From: Gemmatales bacterium
GTDB lineage: Bacteria > Planctomycetota > Planctomycetia > Gemmatales > HRBIN36
Assembly: GCA_025060195.1 (NCBI GenBank)
Contig: JANXCQ010000007.1
Location: 34,647-98,646, forward strand
DNA: 64,000 nt
Reading direction: 5' to 3'
In this document: in pieces, positions 1-64,000 of the stretch
How the letters are laid out: the number at the start of each line of letters is the position of its first letter
Position numbering within the stretch: the stretch's first letter is position 1
Notes under the pieces: generated by a model
The model's input: only the letters and a program-made list of their open reading frames with translations
Databases searched by the model: none
What the model was told of the DNA's origin: nothing
Translations under genes and position numbers: made by a program

Positions 1-235
1 AGGCGTCTTCCGCCGTGCCGAACAATTGGTCGAAAAACATCGGGCGCGCGCCGAAGCGGTCGCTGACGAAATCCAGCCCGATACGTTGCGTGAGCTGCTA
101 TACTACCTCGTGGACAACATCCTGGTTCGCCGCCGCCGCGAATCATCAGCCTCGGACGCAGACACAGAAATATCGACGGCGCCGAGCAAACTTCGCGTGG
201 GCTTGACAGTCGTCGCCAACCATACCGTCCCCTAG
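1..235 (+). CDS. 3' end of a CDS entering from the left edge. The C-terminus is helical and the family cannot be determined (faint polyprenyl-synthase-like look only).
   Basis: Frame 2 is open from base 2 to TAG 233-235 (GVFRRAEQLVEKHRARAEAVADEIQPDTLRELLYYLVDNILVRRRR...). Only about 77 codons are visible. Confidence 0.3.
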   Translation, partial: GVFRRAEQLVEKHRARAEAVADEIQPDTLRELLYYLVDNILVRRRRESSASDADTEISTAPSKLRVGLTVVANHTVP

Positions 236-592
236 CGAGAACTCAACCATGCCTACCGACGCCCGTATCGGTGTGGCTCTCGGCCTGCTCATTACCCTGT
301 TGCTGGGCCTATTGCTATCCAGTAAAATCAAAGATGACGACCCCGCTACTACTTCACTACGCCAGTTCTGCCGGACTGTCTTCGCCCCTGTAGAACCTTA
401 TCTCCTCACACCCGCGCATTCTACGCCAACTTCGGAATAAGCCGATAGGCCTAGTTGCCATAAGCTGGTCAGTCCAAGCCACGCTCCTCGGTGACCTTAT
501 GTGCTTCTTTGTTCTATTGTGGGAGCCAACTAGTTTACTGCCTCACGGTTGGCTGCGAGGAGCTACAAGTGCCTGGACAGGACAAGGCCCTT

Positions 593-1045
593 ATGTTCAA
601 TCACTTTAGCCGCAAAATTGTTGTGATCGCCATGACCGGTATCAGCTCGCTGATCTTCACACCCAGCCCCAAACCTTCCGAGACAGCTTTTTACATGTCC
701 CCTGATAATACAACACATGACGAATTTGTCAAAATACCCAAGCAGCCTTCCTACGGGCAACTGAACGGCTACTCGAAAGTGGATTACTTGACGCCCCCAA
801 CTAATAAAAGAACACAGTCCTGGTTTGATAACGAAAAAAAGCGTAAGGTGTTGGAGTATGGTAGTCATGTTATAGAACACGTCTGCTTTTCAAATCCATC
901 GAGTTCACAAACTTCGCGGCCGAATGTAAGGCTTCCTCGCTCAGTGGCCTCAGGTTCAGGAAAAGTTGGCGCGGCGGCCATGGCAGGTGCCGGCGCCGTC
1001 GGTGCGGGTTACCTACTCCGTCGGCGGAGCAATACACAGTCCTAG
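593..1045 (+). CDS. Hypothetical small exported or anchored protein, with an N-terminal signal-anchor and a C-terminal Gly/Ala-rich hydrophobic stretch followed by RRRS.
   Basis: ATG 593 lies inside ORF 491-1045. The N-terminus is hydrophobic (MFNHFSRKIVVIAMTGISSLIF). The C-terminus reads GKVGAAAMAGAGAVGAGYLLRRRSNTQS. GC is about 48% in a hand-counted 60-nt sample, lower than core genes. Confidence 0.4.
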   Translation: MFNHFSRKIVVIAMTGISSLIFTPSPKPSETAFYMSPDNTTHDEFVKIPKQPSYGQLNGYSKVDYLTPPTNKRTQSWFDNEKKRKVLEYGSHVIEHVCFSNPSSSQTSRPNVRLPRSVASGSGKVGAAAMAGAGAVGAGYLLRRRSNTQS

Positions 1046-1185
1046 CCCAAGACACAGCGAGTAAACCACCTGAAGGGGAAAGCTAGGATCTGTCCACTAC
1101 ACGGGTGCGACAACGGCCCCACCACGCGAATGACTTAGCGTGTCTGGTCGGAGCATTTCGATCAAATCCTTGGGAGCACGTTGAT

Positions 1186-4100
1186 TCACTTCCCACCAAA
1201 GCCCCGATATGCCCCCTCTATGAATTTAAGCAGCATGTGCGCGTCGTGCATTTCTGGATATTCTTCGACCAAGCGACGAAGTATCTGTCGCGCCTGGCTA
1301 AAATAAGCTAATGCCTGACTTCTTTTGTTTCCCTTAGCTAAACATGACCCTATCTCACTGAGGGTCTCAGCTAAAGCGAGATGATAAACAGGTAAATCGG
1401 GCAACTCGTGAACCAGGGCTTGGCGGAGCCTTAGAGCTTGCTCGAAGTATTTTTGGGCCTCGCTGACCTTATTACGTTGCAATAGCAGGGCCCCATACAT
1501 GTGGTATTTGTCGGCTAGTTCCTCGTGGTATTTGGATACCTGGGAATTCTTCCCGGCTAACGCCTCATACGCTGTCAGGGCTTGGCGATATGCCGACTCA
1601 GCTTCGTTCACGCGACCTGTGGTTATTAACAGATGCCCCAAAATATATTGAGTGCGGGCTAATTCCTGAAGATATTCGGCGTTCTTAGGCTCCTCCGCCA
1701 ATAGGCTCTCTTGAATTGCCAATGCTTGCCGATAAGCCGACTCCGCTTCCCTAATGCGTTTCGTGCCTTGCAGCATAAGGCCGAAGTTGTAATAGGTGGC
1801 CGCGAGTTGGCGGCGATAAATGGAGGATTGGGGATACTCTGCTATGAGCCTTTCCCGGATTGCTAATGCTCGCCTATAGGCTAACTCAGCTTCTTCCGTT
1901 CTACCCGTGTCGTCCAGCAGATTACCTAAGTTAGTGTGTGTGGCAGCGAGCTCTTGGAGATACTGAGGCGTCCGAGGATATTCTCCAGCTAGCTTCTCAT
2001 ATATTTTCAAGGCCTTCTGATGAGCCGATTCCGCCTCCTCCAATCGCCCGGTGGATTTCAATAAGACGCCTAAGTCGTTTAGTATTGCGGCAAGTTGTTG
2101 GCGGTACTGAGGATTCTGGGGATGCTCCAAGCTGAGCTTTTCATATATTGCCAACGCCCGCTGATAAGCCGATTCCGCTTCCTTGTCTTGTCCAGTGTCT
2201 TGCAGCAAGTCGCCCAAACTACGCTGAATGACGGCGAATTCTTGGTAATAGAGTAGAACTTGGGGATAGTCGGCCGCGAGCTTTTCGTAAACTATCAGCG
2301 CCTGCACATAGGCAGCCCTCGCTTCGCTCATTCGTTCTGTATTCCTCAACAAATTCCCCAAATTATAGCGGGCGCGTGCAAGCTCTTGGCGGTAATAAGA
2401 CACCTGTGGGTGCTCGGCAGCAAGTTTTTCCAGGAGTACTAACGCCTGCCGATAAGCGGACTCAGCCTCCTGGATTCGTCCTGTGGCACTTAACAGAAGG
2501 CCTAGGTTTTGATGAGTTCGCGCGAGCTCTAGGCGATTTTCCGGCACCTGGGGAAGATCTGCAACTAGCTTTTCTTGGCTTGCCAGGGCTCGGCGATAGG
2601 CCAGCTCGGCCTCTTGCGTTCGCCCAGAAAGTTGCAGTAAGTTGCCTAAGTTGTTATGTGAAGTAGCAACTTCTTGCCGGTACAGGGCCACATTTGGATA
2701 TTCTTCGGCTAGCTTTTGATGAATGCTTAGGGCATGCCGAAACAATATCTCAGCTTCCTGCATTCGTCCCTTAGATTGTAACAAGACGCCCAGGTTGTTG
2801 CTCGCGATGCCGAGTGCATGCCGATATTCCGGCACCTGAGGACGCTCTTGAGCTAAAGTCTCGAGCACCGAAACTGCTCGCTGATATGCATGTTCACTAG
2901 GGTCGTGCTGACCCAAGATTTCATAAAGCCTGCCCAAAGAAAAATACGCACGGGCTAAGCGGTACTTCTCTTCATGGCTGGTTGCGGCACCTTGGGTGTA
3001 CTCCTTGTAGTAGGCGACCAAGGCTTGGAGTAATTGTTTTTCCTCCGCGGTGAGGTGGGGTTTGCGGCTGAGCTGGTCGAGAGCTTGATCGGAGGCGATC
3101 AGTTCGATGGCTTGACGGGCACGTTCGGCCGCGCTTTCCGCTTGCTCGCGACGTTCTTCCGCCAGCTTCCGGGCCTGCTCGGCTTGTTGGAAGCTGGTCT
3201 CGGCACGTTGGCGTTCGACTTCCTCGCGGCGGAGCGCTTCATTCAGTTGCTCGTTAGTCTGCTCGAGTTCGCGATTTTTCGTCCCCAGAACCGCCGCGAA
3301 ACCGGACAGCAACAGAGCAGCCACCAGCACCACGGCCCCGCCCGTAGTCATCAGCACGCGATGGCGTCGTGCCCAGCGCGCTAACCGTTCCCGCACCGAT
3401 TCCCGATACGCCGACACAGCTTCATTCGCGAGCCATCTCTCGACATCCCTAATCAAATCTTCGGCGGAGCGGTAACGCATATCGGGCGATTCGGCCATCG
3501 CCTTGGCGCAGATGGCCACGAGTGCAGGAGGCAGCCAGGGTTTGAGTTTGCCGGGAGGCGGCGCGGGTCGTCCTTCGGCGAAAGGCGGCTGGCCTGTCAG
3601 CAGGTGATATAACGTAGCGCCCAGCAGGAACACATCGGTACGTTCGTCGGCAGGTTGACCGGCGAGTTGTTCAGGAGCCATGTAGGCCTTCGTACCCAAC
3701 ACCGCCCCAGGTGCCGTCAGTGCGGGGTCATCCCCATCTTCGTCATTAGTAATCTGGGTAGTGGATTCGACCGAGCTGACCTGGCGAACGCGTCGGGCCA
3801 AGCCCCAGTCGAGAACGATCGTTTCGCCATAGGGACCAAGCAAGATATTATGCGGTTTTAAATCGCGGTGAATGACGCCACGACTATGCGCGTAGGCAAT
3901 GGTCCGGCACACCGCGAGAAACCGATTGAGCAGTTCGAGAAACCTCAACCGCACTCTGGGCCGCCCGAAGTCGCGCGCTCGGCGAACGCTGCGATGAAAC
4001 TCAGCAATCGCTTCGTCGTAACGCTGGCCTTGGAGGTAGCGCATGACATAGTACCGCGTGCGGTTCGCTTCGCCCCGACCTAACACGGGCACGATGCCTG

Positions 4101-4500
4101 GATGCTCGAGTTGCGCCGTGATAGCCGCTTCTTGCTCGAAGCGTGCTTGCTCAAAGGGATTGCGGGAGAACTTGATCGCTACTAGTCGCTGGAGGGCGAG
4201 GTCCTCGGCTAACCAGACTTCGCCCATGCCGCCCCGACCGATCTGCCGTATCATGCGGTAGCGAGTTTGTTCCACGATGTCGGTTGCCGGTGGCTGCGGT
4301 TCGTCGTTCGTCGCTTCCGAGCGGTCGTTGTACGCGGAACCGTCTCCAGGGGGTCGCAAGGTGCTTTCGTCGCTCAAGGAGCGATACTCTGGCTCCGCAG
4401 GCGAGGATGGCCCAGGGGATGCAGGTTGTGGAGTAAGCGGCTGAACCGACTGGGAACGCTGCGTGGGTTGCGACCCTTCGTGTGGCGCGGGCGCAGACAT
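1186..4500 (-). CDS. Membrane-spanning Ser/Thr protein kinase with a coiled coil and a long C-terminal TPR array.
   Basis: 1104-aa ORF. ATG 4500 has AAGGAGA about 8 nt upstream. Hanks motifs are present: VAIK, HRDLKPHNILL, DWGLAR, GTKAYMAPE. There is one TM segment (VLMTTGGAVVLVAALLLSGFAAVLG), an E/R/Q-rich coiled coil, then about 12 TPR-like units. Confidence 0.9.
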   Translation of the reverse strand: MSAPAPHEGSQPTQRSQSVQPLTPQPASPGPSSPAEPEYRSLSDESTLRPPGDGSAYNDRSEATNDEPQPPATDIVEQTRYRMIRQIGRGGMGEVWLAEDLALQRLVAIKFSRNPFEQARFEQEAAITAQLEHPGIVPVLGRGEANRTRYYVMRYLQGQRYDEAIAEFHRSVRRARDFGRPRVRLRFLELLNRFLAVCRTIAYAHSRGVIHRDLKPHNILLGPYGETIVLDWGLARRVRQVSSVESTTQITNDEDGDDPALTAPGAVLGTKAYMAPEQLAGQPADERTDVFLLGATLYHLLTGQPPFAEGRPAPPPGKLKPWLPPALVAICAKAMAESPDMRYRSAEDLIRDVERWLANEAVSAYRESVRERLARWARRHRVLMTTGGAVVLVAALLLSGFAAVLGTKNRELEQTNEQLNEALRREEVERQRAETSFQQAEQARKLAEERREQAESAAERARQAIELIASDQALDQLSRKPHLTAEEKQLLQALVAYYKEYTQGAATSHEEKYRLARAYFSLGRLYEILGQHDPSEHAYQRAVSVLETLAQERPQVPEYRHALGIASNNLGVLLQSKGRMQEAEILFRHALSIHQKLAEEYPNVALYRQEVATSHNNLGNLLQLSGRTQEAELAYRRALASQEKLVADLPQVPENRLELARTHQNLGLLLSATGRIQEAESAYRQALVLLEKLAAEHPQVSYYRQELARARYNLGNLLRNTERMSEARAAYVQALIVYEKLAADYPQVLLYYQEFAVIQRSLGDLLQDTGQDKEAESAYQRALAIYEKLSLEHPQNPQYRQQLAAILNDLGVLLKSTGRLEEAESAHQKALKIYEKLAGEYPRTPQYLQELAATHTNLGNLLDDTGRTEEAELAYRRALAIRERLIAEYPQSSIYRRQLAATYYNFGLMLQGTKRIREAESAYRQALAIQESLLAEEPKNAEYLQELARTQYILGHLLITTGRVNEAESAYRQALTAYEALAGKNSQVSKYHEELADKYHMYGALLLQRNKVSEAQKYFEQALRLRQALVHELPDLPVYHLALAETLSEIGSCLAKGNKRSQALAYFSQARQILRRLVEEYPEMHDAHMLLKFIEGAYRGFGGK
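1189..2945 (-). repeat. Tandem array of about 12 TPR-like units inside the kinase gene, with a period of roughly 48 aa / 144 bp by manual count.
   Basis: The unit EAESAYRQALAIxEKLxxExPxxPxYxxxLAxTxxNLGxLLxxTGR recurs head-to-tail. I counted 48 residues between successive EAES motifs in three units. Confidence 0.7.
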
Positions 4501-4514
4501 CGGGCGACTCTCCT

Positions 4515-5135
4515 TTATTTCAAGTCGTCCAAATCGAGGTAGCGACGGAGTTTCTCCTTGGCACTATGCCAATAGCGTTTCACGGTGCGTTCGCTGACCT
4601 GCAGGATGCGGGCGATTTCTTCCTGTGTCAGGCCGTGATACCAACGCAGATTGACGACCTCGCGTTCCTCCTCTTCCAAGACGCCGGGCTGGTCAATCAG
4701 TTCATGGAACCGTTGCCAGGCTTCCCAGCGTTCGGGTGAGGAGGAAGTGCTGGCTACGGGCTGAGGCCTTGAGCCAGCGGTGTCTTGGTCACGCTCGGCG
4801 ACGCTGTCCCAATGCGGCAAGGCAGGTCGGCGGAGTAATTCCAAAGCGGCCCAGCGAAGATTTTTCGCCGCCACCGCCAGGAAATGGCGTGCCGAATGGA
4901 AGTTGAGCCGTTGCTCCCGAAGCGTTTCTAAAAGACGGAGGCAGAGATTCTGCATGACGTCGGAGCTGCTAAACGCCGGGTCATTCCGCGTGCGGAACAT
5001 GTGGGCGGCTATCGCTTCAAACCGTTGCCTGACATAAGCGAACAGTGCGTTTTCCGCCTCGGTATCTCCTGCTTGCGCCTGAGCTAACATCCCCTCAACC
5101 TGACGCCAACTGGTGCTGGAATGCGCGTCGCTCAT
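4515..5135 (-). CDS. ECF-type RNA polymerase sigma factor of the kinase-associated type (ECF43 / Sigma70_ECF-like, by recall).
   Basis: 206-aa ORF with a region-4 HTH (VVNLRWYHGLTQEEIARILQVSERTVKRYWHSAKEKLRRYL). Stop TAA 4515-4517 lies 14 nt upstream of the kinase ATG, and the kinase RBS follows the stop directly. Confidence 0.85.
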   Translation of the reverse strand: MSDAHSSTSWRQVEGMLAQAQAGDTEAENALFAYVRQRFEAIAAHMFRTRNDPAFSSSDVMQNLCLRLLETLREQRLNFHSARHFLAVAAKNLRWAALELLRRPALPHWDSVAERDQDTAGSRPQPVASTSSSPERWEAWQRFHELIDQPGVLEEEEREVVNLRWYHGLTQEEIARILQVSERTVKRYWHSAKEKLRRYLDLDDLK

Positions 5136-5173
5136 GGTGCGTCCCCGTGCGTGCCTGTCAGTAAACCGTCGTT

Positions 5174-5201
5174 ATTATAACCGCACGCGGCAGGGTAGCA
5201 A
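5174..5201 (-). promoter_or_regulatory. Candidate sigma70-type promoter for the sigma-kinase operon.
   Basis: On the minus strand: TTGCTA (5201-5196), a 16-nt spacer, then a perfect TATAAT (5179-5174), about 39 nt upstream of ATG 5135. The -35 overlaps the GGTAGCAAT repeat. Confidence 0.3.
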
Positions 5202-5306
5202 TCGCGTCAAGAAATGTCGTAATTCCCGCGCGTTTCAGATTTGGCCGACTTTTTGTTATTGGGCTGAGGTAGCAATCGAGTCAGGCAATGTCCTTATTGC
5301 CGCGGG
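5194..5306 (+). repeat. Two imperfect 39-nt direct repeats with a 74-bp period.
   Basis: 5194-5232 reads ggtagcaatcgcgtcaagaaatgtcgtaattcccgcgcg. 5268-5306 reads ggtagcaatcgagtcaggcaatgtccttattgccgcggg. There are 7 mismatches in 39. The second copy contains the palindrome GGCAAT-N6-ATTGCC. Confidence 0.6.
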
Positions 5307-5465
5307 GTCATTGCCTTCTTGCAGGGCCAGCGTGTCTCCTACGTTTGCAGGTAAGTCTGGGATCAGCGCACCCGCTCGAAGGGACGCGAAATGTTATCTA
5401 AAGGCCAAATACTGTCGCTGGTACCAAGTGATGAATTAATAGTCGCGAACTAGCCGCTGCTCAGG

Positions 5466-6395
5466 CTACTTATTGTCCAGCTTAATATGCTTGGCGCGGT
5501 CGCGCACTAATGGATGCGGATCGTTCTGCAGTTTCTTCACCAATTCGGGCGTGCGAAAGAAAGGATACTTTATCAACACATGCACCGCATACCGTCGGAT
5601 GTACCAGGCCTTATCATTAACCAGCCGTTCCAGCTTGGTTCTAGCGAGCTCCACGTCGGCGTGTTGCCTGAAATTGCGGCGTATCCGCCAGGCTGTTGTC
5701 TCCAAGACATGCGCGGCCCAATCGAATTCGTCCGCATTCAATTGGCTTTTTGCTGTCACACCCTTGTGAAACCAGTGCCAAGCATCTTGCTTATAGTTTT
5801 CATACAAATACTCTACTAACCCATCGGGTATCTTATCCTGATACTCTGCGATAATGGTGGGATATGAATCCGCGGGTCGAGATTTTAGTCCGATGATGGA
5901 GTCCATGTTGTTTATCTGGTCATACATCTTGAGCAGCCGGTGCGCGATGGCTGCTTTAGATTCGACACTCTCCACATTAGGAAGTTCGCCACGTTCATTA
6001 GTTTCAAGATACTTAATCCACACGTGCCGACATATGCCCGACGTGTCCACAGTCAGCAGGCATGGTAGTATTCCCTCAAATACCATAGCTGCCACTATAT
6101 CTTTCTTGAATTCCTCCTCATAAGTCTCCACCATAGTCTCCGCCCATTTGCGCAAGTCTAATTCCATTTTTCCCTGAGCCTTCTCTTTCAGGAACTTGTC
6201 TATTTGCATCGGGTTACCAACTAAATGTCGAAGCATTACACACTCGCGATGTTGCCGAACGTGTTGACCTGCGAAAACCGGCCCTGGGTGCTCCAAAACT
6301 GTCGGCAGGAATAAACCGATGAGCACCGGCAGCCCGTAGAACAGACCAACGTTTCCAACAAAGGCTACTTGCCGCGGGAAATCGCTTCTAAGCAT
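5466..6395 (-). CDS. Hypothetical protein with an N-terminal TM segment and a C-terminal HEAT/armadillo-like repeat.
   Basis: ORF 5466-6401. GAGGAGGT directly abuts ATG 6401, so ATG 6395 (6-nt spacing) is the better start. The TM segment is GNVGLFYGLPVLIGLFLPTVL. The C-terminus reads DKAWYIRRYAVHVLIKYPFF...NDPHPLVRDRAKH. Two hand-counted 60-nt samples gave 40-45% GC. Confidence 0.6.
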   Translation of the reverse strand: MLRSDFPRQVAFVGNVGLFYGLPVLIGLFLPTVLEHPGPVFAGQHVRQHRECVMLRHLVGNPMQIDKFLKEKAQGKMELDLRKWAETMVETYEEEFKKDIVAAMVFEGILPCLLTVDTSGICRHVWIKYLETNERGELPNVESVESKAAIAHRLLKMYDQINNMDSIIGLKSRPADSYPTIIAEYQDKIPDGLVEYLYENYKQDAWHWFHKGVTAKSQLNADEFDWAAHVLETTAWRIRRNFRQHADVELARTKLERLVNDKAWYIRRYAVHVLIKYPFFRTPELVKKLQNDPHPLVRDRAKHIKLDNK

Positions 6396-6532
6396 GCTCA
6401 TACCTCCTCTATTTAGTGATGGAGAAAGAGGTGCATCTCTGTTTCACTACTTGTATTCCGTTCTTTTCATAAGCACTTGCTTTCGTTTCTGAATACCTGT
6501 GACTAGACTAAGTTAACTAAATAGAGCGCCTC

Positions 6533-7323
6533 CTAGCGCCTAGGCGTCCTGGCTAAGAAGGCCTGAAGTATTCCAACTTGCACATTGGGATTATCACCCA
6601 TAGAGGTGTGACTCAGGGTAGTCCAGGGATCGATAGGCGGGTTATTCACATCCCTGTCATGGTCAGCGCCCTGAACGGCATTACCACGTATAGTAGCATC
6701 GACAGTCTGATAATAATTGGCATGATATTGAGAATTTATAGGGCGCTCAGTAACTGGCATAGGAGGCACGTAGGTGAGCATGTTTCCCTGTAGAACGATG
6801 CGAGGCCGACTTCCGTGAACGATAGCGTCTATATAGGCCGTGAAAGGAACCGCGAAGGGCAGACGAAAGCCTTCGTCAGGAATTCGCCCAGCAGCGGCTT
6901 CGCTGAGACGATTCGCTAGGTTCAACGCAGCCCCGCCCCCCAGCTGAAGCCAAGCATAGCTAAGTAGGAGACATTGCGCAAGTTGACCGCGGCCCGCACT
7001 TCTTCATATGCTTGACCAGTCCCTAAAGTCTGTTCTTGGTGGCTTTGCTCTTGCTCCGCAAACATGTGCACATCAAATCCGTGAGTTTGATATAACTCTC
7101 TGCCGATTTCATAAATGCCCCAACCTCTGGCACGTATAGTTTCGAATTCGAATGTAGCCGGTGTTTGTGTAAAACCTCCAATAGCAACGATGACTGCTTG
7201 GAACCTATAAAAGGTAACGCGATCGCTGCTGACGACTCGATTGCCCAGGCGGGCTTCGAAGGTCAGCGTGGCGGTGAGCGGCTGGGCCTTGCCGCTTATC
7301 CACTCGTAAAGAGCCGGGGCCAT
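6533..7323 (-). pseudogene. Alpha/beta-fold hydrolase (esterase/lipase-like) split by a frameshift at a G6 tract. As written it appears as ORFs 6922-7323 and 6533-6925.
   Basis: ORF1 ends ...VSYLAMLGFSWGAGLR*. The ORF2 frame is already open upstream through the junction. One extra G in the run 6936-6941 gives ...LGFSWGGGAALNLANRLSEAAAG..., a textbook GxSxG nucleophile elbow. A late LSHTSMGDNPNVQVGILQAFL looks like the catalytic-His helix. ATG 7323 has GAGGAAAA upstream. Confidence 0.5.
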
Positions 7324-7365
7324 TACCGCTTTTCCTCGATGGATAACGCGTAACTTAGCCGTCTG

Positions 7366-7390
7366 ATTATTGCTACCTTAGCGCAATAAT
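7366..7390. promoter_or_regulatory. AT-rich inverted repeat (possible operator) about 45 nt upstream of the hydrolase start.
   Basis: ATTATTGC (7366-7373), N9, GCAATAAT (7383-7390). It overlaps ATTGCTACC (7369-7377), the reverse complement of the GGTAGCAAT motif at 5194 and 5268. Confidence 0.3.
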
Positions 7391-7543
7391 TTCAGTTTCA
7401 CGATCCCATTCATGCCGTTCGCCGCGTGGATCGTGGCCGAAACGCAATACAGACGGCGGACAACGAAATGTGTTTATGTCAGTGTAAATGAATCCCTTTC
7501 GCCGCGGATGGATCGCAGATAAGCGTGCGGCGGTAACTCAGTG

Positions 7544-7658
7544 GTGATGAGCGTCGCGCTCATGTGGGGAAGCGATTGCTCCGCGCGGAACGTTACATCC
7601 GCTCGAGTGGCTCCCCCGAGTCGGGTGTGATCAGCGTCGCGCTCGTGTGGGGAAGCGA
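7544..7658 (+). repeat. Pair of 32-bp direct repeats with an 83-bp period, each containing a short palindrome (REP-like).
   Basis: 7544-7575 reads gtgatgagcgtcgcgctcatgtggggaagcga. 7627-7658 reads gtgatcagcgtcgcgctcgtgtggggaagcga (2 mismatches). The core hairpin is GAGCG-TCG-CGCTC. Confidence 0.6.
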
Positions 7659-7683
7659 GCACCTGGAGCGAAACGCAAAGGCG

Positions 7684-9072
7684 TCAAATTTCCCAGCCTT
7701 TACGGTACTCGCGACGGAGGTAGCGATTGGCCTCGGAATTATTGGTGATGCGGAAGTTTTCGCCGTCCCATTGCAACTTGGCGCCTGCCTTGATCGCAAC
7801 GTTACCAAGCAGGATGAATTCGGTGAGCGGGCCGGCGTAATCAAAGTTGGACATGGCGATTTCGGGCTTGTTTTCGCGGATAGCCATGGCGAGTTCGGCT
7901 TTCATACCGGTGTCGCCGCCGTCTTTGTTACGTGGCAACGTTTGCGGCACCTTCTTGGCCTCCGCTTCCAGTTCGCGCGGAATCAGTTGCCATTCGCCGC
8001 CGTAATCGCTGGGCGAGTAGAGTAAGCCTTTCTCGCCGACCATGATGCAGCCGCTGCTGGCGATTTGCTTGACGCCACTATCCAGGATGCGCTGCAACAG
8101 TTCTTTAGGCGGACGCAGCAACTGTCCGTCGCGGCGGCCTTCGTACCAGTGGAAAACAACAGGCGGCATGCCCTCGCGAGCGGGGAATTCCCAGACGACA
8201 TGGGCCCAGCTGGGGTACGTCTCAGGATTGACGTCGCCCGCTTGGGCTTCGACAGAGGTCGGATAATGGAGTTTCAGGGCCATATAAGGCAGGTTGGCAG
8301 TGTGGCAGCCCATGTCGCCGAGTGCGCCCGTGCCGAAATCCCACCAACCACGCCAACCGAATGGGTGATACACGGAGCTGTAGGGTCGTTCGGGTGCTGG
8401 GCCAAGAAAGAGATCCCACTTGACGTATTCTGGGACGGGTTCGGGCTTGGGACGCTGCATAATTTGGGGCGCCTGCCGCCAGACAGGACGATTTGTCCAG
8501 ACATGGACTTCTTTCACAGGCCCAATGACCCCCGCGCGAATTACTTCCACGCCGCGACGCAACACGGGCGACGCCGTGCCCTGGTTGCCCATTTGCGTGC
8601 ACACTTTGAACTTGCGGGCCGTTTCGCGGAGCAGCCGGGCCTCGTAAACGTTATGGGTGAGCGGTTTCTGCACGTAGGCATGTTTGCCCATCCGCATGGC
8701 CAGGACAGCAGCGACGGCATGGGTGTGGTCGGGCGTGCTGATAACCACAGCGTCAATTTTGTTACCCATTTCGTCCAACATCTTGCGGAAATCGTGGTAC
8801 TTCCGTGCTTCGGGGAAACGCTCGGCCATTTTGTTCAAAGGTCGGTCGTCAATGTCGCAGATGGCCACGATGTTGCCGAACCGTGCAGCTTGTTCGGTAT
8901 CACTTTGACCTTTGCCCCCGACGCCGATGCACGCAAAGTTGATTTTGTCGAGAGCGGATTTGGGTTCGGCCTGTGCCAAAAGGTCGCGTTCTGTGCCGAC
9001 CCAAAAACCTACGCTCACCCCGAACAGCGCCGACTGTTTCAGGAAATCCCGCCGACTGGTTCCCTTGCGCAT
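7684..9072 (-). CDS. Gfo/Idh/MocA-family NAD(P)-dependent oxidoreductase with a Tat signal peptide.
   Basis: ATG 9072 has AGGAG 6 nt upstream (ORF track starts at 9174). Twin-arginine motif TSRRDFLKQSALFGVSVG. Rossmann motif INFACIGVGGKGQSD. This is a common planctomycete family. Confidence 0.85.
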   Translation of the reverse strand: MRKGTSRRDFLKQSALFGVSVGFWVGTERDLLAQAEPKSALDKINFACIGVGGKGQSDTEQAARFGNIVAICDIDDRPLNKMAERFPEARKYHDFRKMLDEMGNKIDAVVISTPDHTHAVAAVLAMRMGKHAYVQKPLTHNVYEARLLRETARKFKVCTQMGNQGTASPVLRRGVEVIRAGVIGPVKEVHVWTNRPVWRQAPQIMQRPKPEPVPEYVKWDLFLGPAPERPYSSVYHPFGWRGWWDFGTGALGDMGCHTANLPYMALKLHYPTSVEAQAGDVNPETYPSWAHVVWEFPAREGMPPVVFHWYEGRRDGQLLRPPKELLQRILDSGVKQIASSGCIMVGEKGLLYSPSDYGGEWQLIPRELEAEAKKVPQTLPRNKDGGDTGMKAELAMAIRENKPEIAMSNFDYAGPLTEFILLGNVAIKAGAKLQWDGENFRITNNSEANRYLRREYRKGWEI

Positions 9073-9241
9073 CGCTGGCTCCTTTTGTGAGGAATACGGG
9101 CTAAGTTTCATATTGCCGGCCTCGCGTGAAAGCACGCTGCTACAGGGAAATCTCCCCCTCCAGGATGACATCATGCAGCCTCAATGTATGAAAATTTTTT
9201 TGGGGAGCAACGGTCGGCGACTTGGAAGCACTTTCCTAACA

Positions 9242-10009
9242 CTAGGGCGAAGAGGCGGGTTTCGCGGGGTGGGGCGGTGCGTTGCGCTGCGGTAAATGAT
9301 ACAAACGAAAACCGACGTCCTTGCGGTCATGAACTTGGCCGCCCTCGTCCGTGCGGTTCATCCCTACGGAATAAATCACGATACCTTCGGGCGTGCTTTT
9401 CAGTAGCATGGCACTACCCGTGAATGGGTCTATGGGAATCTCGGATAAAAATGTTGGCACTAATTCTGACCAGTCGGCGGGCAGTCGGCCGTGGCGCACT
9501 CGATATTCCTCGGCAGCTAGAGCGGCCTGAGCGGCCAATAATTCGCCTCGCAGGTTAGCGCACCCCGACCAAAGCTGGGGGTAATCCAGCTGCATAGGAC
9601 CGCCCCGACAAAGCACTGCTGCCCAGAAAGGCTCAAGTGCCTCTGGAGGTAGTTTGAGCGTCTTTTGATTCTCAGGGAAAGCCTGGTCAGAAAAAGGTAA
9701 ACGGGCAAACGCCTCCACTTGGTTCAGGTAGCGGAGATTGGCCGCATGAAACTTAAGATAGTAGGGATACGCAAATCGTTGCTTCGTTGCGTGGGGCAAG
9801 TCCTCCAAAACCCACTTCTTCCATGTTTCACTCCACCCAGCGGGCCTACTTGGGGAAGAAACACTATGAACACTTGGTCGGACAAATTGTCCCCAAGTTA
9901 ATCTCCCGCTCAATAAATTGTCATAAGCAACCTGGAAAGCGGCTCGTTCTGCGCGCACCAGAGCGAGAAACGGGTTCATGTTCGCCCGCTGTTCTAGGAT
10001 CTGGGCCAA
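9242..10009 (-). CDS. Hypothetical protein. It is probably the C-terminal half of the gene upstream, and its C-terminus carries a pseudopilin-like motif.
   Basis: It is in the same frame as 10025-10792, separated by TAG plus 5 codons. The track start at 10009 is TTG and the first ATG is at 9979. The C-terminus reads AAQAALAAEEYRVRHGRLPADWSELVP..IPIDPFTG...IVIYSVGMNRTDEGG. Confidence 0.5.
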   Translation of the reverse strand: MAQILEQRANMNPFLALVRAERAAFQVAYDNLLSGRLTWGQFVRPSVHSVSSPSRPAGWSETWKKWVLEDLPHATKQRFAYPYYLKFHAANLRYLNQVEAFARLPFSDQAFPENQKTLKLPPEALEPFWAAVLCRGGPMQLDYPQLWSGCANLRGELLAAQAALAAEEYRVRHGRLPADWSELVPTFLSEIPIDPFTGSAMLLKSTPEGIVIYSVGMNRTDEGGQVHDRKDVGFRLYHLPQRNAPPHPAKPASSP

Positions 10010-10024
10010 GCGCGTCCGTGTTTC

Positions 10025-10792
10025 CTAGGACAACTCCCCTAATGCCAGATGCCGCTCGATTTGCCTCACCGCTCGTCCTGCCAGTTGCAGGCCAGCAATT
10101 TGTCCCAGTGCATACAACTCATCGTCGAAGCAGGTTGCCACCACCCACTGGGCCAGAAGCATCGCCTCTGCTTCCCGGAAACGTTTTTCTGAACAAAAGC
10201 CTTCGTGAAGCAACTGTAAGGCGTTCATAGTTCCCCGTGGGATGTCGTACATTCCTAAGGACACCATATAGGGGTCTGGCTGCATCGGACTTAGCGGGAT
10301 GCGAGCGCGACGATACTGGAGAAGTTGAAACGCGCATTGCACTAGAATTGGGTCGTCGGCCTGCCAATGGTTGATCGACTCTTTTAAATGCGGCGGCAAA
10401 GAACGATTGGGATGCTTCAACGCCTCTTCGTGGTACCAATCCCAGAAGCTGCCCGGTCGAGAGCGTGAGAATTCGCTGGCCCGAGGATGAGTGCGGAAGC
10501 GTCGCGACAGTTCGACGACAATCGGCCAGGCGTCCTCACTGGGGTCGAGCGGTTCCCGCTGGGCCACTAAGTCGTCCCAGCGCCAATTGGGATATAGTTT
10601 GTCCGTTTCTTCCAACGCACGGGCTACTTCCGCTTTACCCTGGTGCCAAACGTATATAAGCCAGGTTCCAGGTAACCCGATAACCAGACCCAACAAGCTG
10701 AGGCTGAGCACTACTACACGCCAAAACCAACGGCCTGGCTTCTTTTCCGCGGCGGAGATGTCACTTGTCGAGGCCGAATATTCGTGGTGCAT
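10025..10792 (-). CDS. Hypothetical N-terminally membrane-anchored protein. It is probably the N-terminal half of a gene interrupted by TAG 10025-10027.
   Basis: ATG 10792. The TM segment is WFWRVVVLSLSLLGLVIGLPGTWLIYVW. The ORF ends ...RHLALGELS*, and the reading frame continues as ETRTRLAQILEQ. Confidence 0.5.
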   Translation of the reverse strand: MHHEYSASTSDISAAEKKPGRWFWRVVVLSLSLLGLVIGLPGTWLIYVWHQGKAEVARALEETDKLYPNWRWDDLVAQREPLDPSEDAWPIVVELSRRFRTHPRASEFSRSRPGSFWDWYHEEALKHPNRSLPPHLKESINHWQADDPILVQCAFQLLQYRRARIPLSPMQPDPYMVSLGMYDIPRGTMNALQLLHEGFCSEKRFREAEAMLLAQWVVATCFDDELYALGQIAGLQLAGRAVRQIERHLALGELS

Positions 10793-11123
10793 GATCCTGG
10801 TCCTAACATGTCCCGCTATAACTTATTTATTGTATTAGCCAGGTTTAGTAGGCCAGTCAACAAGGGGACGCTGGGCGTCATCGTCCAACCAATATAAGCC
10901 ATTGAACCGGTCTGGTGAATGCCTCGAAAAGAAACCACTATTGACATTGCACGGGTTTGAAAATTAGCCCGCGAAACCCGATCACATGAGCCGACACACG
11001 CTTGGCGAGAAATACATCGTTACAGCTTAAGCCAGCGGGACGGTGTCACGCGGGTGCGAGCAATGATTTACAATTAAATCTCATGCGGCTGGGCTAGCCC
11101 AAGATGGCTGGGAGTGGGTGACT

Positions 11124-13955
11124 ATGCCAAAATACAATCCGCAACGCATCGAACCGAAATGGCAAAAGTATTGGCTCGAAAACAAAACGTTTCGCACGCC
11201 GGATTTTCCCGATAAGCCGAAGTTCTATGTCTTGGATATGTTTCCCTATCCTAGTGGTGCGGGTTTGCATGTGGGACATCCCGAAGGTTACACTGCGACC
11301 GATATTGTGGCCCGTTATAAAAGGATGCGCGGCTATTGTGTGCTGCATCCCATGGGTTGGGATGCGTTTGGTCTGCCCGCTGAGCAGTACGCTATCGAAA
11401 CGGGTACGCATCCTCGCATCACTACACAACAAAACATCGCCACGTTTCGTCGGCAAATCCAAATGCTCGGGTTTAGCTATGACTGGGACCGTGAAATCGA
11501 TACCACCGACCCAGCTTACTACAAGTGGACTCAATGGATTTTCCTGCTGTTGTACGATACGTGGTACGATGAGACCCAACAGCGTGGTCGTCCGATCGCG
11601 GAGTTGCCCATTCCCCCAGAAATCCAGGCCCAGGGGGAGCGTGCCGTCCGCGAATATCGCGACAGTAAACGATTGGCCTATCTAGCCGATGCCCCGGTGA
11701 ATTGGTGCCCTGCTCTCGGCACAGTGTTGGCGAATGAGGAAGTAGTAGATGGCAAGTCAGAGCGCGGCGGCCACCCTGTCATCCGCATTCCGCTGCGGCA
11801 ATGGATGCTCCGCATCACTGCCTATGCCGAGCGATTGCTGCGCGACCTGGACCTGGTGGACTGGCCTGAACCAATTAAGGAAATGCAACGTCATTGGATT
11901 GGGCGCAGCGAAGGGGCGGAAGTAGATTTTCCTCTGGATCGTCCCGATGCGGCATATCAGCAATGGTTAGCGGAGCGGCAACGGCGCGGTTGGCCGGAAG
12001 TGCCGGAGCCCGACGTGATTCGCATCTATACTACCAGGCCCGATACCTTATTTGGCGCCACCTATATGGTGTTGGCCCCCGAGCATCCGTTGGTGCCGCG
12101 GATTACCGCTGCGCCCTATCGTGAGGCCGTGGAGGCTTATCGCGCCGAGGCCGCCCGCAAGAGCGATCTGGAGCGCACTGAGTTGGCCCGCAAGAAAACG
12201 GGGGTCTTTACTGGCGCGTACGCCATTAATCCTGTCAACGGTGAACGCATCCCCATTTGGATAGCTGATTATGTCCTGATCAGCTACGGGACAGGCGCGA
12301 TTATGGCTGTGCCTGCCCACGATGAACGCGACTTTGAGTTCGCCCAACAGTTCGGCCTGCCGATCCGCACGGTCGTGCGGCCCCCCGACGACTGGTTAGA
12401 GCAAACTAAGAGTACTTTAGATCACTTGACCCAGGCGTATGTACAAGACGGTATAGCTGTGAACAGTGGTGAGTTCGATGGCCTGCCGACTCCTGAGTTC
12501 AAGAAACGAATCACGACCTGGTTGAGCGAACGCGGCCTAGGACGTTTCAAGGTCAACTATAAATTGCGCGATTGGCTCTTTAGCCGCCAACGCTATTGGG
12601 GCGAACCCTTCCCTATTTTGTTTGAGTTAGATGAGGCGGGCCAACCGACAGGTGTTATGGAGCCGCTCACGATTTCCGAGCTACCCCTGACGCTTCCAGA
12701 ATTAGAGGACTTCAAACCTACTGGCAGGCCCGAACCGCCCTTGGAAAAGGCTAAAGATTGGGTCTATGTGACACGTCAGGGAAAGCGCTATAAGCGCGAG
12801 ACAAACACCATGCCCCAATGGGCAGGCTCTTGCTGGTATTATTTGCGTTATATAGACCCCAAAAACGACCAGGCCTTGTGCGATCCCGCGAAGGAAAAAG
12901 CCTGGATGCCTGTGGACTTGTACGTCGGGGGAGCCGAGCATGCTGTGCTTCACCTGTTGTATTCACGGTTCTGGCATAAGGTCCTCTACGATCGCGGCTA
13001 TGTCTCAACTCCTGAGCCGTTCCAGAAGCTCGTTAATCAGGGCATGATTCTGGGGGAAATGGAATACACGGCGTTTCGCAACTCTCAGGGCCAATGGGTA
13101 TCGGCACAATTCGTCGAGGAGGAAACCGCTACGGACAAACGCACGGGCGAAAAATACGAACGCGTCCGACTTAGCGAGGATCAGGTCGAGAAACGCGGCG
13201 AGTATTTCGTTCTCAAGGAGGCACCCGACATTCGCGTGGATGCTCGGGCCTACAAGATGTCCAAAAGCCGGGGGAATGTGATTAATCCCGATCAAGTGGT
13301 GGCAGAATACGGAGCAGACAGTTTACGCCTATACGAAATGTTTATGGGACCGTTAGAGGCTACTAAACCTTGGAGCATGCGCGGCGTCGAAGGGGTGTAT
13401 CGGTTCCTGCATCGTGTCTGGCGGCTCGTGATTGACGAAGAAGCAGACACTATGCGGCTGCACCCGGGTGTGCGTGATGTCGCAGCGGACCGAGAAACGC
13501 TCCGACGCTTGCATGCAACCATTAAAAAGGTAACCGAGGACATCGAGGCTATGCGGTTCAACACGGCCATCGCTGCCATGATGGAATTTGCTAACTATCT
13601 AAGTCGCCTCGAGGTAAGGCCGAAAGCCGTTCTAGAAACCTTTGTCTTGTTGTTGTCCCCGTTTGCTCCGCATATCGCTGAGGAATTATGGCAGGCTCTG
13701 GGCCATGCCCAGACCCTCGCATATCATCCATGGCCAGAGTACGATCCTGACCTAATTCGGACTGAGGAAGTAGAGATCCCTGTCCAGGTGAATGGTAAAG
13801 TACGGACCCGCATCATAGTCCCGAGAGATGCCGATGAGGAAACCATCCGACAAACCGCCTTAGCCGATCCGAAAGTGCAGGAATGGCTCGCGGGGAAGAC
13901 CGTTCGCAAGACGATCATTGTGCCTAATAAACTGGTCAATCTGGTCGTAGCTTAG
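11124..13955 (+). CDS. leuS: Leucyl-tRNA synthetase.
   Basis: HIGH motif HVGHPEGY and KMSKS motif KMSKSRGN are present, with full-length class-I LeuRS architecture. ATG 11124 has GGAG about 8 nt upstream. An alternative GTG start is at 11118. Confidence 0.95.
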
Positions 13956-13999
13956 TACACAATTGCGAGTAAGATAGGGGACTAAAGTGGAGTTCATCC

Positions 14000-15412
14000 A
14001 TGCCGGGAGAATCGGAATCACGGAACGGTCGAGCGGCAGCTTTAGAATACTTAGAACGGCAACAGGAACGCCTGGTTCGCGACTTAGCCGAGTTAGTGGC
14101 CATTCCCAGTATTAGCACCGACGGTGCCCACGCGCAGGAAATCGAAGCGTGCGCCCAGAAAGTGGCCGAGCAAATGCGCCGCGCAGGTCTCGAGCATGTC
14201 GAGATCTTGCGTCCCGCGGGCGCCTATCCTTATGTTTACGGGGACTGGTTACATGCACCGGGCCGGCCGACCATTCTCCTTTATTCCCATTACGATGTGC
14301 AGCCCACCAACTACTTAGATCAGTGGCAAAGTGATCCATGGAAACTGACCCAGCGCGACGGCAGGCTCTATGGACGCGGCGCTGCAGACGATAAAGGCGC
14401 TATTACGGTTCAACTTGCGTCCCTGGAAGCTTGGCTAAAAACTTCGGGAGGTTTGCCCGTAAACATTAAGATGTTAGTCGAGGGAGAAGAAGAAGTAGGT
14501 TCGCAAAATTTGATGGGTTTTTTGAAAGAACATCAGGAGCGGTTGCGTGCCGATGTGTTAGTGGTGACCGATACCGAAAACTTAGATACGCAAACACCGT
14601 GCATCACCACTTCATTGCGCGGGATCATTACACTAAAAGTCGAGGTACGAGCGTTGGAACGCCCCCTTCATTCGGGCATGGCAGGAGGCTTAGCCCCTGA
14701 TGCGGCATTAGCGCTGAACGCCATCCTGGCGCGGCTATGTTGGGCGGGGAAGCGACGGATTCCCGTGCCGGGTTTTTATGAGCAGGTAAAGCGAATGACA
14801 GGCAAGGAGCGGAAAGCCTTGCGCGCGCTGCAGGTCTCGCCTCAAAAGTTACGGCAAGACCTGACCTTATTACCTGGGGTAAAATTCGCCCACTTACCGG
14901 GCGTGCATCCTTACGAACAGACTTGGCGTTTACCCGCTGTGACCATCATCGCTCAGGAGGCAAGTTCCCTGAAACAGGCCAGCAACCAGGTTCTTCCTTA
15001 CGCCATGGCATTAGTCAGCGTACGCATCGTTCCAGAACAGGAACCTAAGAAAGTCATTCGTGCTTTGACCAAGGAGCTAACCTCGCGTGCGCCTTGGGGA
15101 GTGCGCGTGCAAGTGACCCCTGTCGGTGAGCCGGTGAAATGGTGGTATATCCAGCCCAAGGGCACGGCGTTCGAGGCGGCTATGCGGGCATTGCACGCGG
15201 GTTACGGAAAAAAGCCTTTGACTATCGGTTGCGGCGGCACCATTGGATTCGTCGGGCCGCTCTGCGAACTATTCGGCGGGATTCCCGCGTTACTCCTTGG
15301 CATCGAGGATCCGCAATCGGCAGCGCATTCGCCTAATGAAAGTCTCAGCTTAGATATCTTTCGCAAGCTTGCTCGGTCCTTAGTACATCTCTATGCTGAG
15401 TTGGTGCAATGA
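14000..15412 (+). CDS. M20-family metallopeptidase or dipeptidase (ArgE/DapE/CPG2-like).
   Basis: 470 aa with the motifs LLYSHYDVQP, GRGAADDKG and VEGEEEVGS. Confidence 0.85.
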   Translation: MPGESESRNGRAAALEYLERQQERLVRDLAELVAIPSISTDGAHAQEIEACAQKVAEQMRRAGLEHVEILRPAGAYPYVYGDWLHAPGRPTILLYSHYDVQPTNYLDQWQSDPWKLTQRDGRLYGRGAADDKGAITVQLASLEAWLKTSGGLPVNIKMLVEGEEEVGSQNLMGFLKEHQERLRADVLVVTDTENLDTQTPCITTSLRGIITLKVEVRALERPLHSGMAGGLAPDAALALNAILARLCWAGKRRIPVPGFYEQVKRMTGKERKALRALQVSPQKLRQDLTLLPGVKFAHLPGVHPYEQTWRLPAVTIIAQEASSLKQASNQVLPYAMALVSVRIVPEQEPKKVIRALTKELTSRAPWGVRVQVTPVGEPVKWWYIQPKGTAFEAAMRALHAGYGKKPLTIGCGGTIGFVGPLCELFGGIPALLLGIEDPQSAAHSPNESLSLDIFRKLARSLVHLYAELVQ

Positions 15413-15766
15413 ATCTTTTTTTCGCGACGCCTAGCAGATTGCCAGATATCCGATCGGAGCTTCATAGCGTATCTCCTGGCGCATCGTAAAATGCTTTCCT
15501 GAAGATTGCCCGGACAGACGTAGATGATTCAACTGCGTCTGATTTTTCCAATATTAGGCGTCATGGCGGTGGAGATGGGAAAAGCACCTAAGTTAGATAA
15601 GTAATCATTTTAGTAATCACTAAGGAGCACCTTAGTAGTGAGATAAGATTTCGAGCTAGGCGTGCAAAAAGCTAAGTCTAAATATTTACCTTGGTCACTA
15701 AGTGCAGGGACATACATCGCGGGTAAAGGATTACTGAAACAATGGAATAAGAGGAAAAATAACCTA

Positions 15767-16390
15767 ATGAGATGGCCTCGGCCTCTGATATTAGCGAGTA
15801 GTTCGCCCGCACGGCAGGAATTACTACGCAAACAGGGCTTTGCCTTCCAAGTCATCGCACCCCAGATTGAGGAGCCTGACGAAAGCGGTGCCGCGGACGT
15901 GCGTGCTTATGTTGCGGAGATAGCTTGGCGCAAGGCGTATGCCGTCGCGTCCAGGGTAAGTTACGGGGTAATCTTGGCCGCAGATTCAGTCGGGTGGCAT
16001 GAGGGACAGGTAATTGGCAAACCCGTAGATCGCGATGATGCTCGGCGGATTTTACGTCGGCTAAGTGGCACGCGTCATGAGTTGTGGACAGGCGTGTGTG
16101 TATGGCTACGGCCTGAGGACTGGCAGTTAACCTGGCAGGAGAAGAGTATTTTGTATATGCGACCGATTACGGACCAAGAGTTAGAAGCCTATCTAGATTC
16201 TGGCAGATGGCAGGGTAAATCGGGTGCCTATGCCATTGAAGAGCAGGATGATCCTTATCTCACCGTTCTCGAAGGAACCGTCAGTAACGTGATCGGTTTG
16301 CCTATAGAAACGTTCCGACAGGTTTGGTGCCACTATTTACCTGGGTTGGCTGCCAGCGCGGCATCGGTGGAGGCCTTAGCCGGCAACTAA
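15767..16390 (+). CDS. maf: Maf-like nucleoside-triphosphate pyrophosphatase.
   Basis: LILASSSPARQELL at the N-terminus, and GKSGAYAIEE. ATG 15767 is chosen over the longer ORF start at 15662, which lies in an AT-rich spacer. Confidence 0.85.
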   Translation: MRWPRPLILASSSPARQELLRKQGFAFQVIAPQIEEPDESGAADVRAYVAEIAWRKAYAVASRVSYGVILAADSVGWHEGQVIGKPVDRDDARRILRRLSGTRHELWTGVCVWLRPEDWQLTWQEKSILYMRPITDQELEAYLDSGRWQGKSGAYAIEEQDDPYLTVLEGTVSNVIGLPIETFRQVWCHYLPGLAASAASVEALAGN

Positions 16391-16482
16391 CGGTGGCCAC
16401 CGCGTCAATTGACTGCCTGCGACAAGTTTTCTATGATTAGTTCGCAGAAGGCCGTCTTCAGCCATTGGTAAGGAGCCGACTC

Positions 16483-16803
16483 GTGCTGGTCAAGATTTCT
16501 GCACGCCACGGTCAACTGTCGCCGGAACTGCAGGACTTCATTCGGGAAAAAGCAGAGAAGCTGGTGCATTATTTCGGGCGCCTGATGGCAGTCGAGGTTA
16601 CCGTGGATCTGAAAGGTGACGTTAAGCAGGTGGAATTTCTTGTCTCGGCCGAACATAAACATGATTTCGTGGCGCGCGAGTCGGCCGGAGATGTGCGGGC
16701 GGCCGTAGATTTGATTATGGATAAGCTGGAAAGGCAACTGACACGCTATAAAGAAAAAATCCAGGACCATCGGCGCACGCCCCCGATGGGAGGTGTGCCG
16801 TAG
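16483..16803 (+). CDS. hpf: Ribosome hibernation promoting factor (HPF/RaiA family, short form).
   Basis: GTG 16483 has AAGGAG 7 nt upstream. Sequence reads VKISARHGQLSPELQDFIREKAEKL...KLERQLTRYKEK. Confidence 0.85.
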   Translation: MLVKISARHGQLSPELQDFIREKAEKLVHYFGRLMAVEVTVDLKGDVKQVEFLVSAEHKHDFVARESAGDVRAAVDLIMDKLERQLTRYKEKIQDHRRTPPMGGVP

Positions 16804-16932
16804 TCGGCTCCCCGTTATCATGAGCCAAGCGTTCGTCCCAGGGTCCGTCGTAACCCAGGGCGCGACCGGAGGTACCTGGACAACTACGACTCAACGCTCG
16901 GTCTGAAGTACGCCAAGAAAGGGCTGAAACTT

Positions 16933-17400
16933 ATGCGCATTTCGGAATTCGTCGTCAAGGAGGCCCTGATACCCAATCTAATGCAAACTACGAAAGAAGG
17001 CGTCATTCGCGAGATGGTAGAAGCGCTCAAACGCACTGGCCACATCAAGGCCAGCCAAGTGGAAAGTATCGTCAAAGCACTGCTGAAGCGAGAGCAGTTA
17101 GGTTCGACCGGCATAGGCCATGGTGTCGCCATTCCCCACACCAAACATGAGGGGGTGGATCGCCTGATTGGCACAGTGGCAGTTTCCCACCAGGGAGTTG
17201 ACTTTCAGAGTATCGACAATGAGCCGGTTTACATTTTCGTGTTACTCATTTCCCCAATTGACCGCACGGGCGAACATTTGCGAGCATTAGAGAACGTAAC
17301 GAGAAATCTCCGTAACGAAACCTTTTGCCGTTTCTTACGCCAAGCGACGACTGCCGAAGAAATTTGGGAACTCATCCTCGAAGCGGAAGGCAGTGCCTAA
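16933..17400 (+). CDS. ptsN: PTS EIIA(Ntr)-type protein.
   Basis: 155 aa with the active-site block GIGHGVAIPHTK. Confidence 0.85.
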   Translation: MRISEFVVKEALIPNLMQTTKEGVIREMVEALKRTGHIKASQVESIVKALLKREQLGSTGIGHGVAIPHTKHEGVDRLIGTVAVSHQGVDFQSIDNEPVYIFVLLISPIDRTGEHLRALENVTRNLRNETFCRFLRQATTAEEIWELILEAEGSA

Positions 17401-17477
17401 GGTGGGGAGCCAACGGCCAATGGGCTACCAGCCGAGACACTGCCGCATGAATCCGCCTCCGCTCAGGGCAGGGAGCA

Positions 17478-17756
17478 ATGCCTCAACAGCGCGTGGTGCG
17501 CACCATCATTATTGCCGACCAGCAAGGATTGCATCTGCGTCAGGCGGTGGAATGTGCGCAGGCAGCGGGACGCTATCAAAGCCAGATTATTTTGGTCTCG
17601 GGAGAGCGCCGAGCGGAGAATTGTCGCAGCCCTTTTGAAATTTTGCAACTGGGCGCAGGCTACGGCGCCGCGGTAACCATCGAAGCTACCGGTCCCGATG
17701 CGGAGCAAGCGGTCGAGGAAATCGCCGCTATCCTGAGCCGACAGACTTCTCACTGA
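17478..17756 (+). CDS. ptsH: HPr/NPr phosphocarrier protein.
   Basis: 92 aa. The His-15 context is QQGLHLRQA. A Ser-46-like position is present in NCRSPFEILQLG. Confidence 0.8.
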   Translation: MPQQRVVRTIIIADQQGLHLRQAVECAQAAGRYQSQIILVSGERRAENCRSPFEILQLGAGYGAAVTIEATGPDAEQAVEEIAAILSRQTSH

Positions 17757-17775
17757 CTGATCGCCATACCTTGGC

Positions 17776-19524
17776 ATGGAAATTAAACGTGGTGTCGCCG
17801 TTTCGCCGGGAGTAGCTATTGGTCCAGCTTGGGTTCTGGACACGGAGGAAGTACGCATTGGGGAGCGTTTTATCGCCACGGGCACGTACCCTGAGGAAAT
17901 CGAGCGCTTCGACCGAGCGGTACAAGCAGCCGCGAATGAAGCGCGTCAGATTCAGAAGACAGTTTCTGAACGTCTGGGCGAACAATACGGGGCGATTTTC
18001 GGCGCTCATGCCGCACTGATCGAAGACCCCAACCTGCGTCAAGAAGTCGCGGCGCAGATTCGCGACCACAGTTTTACCGCCGAATACGCGTTGAGCCGTG
18101 TCATTCGACGGCGCGCCAAGATTTTGGCCGGTCTGAATGACCGCATTTTGGCCGACCGGCAAAGCGACTTGTTTGATATTGAAAAACGCCTGCTGCGCCA
18201 ATTGGTAGGCCAACGTCAGGCACAACTTCAGAAACTCTCGGAAGCGGCGATTCTATTGGCTCATGACTTGGCCCCCAGCGAAACCGCCCAATTAGACCGC
18301 CAACATGTTTTGGCCTTCGCTACTGAGGCGGGTGGGCGGACAAGCCATACCGCGATCGTAGCCAATGCTCTGGGAATTCCGGCAGTAGTCGGTCTCGGGC
18401 CGTTTCTGACGGATGTATCGGGGGGCGACCTGGTAATAGTGGACGGCAATCGCGGCCTGCTTATTCTCGACCCGGATGCCGAAACCTTAGAGCGTTATCG
18501 CCAAGCCCAGGCGGCTCAAGCAGGTCATGAGCGCGAATTGATCGAGTTACGAGACTTACCTGCCATTACCCGCGACGGCGTTCGCATCCTCTTGCTGGGT
18601 AATATCGAGTTTCCGGAAGAAGCGGCGCAAATTCTTGAACGGGGTGCGGATGGCGTGGGGTTGTATCGCACAGAGTTTCTTTACCTAGGCCGAAAGGAGG
18701 ATCCTACTGAGCAAGAGCATTTCCAAGCGTATCTCAAGGTGCTTAGGCAACTACCGGGTAAGCCCATTGTAATTCGTACCCTGGACATTGGTGCCGACAA
18801 GTTTCGCTCGGCCGTGGAACCACCGGCACAAGAACGCAACCCGTTCCTCGGGGTGCGGAGTTTGCGCCTTTGTCTGCACAACAAGAGTTTATTCCGTGTG
18901 CAGCTTCGCGCTATACTCCGAGCCAGCGCATTCGGCGATGTTCGGATTATGTTTCCCATGGTCAGTACTCTGGCTGAGCTTCGGGAAGCTAAGTTGCTAT
19001 TGCACGACGTGATGGACGAGTTGAACGAGGAGCAAGTTCCGTTCAATCCGCAAATTCCTGTCGGGACTATGATTGAAGTCCCCTCTGCAGCGCTCATCGC
19101 CGACTTATTGGCCAAAGAGGTGAACTTCTTTTCCATCGGTACCAATGATTTGATTCAATACGTCCTAGCGGCCGACCGGACCAATGAAAATGTCGCGTAT
19201 CTTTACAACGCGTCAGATCCGGCGGTGCTGCGGCTCATTGAACAGGTGGTTCGCGCTGCGGAGCGTCACGGCATCCCCGTCAACGTCTGTGGCGAGATGG
19301 GCGCCGAGCCGATGTACGCCTTCGTGCTCATTGGCCTTGGTTTACGCCAGCTGAGCACACCTCCGAGTGCGATTCCCGAGTTGAAGCGATTGATTCGCTC
19401 CATCACCGTCGAGGAAGCGCGGCGCGCCGCCCAAGCCGCGTTGCAAATGGAAAGCGCTCAGGATATTACTAACTACCTCCGCGACCAAATTCGGCGAATT
19501 CTCCCAGAGGCACTGGCGGTCTGA
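17776..19524 (+). CDS. ptsI: Phosphoenolpyruvate-protein phosphotransferase (PTS enzyme I, no GAF domain).
   Basis: 582 aa with the phospho-His block GGRTSHTAIVANALGIPAVVG and a PEP-utilising C-terminal barrel (FFSIGTNDLIQY). Confidence 0.9.
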   Translation: MEIKRGVAVSPGVAIGPAWVLDTEEVRIGERFIATGTYPEEIERFDRAVQAAANEARQIQKTVSERLGEQYGAIFGAHAALIEDPNLRQEVAAQIRDHSFTAEYALSRVIRRRAKILAGLNDRILADRQSDLFDIEKRLLRQLVGQRQAQLQKLSEAAILLAHDLAPSETAQLDRQHVLAFATEAGGRTSHTAIVANALGIPAVVGLGPFLTDVSGGDLVIVDGNRGLLILDPDAETLERYRQAQAAQAGHERELIELRDLPAITRDGVRILLLGNIEFPEEAAQILERGADGVGLYRTEFLYLGRKEDPTEQEHFQAYLKVLRQLPGKPIVIRTLDIGADKFRSAVEPPAQERNPFLGVRSLRLCLHNKSLFRVQLRAILRASAFGDVRIMFPMVSTLAELREAKLLLHDVMDELNEEQVPFNPQIPVGTMIEVPSAALIADLLAKEVNFFSIGTNDLIQYVLAADRTNENVAYLYNASDPAVLRLIEQVVRAAERHGIPVNVCGEMGAEPMYAFVLIGLGLRQLSTPPSAIPELKRLIRSITVEEARRAAQAALQMESAQDITNYLRDQIRRILPEALAV

Positions 19525-19709
19525 CAAGCCGGATGCCTGCTGCTTCCACCCCAAGCAGATAACCTAACCGCAACATTTCCCCGAAGGATTCCGGGAACGC
19601 AACTCAGCCTGCCCACCACCTGAACGCATCCCCGGCATGGTTGGGGAGTGAGCGGTAGTAGCCGAGAAAGGTTCGCAGGGGTGTCCGGCCAAGGAGCTAT
19701 CCCGGGATT

Positions 19710-20447
19710 ATGACAACGCGCACGAAAGCACGCATCCGCTTTCGTAAGGCAGGCGACCTGCGCTTCTTTAGCCATCATGACTTAGCTCGGATGTTCGAGC
19801 GGATGCTTCGCCGGGCCGCTTTGCCGGTTCGCATGTCTGAGGGATTTCATCCCATGCCCCGCATAGCTTTTGCCAGTGCCTTGGGCCTGGGGATTATCGG
19901 TTGGGAGGAAGTGGTGGAAATCGAGTTTACCGAGCCGCTCACCCCCAGTGAAATTGAGCAGCGACTTCGTGAGCAGGCTCATCCGGACTTAGTTATTCTT
20001 TCGGTAGAATTAATTGAGGCGAAACGAAAGGCGCAACCGATTCGCAGTGTATATCGCTTTCGCCTACCCGAAGCTCTGTTACCGTTGGTACAAGAGCGAT
20101 TGGCGCAACTGCACCAACAGGAACAGTGGTGGGTAGAACGGGTGCGCGTCTTGGAAGGGGGAGCGCAACGACCAGATTCGAGCTCAGGCGATATTGAAGT
20201 CCCTCTCGTAGCTCCCATCCCGCGCCGTCAGGTGCGTTCCATCGACATCCGTAGCTTCGTCGAACGCCTCTGGATAGAAGACGGTGCCCTTTACTTTTCG
20301 TGCGCCATAACGTCTAAAGGCACGGCTCGGCCCGAAGAGATCTTGCGTTTACTTGATCTGGAGCATTTGCTGGATGAAGGCTACGTACTTGAACGCGTGC
20401 GCTTACAACTTGCCGACGAACCGATGTCGGAGGTCTCCTCCTCATGA
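19710..20447 (+). CDS. DUF2344 / TIGR03936-like 'radical-SAM-linked' protein.
   Basis: RIRFRKAGDLRFFSHHDLARMFERMLRRAALPVRMSEGFHPMPRIAFASALGLG matches the family signature as I recall it. The stop overlaps the next ATG (ATGA at 20444-20447). Confidence 0.8.
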   Translation: MTTRTKARIRFRKAGDLRFFSHHDLARMFERMLRRAALPVRMSEGFHPMPRIAFASALGLGIIGWEEVVEIEFTEPLTPSEIEQRLREQAHPDLVILSVELIEAKRKAQPIRSVYRFRLPEALLPLVQERLAQLHQQEQWWVERVRVLEGGAQRPDSSSGDIEVPLVAPIPRRQVRSIDIRSFVERLWIEDGALYFSCAITSKGTARPEEILRLLDLEHLLDEGYVLERVRLQLADEPMSEVSSS

Positions 20448-22378
20448 AAAAGGAAATGCTTATCAACGTCTGCGAACCTGAGGAATGTCGCATTGCCATC
20501 GTCGAAGATGGCGTCTTGGAAGAACTCTATATTGAACGCACTTCGCAGGAAAGCTATATCGGCAACATTTATAAAGGTCGCATTGTGAACATCGAACCGA
20601 GTATTCAGGCCGCCTTCGTGGATTTTGGAATCGGACGCAACGGCTTCCTCCACGTCAGCGATGTGGCCCCCCAATATTATCGCCACATCCTCGAAGGGTT
20701 GCCTGCCCCAACCGACCCCATCTTCGAATTGCCCGATATGCCGGTTTACGATATCCCCGAAGAGGATGACGAGGATCATGCGGAGGAAGCTCCCAGTGGC
20801 TATGAGATGGCTTCGCCCGCATGTTCCGGGCCTCAAGCAGGGCACTCGGCCAAGTTAGAAACACGGGGCCGCGGCCGTCCATTCGGTGGATTTGCTGAAC
20901 CTCAAGCTTCGCTTCCTTCGGAATCGCTGCTAACATCTCCGTCCCCCGGCGCTGAACCAGTGTGCGCTGTCGTCGATGATGTTGGCGGTTCCGGTCAAGC
21001 AGTTCCGGCAATTCCCGTGGCATCCGCCTCTACAGCTTCTCCCAACGGTTCCGAAGGCTCTGTAATCGAAGCATGCCCGCGCCCCCAGCAGGCCCGAATG
21101 CGTCCACGCCTGCGCGGCGTGCCCCAACGGCAACCGAAGCCACCGATTCAGGACATCTTTCGCCGCGGACAGGAAGTCCTAGTTCAGGTCATCAAGGAAG
21201 GCCTGGGCTCGAAAGGGCCGACACTTTCTACTTATATCAGCATTCCGGGCCGATATTTGGTCCTAATGCCCGGACTAGGTCGTATTGGCGTGTCCCGCAA
21301 GATTACCGATGAAGAACAGCGTCGGCGGCTACGCCGCATTCTCCAAGAGCTACACCTTCCGAAAGGCTTAGGCTTTATTATTCGTACTGCCGGTTTAGAT
21401 CGCACGAAGAAAGAACTCCAGCGCGACTTAGCTTATCTTTCCCGCGTTTGGAAAGTGGTGATCCGCAGAGTGCGAAAGTGTCAAGCGCCTGCGCTGGTTT
21501 ATCAGGAAAGCGACATGATTATTCGCACCATCCGAGATGTGTTTGATAGTCAAATTCAAAGAATTTATATAGATGAACCGAAGGCTTATGAACATGCGCG
21601 GGAATTTTTGCAGATTGTTATGCCCCGTTACGCCGACCGTTTGCAACTATATTCCGATAGTGAACCCTTGTTTCACCGCTATGGCATTGAAAAAGAGATT
21701 GCGCGCGTGCATAGCCGACATGTCCAACTACCTGGCGGTGGCTCCCTAGTCATTGACACCACCGAAGCCTTAGTGGCTGTGGATGTTAATAGCGGTAACT
21801 TTCGTGCCGATAATGACGCAGAACAGACGGCTTATCTGGTGAACTTAGCCGCGGCCAAGGAAATTGCGCGGCAACTAAGGTTGCGGGATCTGGGCGGTGT
21901 GATAATCATTGACTTCATAGACATGCGCGACGAACAGCATAAACGGGATGTCGAGCGGACGTTGCGGGAAGCTGTCCAACGCGATCGCGCTCGAACTAAG
22001 ATTTTGCGCATGTCTCCTTTCTGCATCGTGGAAATGACGCGGCAACGGATTCGGCCCTCGCTCAAACACAGCGTCTTCGAGGATTGCCCGTGGTGTCAAG
22101 GTACCGGCCAGGTAAAGACCCCCGAGAGCGTGAGCCTGGAAATTATCCGCCTGCTGAAACTCGCCGTTCATCGCGCCAGGATTCGCCGCATCCATGTGAA
22201 CGTTTCGGAACCGGTGGCTCATTATCTGCTGAATCGCCAACGCAAGAACATCACTGCCTTAGAAGAACAACATCAAGTGCACATCGTCATCCGGGTCGTT
22301 CCCAATCAACCCCCTGATTTTCTCCAAATTCAGTGCTTAGACCAGAATGGCGCGGAAATCCGAGTAATACCGTCTTAG
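20444..22378 (+). CDS. Ribonuclease E/G family endoribonuclease with a large insertion in the S1 domain.
   Basis: The S1 N-terminal half is GNIYKGRIVNIEPSIQAAFVDFGIGRNGFLHVSDV. The S1 C-terminal half is IFRRGQEVLVQVIKEGLGSKGPTLS. The catalytic core includes VAVDVNSG and GGVIIIDFIDM, and a Zn-link CPWCQGTG is present. Confidence 0.9.
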   Translation: MKKEMLINVCEPEECRIAIVEDGVLEELYIERTSQESYIGNIYKGRIVNIEPSIQAAFVDFGIGRNGFLHVSDVAPQYYRHILEGLPAPTDPIFELPDMPVYDIPEEDDEDHAEEAPSGYEMASPACSGPQAGHSAKLETRGRGRPFGGFAEPQASLPSESLLTSPSPGAEPVCAVVDDVGGSGQAVPAIPVASASTASPNGSEGSVIEACPRPQQARMRPRLRGVPQRQPKPPIQDIFRRGQEVLVQVIKEGLGSKGPTLSTYISIPGRYLVLMPGLGRIGVSRKITDEEQRRRLRRILQELHLPKGLGFIIRTAGLDRTKKELQRDLAYLSRVWKVVIRRVRKCQAPALVYQESDMIIRTIRDVFDSQIQRIYIDEPKAYEHAREFLQIVMPRYADRLQLYSDSEPLFHRYGIEKEIARVHSRHVQLPGGGSLVIDTTEALVAVDVNSGNFRADNDAEQTAYLVNLAAAKEIARQLRLRDLGGVIIIDFIDMRDEQHKRDVERTLREAVQRDRARTKILRMSPFCIVEMTRQRIRPSLKHSVFEDCPWCQGTGQVKTPESVSLEIIRLLKLAVHRARIRRIHVNVSEPVAHYLLNRQRKNITALEEQHQVHIVIRVVPNQPPDFLQIQCLDQNGAEIRVIPS

Positions 22379-22584
22379 TTTGTTCGTATAAATATGTGCT
22401 TAGAACCCTGACTTACTCGATGTCTAGTCCCGATCAATGAACCATCTTATGTATTTGGTCCCCTAACTTATGTGAGTAAAAAATATGCGTTGGGCCACTG
22501 CATCAGGAGGGTGGGCTTATAGAAAGTGTGCCTGGCATATCAAAAAGATGCCCTGCATGATTCAGGAGTCATGGAGGACAAGGC

Positions 22585-23577
22585 ATGAGATGCCTAGTAA
22601 CTGGGGCGGCGGGGTTTATTGGTTCGCACTTATGTGAGCGCTTATTAGAAGATGGACATGATGTTATCGGTATAGATGCCCTGGTCCCTTACTATGATCC
22701 GCAAATTAAGCAAGCCAACTTGACACGACTCTTACAACACCAGCGCTTTCGATTTTACCGATGGGATCTACGCTATCAAGACCTGCGGGAAGTGGTGAGG
22801 TGGGCAGACTATATATTTCACCTAGCGGCTATGCCGGGTTTGATCCAAGCTTGGCAGGATTTCGAGGGCTACTGGACGTGCAACGTACTGGCGACCCATC
22901 GTTTATTAGAGGCCGTTCAGCATCATGCTTCAAGCTTGCGCCGATTTCTCTATATCAGCACCTCGTCCGTTTATGGACGATATGCGTCGGGAGATGAGTC
23001 GTTACCATTAAAACCAATCTCCCCCTATGGGGTGACTAAGTTGGCAGGGGAACAATTATGCCGAGCGCATGCTGAGGTCTATGGCTTGCCCCTCGTCGTG
23101 CTGCGGTATTTTTCGGTTTACGGTCCCCGGCAGCGGCCGGACATGGCTTATCATCGGTTTATTCGCGCATTATTGCTGGACGAACCTATAACCGTTTACG
23201 GAGATGGGTTACAAATCCGCGGCAACACTTATATTAGCGACTGCATCGAAGCAACTATCCGCACCATGGACGCACCCCCTGGAGAAACTTATAACATCGG
23301 AGGCGGCGAGACCGCTACGGTCTGGGAAATTATCCGGAAATTGGAGGGGATCAGCGGACGCAAAGCGCGGATCCGTCAGGAAGCATCGCGACCAGGGGAT
23401 CAGCGGTATACCTTTGCCGACACCACGAAACTCCGCCTACATTTCGATTGGCGACCACGGGTGGGCTTGGATGAAGGGCTGCGACAACAATGGGCTTGGC
23501 AGGAGCGGCAGTTGACGAAGGCCAACAAATCGTCCGCTACCAGGGAGTCAGCTTATGAACATTTCGGCCAAAATTGA
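22585..23577 (+). CDS. NAD-dependent sugar-nucleotide epimerase/dehydratase (extended SDR).
   Basis: VTGAAGFIGSHL Rossmann motif and the catalytic SPYGVTKLAGE (YxxxK). Confidence 0.85.
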   Translation: MRCLVTGAAGFIGSHLCERLLEDGHDVIGIDALVPYYDPQIKQANLTRLLQHQRFRFYRWDLRYQDLREVVRWADYIFHLAAMPGLIQAWQDFEGYWTCNVLATHRLLEAVQHHASSLRRFLYISTSSVYGRYASGDESLPLKPISPYGVTKLAGEQLCRAHAEVYGLPLVVLRYFSVYGPRQRPDMAYHRFIRALLLDEPITVYGDGLQIRGNTYISDCIEATIRTMDAPPGETYNIGGGETATVWEIIRKLEGISGRKARIRQEASRPGDQRYTFADTTKLRLHFDWRPRVGLDEGLRQQWAWQERQLTKANKSSATRESAYEHFGQN

Positions 23578-24034
23578 AGAATACCTCCAAGGTCCACAAC
23601 TTCTACGGCGGGCGGTTGCGGGAATGACTCAAGAGCAACTCGTGGCCCGACCCGTGCCTGGACGATGGAGCACGCTGGAAGTGGTTTGTCATTTGGCAGA
23701 CTTCGAGCCGATCTTCGCCGATCGGATCAAGCGGGCTCTTGCAGAAGAACGACCTACTATCTTGGGCGCAAATCAAGACCTTTTCGTCCAGCGTTTGGCC
23801 TATCATGAGCGCGATTTGGAGGAAGAACTAAGTTTAATTGAACTCACTCGCAAGCAATTGGCCCGAATATTGCGAACCCTGCAGCCGGAGGACTTTCAAC
23901 GAGTAGCAGTGCACAATCAAGCTGGCCCCCGCACTGTAGAACAATTGCTGGATACGGCCATTCGACATATCCCCCACCATGTGCAATTCATCAGGGAAAA
24001 ACGCCGCGCTTTAGGCTTGCCTGATTTTATGTAG
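23555..24034 (+). CDS. DinB-family (DinB_2) metal-binding four-helix-bundle protein.
   Basis: WSTLEVVCHLADFE ... IRHIPHHVQFI histidine pattern. The start overlaps the epimerase 3' end by 23 nt. Confidence 0.75.
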   Translation: MNISAKIEEYLQGPQLLRRAVAGMTQEQLVARPVPGRWSTLEVVCHLADFEPIFADRIKRALAEERPTILGANQDLFVQRLAYHERDLEEELSLIELTRKQLARILRTLQPEDFQRVAVHNQAGPRTVEQLLDTAIRHIPHHVQFIREKRRALGLPDFM

Positions 24035-24144
24035 CTGGGGCAAACGCGAGGTTCGGCCATCTGAAGTCCGTCAGAAGTTCAGCGAGAGATATGCCTCAGT
24101 TCAGAGCGAAGTAACAACAGGTTTTCGGCCATTTCGATTTAGAT

Positions 24145-24771
24145 TTGCTCCTCTCGGATGCGGCTCATAAAATTCATTTGCTGCTGAAAGAAAAAAATCT
24201 TGTAAAGGGTGCAAAAGCTGTGGAAAGCGAGGCTGCTCAGTTACCGCAACTCCTCGTTGAGGTGGAACAGCAATTCGTAGAACTATGGGGGGATATGAGT
24301 TCGTGGTGGGGTGTAAGTCGAACCATGGCCGAGATTCACGGCTTGCTTTATATCACGGGCGAGGCTCTGAGTGCTGAAGAAATTCAAAGGCGTTTAGGAA
24401 TATCACGTGGCAATGTGAGCATGAATATACGCACGTTAGTAGAATGGGGGTTAGTACGGCGGGTACGGAAACGGGGGGATCGCCGTGAATATTTTCAGTC
24501 GGTAACGGATGTTTGGGAAATGTTTACCGTGCTGGCAGCGCAACGGAAGCGGCGGGAGATTGACCCCGTAGTACGGACTTTAGAAGAATGTCGCGAGCGT
24601 CTGAGTGCTGAATCCATTGGGGAGGCGGCGAGTGACCCGAAAGCGCGCCAACGTCTGGAACGGATCGAGAATCTGCTGACTTTCTTACGAATGCTGCAGC
24701 AGCTGGCAGAGAAATTTATCACGAGCCAACGCGGCTTACAGGCAGCTGTGAAACGCCTAGCAGAATTGTGA
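24145..24771 (+). CDS. GbsR/MarR-like winged-helix transcriptional regulator.
   Basis: AEIHGLLYITGEALSAEEIQRRLGISRGNVSMNIRTLVEWGLVRRVRKRGDRREYF. The start is uncertain: TTG 24145, or GTG 24220. Confidence 0.7.
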   Translation: MLLSDAAHKIHLLLKEKNLVKGAKAVESEAAQLPQLLVEVEQQFVELWGDMSSWWGVSRTMAEIHGLLYITGEALSAEEIQRRLGISRGNVSMNIRTLVEWGLVRRVRKRGDRREYFQSVTDVWEMFTVLAAQRKRREIDPVVRTLEECRERLSAESIGEAASDPKARQRLERIENLLTFLRMLQQLAEKFITSQRGLQAAVKRLAEL

Positions 24772-25049
24772 GGCTAACACGCCCCAATACGAGGGTAAAA
24801 TACCGCCATTTCGCCTCAGCAGCTGTGGGCTAAGCGGGGAGTAAACCCAAAAAAAGGCCGAAAAATCAGAAATTTTTTTATTTTTCCAGTTGAAAATCGA
24901 GCAAATTTGATTACTGTTTCGATCAACATTCAGTGCCAATTCGCCGTGCGCGTGGCACGGTGGAGTCACCACATTAGGAGCGGGAGTAGTGTGGTGGCTT
25001 TTGGCGGTATTATTCCTAACACTTCCCGCGTCGGTAAGTGAGGTGCCTC

Positions 25050-25367
25050 ATGGCCAAAGCAGCAACGACTGGACGGATGAGTAAATCGGAAATTGCCTCG
25101 TATTTGGCCGAAAAAGTTGGCATCACTAAGAAGCAAGCGGCGCAGGTTATGCAAGAGCTAGTGCAGCTGATTTACAAGCAGGCGAAGAATGGCTTTGTCA
25201 TTCCAGGTTTAGGAAAAATTGTGCTATCCGAGCGGCCAGCGCGGAAAATGATTATGCGTTTCGGTCCCAAACAAGGGCAGGAGATCCTTATTCCTAAAAA
25301 GAAAGTGCTCAAATTCCGTTTCTTAAAGGCGGCCAAAGATGCCATTCTCGGCCCTGCCAAGAAGTGA
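25050..25367 (+). CDS. hup: HU/IHF-family nucleoid-associated DNA-binding protein.
   Basis: SKSEIASYLAEKVGITKKQAAQVMQELVQLI...GLGKIVLSERPARK...KVLKFRFLKAAKDAI. ATG 25050 follows GTGAGGTG. An AT-rich promoter region lies upstream at 24830-24960. Confidence 0.85.
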   Translation: MAKAATTGRMSKSEIASYLAEKVGITKKQAAQVMQELVQLIYKQAKNGFVIPGLGKIVLSERPARKMIMRFGPKQGQEILIPKKKVLKFRFLKAAKDAILGPAKK

Positions 25368-25519
25368 AACCATTTTCATGGCGAAGGTAAAAGCTTACAA
25401 TGGCATGTACTAACTGAGACTTTTGTTGCCTCAAGTTTTTAGCTGATTTAGGCTAATAAAATTGTCCGCGGAACGCGGTTTCGGGACAAAGATCCTTGAT
25501 TTCTACGAATGGGAGAAAA

Positions 25520-26092
25520 ATGCTGGAGGTAATTCGTGGCCCTGCATACGTGTTGGGCGATAACATTGACACCGACCAAATCATTCCTGCCCAATATCTG
25601 ATTTACAATCCAGCGATACCGGAAGAGTATCGCATGCTGGGTAAGTATGCCCTGGCTGGCGTTCCTGTTGCGCAGGCGGGTCTGCCCCAGGGATACGTAC
25701 CATTTCATAGGTCTGAGGACGAGTTCAAGGCATCTTTTCCCATAATTATCGCCGGTCGGAACTTTGGTTGCGGCTCGTCGCGGGAACATGCGCCGATCGC
25801 TTTGAATGCCGCGGGCGTTCGTGTGGTGGTGGCGGAGTTTTTCGCGCGCATCTTTTATCGCAACGCCGTCAATGGCGGCTATTTGATCCCGTTCGAGTCT
25901 GTGGAACGTCTAGTGGAGCAAATCCGCACCGGAGACGAGGTCGAGATTGACGTAAGCCATGCGCGGTTAGTGAATCACAGCACGGGCCGAACACATGCCC
26001 TGAAGCCGCTCGGCGACATCGCGCCTATTCTAGCGGCTGGTGGTTTATTCGCCTATGCACGCCTGGCTGGACTTTTGCCCAGTGCCACTTAA
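25520..26092 (+). CDS. leuD: 3-isopropylmalate/homoaconitate dehydratase small subunit (LeuD type 2-like). No large-subunit gene is adjacent.
   Basis: [17 protein letters not shown] and [20 protein letters not shown] 25520 follows GGGAGA. Confidence 0.85.
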
Positions 26093-26104
26093 GGATAGAG
26101 CGAC

Positions 26105-26398
26105 ATGGGTTGGCTGAGACGGGCTTGGTACAACTGGCGGCAGCGCCACCAGCATCCTCTAAGTCTGGCCTTACATGCAGTGGGCATCCCGATGACCATA
26201 CTTGCCCTTCCTTGTCTGATACTGACCTGGTGGTCGGCCGCGGCTGTGTTGTTTTTTGGGGGCTACGCTTTACAGTTCGTAGGCCACGCTATTGAAGGAA
26301 ACGATCCAGGCGAGGTGATACTTGTGAAGCGTTTCCTGGGATTGTCGTATGTTGCTGTTGCAGTACAGTTCAAGCGGCCGCAAGGACGTGATGGTTAG
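26105..26398 (+). CDS. DUF962 / Mpo1-like small membrane protein.
   Basis: HQHPLSLALHAVGIPMTILAL...GGYALQFVGHAIEGNDPGE. The family call is from recall. Confidence 0.6.
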   Translation: MGWLRRAWYNWRQRHQHPLSLALHAVGIPMTILALPCLILTWWSAAAVLFFGGYALQFVGHAIEGNDPGEVILVKRFLGLSYVAVAVQFKRPQGRDG

Positions 26399-26413
26399 AG
26401 AATTTCTCACCCC

Positions 26414-26442
26414 TTGAAACTTACGCGTTAGCCCAGTAAATT
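26414..26442 (+). promoter_or_regulatory. Candidate sigma70 promoter of rpsO.
   Basis: TTGAAA (26414-26419), a 17-nt spacer, then TAAATT (26437-26442), about 90 nt upstream of the rpsO ATG. Confidence 0.35.
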
Positions 26443-26533
26443 TTTTTTGTAAGGATCAAAATCGATTCGAGCGAATGGGCAAAAGTCTGGGAAAAGCCAA
26501 CGGCGCCCGACAGAGCTGAGTCGAGGGCAGAAC

Positions 26534-26803
26534 ATGGCAGTGACCAAGGAGCGCAAGGCGGAGATCATTGCACAATATCGGCGGAGCGAAAAAGACACCG
26601 GGTCGCCAGAAGTCCAAATTGCGCTTCTCACTGCCCGTATCAACGAGCTGACCGAACACCTGAAGCAGCACCGCAAGGATTTCTCGAGCCGACGCGGTCT
26701 GCTAATGCTGGTCAGCAAAAGGAACAGGCTGCTTAACTACATTCGGAAAAAGGCCCCCCAACGCTACCTGGAGGTCATCGAGCGCTTGGGTTTGCGGAAA
26801 TAA
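26534..26803 (+). CDS. rpsO: 30S ribosomal protein S15.
   Basis: 89 aa, reading [57 protein letters not shown]. Confidence 0.95.
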
Positions 26804-27016
26804 AACGGCAACGATTTCGCTGGGGCAGCCAGGTCCCCCCGACGCTCATGAGCAAGCTATGTCTCTTGCCTCCAGTAAAGTGCAATGCAATCTTTGGGGT
26901 CCAATACGATAGCAAGCAGCCGAGCCCAGTCAGGCTCCGAGTGTTGGGCGTCGTTGTGCGGAACTAAGCTTTGACTAGGTTTGGCATCCAGGGTGAACTT
27001 CGGCGAGGAGTCAGCA

Positions 27017-29296
27017 GTGGCAGTTGTTCGAGTCGAACGAGTCATAGGCAGGCATCCTTTGGTCATCGAAACAGGTAAATTTGCTAAACAGGCCCATGGG
27101 GCCGTTACTGTCCAGTATGGTGATAGCGTGGTACTGGTTGCGGTGGTCGAAGGAAATGCCCAAGCGGGGCAGGACTTTTTCCCTCTCACCGTGGATTACC
27201 GGGAAAAGACTTACGCGGCTGGGAAATTCCCGGGCGGTTTCTTCAAACGAGAGGGACGACCGACCACGAAAGAAATCCTGACGAGCCGGCTAATCGACCG
27301 TCCCATTCGGCCCCTGTTCCCGTCGCATTACTCTCGAGAAGTGCAAATTCAAGCCATAGTGTTGTCGGCCGATCCTGATTACGACCCCGACGTACTGGCC
27401 ATGAATGGGGCCAGCGCCGCACTTCATATTTCTCCCATTCCTTTCCTGGGTCCGACGGGGGCCATTCGCTTGGGACGGGTTGATGGCCAATTCATTGTGT
27501 TTCCCACGTACGACGAAGTCGAGCAGGGCGACTTGGACCTGGTGGTTTCCGGAAATCGCGAAGGAGTTACCATGATCGAGGGGTTCGCTAAGGAGTTATC
27601 CGAAGAAGAAATGTTGCAGGCCATTTTACGTGCTCATCAGGAGAGCCAACTAATTATCGAGATGGTCCAGGAACTCCGCGAGAAGCTCGGCCTGGCTCCG
27701 AAGGAAATTCCTTCGCCTCCAGAAAATCCGCTAAAGAACATTTTCCGGGAGCGCTTTTATGACGAAATGCTGGAGGCAAAGCTGACCCCGAAAAAACAGG
27801 AGCGAAAGGAAAAAGTCGAAGCCCTGAAGCAGCGCATCGTCCAAGAATATCTTCCAGGCACGATTGCCAGTGAGGGCCAGGTGCCTGCCTGGACGCCAGA
27901 ACAAATCCAGGAAGCGCTCACGTGGCTGGAGAAGCGCGTGGTGCGGGACTTGGCGTTGCAGGGCCGACGGCTGGACGGACGAGGTCTGAAGGAATTACGC
28001 CCCGTCAGTTGCGAAGTGGGAGTGCTGCCGCGGACTCACGGCTCAGCTGTGTTTACGCGCGGAGAGACTCAAGCCCTGGTAACTACGACTCTGGGTACGG
28101 TCAGCGACGAGCAACGCGTCGAGGGCTTGGTCGAAGAATATACCAAAAAATTCATGCTCGACTATAACTTCCCGCCATTCAGCGTTGGCGAAGTCCGTCC
28201 CATCCGAGGACCAGGCCGCCGAGAAGTGGGTCATGGGGCTTTGGCAGAACGTTCCCTGAAGGCAGTTATGCCAACGCCGGAGGAGTTTCCTTATACGATT
28301 CGGGTAGTCTCGGAAATCCTCGAATCGAATGGTTCGAGCAGTATGGCCACGGTGTGCGGCGCTACCCTCAGTCTCATGGATGCGGGCGTGCCGATTTATC
28401 AACCCGTAGCAGGAATTTCGATTGGCTTGGTCCAAGAAGAGGATCGCTATGTCCTGTTGACCGATATCATGGGCGATGAAGACCATTTCGGCGACATGGA
28501 TTTCAAAGTCGCCGGCACGGGTTATGGCATCACTGGCATTCAGCTCGACCTGAAGATTGCCGGCATTCGGGAAGAGATCATTCGCGAGACCTTGCAACAG
28601 GCGCGGGAGGCGCGTCATCGTATCCTGCAGATCATGCTGCAAACGTTACCGCGACCGAGACCGGAAATCAGCAAGAATGCTCCCAGGCTTTTCGTGCTGC
28701 GTATTGATCCTGAAAAAATCGGCCTGCTCATCGGCCCAGGAGGCAAGACCGTCAAGTCTATTCAGGACGAAACCCACTCACGCATCGACATTGCGGAAGA
28801 CGGTACTGTGGTTATTTGTTGTTATGACCACGACAAAGCCGATCTCGCCGTGAGCAAAGTACGTGCGCTAACCGAAGAGGTGCGTGTCGGCAACATTTAC
28901 GATGGGAAAGTGATCGGGATCAAAGAATTCGGTGCGTTTGTCGAGGTATTGCCGGGTAAAGATGGTTTGGTGCACATCAGTGAACTGGACGACAAGTTCG
29001 TTTCTCGAGTGGAAGATGTGGTCAAGGTGGGGGACCGCATCCCTGTGAAGGTCATCGCGATTGATGAACAAGACCGCTTGAAACTGTCGCGTAAGGCGGC
29101 ACTGCGTGAGCTGCGCGAAAAGCAGGCGATGCAGGGAGAGCCAGCGCCCTCAGCCGGAGCCGAGGAAGGAGCCACGCCACCACCGGAGCCTTTCGAAGAG
29201 GAGATTGCAACGCCCCGCCGCGAGCCTTCTCGGGAACGCCGGGACATGGGCCGACGGCCGACCCGGCGCCGCGACCATCGGGATCGCTATCGTTAG
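27017..29296 (+). CDS. pnp: Polyribonucleotide nucleotidyltransferase (PNPase).
   Basis: GTG 27017 has GAGGAG 6 nt upstream. Two RNase PH domains, KH and S1 (GNIYDGKVIGIKEFGAFVEV) are present. There is an Arg-rich C-terminal tail. The gene sits in classic rpsO-pnp synteny. Confidence 0.95.
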   Translation: MAVVRVERVIGRHPLVIETGKFAKQAHGAVTVQYGDSVVLVAVVEGNAQAGQDFFPLTVDYREKTYAAGKFPGGFFKREGRPTTKEILTSRLIDRPIRPLFPSHYSREVQIQAIVLSADPDYDPDVLAMNGASAALHISPIPFLGPTGAIRLGRVDGQFIVFPTYDEVEQGDLDLVVSGNREGVTMIEGFAKELSEEEMLQAILRAHQESQLIIEMVQELREKLGLAPKEIPSPPENPLKNIFRERFYDEMLEAKLTPKKQERKEKVEALKQRIVQEYLPGTIASEGQVPAWTPEQIQEALTWLEKRVVRDLALQGRRLDGRGLKELRPVSCEVGVLPRTHGSAVFTRGETQALVTTTLGTVSDEQRVEGLVEEYTKKFMLDYNFPPFSVGEVRPIRGPGRREVGHGALAERSLKAVMPTPEEFPYTIRVVSEILESNGSSSMATVCGATLSLMDAGVPIYQPVAGISIGLVQEEDRYVLLTDIMGDEDHFGDMDFKVAGTGYGITGIQLDLKIAGIREEIIRETLQQAREARHRILQIMLQTLPRPRPEISKNAPRLFVLRIDPEKIGLLIGPGGKTVKSIQDETHSRIDIAEDGTVVICCYDHDKADLAVSKVRALTEEVRVGNIYDGKVIGIKEFGAFVEVLPGKDGLVHISELDDKFVSRVEDVVKVGDRIPVKVIAIDEQDRLKLSRKAALRELREKQAMQGEPAPSAGAEEGATPPPEPFEEEIATPRREPSRERRDMGRRPTRRRDHRDRYR

Positions 29297-29320
29297 ACGC
29301 CCCATCCGCGAAGCTGCTTT

Positions 29321-30097
29321 ATGAGCGAGACCGCAACTTTATCCTGTCCACCTGCCGAGCACCTGCCCTGTGCGTCAGGTGATTTTCAGGGGTCAAGCTC
29401 GTCCGACCTCTCAGCTCGTTACCGGGAGCTGGCAGACTTGGCAGGGCGGATGGTTCACGAGATCAAGAATCATCTCAGCACCCTCAGTCTTAACTTGCAA
29501 TTGTTAAGCGAGGAACTGCAGAATCCCGAAACCCCGCGCGAACGTCGCACGCTCCAACGGGTGCGTCGGCTTCAGCAGGAATGCCAGCGACTGGCTGATT
29601 TTTCTAACGAGTTTCTCCGCTTCGTGCGCGCGGGCCAGCTTCAACGCCGTCCCGAAAACTTAGCTGAGGTACTCCGCGAACTCGCTCAACTAGTTTCTCC
29701 CTCGCTGCAACAAAAAGGGATCGATTTACAAATTTTCCTACCCGCAGACTTGCCTGCTCTGGAGTTGGATCGCGACCTTTTTCAACAAGCGCTGCTCAAT
29801 CTCTTGCTCAACGCAGAGCAGGCCATGCCGCGCGGCGGACTGATCACCCTGCAGGTTGAACAGCTGCCCCACGCCGTTCGCCTGAGTGTTATTGATACGG
29901 GCGAAGGCATGACTCCCGAGGTGCTGGCACAAATCTTCCAACCCTTCTTCTCGACACGCCCCAACGGGAGTGGCTTAGGCTTACCCACGACTAAAAAGAT
30001 TATCGAGGCCCACGGCGGACAAATCGACGTGCAAAGTGAACCGGGGCACGGTACCCGGGTCGATATTACCCTGCCTGTCCGGTTTGCTTCCGCTTGA
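29321..30097 (+). CDS. Cytoplasmic sensor histidine kinase (HisKA + HATPase_c, no TM segment).
   Basis: H-box MVHEIKNHLSTL, N-box LLNLLLNAEQAM, G1 VIDTGEGM, G2 GSGLGL. Confidence 0.85.
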   Translation: MSETATLSCPPAEHLPCASGDFQGSSSSDLSARYRELADLAGRMVHEIKNHLSTLSLNLQLLSEELQNPETPRERRTLQRVRRLQQECQRLADFSNEFLRFVRAGQLQRRPENLAEVLRELAQLVSPSLQQKGIDLQIFLPADLPALELDRDLFQQALLNLLLNAEQAMPRGGLITLQVEQLPHAVRLSVIDTGEGMTPEVLAQIFQPFFSTRPNGSGLGLPTTKKIIEAHGGQIDVQSEPGHGTRVDITLPVRFASA

Positions 30098-30224
30098 CCT
30101 AAGTTGCAGCCTTCCCTACGATGATGATAAGCAACATATGTTCGTTATCATCCAGCGCGTTACCCCTGGGGCGATTGTGGCACAAAATGACCCTGAAAGG
30201 CCTTCCACAATTTCGAGGTGAGCC

Positions 30225-31289
30225 ATGAGCTACCTTGCCAAATTTCCCTTTGGCATGTTAACTGGTGCTATCTTAGCTTGGGCGCTTACTTATCCGGGCT
30301 CCGTTCCTAAGGGACAAGCTCAAGAAAGAAAATTACCAGAAAAACGAAAATTCAACGCGACTACCGCCGACGGAGTTCGCCTAGTCGGAGATTTTTATCC
30401 CTCTCCAAAAGGCCATAACGGCCCGACCATTATGTTGTTGCATGCGATAGGCCGCTCTGCCACAAAAGACGCGCTCAGCCGAAAGAATTTTGCTCCAGCT
30501 TTTATCGAAGAATTACAAGCACTGGGCTATGCGGTGTTGACCTTTGACTTTCGGGGGTACGGAGAGAGCACCCAGGTGGAAATGAAGTTCTGGGATTCCA
30601 ATCCGCTCAAGCTGCCGGTCAACCGTGCGAATCCGCCGACCTCTATCGAGTCGAGCAAATTCACCCTCGCTCAACATTTTCTGACGATGGGCAACGACCT
30701 CACCGCGGCCAAGGAATGGCTCAATCTGGCCAACAACAGCAGGGAGTGCAATTCCGCGGCCCTTGTGCTGGTCGCCTGTGAAGAAACAGCGATGTTGGCC
30801 TTAGCTTGGGCATATTGTGAGCATCTCGACCCTGCCCGTCGTAAGGACCCCACGAATCCAACCAGCGAACAGCAGGGCAAGGACATAGTAGCGTTCATTT
30901 TCCTGAGCTTTCGCGATTCCCTGAATGGCGTGGGACAAAGCATACGCTTGCCAGGTTGGTTTCAAAAGTGTCCCAGCTTGCGAGATACCCCCATGGCTAA
31001 CATTGTCAGCGCCGAGGACGCCGCGGGGCAAAATTCATGGAAGCGCGTGCTCCCCTACATCCGACCGGAAAATCTGAAGGCTAAATATGAAGCTCGTGGC
31101 ATGGGTATCACGCACGTGGTCAAAAGCAAGCTCGTAGGTCATCGCCTCCTAACTGGCGTGGCTAACTTCAAGGCGGAAGAATGGATTGATAGCTACTTGA
31201 CCAAGCATCTACCGGGCGACCGAGTCTGGCGGCAACAACCCCAAGTCGGCAACGTGGCTGAGTTCAATTTTCGTCTCCTCGGCTTCTAA
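30225..31289 (+). CDS. Secreted alpha/beta-hydrolase-fold-like protein with a non-canonical nucleophile elbow.
   Basis: Has a signal-like N-terminus, then IMLLHAIGRS and FDFRGYGES. Where GxSxG is expected, the sequence reads LVLVACEETAMLAL. Confidence 0.5.
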   Translation: MSYLAKFPFGMLTGAILAWALTYPGSVPKGQAQERKLPEKRKFNATTADGVRLVGDFYPSPKGHNGPTIMLLHAIGRSATKDALSRKNFAPAFIEELQALGYAVLTFDFRGYGESTQVEMKFWDSNPLKLPVNRANPPTSIESSKFTLAQHFLTMGNDLTAAKEWLNLANNSRECNSAALVLVACEETAMLALAWAYCEHLDPARRKDPTNPTSEQQGKDIVAFIFLSFRDSLNGVGQSIRLPGWFQKCPSLRDTPMANIVSAEDAAGQNSWKRVLPYIRPENLKAKYEARGMGITHVVKSKLVGHRLLTGVANFKAEEWIDSYLTKHLPGDRVWRQQPQVGNVAEFNFRLLGF

Positions 31290-31398
31290 GTCCTAAACCG
31301 ATCCCTTCATTGCCCTGATAGCCCGCCGAGTGCTTATTCACCCTGCGCGAGGATTCGACTTCGAGTCCCAAGCGGGAGGTATTGTTCACGATTGAGCC

Positions 31399-33030
31399 TC
31401 AAGGTTTGGCTTCGGGTTTTTCGGGCTCGGCAGGTTTGGCGGGAACGGCCGCCCCTCGGACCAGAGCACGGAGGTCCAGGAAGCCCATCTGTAACAGAAA
31501 GAGCCGCACTCCGACTATATCCATGCCCCGCCGTCGTGCCTCTTCTTCGAGCATTTCGAACGGGTCTCTTGTCTCGACAGGCTTACCCTCTTCGCCTTCC
31601 TGCGGCTTTTGAATGACGCGGAAGCCGGGATTGATACCCACCACCAACATGTCGGTTCGTTCGCTGAGGCGCCCTTCAGTTACGTAGCCTGCTTCGGTGT
31701 AACGTAAGTGTAAGTCCACTACCACGCCTCGCTCCTGCAGTAACCGTTTGAACATATCCGAGTCGTCCTTACCATCACCATCGAGGTCAATCAAGCCCGC
31801 CAGAGCCAAGTGTACTGGTTCATCAGGTTTCCAGGCGCTGTTATAGATGAAATCTCCTGGACGAATTGGATCACGAAGCAGCACAAATTTCGTGGGCTCG
31901 GTGATCCAATAGCGTTCGTCAAACTCCTCCCAGGTGGGATCGCGCAGTTCCTCAGGCTTTACCATACGGGTAACGCGGGCTACCGCAGTATCACGATTCA
32001 CCCGAACCACCTGAATCATGGCCTTGATCTTGGGAACTAATCGCCCATCGGGGCCCTGTGGGTAGACGCTGAAAGTGATGCCCTCAGGCAGACGGTGAAC
32101 TTGGCCCCGATCAATAATCACCGAGTCCCCCGCGGGACTGGCGGACAAAATCCGCCCGCTGGGTTGGATGAGCCGTGCTAACTCCAAGCGGGGTCGCGCC
32201 GCCGCCCGTACCTGCGCCACCTCGGCCTCCATTTGCGCCAAACGTTTGTTCATTTCCAGCAATAACTGTTTCTTCTCCTCATCCGCCTGGGCCAAGAGCT
32301 TTTTGATACGGTCGTCCATATCCTGACTAAGTGCCTGTAACTTAGCTTGCAAACCTTTTAGGCGGGCTTCATGTTCCTGTTCTTTCCTCGCTAATTCTTT
32401 TTGATGTTGCTCACGCTGTCGCGCCAATTCGTCATTCAAGCGGTTTTCGTTCCATTGGGCCTTGTAGTTGTCATATTCCTGCTGTAGCCGATCCAATTTG
32501 GCCTGCAAGTCGTCGAGCCTGCGTTTGAAGTCGGCGGCGTGTAGCATAGCTTGCTGAAGACGCCGCGGCAGTGACGGTGCCTGATTTTTTTCCCTAAACG
32601 GCTCTAAACGCCCCCCTTGCTTGATGCCGTAATCGCCTAATACTTCGGGCTTTTGGATGTATTCCAGGGCCTTGAGGAAAATATCGGGCACATCCTTAGG
32701 GCGACTGGCCTCGGGCGTGTTGAGATACTCGGTGAGCCGCCGGCAAGCCTCCGCGAAATCTCCGTCTTTCAACGCTTCGTTTTCGGGATACACCCATGCC
32801 AAGGCCAACGGTAGTAGCCACACACCGAACATTTCCACGCGCTTATTAGCTTCGCTTAACTCTTGTCGCGCCCGTTGTTCTGCGGCGCGCGCCTGTTTTG
32901 TCTTGTCCTTTTCCAAGTATAATAGCACGCCGAGCACCAGGGCGAGTAAGATGCTGAATACTAAAAATACGATAACCACCGGATGCGTGCCTCGACTGGC
33001 AGTTTCCGTGCGGGCTGCTCTGCGGGCCAT
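31399..33030 (-). CDS. Hypothetical membrane-anchored coiled-coil protein.
   Basis: ATG 33030 has AGGAGAA 6-7 nt upstream (track start TTG 33066). The TM segment is VVIVFLVFSILLALVLGVLLYL. About 150 aa are E/K/Q/L-rich coiled coil, followed by a globular C-terminal domain and a PAKPAEPEKPEAKP tail. Confidence 0.6.
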   Translation of the reverse strand: MARRAARTETASRGTHPVVIVFLVFSILLALVLGVLLYLEKDKTKQARAAEQRARQELSEANKRVEMFGVWLLPLALAWVYPENEALKDGDFAEACRRLTEYLNTPEASRPKDVPDIFLKALEYIQKPEVLGDYGIKQGGRLEPFREKNQAPSLPRRLQQAMLHAADFKRRLDDLQAKLDRLQQEYDNYKAQWNENRLNDELARQREQHQKELARKEQEHEARLKGLQAKLQALSQDMDDRIKKLLAQADEEKKQLLLEMNKRLAQMEAEVAQVRAAARPRLELARLIQPSGRILSASPAGDSVIIDRGQVHRLPEGITFSVYPQGPDGRLVPKIKAMIQVVRVNRDTAVARVTRMVKPEELRDPTWEEFDERYWITEPTKFVLLRDPIRPGDFIYNSAWKPDEPVHLALAGLIDLDGDGKDDSDMFKRLLQERGVVVDLHLRYTEAGYVTEGRLSERTDMLVVGINPGFRVIQKPQEGEEGKPVETRDPFEMLEEEARRRGMDIVGVRLFLLQMGFLDLRALVRGAAVPAKPAEPEKPEAKP

Positions 33031-33099
33031 AGGTTTTCTCCTGACGACTGCTGCTCGGATCGACAACTTTTCGCTGCCGTTGAGTTGCCGCCCAGCATA

Positions 33100-33128
33100 A
33101 GTGTAAGTCCTTACCTCGAACCTGTCAA
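33100..33128 (-). promoter_or_regulatory. Candidate sigma70 promoter of the coiled-coil gene.
   Basis: On the minus strand: a perfect TTGACA (33128-33123), a 17-nt spacer, then TACACT (33105-33100), about 70 nt upstream of ATG 33030. Confidence 0.35.
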
Positions 33129-33364
33129 TTTTCCCGCCTGAGCGAAACGCAACCTGGCTCGGTTAGCTGCCAGCCGTATGCACTCGCCAGCGGTGCTTCT
33201 CGATGGGCCTTAGGTTTTTGGCCTTCATTGGATGCCATTGATTTGCCCTAACCTAGTGTCTAAGATGGGCAGGAGTTGTAAACCTTGTACCATTCATGCT
33301 ACCGTGGGGCATCCAACGCACAGGCTTTGTAACGTTTTTTCGACTAAAGGGGAGCTTAGGAGCG

Positions 33365-33921
<557 letters not shown>

Positions 33922-33925
<4 letters not shown>

Positions 33926-34233
33926 GCCCAGCTATGAGCCAGAGCGCTGTGGGTCAGGAGAAATGGGTGCCTGTGGCTGACTATCGGCAACTTCGGCCCG
34001 GTCAACGTATTCGCATCACGCAGAGGGTTCGTGTTGGTCTCGATTGCTGGTCGGCTACGGTCACGGGTACTTTTCGCGAAGCGCAAGTGCTAGTGGTCGG
34101 CTTGTCTACGGAAAGGGCCCCTGATGATGTGTTTTCAGCGCCCACCTTACACTTCGTCAAAGAGAACGGCGAGTTGAGTAGCATAGTAGTGGACGAATTC
34201 ACCAAGATCGAAGTCCTGGAAACCGAGGCATGA
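33922..34233 (+). CDS. Hypothetical small protein (about 100 aa), translationally coupled on both sides.
   Basis: GTG 33922 overlaps the ilvN-like stop (GTGA). An alternative ATG is at 33934. Its stop overlaps the next ATG (ATGA at 34230-34233). I recognise no motif. Confidence 0.5.
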
Positions 34234-35099
34234 AAACACCATCGCTCCCAGAGGTATTTCGCGATCATCGTCGAAGTTTTGAGGATAACCGCTACGTTTA
34301 CGCGGTGATCTCGCGGCGAAGCAAAGGACTGAGTTTGGGCATCAACCTGAACCCTGATAAGGCCTGCAATTTTGACTGTGTCTATTGCCAGGTGGATCGA
34401 CGGACGCCCCCACAGATTCGCGAGGTGGACCTCGGTCGGTTACGCCACGAATTGGAGGCGATGATCCCACTGGCGCAGAGCGGTGCCATCTTCGATTGGC
34501 CACGGTTTCGTCTGACCCCGGCTCCGTTACGGCGCTGGAATGACATCGCCTTCAGTGGCGACGGCGAGCCCACGGCGGCCCGCGAGTTCCTCGAGGCGGT
34601 TCGCCTGGTCGTGGAGCTGAAACAGAAGTACCGCCTGGGAGGGATCAAGATACTTCTGCTTACGAACGCGACCCTACTGCATCGGCCCCAAGTGCAGCAA
34701 GCGTTACAACTCCTCGATGACAACGAGGGGGAGATTTGGGCCAAGCTTGATGCGGGCACCGAGGCGTATTATCGCGAAATTGAACGGACGACAGTCCCCT
34801 GGACGCGGGTATTGGAGAATTTACGGCACGCAGCGCAACAGAGGCCTATCGTCATCCAATCGTTGTTTCTGCGTTGGCGCGGTGCGCCGCCCGACGGCCA
34901 TGAGATTGAAGCTTATTGCCAGCGGCTACGTGAGATTGTACAGGCCGGGGGACAGATTCGTCTGGTGCAAGTGTACACAGTGGCTCGTCCGCCCGCTGAA
35001 GCCGAGGCATTGCCGTTGACCGACGCCGAACTAAACGCCCTTGCTGAAACTGTGCGTCAGCGAACGGGTCTGGTCGTTGAGACTTATCCTGGCGGATAG
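34230..35099 (+). CDS. Radical SAM protein.
   Basis: CNFDCVYCQ (CxxxCxxC) about 55 aa from the N-terminus, FSGDGEPT, and 289 aa of TIM-barrel-like length. Confidence 0.8.
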   Translation: MKTPSLPEVFRDHRRSFEDNRYVYAVISRRSKGLSLGINLNPDKACNFDCVYCQVDRRTPPQIREVDLGRLRHELEAMIPLAQSGAIFDWPRFRLTPAPLRRWNDIAFSGDGEPTAAREFLEAVRLVVELKQKYRLGGIKILLLTNATLLHRPQVQQALQLLDDNEGEIWAKLDAGTEAYYREIERTTVPWTRVLENLRHAAQQRPIVIQSLFLRWRGAPPDGHEIEAYCQRLREIVQAGGQIRLVQVYTVARPPAEAEALPLTDAELNALAETVRQRTGLVVETYPGG

Positions 35100-35105
35100 A
35101 CGACA

Positions 35106-36284
35106 TTGAGCCTGGGAACATCTTCACCCGCGATGACGCCTTCTGCAGCTCCCGATTGGCAGGGGTTTCGTGAACAGTTCCCCGTTACGCAGCGCTGGGC
35201 CTTTTTTGATCACGCGGCCGTATCTCCGATTAGTCGCGCCGCGCATGCCGCACTGTGTGCTTGGGCAGACGATGTGCTTTATAACGGCGAGGTGAATGAG
35301 CCTACGTGGGACAGGGAAATCGAAAACATCCGAGGCTTAGCAGCCCAGTTGCTCGACGCCGAGCCCGATTGTATCGCATTTATCAAAAATACCTCAGAGG
35401 GCATTGGTTTCGTGGCCGAGGGCTACCCTTGGCAACCGGGCGACAACGTGGTTATCCCTGCGGACGAATATCCATCGAACGTCTATCCTTGGCAGAACCT
35501 GGCGGCGCGAGGCGTCGAGGTGCGTTTCGTGCCCAGCCGAGCGGGGCGTGTGCTGCTCGATGATATCCGCGCCGCGATGAACAGCCGCACTCGCTTGTTG
35601 GCCGTCAGTTTTGTCGAATTTGCCACGGGTTTTCGGTTACCTTTGGCCGACTTAGCGGAAATATGCCATGCACGGGGTGTTCATCTTTTCGTCGACGCAA
35701 TACAAGGGCTGGGGGCAATCCCGTTGAGTGTTCGTGAGGTGCCTGTGGACTTTTTGGCCGCGGGCAGTCATAAATGGCTGCTCGGCCCGGTCGGTGCAGG
35801 CATTTTTTATCTCCGGCAAGACTTGCTCGATTTCTTGCGTCCCGTCAGTGTGGGCTGGAAGAGTGTAGTGCGCCACTGGGATTTTACCACTCTCGATTTT
35901 CGACTCAAACCTTCGGCCTTGCGGTGGGAGAACGGGACGCTGAGCGCAGGAGTTTTATTAGCCCTGGGTGCGGCATTGCGGCTGTTGCTGCAGATGGGTA
36001 TTGCTCGCATCTGGCAACGCATTGAGGTGCTTACGGACAGCTTATGCCAACAACTCGAGGCAGGTGGTTGGCAGGTCTTCAGTAGTCGCTTACCGCAGGA
36101 AAAATCAGGCATTGTTTCCGTCGTGCCGAAAAACCAGCCCGCAAAGCAGCTGGTACGCCTAGCGCGACAAATGGGCATCGTCATCAATCACCGCGCCGCG
36201 CGGCTCCGCATTAGTCCGCATGCTTATAACAATGAAGATGAGCTGACGCGTCTCATCGAGTTTCTTCAGCGAGCTGATGCCTGA
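35106..36284 (+). CDS. Class-V PLP-dependent aminotransferase or cysteine-desulfurase-like enzyme.
   Basis: FLAAGSHKWLLGP (PLP-lysine context) and FVDAIQGLG. The start is TTG 35106 or ATG 35133. Confidence 0.8.
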   Translation: MSLGTSSPAMTPSAAPDWQGFREQFPVTQRWAFFDHAAVSPISRAAHAALCAWADDVLYNGEVNEPTWDREIENIRGLAAQLLDAEPDCIAFIKNTSEGIGFVAEGYPWQPGDNVVIPADEYPSNVYPWQNLAARGVEVRFVPSRAGRVLLDDIRAAMNSRTRLLAVSFVEFATGFRLPLADLAEICHARGVHLFVDAIQGLGAIPLSVREVPVDFLAAGSHKWLLGPVGAGIFYLRQDLLDFLRPVSVGWKSVVRHWDFTTLDFRLKPSALRWENGTLSAGVLLALGAALRLLLQMGIARIWQRIEVLTDSLCQQLEAGGWQVFSSRLPQEKSGIVSVVPKNQPAKQLVRLARQMGIVINHRAARLRISPHAYNNEDELTRLIEFLQRADA

Positions 36285-36350
36285 ACGTATCGTCGAGGTC
36301 AATGCTTGGGAAGATCTGGCCGTGCCGATACGTTAGCTGGGGAAGCGATC

Positions 36351-36890
36351 ATGGAACGCGCCGATCCGCAAGTGGCCGTTTACACCGGTACCTTCGACCC
36401 AGTGCATCTGGGGCATCTCGATATTATCGAGCGCGGTAGTCGCATCTTCCGACGCCTGATTGTTGGCGTCGGCATCAATCCCGAAAAGACGCCGTTCTTC
36501 AGCATCGAGGAACGCATCGAGATGCTGCAAATCGTGTGTCAACGCTTTCCCAATGTGGAAGTAAGGTCGTTCCACGGCTTAGCCGTCTGCTTCGTGCGCT
36601 CCGTGGGGGCGGGTGTCATGCTCCGCGGCTTGCGCACTGTGAGCGACATGGAATATGAGTTTAGCATGTCGCTCACCAATCAGACCCTCGACCCAGAAAT
36701 TGAAACAGTATTCCTCATGGCCAAGGTCGAGTATTCGCACTTGAGCAGTTCCCTCATCCGGCAAATCGCGGCCTTTGGAGGTGACCTGAGCCGCTTTCTG
36801 CCCGCCGAGCTAATTCCGGTCATGCAGAAGCGTGTTCGGCAGCATCTGCAATTGCCCAACCCAGGGATATTCCCCAACCGGCCTGATTAG
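36351..36890 (+). CDS. coaD: Phosphopantetheine adenylyltransferase.
   Basis: VAVYTGTFDPVHLGHLDIIERG (T/HxGH motif) and SSSLIRQI. The start is ATG 36351. Confidence 0.9.
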   Translation: MERADPQVAVYTGTFDPVHLGHLDIIERGSRIFRRLIVGVGINPEKTPFFSIEERIEMLQIVCQRFPNVEVRSFHGLAVCFVRSVGAGVMLRGLRTVSDMEYEFSMSLTNQTLDPEIETVFLMAKVEYSHLSSSLIRQIAAFGGDLSRFLPAELIPVMQKRVRQHLQLPNPGIFPNRPD

Positions 36891-36944
36891 GAAAATGATA
36901 GCGAGTCGCCAACCGACCCAGCTTTATCGCCGTGGAATGCGCGT

Positions 36945-38015
36945 ATGTCCGGGAAATCAGGCCTGACTTATCGCGACGCTGGACTCGACCTCGACGTCTA
37001 TGAGCAGACGTTAGAAATGTTGCGGCCATTGGCCGTGCGGACGCACACGCCGAGAGTGCTCGACGGTTTCGGCGGCTTTGCCAGTCTTTTTAGCCTGGAT
37101 TACAATGCTCGGCTGTTTGCCAAGAATTATCGTCATCCCGTGCTCGTGGCTTGCGCCGACGGAGTGGGCACGAAGCTGAAAGTGGCCATGATGATGAACA
37201 AACACGACACTGTGGGGATCGACTTAGTGGCCATGTCCGTCAACGATTGCCTCTGCACCGGGGGCGAGCCGTTATTTTTTCTCGACTACCTGGCCATGCA
37301 GCGGGACGATCCCACGTTGGCCCGGGAAATCGTCAAGGGCATCAGCGACGGCTGCATGGAGGCCGAATGCGCCTTGGTCGGTGGAGAGACAGCTATCTTG
37401 CCCGACTTCTATCAGCCCGGGGAATACGACTTAGCGGGCTTCTGCGTCGGCGTGGTCGAGCGACACCGCATTGTCAACGGCAAAAGTATTCGGCCAGGTG
37501 ATATAGTCCTGGGCCTTGCCAGTACCGGGCTACATTCGAATGGCTATAGCCTGGCACGGAAGATTGTCTTTGAGCATGCCCGGTTGAGTGTGGACAAATA
37601 TGTGCCGGAGCTGCGCATGACAGTGGGCCAAGCGCTGCTCGAACCGACGCGGATTTATGTTCGTCCTGTTAAACGCGTGCTGCAATATTATCAGGTGAAA
37701 CGGGTGATACGAGGTATGGCTCATATTACCGGCGGGGGCTTAGTGGATAATATTCCGCGAATACTACCATCCCATTGCGAAGTGGTAATACGCCGAGAAA
37801 GTTGGCCTGAGCCGCCAATCTTTACCTGGCTGCAACAACTGGGGAACGTTCCGGAAGCCGAGATGGACCGTGTGTTCAACCGAGGTATCGGCTTTGTGAT
37901 GATTGTTAGCCCGTATTACGCCGAGAGTATTCAGCGCCAGTTGCTGGAAGATCGTGTGCCCACCTACATTATCGGCGAAGTACGCCCTGGCGAGCCCCGC
38001 GTGGTCTTTGTTTAA
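36945..38015 (+). CDS. purM: Phosphoribosylformylglycinamidine cyclo-ligase (AIR synthetase).
   Basis: LTYRDAGLDLD, GGFASLF, DGVGTKLKVA and HITGGG. Confidence 0.95.
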   Translation: MSGKSGLTYRDAGLDLDVYEQTLEMLRPLAVRTHTPRVLDGFGGFASLFSLDYNARLFAKNYRHPVLVACADGVGTKLKVAMMMNKHDTVGIDLVAMSVNDCLCTGGEPLFFLDYLAMQRDDPTLAREIVKGISDGCMEAECALVGGETAILPDFYQPGEYDLAGFCVGVVERHRIVNGKSIRPGDIVLGLASTGLHSNGYSLARKIVFEHARLSVDKYVPELRMTVGQALLEPTRIYVRPVKRVLQYYQVKRVIRGMAHITGGGLVDNIPRILPSHCEVVIRRESWPEPPIFTWLQQLGNVPEAEMDRVFNRGIGFVMIVSPYYAESIQRQLLEDRVPTYIIGEVRPGEPRVVFV

Positions 38016-38023
38016 GCGATTCG

Positions 38024-38278
38024 CTAGGGGCGATGGTTTGGCGGGGCGGGTTGCTCAGGAGCCAGGCGCGGACTGGGCATGGTTTCAGTAATCCGCGGCG
38101 CTGGTAAAGGCACATCGGGGGTCCCCGGAGCGGGTACGAGCAAGGAAGTGGTCGGGCTTACTTCGACCACTGGCGGACATTCACGCCCGAAGAAGCGACT
38201 CAACCACGGATGCGGAGGACAACTGGCACACCCACTGACTAAGCCGATCACCAGCGCCAGCACTGTTGGACGTCTCAT
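38024..38278 (-). CDS. Small proline-rich lipoprotein (hypothetical).
   Basis: ATG 38278 has GGAGTGAAGGGG upstream. The signal plus lipobox is MRRPTVLALVIGLVSGC. The remainder is Pro-rich. Confidence 0.45.
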   Translation of the reverse strand: MRRPTVLALVIGLVSGCASCPPHPWLSRFFGRECPPVVEVSPTTSLLVPAPGTPDVPLPAPRITETMPSPRLAPEQPAPPNHRP

Positions 38279-38572
38279 CCCCTTCACTCCTACGCCAATT
38301 TGCTTGTGGTGTGTGTGCATTCAAGTCTGCCCGCATTGCTGCCGAGGTCAACCCGACTCCAGGATTTTTTAGTCTTCCTGTGAGTTTTCTCTTCTGGACG
38401 TAACAGTTAAGCCGAAAAAACGCAGGTTAGCGAAAACACCGCAGCACGGTCGAAAAGCATGACCTATAGTTGCAAGGGTGGAGTGTCCCCGAATCCGTGC
38501 CGACCATGCCCGCAAGATAAGCAGGAGCATTGCCCCGGCTCAAATGGCTGACATCTGGCCAGGAGATGCAAC

Positions 38573-40165
38573 GTGCCGCGGATCCGCCTCAAAGCAGTCA
38601 GTCCGCAGTGGGAAGGCAAGTACTGGGAGAGCACAGAGATCTTGCGTGTGGGTCGGCTCGAAGGACAAGAGGTGGTCATCAATGACCCTTCCGTAAGCCG
38701 ACGTCACGCCGAGATTCACTACACGAACCAGGGTTGGATGGTGCGCGACCTGGGCAGCACTAACGGAACCTATCTCAACGGCGTTCGCGTGGGCATGGTG
38801 GAGCGCAAACTGCGTCCTCGCGATTTATTGCAATGTGGGAATGTGCTATTCCTGGTGGTGTTTGCTGAGGAGGACCTGCCTAAGTTTCCCGTGGAAACCC
38901 CCTCCAAGAACCTATTGGTCGAGTCGAGCGCACAGCACAGTTGGGATCAGGCCTTACAAGTTCTAGCAGGGTCGCTAAGTGACAAACCCCGCGCGGGGGA
39001 CCGGTTTTTGACGCTACTGCGCGCTAGCTACCATCTAACACGCATAGACTCCCTCGACCAATTGTTACGAGCGATTTTGGAAGATGCCGTTCACGCCCTG
39101 GACGCCCAGCGAGCCGCCATTGTTCTCTGGGATGACAAAGAAGGCCGTCTCACCATCAGAGCAGTTTCTACTGGGGAACGGGAAGTTTCCGGGCGGGCCT
39201 GGTATAGTAGCAGTTTAGCACAACGCTGTTTTCAGCAGGGAGAATCCTTGCTGTGTCGCGACGTACGCATCGCGGGCGACTTACAAGCCAGCTCGAGCAT
39301 CATGGAAGGGGCGATGTCGTCCATTATCTGCGCCGTCTTACGTTCGCCCCGTAAGAAGCTCGGTGTCTTACACCTCGACAGGCACTTCTCTCAGCCACCG
39401 TTTACAGAAGAAGACCTACGCCTAGCGGACGCACTGGCGGCCACCGTTTCCGCCAGCATCGAATGCGCCCAGCTATTGGAGAAGCAGCGCGAGATGTTCG
39501 CGCAAACGGTCACGGCGTTAGCTCAAGCCGTGGAAATGCGCGACCCTTACACCGGCGGACACACGCTGCGCGTGACGGAATACGCGCTGATGCTGGCCGA
39601 TGCGATCCAGCTGCCCCAGGATCGGCGCCGCATTCTCGAAATTGGCACACCCTTGCATGACATCGGCAAGATCGGGATTGACGATCACATACTCCGCAAG
39701 GCGGGCCCGCTCACCCCCGAAGAGTTCGAAATCATGAAGTCGCACACGGTCAAGGGCACAGCTATCTTGGAGACGTTGCCCGACTTGAAGCCGTATATTC
39801 CCATCGTCCGCCACCATCATGAACGCTGGGATGGTAAAGGTTACCCCGACGGCCTCAAGGGCGAGGAAATCGACCTGCTGCCGCGGATTGTCGCTTTGGC
39901 CGACGCCTTTGACGCCATGACCTCCAATCGCCCCTATCGGCCTGGCATGCCCGCCGATTTGGCCTTTCAACAGATTCGCAAACATGCGGGAACCCAGTTT
40001 GATCCGCATCTGGCCGAGGTCTTTCTAAAACTGCGACCGCAGATTCTTGAAAAAATGTGGCTGCGAAATGACGCCAGTATGGATACGCTCCTGCCTCCCG
40101 ATGTCCATGCTGTCTTGGAACATCAGACCACCGCTCACATGAAAGCGCAAGCCGCGGGAGCCTGA
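38573..40165 (+). CDS. FHA-GAF-HD-GYP multidomain protein (putative c-di-GMP phosphodiesterase).
   Basis: GTG 38573 has AGGAG 8 nt upstream. FHA: VVINDPSVSRRHAEIHYTNQGWMVRDLGSTNGTYLNG. The central region is GAF-like. HD-GYP: HTLRVTEYA, PLHDIGKIG, HHERWDGKGYPDGL. Confidence 0.85.
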   Translation: MPRIRLKAVSPQWEGKYWESTEILRVGRLEGQEVVINDPSVSRRHAEIHYTNQGWMVRDLGSTNGTYLNGVRVGMVERKLRPRDLLQCGNVLFLVVFAEEDLPKFPVETPSKNLLVESSAQHSWDQALQVLAGSLSDKPRAGDRFLTLLRASYHLTRIDSLDQLLRAILEDAVHALDAQRAAIVLWDDKEGRLTIRAVSTGEREVSGRAWYSSSLAQRCFQQGESLLCRDVRIAGDLQASSSIMEGAMSSIICAVLRSPRKKLGVLHLDRHFSQPPFTEEDLRLADALAATVSASIECAQLLEKQREMFAQTVTALAQAVEMRDPYTGGHTLRVTEYALMLADAIQLPQDRRRILEIGTPLHDIGKIGIDDHILRKAGPLTPEEFEIMKSHTVKGTAILETLPDLKPYIPIVRHHHERWDGKGYPDGLKGEEIDLLPRIVALADAFDAMTSNRPYRPGMPADLAFQQIRKHAGTQFDPHLAEVFLKLRPQILEKMWLRNDASMDTLLPPDVHAVLEHQTTAHMKAQAAGA

Positions 40166-40168
40166 GAG

Positions 40169-40999
40169 TTATTTCGTTTCCGGTAGTTGGCCCAACTGTT
40201 GTGCCCGTGCTGTAGCGGCGACGACCGCGTTCATGACCGCGGCGCGAAACGCCCCTTGCTCGAGCGCATGCAGACCTGCCATGGTCGTGCCCCCGGGACT
40301 GGCCACCATATCCTTGAGCTGAGCAGGATGCTGACCCGTTTGCTGCAACAAGGCTACGGTTCCCTTTACCGTCTGTAAGGCTAAGCGATACGCCACCTCT
40401 CGAGGCAATCCCACCTGCACGCCGCCATCGGTCAGAGCTTCCACAAACACGGCCACGTAGGCAGGCCCGCTCCCGCTGAGTCCTGTTACCGCGTCTAACC
40501 AGGCTTCCTGTACTGCCAAACAATCGCCCACCGCTCCGAACAAGCGCTCGACCACCTGCACATCCTCGGCTCGCACCTGCGCATTGGTGCAATACGCGGT
40601 GATCCCAGCGCCGACCAGGCAAGGCGTGTTCGGCATCGCGCGAACCAGCCGCGCCGAACCGCCGAGCATCCCCTCCAAGCTGGCCAAGCGCAGCCCTGCT
40701 ACCACCGATATAAGCAACCGATCCCGCGTCCACACGGGTGCAATTTCCCGGAGCACCGCCCCAGCCACCTGAGGCTTGACCGCCAGCACCACCGCTTCAC
40801 TTTCGGCCACCACTTGGGCGTTATCAGCCAGGGCACGGGCCCTCGTCTGCTGTGCCAACCGCTGACGTGATTCAGCTCGAGCACAACTGAAACAAACCGC
40901 ATCAGGGGTCGTCACTCCTGCCGCCAGCACCCCCCGCAGCAAAGCGCCTCCCATCCTCCCAGCACCGATTATGCCTAACCTAGGAAAGACCGTGGTCAT
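40169..40999 (-). CDS. proC: Pyrroline-5-carboxylate reductase.
   Basis: LGIIGAGRMGGALLRG Rossmann motif and C-terminal SPGGTTMAGLHALE. It converges on the previous gene with a 3-nt gap. Confidence 0.9.
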   Translation of the reverse strand: MTTVFPRLGIIGAGRMGGALLRGVLAAGVTTPDAVCFSCARAESRQRLAQQTRARALADNAQVVAESEAVVLAVKPQVAGAVLREIAPVWTRDRLLISVVAGLRLASLEGMLGGSARLVRAMPNTPCLVGAGITAYCTNAQVRAEDVQVVERLFGAVGDCLAVQEAWLDAVTGLSGSGPAYVAVFVEALTDGGVQVGLPREVAYRLALQTVKGTVALLQQTGQHPAQLKDMVASPGGTTMAGLHALEQGAFRAAVMNAVVAATARAQQLGQLPETK

Positions 41000-41187
41000 G
41001 TTCGTCAGCTCCTAATTAGTCTCCCTTATCCAGGCGAAAGCGCTTACGTTTCCTCTTGGCTAATTGTCATGCCCACTGGCGGGTTGTAGCGCGAGGCGGT
41101 GTAACATAAACTTAGGCAACACCGTCGTGGCAGCGCCTCGCCCTCCGGGAATGGTCGCGGGCTGACTGCCCATCAGGGAGCTCCTCG

Positions 41188-43473
41188 ATGGAAGGAATTA
41201 TCTACCAGGAAATCGGGGGTCGCCTCGTCTTGCATGCCATGCCCGTGATGCTCGCGGTCTTGGGCATCCTGGCCATAGCTTACCGCTATTACAGTGCCTT
41301 TCTGGCCGCGAAAGTCGCAGCGCTAGATGATAGCATCCCGACCCCCGCACATTGTCTTTACGATGGCCAGAATTATCACCCGACGAATCGCTGGGTCTTG
41401 TTTGGCCATCACTTCGCGGCAATTTCCGGCGCTGGGCCGCTCATTGGCCCCGTACTGGCTATGCAATTTGGTTACTTGCCCGGACTGCTCTGGCTCGTCC
41501 TTGGCGTGTGCCTGGCGGGCGCCGTACAGGACATGCTTGTTTTAGCAGCCTCGGTTCGTCGGGGCGGAAAATCATTGGCCGAAATTGCCCGCACGGAATT
41601 AGGTCCCTGGGCCACCCTTGTCGTCAGCGCTGCGATTTTGTTCATCGTCATCATCGCCCTGGCCGGTCTAGGCATCGTCGTGGTCAAAGCGTTGGGTGGC
41701 GAAGAAGTCCCCTTAGCAGCAGGCATGCAAATCCGCTTACCCGAAAAGCATGGGTTTCACGCCGTCGAGCATACCGCGACTGCCACTCGATATCACTTCC
41801 CGCCCAATTGCGAACTCCGTTACACGGCCAACGACCGCTGGCGTCAGCGACCGGAGGCTTTCCAGATCCAAGTACCCCGCGATGCTGCTCTGGAAGCCCA
41901 TGAACGCATTGTCACTTTGCCCGCAGGTTGCAAACAAATCGTACCGGGCAGTTCGTGGGGCACGTTTACCATTGCCTGCACCATTCCCATCGCCCTGCTG
42001 GTAGGCTTATGGATGTACCGGATTCGCCGCGGCAAAGTTGTTGAAGCATCGCTCATCGGTGCCATCGGCGTCATCATCGCCACCATCGTGGGAAACTGGA
42101 TTCCCGGCTCGCCGTTAGAGAAATACTTCTCCCTGACCCGCGAACAAACCATCCTGGCCATGTGTATTTACGGCTTCGTGGCGTCAGTGTTACCCGTCTG
42201 GCTTTTGCTCTGTCCACGCGATTATCTTTCGAGTTTCCTGAAGATTGGTACGATTCTCTTGCTCGTGGTAGGGGTCATCGTCGCCAATCCACCATTGCGA
42301 CACCCGCCGATCAATGAAGTGTTCCTTGCAGGCGGACCTACTTTCAAAGGTTCCATCTTCCCGTTCGTATTCATTTGCATCATGTGCGGGGCGATCAGCG
42401 GCTTCCATTCGCTGGTGTCGTCCGGTACCACGCCCAAAATGGTGGACAAAGAAAGCGACATCCGCCCCATCGGCTATGGGGCCATGCTCATGGAGGGTCT
42501 GGTCGGCGTCGTCGCCCTCATCGCCGCTGCGTCGCTTGACCCGAAACTCTATTTTGAAATGAACACCGACCTGAGCGAGGTGCAGCGCTACCAGGACCAA
42601 TTGGACGAACTTTATCGCCGCCTCGGTCTCGTCCGCGAAGGACAAGACCCCTTGCATCAGGCCGGCGTACGCGACCTGCATCAGTTACCCGTACCCCAAC
42701 ACGACTTGGCCGAGGTCGAGCGTCTGGTCGGCGGCGAAGCCCTGCGGGGACGCACGGGCGGCGCGGTTACTTTAGCCGTGGGCATGGCCATCATCTTCAC
42801 CGAAGCCCTCCGCTGGACGGGCTTAGCCTTAGAACAGATCATGAAGTATTGGTACCACTTCGCCATCATGTTTGAAGCCTTGTTCATTCTGACCACCATT
42901 GACACAGGCACCCGCATCGCCCGCTTCCTGCTCCAGGAAGCTCTGGGCAAACTGCATCCCAAATTCGACAAAACTGACTGGCTCCCCGGAGCCGTGTTCG
43001 CTACCGCTATCGTCACCGGACTCTGGGGGGCTTTGATTTGGACCGGCTCGATCAGCACGATTTGGCCCATGTTCGGCATCGCCAACCAATTGCTAGCCGT
43101 GATTGCCTTAGCGCTGGTCACCACCCTTCTGATCAACACGGGCCGCGGACGTTACGCGTGGGTTACGCTACTCCCGATGCTGTTTGTAATCAGCACGACC
43201 ATGACGGCCGGCATACAACTGATAACTCGACAGTTCCCCGCGATGATCGCCCAAGGAGGCAGCCGTGCTCTCGCTGGTTACCTTAACATCGGCCTGACTG
43301 TGTTCGTCATGCTGTGCGTCATCACGCTATTGCTCCACGCACTCGTCCGCTGGATTGTCGCGATTACTAGCCTCGGTGTGCGTCACACATCTGACACCCG
43401 TTGGGCTCCGGTAACGGAACCTCTCGCATCCCAGCCAGAGCAAGTCAGCACAAATCGAAGTACCGCATCCTGA
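41188..43473 (+). CDS. cstA: Carbon starvation protein CstA (peptide/pyruvate transporter family).
   Basis: 761 aa and polytopic. N-terminal signature YRYYSAFLAAKV...NRWVLFGHHFAAISGAGPLIGPVLA. Confidence 0.9.
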   Translation: MEGIIYQEIGGRLVLHAMPVMLAVLGILAIAYRYYSAFLAAKVAALDDSIPTPAHCLYDGQNYHPTNRWVLFGHHFAAISGAGPLIGPVLAMQFGYLPGLLWLVLGVCLAGAVQDMLVLAASVRRGGKSLAEIARTELGPWATLVVSAAILFIVIIALAGLGIVVVKALGGEEVPLAAGMQIRLPEKHGFHAVEHTATATRYHFPPNCELRYTANDRWRQRPEAFQIQVPRDAALEAHERIVTLPAGCKQIVPGSSWGTFTIACTIPIALLVGLWMYRIRRGKVVEASLIGAIGVIIATIVGNWIPGSPLEKYFSLTREQTILAMCIYGFVASVLPVWLLLCPRDYLSSFLKIGTILLLVVGVIVANPPLRHPPINEVFLAGGPTFKGSIFPFVFICIMCGAISGFHSLVSSGTTPKMVDKESDIRPIGYGAMLMEGLVGVVALIAAASLDPKLYFEMNTDLSEVQRYQDQLDELYRRLGLVREGQDPLHQAGVRDLHQLPVPQHDLAEVERLVGGEALRGRTGGAVTLAVGMAIIFTEALRWTGLALEQIMKYWYHFAIMFEALFILTTIDTGTRIARFLLQEALGKLHPKFDKTDWLPGAVFATAIVTGLWGALIWTGSISTIWPMFGIANQLLAVIALALVTTLLINTGRGRYAWVTLLPMLFVISTTMTAGIQLITRQFPAMIAQGGSRALAGYLNIGLTVFVMLCVITLLLHALVRWIVAITSLGVRHTSDTRWAPVTEPLASQPEQVSTNRSTAS

Positions 43474-43496
43474 AAGCGCGAATGTAGGGATGGGTA

Positions 43497-44273
43497 ATGT
43501 ATCCAATATGGTACCAGGAGGCGTTACATCGGTTCAGCTACCCCATCGTAACCACGGGGATGGCGTTGCTCTTTAGTGTGCGCACTTGGGGCTACGACCT
43601 GGTTCCCTCTCAAGGAGGGTTGCTAGTCATCGCTAACCATCAAAGCTTTCTCGACCCTATCCTAGTGGGCATGGGAGTACGGCGGCGGATGCTATATTTG
43701 GCCCGCAAAACCTTGTTTCACAATCCGTTTTTCAGCCGGCTCATTCAGTCCTACGGCGCCATTCCCATTGATCAGGAAAAGCCCACCACGGAGGGGATTC
43801 GCACTGCTGTCGAACTGTTACGCCAGGGAGAGGGGGTGGTGATTTTTCCTGAGGGAGAACGGACGCCGCACGGCCAGATGCTCGAACTCAAGCCCGGAGT
43901 CACGCTACTAGTCCGTCGCGGGCAAGTGCCGGTGCTCCCGGTAGGCATCGCGGGCGCTTTCGAAGTTTGGCCGCGGCACCAACGCCTCCCCTGCCTCTGT
44001 CCACTATGGAGCCGCCAACCCTGCGGGCTTCGGTCCCGAAATTCGCTCACCTCTGCGGACACCCCTCGAGCATCGGCGTCCACGGAGTCCCACTCGGTTC
44101 AGATGAAAAAAGCGACACCGCCACGCCGCGGCATTGCAGTGGTAATCGGGCCACCGATTCCGTTTGATTCCCTGCGCGAGCTAAGCCAGGAAGAACTACT
44201 AAACCGCTTGACCGTCGCGCTCCGTGAAGTTTGGCACCAAGCCGAATCGCGCCGGCTCACTTGCCCGCATTGA
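43497..44273 (+). CDS. plsC: 1-acyl-sn-glycerol-3-phosphate acyltransferase family protein.
   Basis: HX4D motif ANHQSFLDP and FPEGERT. A roughly 45-aa Cys/Ser/Arg-rich segment (LPCLCPLWSRQPCGLRS...) precedes the final GIAVVIGPPI block. Confidence 0.8.
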   Translation: MYPIWYQEALHRFSYPIVTTGMALLFSVRTWGYDLVPSQGGLLVIANHQSFLDPILVGMGVRRRMLYLARKTLFHNPFFSRLIQSYGAIPIDQEKPTTEGIRTAVELLRQGEGVVIFPEGERTPHGQMLELKPGVTLLVRRGQVPVLPVGIAGAFEVWPRHQRLPCLCPLWSRQPCGLRSRNSLTSADTPRASASTESHSVQMKKATPPRRGIAVVIGPPIPFDSLRELSQEELLNRLTVALREVWHQAESRRLTCPH

Positions 44274-44501
44274 AGCTTCGTAACAGCTACATCTGCTTTG
44301 ACGATCTCGGGGCTAGCATACTGCGATAGGCTGGAGCTTGGCTTCACAATCGTGATGTCCTGCCGTTGCCGATCGGTGCCTATAACGAGAACGGTCATAG
44401 CGGCGCAAAATCATTGTTTCCGCGTGCCAGCCGCGCCAATCTGCGTTATCTGCGGCCTAGATGATAATTAGCCGCTTGAGAGGGAACCGATCGCATGCCT
44501 T

Positions 44502-44605
44502 GTGGATCGTGCTTAGTTGAAATCGATAAACCCATGATGTTTCGCGGGTCAACCACGGGACGGTCCACACGCATCGTGGGTCGTGCTTAGATGAAATCAA
44601 GAAAC
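44502..44605 (+). repeat. Pair of 30-bp direct repeats with a 74-bp period, in a convergent intergenic region.
   Basis: 44502-44531 reads gtggatcgtgcttagttgaaatcgataaac. 44576-44605 reads gtgggtcgtgcttagatgaaatcaagaaac (4 mismatches). Both copies are preceded by cgcat. Confidence 0.55.
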
Positions 44606-44692
44606 TGCGGCTCACGCGGATTCACACAGCGATGATCGGATTAGGAGGCAGGTCTATGCTCGGCAGCACAGTCCACCTGGAGGTCTATCAAC

Positions 44693-47600
44693 TTACGGGC
44701 GGAAGCGGCGGGTGAAATCTTCGTAGGCGTCGCGCAGTTCGGGAGGCAGCACGGGACGGTCGTTGGCGTCTGTCGCGGCGGAACGATTGTCGCGTGTGGC
44801 CGCTCGACTGGGGCCGAGGGCTTGGCGTTGCCCGCGATTCATTTCCGCTTGAACGACTTCCGGCTTTTGCTGTAACAATCGCCGCAGTTCTTCGAGGTTT
44901 TTGACACCAAGGCGGTCCATGAGTTCGCGCGTGGGTTTGTCAATTTCACCGCGTTCTAGTTTCTTCCGAAGCGAATCGAGGGTCAGGTCGCCGGCTTCGT
45001 TGCTGAATTCTGGGTTGGGGTTCATGGGTTTTGTGGCGAGCGGTAAATCGCCGGCCTCGCCTTCCCGACGTAAACCGGGGTTAGCACCGCCTGGGCCTGA
45101 ACCGGGCTTGCCGACCTGCTGGTTATTTTCGGCCTGCGGGTTGCCACCCTGGTTATTGCCACCGCCTGAAGCATTGCTATCATTGTTTGATTGATTGGCC
45201 ATGGGGTTTTGGCCAGTGTTGCCGCCACCAGCATTACCAGAATTGTTTCCTGGTTGTTGGCCGTTTGCGTTCTGATTGCCCCCCGGCTGGTTTCCGGCGT
45301 TTTGATTGTTACCCTGTTGATTGCCGCCAGACTGATTCCCCGCTTGTTGGTTGCCTGCATTCTGGCTACCAGGTTGTTGTCCCTGGTTGGGTTGCTGACC
45401 TGGATTCATTTGACCCGGTTGTCCCATACCACTTTGTTGTTGGCCCCCCTGCTGGTTGGCTTGGGCCGTACCAGCTTGATTCCCGCTGCCGCTATTGCTG
45501 CTTTGCTGAGCCTGGGAACCGCCTTGCTGGCCCTGAGGGCTGGCATTACCTTGGTTATTGCCGCCCTGGTTGCACTGGCAGTCACCACCACCTTGCTGGT
45601 TCCCAGCCATGGGGTTCTTTGATTCCTCAGGCTTTTGTCCCGGCTTTATGCCGGCGTTAGCATCGGCGTTGGGTTTCTCCGGTTGGTTGCCTTGCGGATT
45701 GCCGGCTTGTGGATTGCCCGTCATGGGCTTATCGGGTGTTTGTCCTGCGTTGTTGCCGGCATTGGCATTAGCGTTGGGTTTCTCCGGTTGGTTGCCCTGC
45801 GGGTTGCCGGCTTGTGGATTACCCGTCATGGGCTTATCGGGCGTTTGCCCTGCGTTGTTGCCGGCGTTGGCATTGGCGTTGGGTTTCTCCGGTTGGTTGC
45901 CTTGCGGGGTCTGATTGCCGGGCTGTGGCTGGTTTTGATTTGATTTATTGACGTTATTGGGGTCAGGGGCGACTTTGTCGCCGAATTGGTTGCCGCCTGC
46001 TTGAGGGTTGGGCTTGCCTGCTTGGGAGTTGTTTGGTGGATTGGTCTTATTGCCTTGAGGCTGGTCGGGGTTGTTCCGATTGTCGCCTGCCTGGGGCGAG
46101 GTTTTGTCGGGGTTCTGGTTATCAGAATGTCCGGGGCCAGGTTCTGCTTGGTTAGGTTGCTGTTGACCAGAATTGGCAGCTTCGCCGCCTTGTGGTTTTT
46201 CCGGCTGGGGCTTACCTTGCTGTGCTTTATCTGCTTGGCCTGCGTTGGCTTGGTCGGACTTACGTTCTTCAGGGTTCGGTTTGCTCGGCTGTTGCTGCGT
46301 CTGGTCGGGGCGTTGATCTGCCGGGGCCTTTTCTGGTGTGTCTTGAGGCTTGGTGGTTTGGTTCTGGTTCTGGGGTTTTTCGGGTGAATTTTGCGACGAT
46401 AGCTCGTTTGGCTTCTCTTCCGGAGGCTGGTTCTTAGCGTCGGGCTTCTGCGGGTTCTCAGGGTTGGGCTTGTCGGGCGGATTCGGCTTATCGCCGCGAT
46501 TCGGTTTTTCAGCGGACTCGGGTTTTTCCGGCGGATTTTCCGGCTTAATCAATTCCAGGATGATTTCGCGTGAGCGTGCCAGGTTCGGTTCGGGGCGTTT
46601 GCAATCGGTAGCCTCGACCCAGAGGCGTAATTTGGTTCCCGCTCGTAATGCTATCGGGGCGGCGGAGGGTGCCTCGCGTGAATCGTTCACGACAACCGCC
46701 TTGCTCAGGTCCAGCGTGAGTTGGTACGTGGCCGGAATAATGGGGGTGAAGCCGTTGGCCTTCTGCAGTGGCCCTGTTTCGGCTTGTGGGTGAGCAATTC
46801 GCAACAGACGGCGATCCCCGTCCACTTCCTGGAGCACGAGCCAGACGCGGTCTACAGCGAAGTCGTCGTTGGCGGTGCCCTCGACGGGCACTGTGGCACC
46901 GACAGGCAGTTGTAGCGTTGGAGGCTCCTTTTTCTCGGCATCTGCTGGCGGCAGGGCGAGACGGTTCACTTGGTCGAGCGTAACGACGGGAGGTTGATCG
47001 GTGAGTAAACGCAGGTCATACCATTGCAGGCTGCCTGTCTGACCATGCTGGTTCCGAAGCCGAATGCCATAGCGAGCCTTGGGTAGCCATTTTTCTTCCA
47101 CTCGTAGTTTGGCGTCCAAAAATACTCGGTTGGGCTGGTGCTGGGGATCTCGTTCGGGCGCTTGAATGAGCGGGAGGATTTCTTGCCGCGCTGGCTCGCC
47201 GACTTCGAGTTCCAGTTCACCGCTGACCATGGGCTGGTCGCCATACACGGCCAATTCGATCTCGCTTCCCACTAAGGCTTCGATCGCCCCGACAGTTTGC
47301 TTTTTGGGTTCACGATTGGTATAACTGGGATAGTAAATGGTGATGTCGAAGTCGCGCACCTCCGGAGGATTGATGAGTTTTTCGACCAGGCGGTAGGTCC
47401 GCGATTGCCCATCGCCGCCGACGACGCGGAAGAACAGGCCGCTGGCCGGCAGGTCGCTGGCTCCGAGGGTGAATTTCCACTCGGTGTGTAAATCGTCGAT
47501 GGGCGCCATCGCCCGCCGATAGGGTTGTTCCCCTTCCTGGACCCAGGTGTCCAGCCAAACTTGTGGCGGACTGATTCCGTGAATTCGCACGTGCACGATG

Positions 47601-48316
47601 ACGGGCTGGCCACGCCTAACCAAAATTTCCATGACCGTCTGACGGTGCGGTTCCACGTAGGGACCATCCCGTTCGGGAGCTAATAATTCGAAGCGCGTGT
47701 TGGTCGGGATGGGTGTCTGCGCGAACGGCCACAAAGCCCGCGCCATTAGCGACATGAATTGCTCCCGCACTAACAAGGCAAATACCATCAGCACGACTAA
47801 GAGAGCCACCAACACGAAAAACCACCGCATGGCCTGAGTGTGAGGAGCGGCGGCTTCGGGATCCGTGTACTGCAAATCCTCTTGGGCTTCGCGCCGCAGA
47901 GCTTCGCGCAGCAGAGGCGAAAGTTGACGTTGCCGTAAATCGAGGTAGGCCGTTATGGCATGACGGGTAACCCGGGCGGATTTTTCCAAACGCCATGCCG
48001 CGTACAAAAGCGTTACTTTTTGCAAGGCGGGAGTTAGCAGGTAAAACCAAGCATACGCGGCGCTGCCCCATACCATGCCGGTGAACAAGAGTTGGCGGAT
48101 CAAACTGGGCAAGCCCGCTGGGCGCAGCGCTTGGTCTACGACCGCCACGGCTAACAAATAAGTCGCCCACATGACCGCCAGGACAAAACCGGCCTTGGCC
48201 AAATCCACCAGGCGAATCCGCTCGGCCGTGCGCTGCAACTCTCTGAGCAGATATTCCTCATTGCCCGGACCACGCGCTGGTCGGCGAACTGGTCCACCCC
48301 GGAGTGCGGTACTCAT
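44693..48316 (-). CDS. Large membrane protein with a huge Q/N/G/P-rich low-complexity region (possibly DUF4175-like, unverified).
   Basis: ATG 48316 has GGGAGAA upstream (track start GTG 48331). There are three or four N-terminal TM segments, a beta-rich middle, then about 500 aa of low complexity. The conserved-looking C-terminus ends PVLPPELRDAYEDFTRRFRP. Confidence 0.75.
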   Translation of the reverse strand: MSTALRGGPVRRPARGPGNEEYLLRELQRTAERIRLVDLAKAGFVLAVMWATYLLAVAVVDQALRPAGLPSLIRQLLFTGMVWGSAAYAWFYLLTPALQKVTLLYAAWRLEKSARVTRHAITAYLDLRQRQLSPLLREALRREAQEDLQYTDPEAAAPHTQAMRWFFVLVALLVVLMVFALLVREQFMSLMARALWPFAQTPIPTNTRFELLAPERDGPYVEPHRQTVMEILVRRGQPVIVHVRIHGISPPQVWLDTWVQEGEQPYRRAMAPIDDLHTEWKFTLGASDLPASGLFFRVVGGDGQSRTYRLVEKLINPPEVRDFDITIYYPSYTNREPKKQTVGAIEALVGSEIELAVYGDQPMVSGELELEVGEPARQEILPLIQAPERDPQHQPNRVFLDAKLRVEEKWLPKARYGIRLRNQHGQTGSLQWYDLRLLTDQPPVVTLDQVNRLALPPADAEKKEPPTLQLPVGATVPVEGTANDDFAVDRVWLVLQEVDGDRRLLRIAHPQAETGPLQKANGFTPIIPATYQLTLDLSKAVVVNDSREAPSAAPIALRAGTKLRLWVEATDCKRPEPNLARSREIILELIKPENPPEKPESAEKPNRGDKPNPPDKPNPENPQKPDAKNQPPEEKPNELSSQNSPEKPQNQNQTTKPQDTPEKAPADQRPDQTQQQPSKPNPEERKSDQANAGQADKAQQGKPQPEKPQGGEAANSGQQQPNQAEPGPGHSDNQNPDKTSPQAGDNRNNPDQPQGNKTNPPNNSQAGKPNPQAGGNQFGDKVAPDPNNVNKSNQNQPQPGNQTPQGNQPEKPNANANAGNNAGQTPDKPMTGNPQAGNPQGNQPEKPNANANAGNNAGQTPDKPMTGNPQAGNPQGNQPEKPNADANAGIKPGQKPEESKNPMAGNQQGGGDCQCNQGGNNQGNASPQGQQGGSQAQQSSNSGSGNQAGTAQANQQGGQQQSGMGQPGQMNPGQQPNQGQQPGSQNAGNQQAGNQSGGNQQGNNQNAGNQPGGNQNANGQQPGNNSGNAGGGNTGQNPMANQSNNDSNASGGGNNQGGNPQAENNQQVGKPGSGPGGANPGLRREGEAGDLPLATKPMNPNPEFSNEAGDLTLDSLRKKLERGEIDKPTRELMDRLGVKNLEELRRLLQQKPEVVQAEMNRGQRQALGPSRAATRDNRSAATDANDRPVLPPELRDAYEDFTRRFRP
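45640..45905 (-). repeat. About 2.5 copies of a 105-bp (35-aa) tandem repeat inside the low-complexity region.
   Basis: gcgttgggtttctccggttggttgcc recurs at 45666, 45771 and 45876. The encoded unit is GNQPEKPNANANAGNNAGQTPDKPMTGNPQAGNPQ, present as two identical copies plus one diverged copy. Confidence 0.85.
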
Positions 48317-48589
48317 GAGATGTTCTCCCACTTAGTCTAGTAGCGCTCGTCATTGATTCATTCTAGACATAAAACGGCCCATGTCTTGAGCCGATCGCCG
48401 ATTTTTGCGTCTTACAAAACTTTTACCGAGAATTCCCCGCCTCTTCCGTGCTAACAGGATACTTCCGTGCCCTACCATCCCTTCGGCCGCCTAGTTCCTA
48501 GTATAACTGGCAGCTAGGAGCAAAATCAAGATAAATTTTGACCCAGATGTCAGCCGGATGGGAAATGATCGTCGGGGACGTGGTGAGCT

Positions 48590-50047
48590 ATGCCATACGT
48601 CCGACTCACAATATATAGCCTAGGCTGCGCACTGGCTTTGGGCTGGGGACTGATTTGCCCAGCGCAGACGTTGGCCCAAACCCAGAGCAGACCGCCTAAT
48701 GTTATCCTGATTCTCGCCGACGATTTGGGTTACGGCGACTTGGGTTGCTACGGCCAGAAACACATCCGCACGCCCCATTTGGATCAGCTGGCCGCGGAGG
48801 GTTTACGTTTCACTCAGTTTTACGCGGGTTCTACGGTGTGCGCTCCGTCGCGATGTGTGCTGATGACTGGGCTGCACACGGGACATTGCTACATCCGCGG
48901 CAACGCTCGCTATGATTTGCGTCCGGAAGATCGCACTTTGGCCGAGATCCTCAAGTCTGCGGGTTACGCGACAGCGCACATCGGCAAGTGGGGACTTGGT
49001 CATGAAGGTTCGACGGGCATGCCCACGCGTAAGGGCTTCGATTATTTCTTCGGCTACCTGGATCAAGTGCATGCGCACAATTATTTTCCGACATTTCTCA
49101 TCCGCAATGAAGGGCGCGTCCGCTTAGACAACGTGGTCCGTCCCGAGGGAAAATATGGGGAGGGGATCGCTAGCGTACGGCGGCACTACAGCCACGATTT
49201 GTTTACCGACGAAGCGCTCCGCTGGATCACGCAGCATCGGGACAAACCGTTCTTCCTTTACCTGGGTTACACGATACCCCACGCCAATAACGAGGCGCTG
49301 AACCCGAAATACGTACCCTCGGCCGAGTCTCGGCCTACGCACGGAATGGAGGTGCCTGATTTCGGCATCTATAGAGATAAAAGCTGGCCTGAGAGCGAAA
49401 GGGCGTTCGCGGCCATGATTACGCGCCTTGATCACGATGTCGGTCGATTAGTCGCGCGATTGCGCGAGCTGGGTCTGGACAAGGACACGTTAGTTTTGTT
49501 CAGCTCCGATAACGGCCCGCACGCGGAAGGGGGGCACGACCCGAGTTTCTTTCAGTCCAGCGGCGGCTTACGCGGTGGGAAGCGCGATTTATATGAAGGG
49601 GGCATTCGCGTGCCTTTCATCGCTTGGTGGCCGGGAACCATACCTGCGGGAAAAGTCACGGCCCAAGTCGGCTGGTTCGCTGACCTGGTGCCCACGCTGG
49701 CCGAACTGGCTCGCGCTCAGGTACCGGAGCGGCTGGATGGTATCAGCTTGGTTCCGACTTTGCTGGGCCGGGAACATCGGCAACGGCAGCATCGCTACCT
49801 TTACTGGGAGTTTTACGAGCGAGGCGGCGCTCAAGCCATTCGCTGGGGTAAGTGGAAAGGGGTGTGCCGACCATTCTGGGGCCAGTTGGAACTTTATGAC
49901 CTAGAAAACGACCCCGCGGAAAGCCGGGACTTGGCCGACCGCCATCCCGACATCGTTGCTGAGCTGAGGCGCCTAATGAAAGAGGCCCATGAACCGTCAC
50001 CGCTTTGGCCCGTTCCCCAACCGAAACCTTCGCCGGGTCGGAGATGA
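48590..50047 (+). CDS. Secreted arylsulfatase (formylglycine-dependent sulfatase family).
   Basis: Signal peptide present. Also DDLGYGDLGCYG, the FGly motif CAPSRCVLMTG (CxPxR), and GKWGLGH. Confidence 0.9.
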   Translation: MPYVRLTIYSLGCALALGWGLICPAQTLAQTQSRPPNVILILADDLGYGDLGCYGQKHIRTPHLDQLAAEGLRFTQFYAGSTVCAPSRCVLMTGLHTGHCYIRGNARYDLRPEDRTLAEILKSAGYATAHIGKWGLGHEGSTGMPTRKGFDYFFGYLDQVHAHNYFPTFLIRNEGRVRLDNVVRPEGKYGEGIASVRRHYSHDLFTDEALRWITQHRDKPFFLYLGYTIPHANNEALNPKYVPSAESRPTHGMEVPDFGIYRDKSWPESERAFAAMITRLDHDVGRLVARLRELGLDKDTLVLFSSDNGPHAEGGHDPSFFQSSGGLRGGKRDLYEGGIRVPFIAWWPGTIPAGKVTAQVGWFADLVPTLAELARAQVPERLDGISLVPTLLGREHRQRQHRYLYWEFYERGGAQAIRWGKWKGVCRPFWGQLELYDLENDPAESRDLADRHPDIVAELRRLMKEAHEPSPLWPVPQPKPSPGRR

Positions 50048-50511
50048 CCATGTCTGCGCGAACAGCTGCGTTCTTGGCCAACGTGATTTTGCTGGTGCAT
50101 TTCGCTTTGGTGGCCTTCGTCGTGGCTGGTTTGTTATTGACTTTACTGGGCGGTTGTTGTCGCTGGAGTTGGGTGCGCAACTTCTGGTTTCGTGCTACCC
50201 ATTTAGCGCTCGTGGTGGTCATTGTTTTGGAAGCGATCTTTGGGATCGTGTGTCCGTTGACGACTTGGGAGAGTCAACTGCGGGCCTTGGCTGGCGACGA
50301 AGGAGTCGTCGAGCTGGAGCGGCAGGGCTTCATCATTTACTATGCTCGGAAAATCCTGTTTTTCCCGGATGAGTTGGCGTGGGACGCGCAAACGCTGATG
50401 TGGATATATATCGGTTTCGGCGCGGTGGTGGTGCTCTCGGTGGTGCTGGTTCCGCCGCGTTGGCCCGAAGGTTGGCGCCGCCGAGTTCCGCCCGTCAGCT
50501 CACCAGTTTGA
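50044..50511 (+). CDS. DUF2784-like small membrane protein.
   Basis: ATG 50044 overlaps the sulfatase stop (ATGA). LLVHFALVAFVVAGLLL...THLALVVVIVLEAIFGIVCPLTTWE. The family call is from recall. Confidence 0.6.
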   Translation: MTMSARTAAFLANVILLVHFALVAFVVAGLLLTLLGGCCRWSWVRNFWFRATHLALVVVIVLEAIFGIVCPLTTWESQLRALAGDEGVVELERQGFIIYYARKILFFPDELAWDAQTLMWIYIGFGAVVVLSVVLVPPRWPEGWRRRVPPVSSPV

Positions 50512-50605
50512 CGTCGGGGAAACCTCATTAGCAGGGAAAACTTTTTAGGCACAGGAACGCAGTGGCCTCCCGTGTCCCTGCGGCCTAGTTTAACCGCAGA
50601 ATCCT

Positions 50606-53600
50606 TTGAGCATTAGGATGGTTGGGTCGCTCATGTCTCAGGCTACAACGTCTGCTGCCAATGCTGCCCGAACGTTTCGTCGCCACGAATGGGCTGGACT
50701 GATCGGCTTGCTACTGGTCGGCTTGGTGTTGGCATTGTTCGCGAGCTGGGCCGTCAGGAATCAGGAGCGGCGCCAGTTTTGGCAGGAGTTTGAGCAAAGA
50801 TGTCAGCGTTGGCAAGCGCCCATTCAGGAAAAACTTGACGATTGTCTGGGGATGCTGCAAGCCCTGCAGGATTTTTACGCTGCTTCTGACGTAGTGGATG
50901 CCCAGGAATTCCATTTATTTCTTCGCCGTTTCTTCGAACGCAATCCCTATGTCAACCTAGTTGCTTGGGTGCCAAAACTGTCTGCGGCCCAGTGGAGTGA
51001 TTGGCAGCGCCGTGCGATCGAGGTCTTATACCTTCCGAACACATACCAATTACGGGACCTACACGGCCGAGCGTATGAACCAAGCGATCCTCAGGAAGAA
51101 ATCTGGCCCATTACGTTCGTGGAACCACAATTCCAGGTAGAAGGTTGGCTCGGCTGCAATCTCGCCGGTCACCCGGATTGGCCCAACCTTATGGGTTCGT
51201 TGCAACATTGCTCGGCACCGGTGTTGTGGACAAGTTGGCCGTTACGTCACTCTGACGATTCGCCGCGCGGTCTCGTTTTCGCCATAACCATTCTTCGCGG
51301 AGGTAAGGAAGTTTCGGCCCCTCCAGCCTCACAGGGAGTAGCCCTCATGGTGCTGGATTTGTCCAGCTTCCTAGACCAATACCTGGAAAGCGCCGTGCCG
51401 CCGAGCGTCGAGGTGGCCTTATGGGCCGAAAGCAATAACACTCCCTCCGCCTCCGTCGTTTTGCACCACCGACGGGCTCGCGACGGATCTCCGCTGGAGC
51501 AGCAACGGGTGCGGCAGTGTCTGGATGCTCCAGGAGAGCTCCGACTCGTATTCACGCCCACTACTGCTTATACCCATGGATTCACACCTTGGATCTCCTG
51601 GATAACATTAGCCGGCTGTCTGGCTCTAGCAGGGGTGATGGAGTTGGCTGCGATGGCGGGGTTCCGTCGGCGTCATCGCTTGGAGGCCCTGATCAACAAA
51701 CGAACTGCCGAGTTGCAGCAAGCTAATCGCGAGCTGTCAGAGGAGGTGCGCCGTCGCACTCAGATTGCCGACGAACTGTTTCGGCACCAGCAATTGTTAC
51801 AGGGGATCGTGGAGAATTCGCCGGCCGTCATTTACGCCAAGGATCGCGAGGGGCGATACCTGTTCGTTAACTGGTACTACAGTCAGCTTATCGGGGTGCG
51901 GCCACAGGATATAGTAGGTCGCACCGATTTCGACATTTTTCCGGGCGAGTTTGCGCAACGCTTTCAGGAGCATGATCGCTACGTGCTAGCTCGTGGCCAG
52001 GCTATGGTCTTCGAGGAGACTGCGCCACACGATGATGGCGTTCATACTTACGTGTCGGTAAAGTTTCCTATTCGCGACCAGCAAGGTCAGCCTTATGCGG
52101 TATGCAGTATCTCTACGGACATTACGGAGCGGAAACGTGCAGAAATGGCTCTGCGTGATTCGGAAGCGCTATACCATTCGCTGGTGGAATGTGTGCCCTT
52201 GTGCATCCTGCGCAAAGATCGCGAAGGCCGTTTCACCTTCGCCAATCAGAAGTTCTGCCAGATGATGCGTTTGCCCGCCGACCAAATCCTGGGCAAGACC
52301 GATTACGACTTTTTCCCCCGACACTTGGCCGACAAATATCGCAACGATGATCGGCGCGTGCTGGAACGCGGCGAAATCTTCGAGGACATCGAAGAACATC
52401 AGACGCCTGCGGGAGAGAAGTTGTATGTCCAAGTGATTAAGTCGCCGGTACGCGACGCAGCAGGGAACATCGTCGAAGTGCAATGTATGTTTATGGATGT
52501 CACCGAGCGAAAACGCGCGGAACAGGAACTGCAGCGAGCCCGCGAGGCGGCCGAGGCGGCGAACCGGGCTAAGAGTGATTTCTTGGCCAACATGAGCCAT
52601 GAAATCCGCACCCCGCTCAACGCGGTCATCGGCTTGACGGAGTTGCTCCTGCAAACGCCCATCAATGAGCTGCAGCGCGATTACCTGCAGATGATCCTCG
52701 AATCGGGCGAGTTGCTCTTAGCGCTCATCAACGACGTGCTGGATTTCTCCAAGATTGAGGCGGGAAAACTTGAACTGGAGCGGCGTCCGTTTGAGTTGCG
52801 GGAGCAGGTCGGCGATACCGTGAAACTCCTGGCAGCGCGGGCCGGTCAAAAGGGACTGGAATTGGCCCTCGACATTGCCGCGGACGTCCCGGAAACTGTG
52901 GTCGGTGATCCGGGACGACTACGCCAGGTGTTACTCAATCTCCTGAGTAATGCCATCAAGTTCACCGACCAGGGCGAGGTGGTCGTGACCGTACGGTGTC
53001 AGGAACGCCAGGAAGATCAGGTAGTGCTCTTATTCAGCGTCCGGGACACCGGCATCGGGATTCCCCACGAGAAGCAGGAACGTATCTTTCAGGCTTTCGA
53101 GCAGGTGGACACCTCGACGACGCGACGCTACGGGGGAACCGGTTTGGGACTGGCGATTGCTTCCCGGTTAGTGGACCTAATGGGAGGTCGCATCTGGGTG
53201 GAAAGCGAGCCTGGGCAGGGTAGCACCTTCTATTTCACGGCGCGGCTGGGGGTGAGCAGGACCCCGGATGAAGCGGAGCGACGCCAACGTCTCGCGGACT
53301 TGCGCGGCTTACGGGTGCTGGTGGTGGACGACAACGCGACGAATCGCGCCATCCTGCAAGCGATGCTGGAAAGCTGGCAGATGCATCCCGTGGCGGTGGC
53401 GGATGCAGAAGCAGCTCTGGCTCAGCTGGCGCGGGCCCGTCAAACCCGCCAGCCCTTTGATCTGGTTATTACTGATGCAGTGATGCCCGAATGCGATGGC
53501 TTTCAACTGGTCGAGGAGATTCGCCGACAGGAAACTTCGCCCCCGGCGATTCTGCTGCTCACATCCATAGACGATCCCGACATGTTGGCACGGTGCCAAG

Positions 53601-54559
53601 AACTGCGCCTGCCCCGCTATTTGATCAAGCCCGTTAAACACTCCGAGTTATTAGAAACCATCGAGCAAATGCTGCGTCCCCTGCCAGAGGGACCGATGCG
53701 CCCTGGCAGAAGGGGGGAAGAGAAAAGTCTGGGGGGCGTACCAGCTACCGGGCGCGCTTTGCGAATTCTTCTGGTAGAAGACAGCCTGGTGAATCAGCGT
53801 CTGATGGTGGGTTTACTGGGCGGCTGGGGACACGAAGTGACCGTCGCGGAGAATGGCCCCCAAGCGCTGCAAAGGTTTGCTCAGGAGCATTTCGATCTCA
53901 TCCTCATGGACATTCAGATGCCAGGCATGGACGGCTATGAGGTGATGCGCCGGATTCGAGCCATGGAACAACACCGCGGTGGTCACGTCCCAATCTTGGC
54001 CATCACCGCTCGGGCGATGCGCGATGATCAGCGAAAGTGCCAGGAGGCGGGGGCGGACGGCTACTTGGCCAAACCGATTCGCGCCGCAGAATTGGCCCGT
54101 GAGATGGAACGCGTGTTGCAATTAGCTGCGACCGCGAATCTAGCACCTGAGGCGCAACCCAGCCCCGAGCAAGCGAGCCAAGCGAGCAGTCAGGAGCCGA
54201 AGGTGCATTGGGACGAGGCATTGTCGGCGACGCGGGGCGATTGGGGACTGTTACGGCAGGTGGTTGAGGCTTTTCTCGGCGAAGCGCCGCGTCTCCTGGA
54301 GCAGGGTCAGGTCGCTCTCGTGCAACGCGACGCGGCGACTCTAAAACGCGTGGCCCACACCTTAGCCGGCAACCTGCGCCTATTAGGAGTACCCAGTCTT
54401 GCTGAGGTGGCGCGAAAGGTTCAGGACGCGGCCCAACAGCAAAACTGGTCTCAGGCAGAGGTTGCCCTCGGCCAGTTGCGCGATCTGTTAGAGCCCACTT
54501 TAGCCGAGTTAGGCCAAATCCCCGTGCCGAGTTCTAGCGAAGTCTGCAACTTCAGCTAA
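50606..54559 (+). CDS. Hybrid sensor histidine kinase: CHASE-TM-PAS-PAS-HisKA-HATPase-REC-REC-HPt.
   Basis: The periplasmic block has the CHASE-like [34 protein letters not shown]. There are two PAS domains. H-box [15 protein letters not shown]2 GGTGLGLAI. The two receivers contain [12 protein letters not shown] and [13 protein letters not shown]. The C-terminal HPt contains HTLAGN. The start is uncertain: TTG 50606, ATG 50618 or ATG 50633. Confidence 0.9.
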
Positions 54560-54620
54560 AATGATCTCTCAACTCACGGCTAAGGAATCACAAGGCCTGT
54601 AGCGCACGGAGAGGACACCT

Positions 54621-55520
54621 ATGACGACCATCCTCGTGGTGGATGATGCTTTAGCCGATCGAGTGTTGGCCCAAGGCTTGTTGCAAAAAGAGCTGGATTG
54701 CCAAGTTGTCCAAGCGGCTAGCGGCCGCGAAGCGGTTGAGTACCTCAAGCAGCAAGCCCCTCACCTAATCGTAACAGATTTACTGATGCCCGACATGAAC
54801 GGCTTTGCGCTAGTGGATTATGTTCGTCGGCATCATCCCGCGGTGCCCGTGATAATTATGACGGCGCACGGCAGTGAGGAAATCGCTATTCAAGCTTTGC
54901 GTCGGGGGGCTGCCAGTTACGTGCCTAAGCGTTTGTTGGCTCGGGATTTGGTGGAGACGGTGCAGAATGTGCTCTCACTGGCCAGTGCCAAGCGCGAACA
55001 AGAGCGCTTGTTTACCGAGGGATGGGTGTCCTCAACCACACGCTTCCGTTTATCGAACGACGTCACTCTGATTCCGCCGCTCATCGAGTTCGTCAACCAG
55101 AACCTGAGTCGGTTCCGCTTCTGTGATGAAACAGGACTGATTCAGGTGGCCGTGGCCCTGCGTGAAGCGCTGGTCAACGCGATTTATCACGGTAACTTGG
55201 AAGTCAGCTCGGAAATATACGAGCAAGATGAAAACGCCTATTATCGGCTCATTGAAGAACGCCGACGGCAGGAACCATATTGCCACCGTGTTGTGGAGTT
55301 TATCGCCGAGGAGAGTCCTAAGGAAGCTCGTTACACGGTGCGCGACCAAGGACCGGGCTTCGACCCGCGTCGCATCCCTGATCCGACAGACCCCTCAAAC
55401 TTAGAGCGCACCTGCGGTCGCGGCTTGCTCTTGATTCGGACGTTTATGGACGAAGTATATCACAACGAAAAAGGTAACGAAATCGTCATGGTCAAGCGGC
55501 GCGAGTCATCGCGCAGTTGA
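54621..55520 (+). CDS. Response-regulator receiver fused to an RsbW/SpoIIAB-like (HATPase_c_2) serine-kinase/anti-sigma domain.
   Basis: REC: ILVVDDALAD...LIVTDLLMPDMNG...SYVPK. C-terminal half: ALREALVNAIYHGN, VRDQGPGFD, GRGLLLIRTFMDEV. Confidence 0.8.
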   Translation: MTTILVVDDALADRVLAQGLLQKELDCQVVQAASGREAVEYLKQQAPHLIVTDLLMPDMNGFALVDYVRRHHPAVPVIIMTAHGSEEIAIQALRRGAASYVPKRLLARDLVETVQNVLSLASAKREQERLFTEGWVSSTTRFRLSNDVTLIPPLIEFVNQNLSRFRFCDETGLIQVAVALREALVNAIYHGNLEVSSEIYEQDENAYYRLIEERRRQEPYCHRVVEFIAEESPKEARYTVRDQGPGFDPRRIPDPTDPSNLERTCGRGLLLIRTFMDEVYHNEKGNEIVMVKRRESSRS

Positions 55521-56315
55521 TGGAGTGGCGCTTGAGCCGGCGAGCCAGCGTTGAAAAGATGCCTGTTCCCGCAGACTCGGATCCGCTTGCACAGCGCGCT
55601 GGGCAAAGCTGGCGAGTAGGTCGTGCCGCCCTAGGTGTTCGGCCATGAGGGCCAGATAATAATGTCCCCGTCCTGGTCCGACACTGCGGAGCAATTGCTG
55701 CTCTGCTTCCTGCCAACGCTCTGCCCGGGCTAGAGCTAGGCCCAAATGAACTGCGTACCGTGTATTTTCGGGTTCCAGCTGACAAGCCTGTTGCAGGCAG
55801 CGAACCTGTTCGGCCCAGTTTCGGCAGGCGCCATGGCACATGCCTAGCTCGTACCAGGCGGCGGAATTTTTGGGTGAGCGGGCCACTAAGCGTTGCAATT
55901 CTGCCAGGGCGAGATAGGTTTGGCCTTGTTTTTTATAGATCCGCGCTTGACTCAAGATGGCCTGTTCGTTGTTGGGATCCTGGCGGAGCACTGAGCGATA
56001 AAGCTGGAGAGCGCGTTGATAGTGTTCATAGCGTTGTTCGGGGTCTTTGGTAGCGTCGCCTGCAGTTTCGTAACAGCGTTGGGCGAGGATCAACAACGTT
56101 TCCGGCTGAGGTTGACGGAGGGAATCTGAACGCTCGAGAGTTGGGACCGAGTTGAGCTTTTTCGAGGATAACGGCAGATTCCCCCGCCAAAGATCGGGCA
56201 AGACATTGGTCGGCGCCGTAGGTTCAGAGTCAGCCGGAATACCCACGCAACCCGATAAACAGCCAGCTAACAAGCAGGGAAAAATTGCGGCCCCTGGTCG
56301 GGCCCATCGTAGCAT
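55506..56315 (-). CDS. TPR-repeat lipoprotein (TadD-like position at the end of the Tad operon).
   Basis: ATG 56315 has GGGAGGAAG upstream. The lipobox is CLLAGCLSGC. Several TPR units are present (AWYELGMCH..., YAVHLGLALARAERWQEA). Confidence 0.7.
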   Translation of the reverse strand: MLRWARPGAAIFPCLLAGCLSGCVGIPADSEPTAPTNVLPDLWRGNLPLSSKKLNSVPTLERSDSLRQPQPETLLILAQRCYETAGDATKDPEQRYEHYQRALQLYRSVLRQDPNNEQAILSQARIYKKQGQTYLALAELQRLVARSPKNSAAWYELGMCHGACRNWAEQVRCLQQACQLEPENTRYAVHLGLALARAERWQEAEQQLLRSVGPGRGHYYLALMAEHLGRHDLLASFAQRAVQADPSLREQASFQRWLAGSSATPSTAR

Positions 56316-56339
56316 AGCCCGTCTTCCTCCCAGCCAGTG

Positions 56340-57722
56340 CTAATTGAACTCGCAGATGAAACTGGCAGCTGCTTCGGCGATGAGTTCTACGGTCAGGTGC
56401 ACTGGCTGTTTTCTAAATCGGCAGATGGCCTGAACGATCTCGAGCAAATCCCGACAATCCGAGGCTCGGGGACTCCGCCCGCGCGAGTAATAATGTTCGT
56501 AAAGGTAATCCACGGCCTGGGGACAGAAATTCATACCCAGGCGTTTACACTGTAATTCGAAAATTTTCTCGTACAGTTGTCGCGACGGTGCCCCGATAGC
56601 CACCTTGTGCCGAATCCGCCGTAGAAAGGCGTCGTCCACCAAATCACGCGGGTCGAGGTTCGTGCTGAAGATAATCAGCTCCTCGAAGGGGACCTCAAAT
56701 TTCTGGCCCGTGGCTAAGGTCAGATAATCGTGGCGCTCCTCCAGGGGCAAAATCCAGCGGTTGAGTAACTCGCGGGGACTAACTAACTGCCGGCCGAAAT
56801 CGTCTATGAGAAACACCCCGCCGTTAGCTTTCACGTGTAAGGGCGCCTGGTAATAGTTGGCCTCGGCATGATAGCGCAGGTCGAGCATGTCCAGGGTCAA
56901 CTCGCCGCCGGTGATGACCACGGGCCGACGCACCTTGACCCAGCGGGCATCGGTAACATTGTGATTCAGCAATCGGCGGACCGTCGCCTCCGTGTCCTCG
57001 CGCGCTGACGCATGCTCCTCCTCCACGCGCTGGTGCACGGTCGGGTCGTACACCGTGATAATACTGTTTTCCGCGAAAAACGCATACGGGACGTAAATAG
57101 CCCCTCCCGAATGGTTCAGGAAATCACCGATGGCGCGGGCTATGGAGGTCTTACCGTTGCCCGGCGGGCCATAGATGAAGAGCGACTTGCCGCTAACAAT
57201 GGCGGGTCCCAGCGCGCGGAACAATTCCTCGGGCACCACCAGATGCGAGAAAGCCTCCCGCAAGGCTTCCGGCGTACAACGAACTCCAGTCACGGCCTGA
57301 CGGTAAGTCTGCTCCACATAATCCATCAGCGGCACAGGCGCAGGACCCACATAGCTGCACAGTTTCATGGCGTCGCGGGCGCGTTGTCGCCCCAGATCGG
57401 TCAGGGAGAAGCGATACGAAACCTCGCCGATCAGGTCGCCCGCGGTTACTTCGATGCATTTCTCCTTCTTCAGGAATGCCAAGACCTCCTCGAGACATCG
57501 AAAAGGTAAACACAAAAACCGCGCTAATTCCAGCCCTACCATACTGCCGCGAGTCAGCAAGGTGCGCAGCACTAAGTCGGACAAGAGGGCCAACGGCAGG
57601 CCTGTTTCTTCTAAGTTTCGCGGAGCACTCGGTGCCTCTGGCAGGTCGGAGTTTTCCCATTCCAGTAAGACGCTGCGCGAAGAGGAAACAGGTATGACGG
57701 AAGTTTGATTGAGTCCGTGCAT
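56340..57722 (-). CDS. AAA+ ATPase (MoxR/Mg-chelatase/ComM-like clade by eye) with a roughly 190-aa N-terminal winged-helix-like region.
   Basis: Walker A IYGPPGNGKTS and Walker B GGVFLIDDFG. These are followed by LNRWILPLEERHDYLTLATGQKFEVPFEELIIFSTNLDP and an arginine-containing FLRRIRHKV. Confidence 0.8.
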   Translation of the reverse strand: MHGLNQTSVIPVSSSRSVLLEWENSDLPEAPSAPRNLEETGLPLALLSDLVLRTLLTRGSMVGLELARFLCLPFRCLEEVLAFLKKEKCIEVTAGDLIGEVSYRFSLTDLGRQRARDAMKLCSYVGPAPVPLMDYVEQTYRQAVTGVRCTPEALREAFSHLVVPEELFRALGPAIVSGKSLFIYGPPGNGKTSIARAIGDFLNHSGGAIYVPYAFFAENSIITVYDPTVHQRVEEEHASAREDTEATVRRLLNHNVTDARWVKVRRPVVITGGELTLDMLDLRYHAEANYYQAPLHVKANGGVFLIDDFGRQLVSPRELLNRWILPLEERHDYLTLATGQKFEVPFEELIIFSTNLDPRDLVDDAFLRRIRHKVAIGAPSRQLYEKIFELQCKRLGMNFCPQAVDYLYEHYYSRGRSPRASDCRDLLEIVQAICRFRKQPVHLTVELIAEAAASFICEFN

Positions 57723-57836
57723 GGTGCGAATACTCCGATGCTCAAAGCCCTGGGAAATCCGTAGTTAGTTTGAGCGCTTCCGCCAATCCGAATGTGCAGG
57801 GGAGCTAAAGGCAGGCCGGCAAGACCTGTTACGAAG

Positions 57837-57989
57837 TCATTTCTTGACCATGAGCCACAGGGCGAAGATCGCGGCAAGGGCGCTCACGAGCACCACGCGT
57901 TGCTGGCTTTGCAATGCTTCGAGGGTGAGTTGCCATTGCTGGCTGAGCCAGTCCAGCAAAGCGCTCAGGAGCAGACCAGTTGCCGACAT
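57837..57989 (-). CDS. Possible 50-aa tail-anchored micro-protein.
   Basis: ATG 57989 inside ORF 57837-58205, encoding MSATGLLLSALLDWLSQQWQLTLEALQSQQRVVLVSALAAIFALWLMVKK. The RBS is weak, and it does not resemble an Flp pilin (no G/xxxxEY motif). Confidence 0.25.
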   Translation of the reverse strand: MSATGLLLSALLDWLSQQWQLTLEALQSQQRVVLVSALAAIFALWLMVKK

Positions 57990-58074
57990 CACCGGGTTGA
58001 TTCCTGCGCCAAGAGCTTTCGTGTCACGCAAGCGTCGTACCGCCGCTGGTCGCGGCAAACCGCTTGGCCGTGTC

Positions 58075-58725
58075 CTAGCGATAATTGCCGGCAGTCGCAG
58101 TGGCCGCGGCGCCCGCCCCTGTGCCTGGGGTAACGGCCGTGCCCACGCCTGCGCCCGCGGCCGCACCACCCGTGAAGGCGCTGAACACTGCCTGGCCTGT
58201 GGCACTGCGGTGCATGGAGCGAATGGCTTGCTGGGCTTCCTGACCGTGACTGCCTACCTCGGGCGGATCGTGGACTGCCACGTGAAAAGTTATCTCCGGA
58301 CGCACTGCTTTCAGGTAGGCTTGTACCGCATCCACCCGTTGACGATCAAGTTCCTGTCGTTGCTGGGCCCAGGCTTCCTCTTTCCCACGTTCCAGGGGCA
58401 GATCATGGGCCGCTTGTACGAAGACGTGGCGCACAGGTTCGGGCTGGCGCCGGGCTAAGCGATCGAGATGGGCCCGACCCGCAGCCGTCAGTTCACTGCT
58501 GCCGGGCCGAAAGTGACTGTTCCACACGGTTTGCTCCAATGCCACGCCGTTCGTTGTCTGGTGGACGATAGGCGCTGACACATACGCCCGCGCTAGGGCG
58601 CTATAACGCGGTAGGCGGCATGGGTCGGCCAGGTCATGAAAAGCATGGTAGCCGCAGGATAGGCAGCCCAGGTTCAGAGCCAGCATAGCGCTCAGGGCCA
58701 CCCCGTAAATAGTTCGGTTTTGCAT
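58075..58725 (-). CDS. Hypothetical lipoprotein in the Tad operon with a Gly/Ala/Thr-rich tail.
   Basis: ATG 58725 has GGAGG 7 nt upstream. The signal plus lipobox is MQNRTIYGVALSAMLALNLGC. The C-terminus reads TGGAAAGAGVGTAVTPGTGAGAAATATAGNYR. Confidence 0.55.
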   Translation of the reverse strand: MQNRTIYGVALSAMLALNLGCLSCGYHAFHDLADPCRLPRYSALARAYVSAPIVHQTTNGVALEQTVWNSHFRPGSSELTAAGRAHLDRLARRQPEPVRHVFVQAAHDLPLERGKEEAWAQQRQELDRQRVDAVQAYLKAVRPEITFHVAVHDPPEVGSHGQEAQQAIRSMHRSATGQAVFSAFTGGAAAGAGVGTAVTPGTGAGAAATATAGNYR

Positions 58726-58793
58726 GTGCGACCTCCGTTTCGCCAGCGCCAGGAAGATAAAGTCGTGGCACCAGGAAGGGCTGAAGTTTTTCA

Positions 58794-59765
58794 TTATTGG
58801 AGCATGGCATTATAAATCTGGATGCCCGCTGGGCCGACCAGAACGACAAAGACGCCCGGAAAAATGAAGAGCACCAGGGGGAAAATGAGTTTCACGGCCG
58901 TTTTTTGAGCGCGCTCTTCGGCCAATTGTCGTCGGCGAGTGCGCATCGCGTCTGATTGTACTCGCAGCGCCTGAGCCACACTGGTGCCGAATCTTTCGGC
59001 TTGAATCAGAATGGCCGCGAGACTCCGCACATCGTCCACTCCGGTGCGCACGCCTAAGTCGTGTAACACGTCGCGGCGCGGTCGCCCGACCTGCATTTGA
59101 AAATTACACACTGCCAGTTCATCGCAAACAGCCGGGGCAACGGTTTTCATTTCTTCGACCACCCGCCTCATGGCTGCATCCAGTCCCAAACCGCTCTCAA
59201 CGCACACCACCAGCAAGTCGAGAACGTCGGGCAAGGTCAGGAAGATCTGCTCCTGCCGTTTTTTCACCAGCCACCATAACACCACATCGGGGAAGAAAAG
59301 TCCCACACCCGTAAAAATGGCTAACCATTTAACCAAGTCCAAAGTGAGACCAAGGGTCGGTAGCAGGAGCACGAGGCCGAGAAACGCCCCCAGCAACATA
59401 GACAGGAATTTCAGACCGATGAACACGGAAACTGCCGATTCCTGGCGCAACCCCGCGTTGGCCAGTTTCAGGCGGAGTTTATTCTGTTCTAGTTCCGACT
59501 TAGGCATGAGCGGTTGCGAGAAAGCCGCAGCTTTTTGCAACAATTCCTGCACGTTCAAGGTGGGAAGCGAGGATTTGGAAGAAGTCTTTTCCGGCAACTG
59601 GAGTTCGGCCTGGCTCGCAGCGCGGCTCAAGCGCGTCAGGCGGTCTTCCACTCGCGTCTCACTGCGGCGCGCCAACCACGATAAGGCCAGCCACACTAGG
59701 CCTGCCACTCCCGCAAAGGCTAGAAGCGAATACAAGTCATTGGGGTGGATTAATTCGTGCAGCAT
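58794..59765 (-). CDS. tadC: Tad pilus inner-membrane platform protein TadC (T2SS-F family).
   Basis: ATG 59765, 14 nt after the tadB stop. T2SSF signature LPDVLDLLVVCVESGLGLDAAM, with TM segments at both ends. Confidence 0.8.
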   Translation of the reverse strand: MLHELIHPNDLYSLLAFAGVAGLVWLALSWLARRSETRVEDRLTRLSRAASQAELQLPEKTSSKSSLPTLNVQELLQKAAAFSQPLMPKSELEQNKLRLKLANAGLRQESAVSVFIGLKFLSMLLGAFLGLVLLLPTLGLTLDLVKWLAIFTGVGLFFPDVVLWWLVKKRQEQIFLTLPDVLDLLVVCVESGLGLDAAMRRVVEEMKTVAPAVCDELAVCNFQMQVGRPRRDVLHDLGVRTGVDDVRSLAAILIQAERFGTSVAQALRVQSDAMRTRRRQLAEERAQKTAVKLIFPLVLFIFPGVFVVLVGPAGIQIYNAMLQ

Positions 59766-59781
59766 GACGGTTCTCGCTGGT

Positions 59782-60753
59782 TCACACCTTGATGTTGACA
59801 ATTTTGCGGATGACCAAAGCGCCAAGAATCTGCATGGCCAGAGCAAACAGGCTCATCTTGATGCCAATTTCTGTCTTCCACAGCATGGCAACATATTCGG
59901 GGTTGATGTAGAGCATGACCAGAAAGAGCACAAACGGCAAAGCGATGAGTACCACGCCACTCAGCCGACCCTCACCAGTCAGGGCCTTTACCTGATTCTG
60001 GAGGCGGAAGCGTTCACGGATGAGGTGTCCGATCTTATCCAGAATTTCGGCCAGATCCCCACCAGTTTGCCTTTGAATAATCACACTGGTCGTGAAAAAG
60101 CGTAGGTCCAGGTTCGGCACGCGCTCACAAAGACTTTTCAGCGCGTCTTCAATACTGATGCCCAAATTTTGTTCCTCATAAACTCGGGCAAATTCTCGCC
60201 CCAGAGGTGGTGGCAATTCTTCTGCGACGAGATGAAAACCAGAGGCCAAGCTGTGCCCGGCTCGTAGCGCTCGGGCGAGCAGTTCAAGCGCGTCGGGTAA
60301 TTGGGCGGCAAACCGCATCAGGCGGCTGCGCCGTTTGTGCCACAGCCAAAGCCACGGCACGCTAGCCAGCCCTAGTCCCACAACCAGGGCCAGGAACAGC
60401 GGTACGCCAAGCACGGTCAGGACAACTAGGCTGCCCGCGGCGAGAGCCAACGACAGGGCTAATAACCGTGAAGGAGGAATCCCGCAGTCGGCTTGCAAAA
60501 ACAGCTTTTCCAGACGAGGTACTGAGGGTACCAGACGTGCCCAAAGCGACTTGCGATCTTCTTCAAAGGGAACCTTACGCCAGATGTCGATCGCTTCCGA
60601 AATGCTCGCGGTCGATTTGTCGCTTTTCTTCCCTGTGAAAGCAGAGAGGCGCTCTTCCACAGAAACTGTATCGGTGCGCCACAGCCAAGCCACCAGCAAG
60701 ACGCCGCAGGTGACCAAAACGAAAACTGCCCCGCTAAGTAGCATCGGTTCCAT
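59782..60753 (-). CDS. tadB: Tad pilus inner-membrane platform protein TadB (T2SS-F family).
   Basis: ATG 60753 has GGGGAGA upstream. Signature LPDALELLARALRAGHSLASGF. Confidence 0.8.
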   Translation of the reverse strand: MEPMLLSGAVFVLVTCGVLLVAWLWRTDTVSVEERLSAFTGKKSDKSTASISEAIDIWRKVPFEEDRKSLWARLVPSVPRLEKLFLQADCGIPPSRLLALSLALAAGSLVVLTVLGVPLFLALVVGLGLASVPWLWLWHKRRSRLMRFAAQLPDALELLARALRAGHSLASGFHLVAEELPPPLGREFARVYEEQNLGISIEDALKSLCERVPNLDLRFFTTSVIIQRQTGGDLAEILDKIGHLIRERFRLQNQVKALTGEGRLSGVVLIALPFVLFLVMLYINPEYVAMLWKTEIGIKMSLFALAMQILGALVIRKIVNIKV

Positions 60754-60767
60754 GGCAGTCTCCCCGC

Positions 60768-62132
60768 CTAATCGCGTAACAGGACCCGCTCCTGGAAAAG
60801 GTTAGCAGGCAGACGGATACCAGCGGCCTCCAACCGGTGCATAAACGTGGGTCGCACGCCCGTGGCTTCAAATTGTCCGAAGGCCCGACCATTGTGATCC
60901 ACGCCCAGTTGACGATAGCGGAAAATGTCTTGCATGATGATGATGTCCTGCTCCATACCGACCACCTCGGTGATGGAGGTGACTTTGCGTGGCCCGCCTT
61001 GCAAGCGATTGGCTTGGATGATCAGATCAACGGCGGAGGCAATCTGTTGCCGCATGGCTTTCACAGGCAGTTCGAAGCCGGCCATCATGATCATGGTTTC
61101 CAAGCGGGCTTGGGCATCGCGGGGACTGTTTGCGTGTAAGGTGGTCAGAGAACCTTCATGACCTGTGTTCATCGCTTGCAGCATATCCAGCGCTTCGGGA
61201 CCACGACATTCGCCGATGATGATGCGATCGGGCCTCATACGCAAGGCATTGCGCACCAGATCCCGAGTGGTTATTTCTCCTTTGCCTTCGATATTGGGTG
61301 GACGTGTCTCGAGACGGACGACATGTTCCTGTTGCAGTTGCAGTTCCGCCGCGTCTTCGATGGTGATGATGCGCTCTTCCGCGGGGATGAAACTCGACAA
61401 AGTGTTGAGCAAAGTCGTCTTACCGCAGCCTGTGCCGCCGCTGATGATGATGTTCAGCCGGGCTTTGATGGCAGCTTCCATGAGCATGGCCATTTCCGGC
61501 GTGAACGCCTTGAGGTTGAGTAAATCCTCCAGTTTGAGCGGATTGGTACCAAAGCGGCGAATGCTCAGGCATGGGCCGTCCAAAGCCAAGGGGGGAATAA
61601 TCGCATTAATACGCGAACCATCGGGCAGACGGGCATCCACCATCGGGCAGGTTTCGTCCACTCGTCGCCCAACTTTCGACACCATGCGATCGATGATCTG
61701 GAGCAGATGCTTGTTGTCGCGAAATTTGACGTCGGTTTTTTCCAGTTTGCCGCGACGTTCCACGTACACCTTGTACGGGCCGTTGACCAAGATGTCGCTG
61801 ACCGTTGGATCTTTGAGCAGCGGTTCCAGCGGACCGAAACCGAAGGTTTCGTCGAGCACCTCGTCAATCAGACGTTCCCGCTCCATACGATTCAACAACG
61901 GGTTTTCGGTGTCGCAGAGGCGCTCGACGACGAGACGAATTTCCCGGCGCAACACGTCGTTGGCCAGGTCGCTCACCCGCGAGAGATCCAGTTTTTCCAC
62001 GAGCTTGGTATGAATCAAGCGTTTCAGTTCTTCAAAGCTCTTTTGGGCCTCCCGTGGTATCGCGGGGGGAGTATTCACGGGACGCGAAGGAGTCTGCATC
62101 GTAGCGGCATGACTGCGGGAAACCGGAGACAT
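60768..62132 (-). CDS. cpaF: Tad/Flp pilus assembly ATPase CpaF/TadA.
   Basis: Walker [17 protein letters not shown], Asp box ITIEDAAEL, Walker [13 protein letters not shown], His box [13 protein letters not shown]. Confidence 0.9.
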
Positions 62133-62262
62133 CTGGCATTTCTCCTACACGGGCCAGCCGTGGGGAGACCAGCTGGAACCAATGGTGAAATAGCTTGGCG
62201 AGGCGACTGTTGCATGTGACTTCCTGCGAGACTCAGGGCCTGGGAGCACTTTGCCGCGGTTT

Positions 62263-63471
62263 TTACAAAAAGAGGGAGAAGCCCTTGCGAGTTCTTTTGA
62301 CTGTAGCGGCGTCGGCGGGTACTGCCTCCCCGCACAAGGCTTTGGCTAAATCCTGAATACTTTGCCAAACTTTCGAGCGGGGTGCATGCTGCAAGAGAGG
62401 CACGCCGAGGTTGCGTGAGGCAAGCATGGCCTTGGCATCGTTAGGAATCTGCCAAAAAACTGGTCGGCCTAGGGTTTCTTCCGCCTTTTTGACAGTGATT
62501 TCCTGATGGTCGGCACCGACGCGGTTCAACACCACGCGAACACGTTGATCCAAGCCATCGAGACTTTGCAACGAAAGCAACAAACGCACCGCGTTGCGCA
62601 GCGCGGTGAGTTCCAGTTGCGTAACTAACAAAATAACGTCGGCATGACGTAAGGCCGCTAAGTCGGTGGAACGGTAGCCTTTACTGAGGTCTACAATCAC
62701 GTGGGTGAAAGCAGCGCGTAGCAGACTGAGCACGCGATGGATTTGCTCTTCCTGAATGGCAGCGGCATCTTCGAGCTGCACGGGATGGGGCAAAAGCGAT
62801 AAGCCGGTACTGTGGCGCATCAGCGAACGCCGTAACAGGGTCATGTCGAGTCGTTCCACGCTTAACGCTACGTCTGCTAAGGTGTAGCTAGGAATCAGGT
62901 CGAGCGTAACGTCAGCATCGCCGAGGGCTAAGTCGAGATCCACAAAGACGACGTTATGCTGAGGGTTTTGCGCCAGGGCCACCCCAAGGTTGATACCGAT
63001 ACTGGTGCAACCGATCCCACCACGCGAACCTATCAGCGCTATGATTTGCGAGGTTGGAATCAAGTTTTGACCATCATTTTCTGCTGGGGCTAACTGCTGG
63101 CGCACGCGCTGCAAAGCCGCGATTAACTCCTCCAACACCACCGGCACAGTCAGAAATTCTTTGGCCCCGCTGCGTAGTGTCTGGAGGATGAAAGGCCCTT
63201 CAGTGCGCGAACTGGCCGCGAGAATGCCCACTTGGGGAAACTCCTGAGCCAACTGGTGGATCAGGGAAAGTGCCGCCTGCGGATTGCTGTCCATGACGAC
63301 CAAAGCAAGGTCGGGCCGCGCTTGCCGAACGACGTCGAGGAAAAACTCGTAGCGGGCACACTCTGCCTCCAACCAGACCGTATCCAAACCCAAAAGCGTG
63401 TCGCGAAGATGGTCGCGTGTCTGGTCGTTTGGATCTACCAGCACTAAACGAATCCAATCCTTGCCAGTCAT
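62263..63471 (-). CDS. CpaE/TadZ-like protein: a receiver-like N-terminal domain plus a ParA/MinD-type ATPase.
   Basis: The N-terminus reads RLVLVDPND...DLALVVMDSN...GAKEFLTVP. The deviant Walker A is IALIGSRGGIGCTSIGINLGVALA. Confidence 0.8.
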   Translation of the reverse strand: MTGKDWIRLVLVDPNDQTRDHLRDTLLGLDTVWLEAECARYEFFLDVVRQARPDLALVVMDSNPQAALSLIHQLAQEFPQVGILAASSRTEGPFILQTLRSGAKEFLTVPVVLEELIAALQRVRQQLAPAENDGQNLIPTSQIIALIGSRGGIGCTSIGINLGVALAQNPQHNVVFVDLDLALGDADVTLDLIPSYTLADVALSVERLDMTLLRRSLMRHSTGLSLLPHPVQLEDAAAIQEEQIHRVLSLLRAAFTHVIVDLSKGYRSTDLAALRHADVILLVTQLELTALRNAVRLLLSLQSLDGLDQRVRVVLNRVGADHQEITVKKAEETLGRPVFWQIPNDAKAMLASRNLGVPLLQHAPRSKVWQSIQDLAKALCGEAVPADAATVKRTRKGFSLFL

Positions 63472-63535
63472 ACACCTGCACCGTGGTGTGGCGTATTAAG
63501 AAAGCTCCGATTCGCGTAGTCGTATCGAAGTTGAC

Positions 63536-64000
63536 TCACCGCAGGGGTGGATCTTCCTCGCGCAGAGGACGGTAACTCTGACGGCGCGAGGGTGTGCCAA
63601 GGACAGCGGCAGGAGCCGCGTTGGGCTGCGCTTCGACATAGACACTCTCTGATGAGCTTTCGCGGGCTGACCCAACCGCATCTCGCCTGGTCTCGTGCGG
63701 ATTAGCACTGATGTTCGTTGGGAAAGCATTGCCTCCCGATGGTAGTGTGTGTCTCGGTCCCGAGTCTTGAGGACTTGGCTTTCCCGTACTTCCAGATGCC
63801 GCTGGAGGAAGCACTGGAGGGAACTCGGTAGGATGCCCTAGGCCCCCAGGGGCAGCCGATGGCTGCGTCTTGTTCGGAGGACCAGCAGGACTGCGCGGCA
63901 AGAGGCTGGGCGGAGGTAATCTTTCCTCGTTGCCCATGGTGTCGGAGCCCTGAGCGCCGGGGAGACCAAGAGGCCAGTGCGCGGGACGATAGCAGCCATC
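63536..64000 (-). CDS. 3' end of a CDS that starts right of the window. It encodes a proline-rich, probably disordered C-terminal tail, and is presumably another Tad-locus gene.
   Basis: I translated the minus frame by hand from 64000 down to 63938 and found no stop (DGCYRPAHWPLGLPGAQGSDT-MGNEERLPPP...). The frame ends at the stop at 63536-63538, 64 nt before the cpaE-like ATG. Confidence 0.4.
   Translation of the reverse strand, partial: DGCYRPAHWPLGLPGAQGSDTMGNEERLPPPSLLPRSPAGPPNKTQPSAAPGGLGHPTEFPPVLPPAASGSTGKPSPQDSGPRHTLPSGGNAFPTNISANPHETRRDAVGSARESSSESVYVEAQPNAAPAAVLGTPSRRQSYRPLREEDPPLR

Follow-up and report, generated by a model that had tools for sequence, protein, structure and literature searches.

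In polymorphic toxins of the CdiA-CT/CdiI and Rhs-CT/RhsI type, an enzymatic domain sits at the extreme C-terminus behind variable N-termini and a conserved junction motif, a small partner gene follows immediately downstream, further downstream lie 5'-truncated copies without export signals, each with an intact partner, and recombination proceeds via short DNA-conserved segments (PMC3482391). The same anatomy was found in a two-gene module, a degenerate copy of which lies in the window, the whole 64,000-nt stretch of Gemmatales DNA analysed here. Its first gene encodes a hydrolase-like domain (H) and its second a partner protein (P). The H system differs from CdiA/Rhs in that no Rhs/YD, filamentous-haemagglutinin repeats, PAAR, LXG or VENN/PxxxxDPxGL motifs were found in it, in that its C-terminal domain always belongs to one diverging family rather than to unrelated toxin folds, and in that its second recombination segment is at the 3' end of the partner gene.

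Alpha/beta-hydrolase toxin tips (Tox-ABhydrolase-1/2/3) are predicted to attack lipids, and planctomycetes and verrucomicrobia are on record as having HEAT-repeat immunity proteins, Imm-HEAT (Zhang et al., 2012; PMC3482391). Both concepts, a hydrolase tip and a HEAT immunity protein, recur in H and P. The recorded partners of ABhydrolase toxins are SUKH, Imm66 and Imm69, and those of Imm-HEAT are Tox-REase-7 and Ntox34, whereas the pairing of H with a HEAT protein is not listed (PMC3482391). A literature search found no account of this pairing. H was compared with the Tox-ABhydrolase families by description only, and may be identical with Tox-ABhydrolase-2 or -3.

The Tle1-4/Tli pairs of type VI secretion systems (T6SS) also consist of a GxSxG alpha/beta-hydrolase followed by an exported (periplasmic) partner; a genome may have several such pairs, divergent from one another, and immunity genes also occur as orphans. 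In contrast to these pairs, no VgrG, Hcp or PAAR genes were found near about 50 surveyed H loci or at loci L001–L005, no Pfam match over H was obtained and hence none to DUF2235, DUF3274, PGAP1 or other Tle families, and long H forms bear Sec-type signals and adhesin-like repeats. Tli proteins are not known to be HEAT-repeat proteins. A further comparable arrangement is LipA-Lif of Pseudomonas and Burkholderia, in which the gene after that of the lipase encodes an all-helical protein, exported or anchored, that wraps around the lipase. P, however, lacks similarity to Pfam Lipase_chap, and persists in arrays and without functional H. Structural comparison of the catalytic half of H placed minimal lipases (Bacillus subtilis LipA, 1t4m/3d2b; Streptomyces 5h6b) among its best matches (probability 1.00, target TM 0.50–0.62); they have the same Ser-Asp-His order but only 14–15% sequence identity. 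Unlike these lipases, H adds an N-terminal beta-sandwich and the junction motif, and is the C-terminal module of multidomain proteins.

The islet and its pseudogene

An initial annotation, made from the sequence alone, had described positions 5136–7683 as a low-GC islet of two genes. Its four hand counts of GC were reproduced exactly on recount (0.45, 0.40, 0.517 and 0.583), and the dip is real: GC is 51.1% in the islet vs. 55.8% in the window, a GC this low is reached by only 2.6% of windows of that size, and 5751–6750 is the lowest-GC 1-kb stretch in the window (46.9%). The dip is nevertheless modest and weak as evidence for foreign origin, and composition alone is not diagnostic, because ordinary core genes at 21.5–25.5 kb (RNase E/G, epimerase, DinB, MarR) are equally low in GC. 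The stated lack of an integrase, transposase or tRNA was confirmed, with no integrase or transposase ORF in the islet and no tRNA across the whole window; Rfam gave no match within 4400–8000. No H or P homolog was found elsewhere in the window. Two 255-aa ORFs at 9242–10792 were considered as a second paired module or as mutual paralogs and rejected. The features of the islet are collected in Table 1.

Table 1. Features of the islet, in coordinates of the window.
Feature	Position	Strand	Description or basis
Left spacer	5136..5465	-	330 nt; downstream of the lost second pair and upstream of the ECF sigma gene
Promoter-like sequence in left spacer	5201-5174		TTGCTA-16-TATAAT
Left-spacer direct repeat	5194-5230 and 5268-5304		37 nt, two copies, 84% identity
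P gene, intact	5466..6401	-	309–311 aa; hydrophobic N-terminal signal/anchor and alpha-solenoid (HEAT-like) body
Crossover zone in conserved 3' segment of P gene	5500..5537	-	Alignment of window to the relative's tandem array
H-P intergenic region	6402..6532	-	GGAGG ribosome-binding site 7 nt 5' of ATG 6395
Weak hairpin at H-P boundary	6540-6525		
Pseudo-H second piece	6533..6925	-	130-aa ORF; remaining hydrolase core
Conserved His of second piece (HTSMGD), codon	6608-6610	-	
Conserved Asp of second piece (FTAYIDAI), codon	6827-6829	-	
Pseudo-H first piece	6922..7323	-	133-aa ORF; end of beta-sandwich and first half of alpha/beta-hydrolase core
Six-G run	6936..6941	-	Frameshift site, directly 3' of the GFSWG serine codon
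Nucleophile elbow GFSWG, Ser codon	6943-6945	-	End of first piece
Right spacer	7324..7683	-	360 nt; oxidoreductase stop to pseudo-H ATG
Possible decayed remnant of lost H 5' end	7324-7407		In-frame TAA; tblastn alignments extending upstream of the ATG
Right-spacer direct repeat	7544-7592 and 7627-7675		49 nt, two copies, 80% identity

The H gene of the window is a pseudogene: its 5' end is truncated, no export signal is present, and a run of six G is the site of a -1 frameshift that breaks up its GxSxG motif. Seven G would restore the frame (…GFSWGGGAALNLA…), and one added G joins the ORFs 7323–6922 and 6925–6533 into a single ORF of 263 aa, which aligned over 91–98% of its length to four intact relatives of 305–382 aa. 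These relatives have about 56–130 additional N-terminal residues; at least ~56 N-terminal residues of the domain are missing from the first piece, the first 40 codons of which are the DNA-conserved 5' end of the cassette. The G run at the serine motif has a length of 2–5 in 93 intact homologs vs. six in the window. The initial annotation was right to read a frameshifted gene of the alpha/beta-hydrolase type; its picture of a stand-alone esterase with a single repairable frameshift did not hold. Mending the frameshift would not give a native protein, the gene being a 5'-truncated remnant of the C-terminal domain of large polymorphic surface or secreted proteins, devoid of an export signal. Searches of Pfam and the PDB with single sequences (both pieces and the repaired H) returned nothing usable.

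Two MAG contigs (L004 and L006) come from one relative that is 97% identical to the window, and are apparently one sequence, with 53 differences from the window over ~2030 positions. The identical six-G run was read directly in L004, and L006 has the same split ORFs of 133 and 130 aa. The gene order in the relative is dead H, P, intact H, P; the window lacks the second, intact pair. Upstream of the crossover zone the window resembles the first P of the relative's array (copy A) and downstream of it the second (copy B): at positions 5628–5505, 43 of 45 informative sites matched copy A, and from 5499 to the stop codon all five matched copy B, as did the first base after it (5465). The P gene of the window is chimeric at its 3' end, the last ~11–24 codons, below the crossover zone, coming from a different paralog. 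A crossover in this conserved 3' end explains why the relative's intact second pair is missing in the window, and constitutes a clean natural example of cassette gain or loss inside a partner gene.

The P ORF of 311 aa is real, and translation probably begins at its second ATG (6395), judged from the position of the GGAGG. The transmembrane segment and HEAT-like repeats noticed earlier in this protein agree with its hydrophobic N-terminus and with HEAT matches that are clear at family level; window P alone scored below threshold against HEAT models (E 0.026–0.069). Compared with L004, P has an omega of 0.25 (14 synonymous and 13 nonsynonymous changes), and the second piece of H has 1 synonymous and 5 nonsynonymous differences. 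These small counts, from effectively one comparison genome since L004 and L006 are apparently identical, suggest that P is under purifying selection while H decays. P of the window is probably a cognate inhibitor or immunity protein.

The H and P families across genomes

The impression of a tiny family given by a word-indexed protein search (five relatives of H and seven of P) was refuted by an exhaustive profile search of 1.84 billion representatives, in which H comprised 609 clusters (at 50% identity; E ≤ 1e-3), mostly from Planctomycetota and relatives. In 149 of 152 proteins H formed the extreme C-terminus, the median number of residues beyond the domain being 0. Their N-termini contained at least 25 Pfam families, including TSP3_bac, Calx-beta, Big_9, cadherin, FG-GAP and beta-helix; such domains would equally suit ordinary extracellular enzymes or adhesins. 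Sec-type signals were detected in 28 of 76 H proteins and the planctomycete LExR N-terminal motif in nine of them; long forms often have an export signal, which is missing in 15 of 16 stand-alone H proteins. Trafficking or secretion domains (Rhs, PAAR, LXG, TPS, VENN, T5SS, T6SS, T7SS, TcdB-like) were absent from the 66 full-length members, and no Pfam match over H was obtained in this set. No Pfam or NCBIfam model covers the domain, and searches of PADLOC, NCBIfam and plasmids gave no matches.

The conserved module of ~300–340 aa consists of the junction motif (TAYRPQTE…PGxGIRxNGDDDD…GENDLIEV), a beta-sandwich and a minimal lipase-like alpha/beta hydrolase. An AlphaFold model derived from only five aligned sequences was of low quality (pLDDT 64) and was replaced by a 30-sequence model (pLDDT 90.5, pTM 0.86), in which the beta-sandwich and the hydrolase are both seen. 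In this model the Ser of GFSWGGG lies between strand 178–184 and helix 186–202, an Asp follows the next core strand and a His precedes the C-terminal helix, which places a candidate Ser-Asp-His triad on successive core strand ends in the chain order Ser, acid, His. The elbow reads GFSWGGG or GYSHGGG in the family, and two alignments, of 66 and 30 members, show no variation in its glycines and Ser or in the Asp (FTAYIDAI); the His (HxTIDD) is invariant or nearly so (up to 66 members). The top Foldseek matches were mostly lipases and esterases, with probabilities up to 1.00 (5h6b, probability 1.00; LipA 3d2b, TM 0.62; a sialic-acid esterase, E 1e-4) and modest E-values of 1e-4 to 1e-2. A sequence-profile search against solved hydrolases gave no significant match. 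H was assigned, based on the model, as a very divergent member of the alpha/beta-hydrolase superfamily.

Of 84 H domains, 53 are directly followed by a P homolog, at a median gap of 12 nt, and the pairing is present in Planctomycetota, Kiritimatiellia, Lentisphaerae, Binatia and others. The remaining 31 H domains, without a detectable P downstream, form largely separate sub-clades. The N-terminus was signal-peptide-like in 44 of 45 P members, HEAT_2 matched 11 of the 45 (best 1.1e-6), and the P profile matched alphaRep and ARM designs in the PDB (5e-6 and 1.5e-5, respectively) and also PP2A-A. These features mark P as an exported alpha-solenoid protein of the HEAT/ARM type. Lipase_chap (PF03280) matched none of the 45 members at E ≤ 0.01. 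No secretion-system gene recurs beside the module among 121 neighbouring genes at ~50 loci; these heterogeneous neighbours represent 115 families.

Several divergent H–P pairs occur per genome, and arrays of orphan cassettes were found at L019, L004/L006, L048, L053 and L083. At L019 a full-length 1066-aa gene with P is followed by a frameshifted stand-alone H with P and then by a 5'-truncated H with P; three P genes stand in tandem at L082, and H is in three pieces beside an intact P at L005, with the caveat that frameshifts at some MAG loci other than the window could be assembly errors. Among Gemmatales paralogs, identity at third codon positions was 0.59–0.66 in H codons 1–40 and 0.50–0.60 in P codons 271–311 vs. 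0.25–0.33 outside these cassette ends, even over conserved protein.

Genomic location marks the pair as accessory and variable, not as part of the core, as the initial annotation had proposed: it occupies a different site in L005, and is absent beside orthologs of the sigma gene (three proteins, four loci) and homologs of the oxidoreductase gene (80 loci). The sigma orthologs (52–61% identity) have ribH or a release-factor gene upstream, and the oxidoreductase orthologs (85–87%) have unrelated neighbours on both sides. On the question raised earlier of whether the sigma and oxidoreductase genes are adjacent elsewhere, they adjoin in no sampled relative; outside the 97%-identical relative neither flank keeps its synteny, and no clean empty site was found. 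Horizontal acquisition, the origin first suggested, was not borne out, since close homologs of H and P are all from Gemmatales (42–57% identity) and the data directly show gain or loss of cassettes within a genome by recombination.

Explanations for the module

On balance, and with moderate confidence, we interpret the islet as an orphan module, now degenerate, of a system of the polymorphic toxin/immunity type that occurs chiefly in Planctomycetota and related phyla. This interpretation draws on the anatomy of the module, the fold class of H, the conserved pairing, the arrays, the contrast in selection and the recombination junction. In an intact module the product of the first gene is exported, has an adhesin-like N-terminus that varies between proteins (cadherin/Big_9, TSP3, Calx-beta and others) and ends in H, presumably toxic through lipolytic or esterolytic activity. 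The second gene, ~12 nt downstream, encodes a HEAT-repeat P with a signal peptide, most likely binding and blocking its cognate hydrolase in the periplasm. Modules multiply and disappear by homologous recombination between two DNA-conserved ends, one in the 5' part of H and the other in the final ~130 nt of P, leaving silent truncated H copies beside working P genes, and P of the window would presumably have been retained as protection against the same toxin type from kin or neighbours. The effector/immunity idea of the initial annotation gains comparative support from the cross-phylum pairing, the orphan arrays and the retention of P while H decays.

An enzyme with a private helper would be a different reading, in which H is an ordinary secreted or surface esterase/lipase, P a chaperone for folding or export like Lif, and the window copy a decaying duplicate. 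The order of lipase and helical exported partner with a 12-nt gap does resemble lipA-lif, the N-terminal domains of H proteins are typical of extracellular enzymes and adhesins, toxin-delivery genes were not found nearby, and one third of H domains have no P. We nevertheless consider this rather unlikely. An intact P under apparent purifying selection lies next to a dead H, P genes occur in tandem, each truncated H copy keeps its P, and no P member matched the Pfam lipase-chaperone family. A periplasmic foldase would not meet the stand-alone H proteins, because these lack export signals, and H is structurally nearest to the minimal LipA-type lipases, which are not known to need a foldase. By PhlA/PhlB logic, P could also silence H in the periplasm of the producer alone, H being a secreted lipase/esterase for feeding or host interaction with no role in inter-bacterial competition. 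Export of P and the pairing speak for periplasmic inhibition here just as they do for immunity, and no contact-dependent delivery apparatus is evident. An inhibitor without a client should decay, however, and in at least three lineages P survives next to an H that is dead or truncated; many divergent pairs per genome and homogenised cassette ends are moreover typical of conflict systems, and we regard self-protection of the producer as unlikely.

That the pair came recently, by horizontal transfer, from an unrelated donor of lower GC is improbable. Its GC 4.7 points under the window mean, its position at a synteny break and the average of 1.5–1.7 GC points by which modules at 35 loci fall below their flanks would fit such an island. 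The exclusively Gemmatales affiliation of the close homologs, the equally low GC of the core genes at 21.5–25.5 kb and the lack of an integrase, a transposase, a tRNA or a plasmid match all argue against it, and the sole event directly seen is recombination between resident paralogs. Most improbable of all is that the frameshift is a sequencing artefact or a slippage-prone on/off switch (phase variation). The lesion is in a homopolymer, a classic site for sequencing errors and slipped-strand switching, but the relative shares the six-G run and the split ORFs despite 53 nearby differences, a frame-restored H would still lack its first ~56 domain residues and export signal, and the C-terminal piece of H appears to be under relaxed constraint.

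With the toxin/immunity reading, the whole islet is explained: the "frameshifted esterase" would be a dead cassette and the odd 311-aa gene its surviving partner. The two-gene module spans phyla and is so far named by no protein-family library. For its H family of at least 609 clusters, which Pfam, NCBIfam and PADLOC leave uncovered, there is now a confident model of the fold, together with putative catalytic residues, a conserved junction motif and an exported partner that is likewise conserved. This makes the module a concrete candidate through which toxin/immunity biology could be tested in Planctomycetota and relatives, a group about whose means of competition little is known. A wider reading is tentative and, in our estimate, doubtful: an unnamed antagonism system that spans phyla and centres on Planctomycetota, Verrucomicrobiota and relatives, in which adhesin-decorated, Sec-exported surface proteins would deliver a lipase-like tip to neighbouring cells without a known injection machine, periplasmic HEAT proteins would confer type-specific immunity, and cassettes would be swapped or deleted via two homogenised ends. 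If true, it would provide a route by which bacteria compete in a group for which none has so far been characterised.

Spacers of the islet

Both flanking spacers had been called unusually long, and they are among the four longest of 54 crude intergenic gaps in the window (median 57.5 nt). Their description as full of repeats was overstated, each containing one two-copy direct repeat (Table 1) and one short inverted repeat. A promoter and terminator scan gave a result no better than chance, and HMM searches of six-frame translations of both spacers detected nothing significant of H or P. The part of the right spacer next to pseudo-H (Table 1) may hold a remnant of the H gene, as weakly indicated by tblastn over-extension only. 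The long left spacer is partly a recombination scar.

Layout and composition of the islet

The islet (window 5136–7683), which comprises a gene of a lipase-like alpha/beta-hydrolase domain family (H), a gene of a HEAT-repeat partner family (P) and both flanking spacers, had a GC content of 51.1% vs. 55.8% for the whole window, a value as low in just 2.6% of equal-size windows. The minimum per 1 kb of the window (46.9%) fell inside the 311-aa P gene, and the four 60-nt GC counts made by hand in the initial annotation proved exact on recomputation. A second patch of approximately 50% GC at 21.5–25.5 kb was as low as the islet; besides the genes tabulated, it encodes a DinB-family protein and a MarR regulator. 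Because these ordinary genes are equally GC-poor, low GC alone proves nothing for the islet.

Features of the islet, its flanks and the second low-GC patch
Feature	Position	Strand	Remark
Ser/Thr kinase with TPR repeats	4500–1186	minus	
ECF sigma factor	5135–4515	minus	
Spacer, 330 nt			between the 311-aa ORF and the ECF sigma gene
P gene, 311-aa ORF	6401–5466	minus	
Predicted H pseudogene, ORFs of 133 aa and 130 aa	7323–6922 and 6925–6533	minus	overlapping
Spacer, 360 nt			between the oxidoreductase and the 133-aa ORF (minus-strand gene order)
Gfo/Idh/MocA oxidoreductase	9174–7684	minus	
RNase E/G	20444–22378		in or near the second low-GC patch
NAD-dependent epimerase	22585–23577		second low-GC patch

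Both spacers were as long as had been claimed, ranking within the top four of 54 crude intergenic gaps (median 57.5 nt), and the reported lack of tRNA genes held across the entire window; an Rfam scan of the islet region gave no match. The repeats described in the spacers were real, and shuffled sequence did not produce them, but they were modest rather than abundant, amounting to one two-copy direct repeat in each spacer (37 and 49 nt). The 37-nt repeat (5194–5230 and 5268–5304; …TGAC(G/T)CGATTGCTACC…) lies 5' of the ECF sigma gene, and a promoter-like TTGCTA-16-TATAAT overlaps one of its copies. The repeat recurs at 4100–4400 in locus L004, which with L006 represents MAG contigs of one ~97%-identical relative, there with an apparent third copy; it may serve to regulate the sigma/kinase operon. 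The 49-nt repeat (7544–7592 and 7627–7675; 80% identity) follows directly 3' of the oxidoreductase stop, with a small GAGCG…CGCTC hairpin inside each copy; the rest of the window contained no further copy, and Rfam gave no match. In the kinase (1104 aa), a long series of TPR-type repeats makes up the C-terminal two thirds (window 1186–3100), and the 144-nt offsets between tblastx matches suggest a repeat unit of 48 residues. Two adjoining, mutually dissimilar 255-aa ORFs 5' of the oxidoreductase (9242–10009 and 10025–10792) had no Pfam match. As they are missing beside oxidoreductase orthologs of 85–87% identity, the variable region may reach past the islet, into 9242–10792.

The frameshift noted in the hydrolase gene was confirmed: one extra G in the run of six at 6936–6941, directly 3' of the GFSWG serine codon, joins both ORFs into a 263-aa protein. 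This protein shared 42–46% identity over 91–98% of its length with four intact Gemmatales MAG proteins (305–382 aa), a fifth relative being a 146-aa fragment, also from a Gemmatales MAG. The window copy is without the ~56–130 N-terminal residues that its relatives have, and the sequence 5' of its ATG (7323) holds, at best, a faint trace of the missing H start, with an in-frame stop. L004 matched window 7471–5442 at 97.4% nucleotide identity (53 differences), and L006, apparently the same sequence, showed the same split into ORFs of 133 and 130 aa. Because the six-G run is identical in L004 despite these differences, and L006 is split likewise, random assembly error does not account for the frameshift; judged by its sequence, the window hydrolase gene is a pseudogene. 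The 743 nt of window 6669–7411 (5' part of the pseudogene) had no difference from L004 and the P gene differed by ~3%, a mosaic that suggests recent conversion or recombination inside the module.

The H domain and its HEAT-repeat partner

When 1.84 billion representative proteins were searched exhaustively with a profile, 609 H clusters emerged at E ≤ 1e-3, including 149 at E ≤ 1e-30. H-bearing proteins span 130–2024 aa, and the domain ended at the protein C-terminus in 149 of 152. Their N-terminal parts bear highly varied extracellular domains (among them TSP3_bac, Calx-beta, Big_9, cadherin, FG-GAP, RCC1, beta-helix and PKD), and no Pfam or NCBIfam model matched the C-terminal H domain itself. 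In a 694-aa Big_9/cadherin protein of a Gemmatales relative, H forms the C-terminal half and is 44–57% identical to stand-alone copies. A junction motif, TAYRPQTE…PGxGIRxNGDDDD…GENDLIEV, was kept ahead of H in 45–65 of 93 long proteins, and several stand-alone H ORFs start at this motif or a few residues from it.

The AlphaFold model of H, built from a 30-sequence alignment (pLDDT 90.5, pTM 0.86), places an N-terminal beta-sandwich before an alpha/beta core, with the GxSxG serine between strand and helix, a conserved Asp after the next core strand and a conserved His before the last helix. Esterases and lipases dominated the top Foldseek matches in the PDB, at E values of only 1e-4 to 1e-2; these included a sialic-acid esterase, Streptomyces lipase 5h6b and Bacillus LipA (target TM 0.62). 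Sequence-profile matches around the nucleophile elbow were consistent but below significance. From the model and these matches, H is predicted to belong to the alpha/beta hydrolases, as a minimal, lipase-like and very divergent member.

A word-indexed search found just seven relatives of the 311-aa P protein, three of them adjoining H homologs by locus tag. When 85 loci were fetched from genomes and scanned with an HMM of the P family, a P homolog lay directly 3' of H for 53 of the 84 H domains with room downstream (median gap 12 nt). The pairing spans Planctomycetota (Gemmatales, Pirellulales, Phycisphaerae), Kiritimatiellia, Lentisphaerae, Binatia and others, and H domains with and without P form largely separate sub-clades. 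A signal-peptide-like N-terminus was present in 44 of 45 P proteins, and a lipobox-like Cys in some; 11 of the 45 matched Pfam HEAT_2, and the family profile matched designed proteins of the alphaRep and ARM types as well as the HEAT scaffold of PP2A-A. Small (90–130 aa), very hydrophobic ORFs directly 3' of H lacking a HEAT partner (L008, L010, L016, L035, L081) may constitute an alternative, membrane-embedded partner family.

Mobility, decay and recombination of the module

The initial annotation had raised the alternative of a core block, with the same pair at the same locus in all relatives. This is not so: in L005, from another Gemmatales genome, the H-P pair occupies a different site, by genes equivalent to window 33.4–38.0 kb. 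Adjacency of sigma and oxidoreductase genes in relatives was likewise not found, since ribH or a gene for a release factor precedes the sigma-kinase orthologs (52–61% identity), and neither the close oxidoreductase orthologs nor 78 further homolog loci had H, P or sigma nearby. The genes flanking the module at ~50 loci fall into 115 families, and no secretion gene recurred among them. The different site, the module-free ortholog loci and the heterogeneous flanks support the view of the pair as an accessory, movable two-gene unit. On an 8.9-kb Gemmatales contig (L003), a GmrSD_N (type IV restriction-like) gene at 736–2472 lies ~4 kb 5' of the pair, a hint that the pair may have other defence/conflict genes as neighbours.

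At a Kiritimatiellae locus (L019), three units stand in a row: a 1066-aa full-length gene with P, a stand-alone but frameshifted H with P, and an H cut to its last 120 profile positions, again with P. Further loci carried two or three tandem P genes or truncated downstream H copies. The export signal was missing in 15 of 16 stand-alone H proteins and present in 28 of 76 long forms. Decayed H beside intact P occurred in the window lineage, L005 and L019. Between the window and L004, P showed 14 synonymous and 13 nonsynonymous differences (omega 0.25) vs. 1 and 5 for the C-terminal H piece, all small counts. Across six Gemmatales modules, third-codon-position identity was saturated (0.25–0.33) through H and P, even at conserved protein stretches, and rose to 0.59–0.66 over H codons 1–40 and 0.50–0.60 over the last 40 P codons; the outer ends of the module are therefore homogenised at the DNA level.

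In the relative represented by L004/L006, a second, intact pair (323-aa H, 317-aa P) separates the 311-aa gene from the sigma gene. From 5628 to 5505, 43 of 45 informative sites in the window P agreed with the first P of the relative; from 5499 onward, the match was to the second P, in its 3' end and the spacer that follows. This switch shows, at sequence level, that one crossover within the conserved 3' part of P relates the one-pair and two-pair arrangements. Arrays, stand-alone H without export signal, H decay, the contrast in selection, homogenised ends and the crossover all argue for a probable conflict-type cassette.

Proposed mechanism, alternatives and related systems

In the mechanism we propose, the full-length H-bearing protein would be exported, and its lipase-like tip would harm a component of the target cell's envelope, a lipid or other ester-linked molecule being the most plausible one. 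The periplasmic HEAT solenoid P would bind and block the matching tip and so shield producer and kin, and recombination via the conserved ends could swap or delete entire cassettes of toxin core and immunity core. The window would then hold a silent remnant, with dead H and live P as retained immunity. The weak point is that no known delivery domain or apparatus was found and that one third of H domains are without P.

It is unlikely, although worth weighing, that P is instead a Lif-like folding helper of H; none of the 45 P proteins matched the Pfam lipase-chaperone family. A role of P in self-protection of the producer only seems a little less probable again. That the islet is a recent foreign island we regard as improbable: modules average 1.5–1.7 GC points under their flanks (35 loci), but the close homologs of H and P are all from Gemmatales and a plasmid search gave no match to the module. 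The earlier proposal of horizontally acquired cargo thus stands as regards an accessory, movable unit and is not borne out as regards import from a foreign donor. Least credible is a frameshift arising as an artefact or phase switch, given the run shared with L004 and G runs just 2–5 long at the serine motif of 93 intact homologs.

In architecture, the module matches polymorphic toxin systems that contain orphan cassettes. HEAT immunity proteins and toxin tips of the alpha/beta-hydrolase type have both been catalogued, though not as a pair (PMC3482391), and no library examined, including Pfam and NCBIfam, names the H or P family. In a Gemmatales relative, Big_9/cadherin proteins of 711–736 aa (L001 10967–13889, L002 3126–5991) carry a different C-terminal region of ~450 aa, with a weak Peptidase_M78-like match in one, and each gene is followed by an unannotated gene of 219–225 aa; these may represent a second toxin/immunity type on the same N-terminal scaffold.
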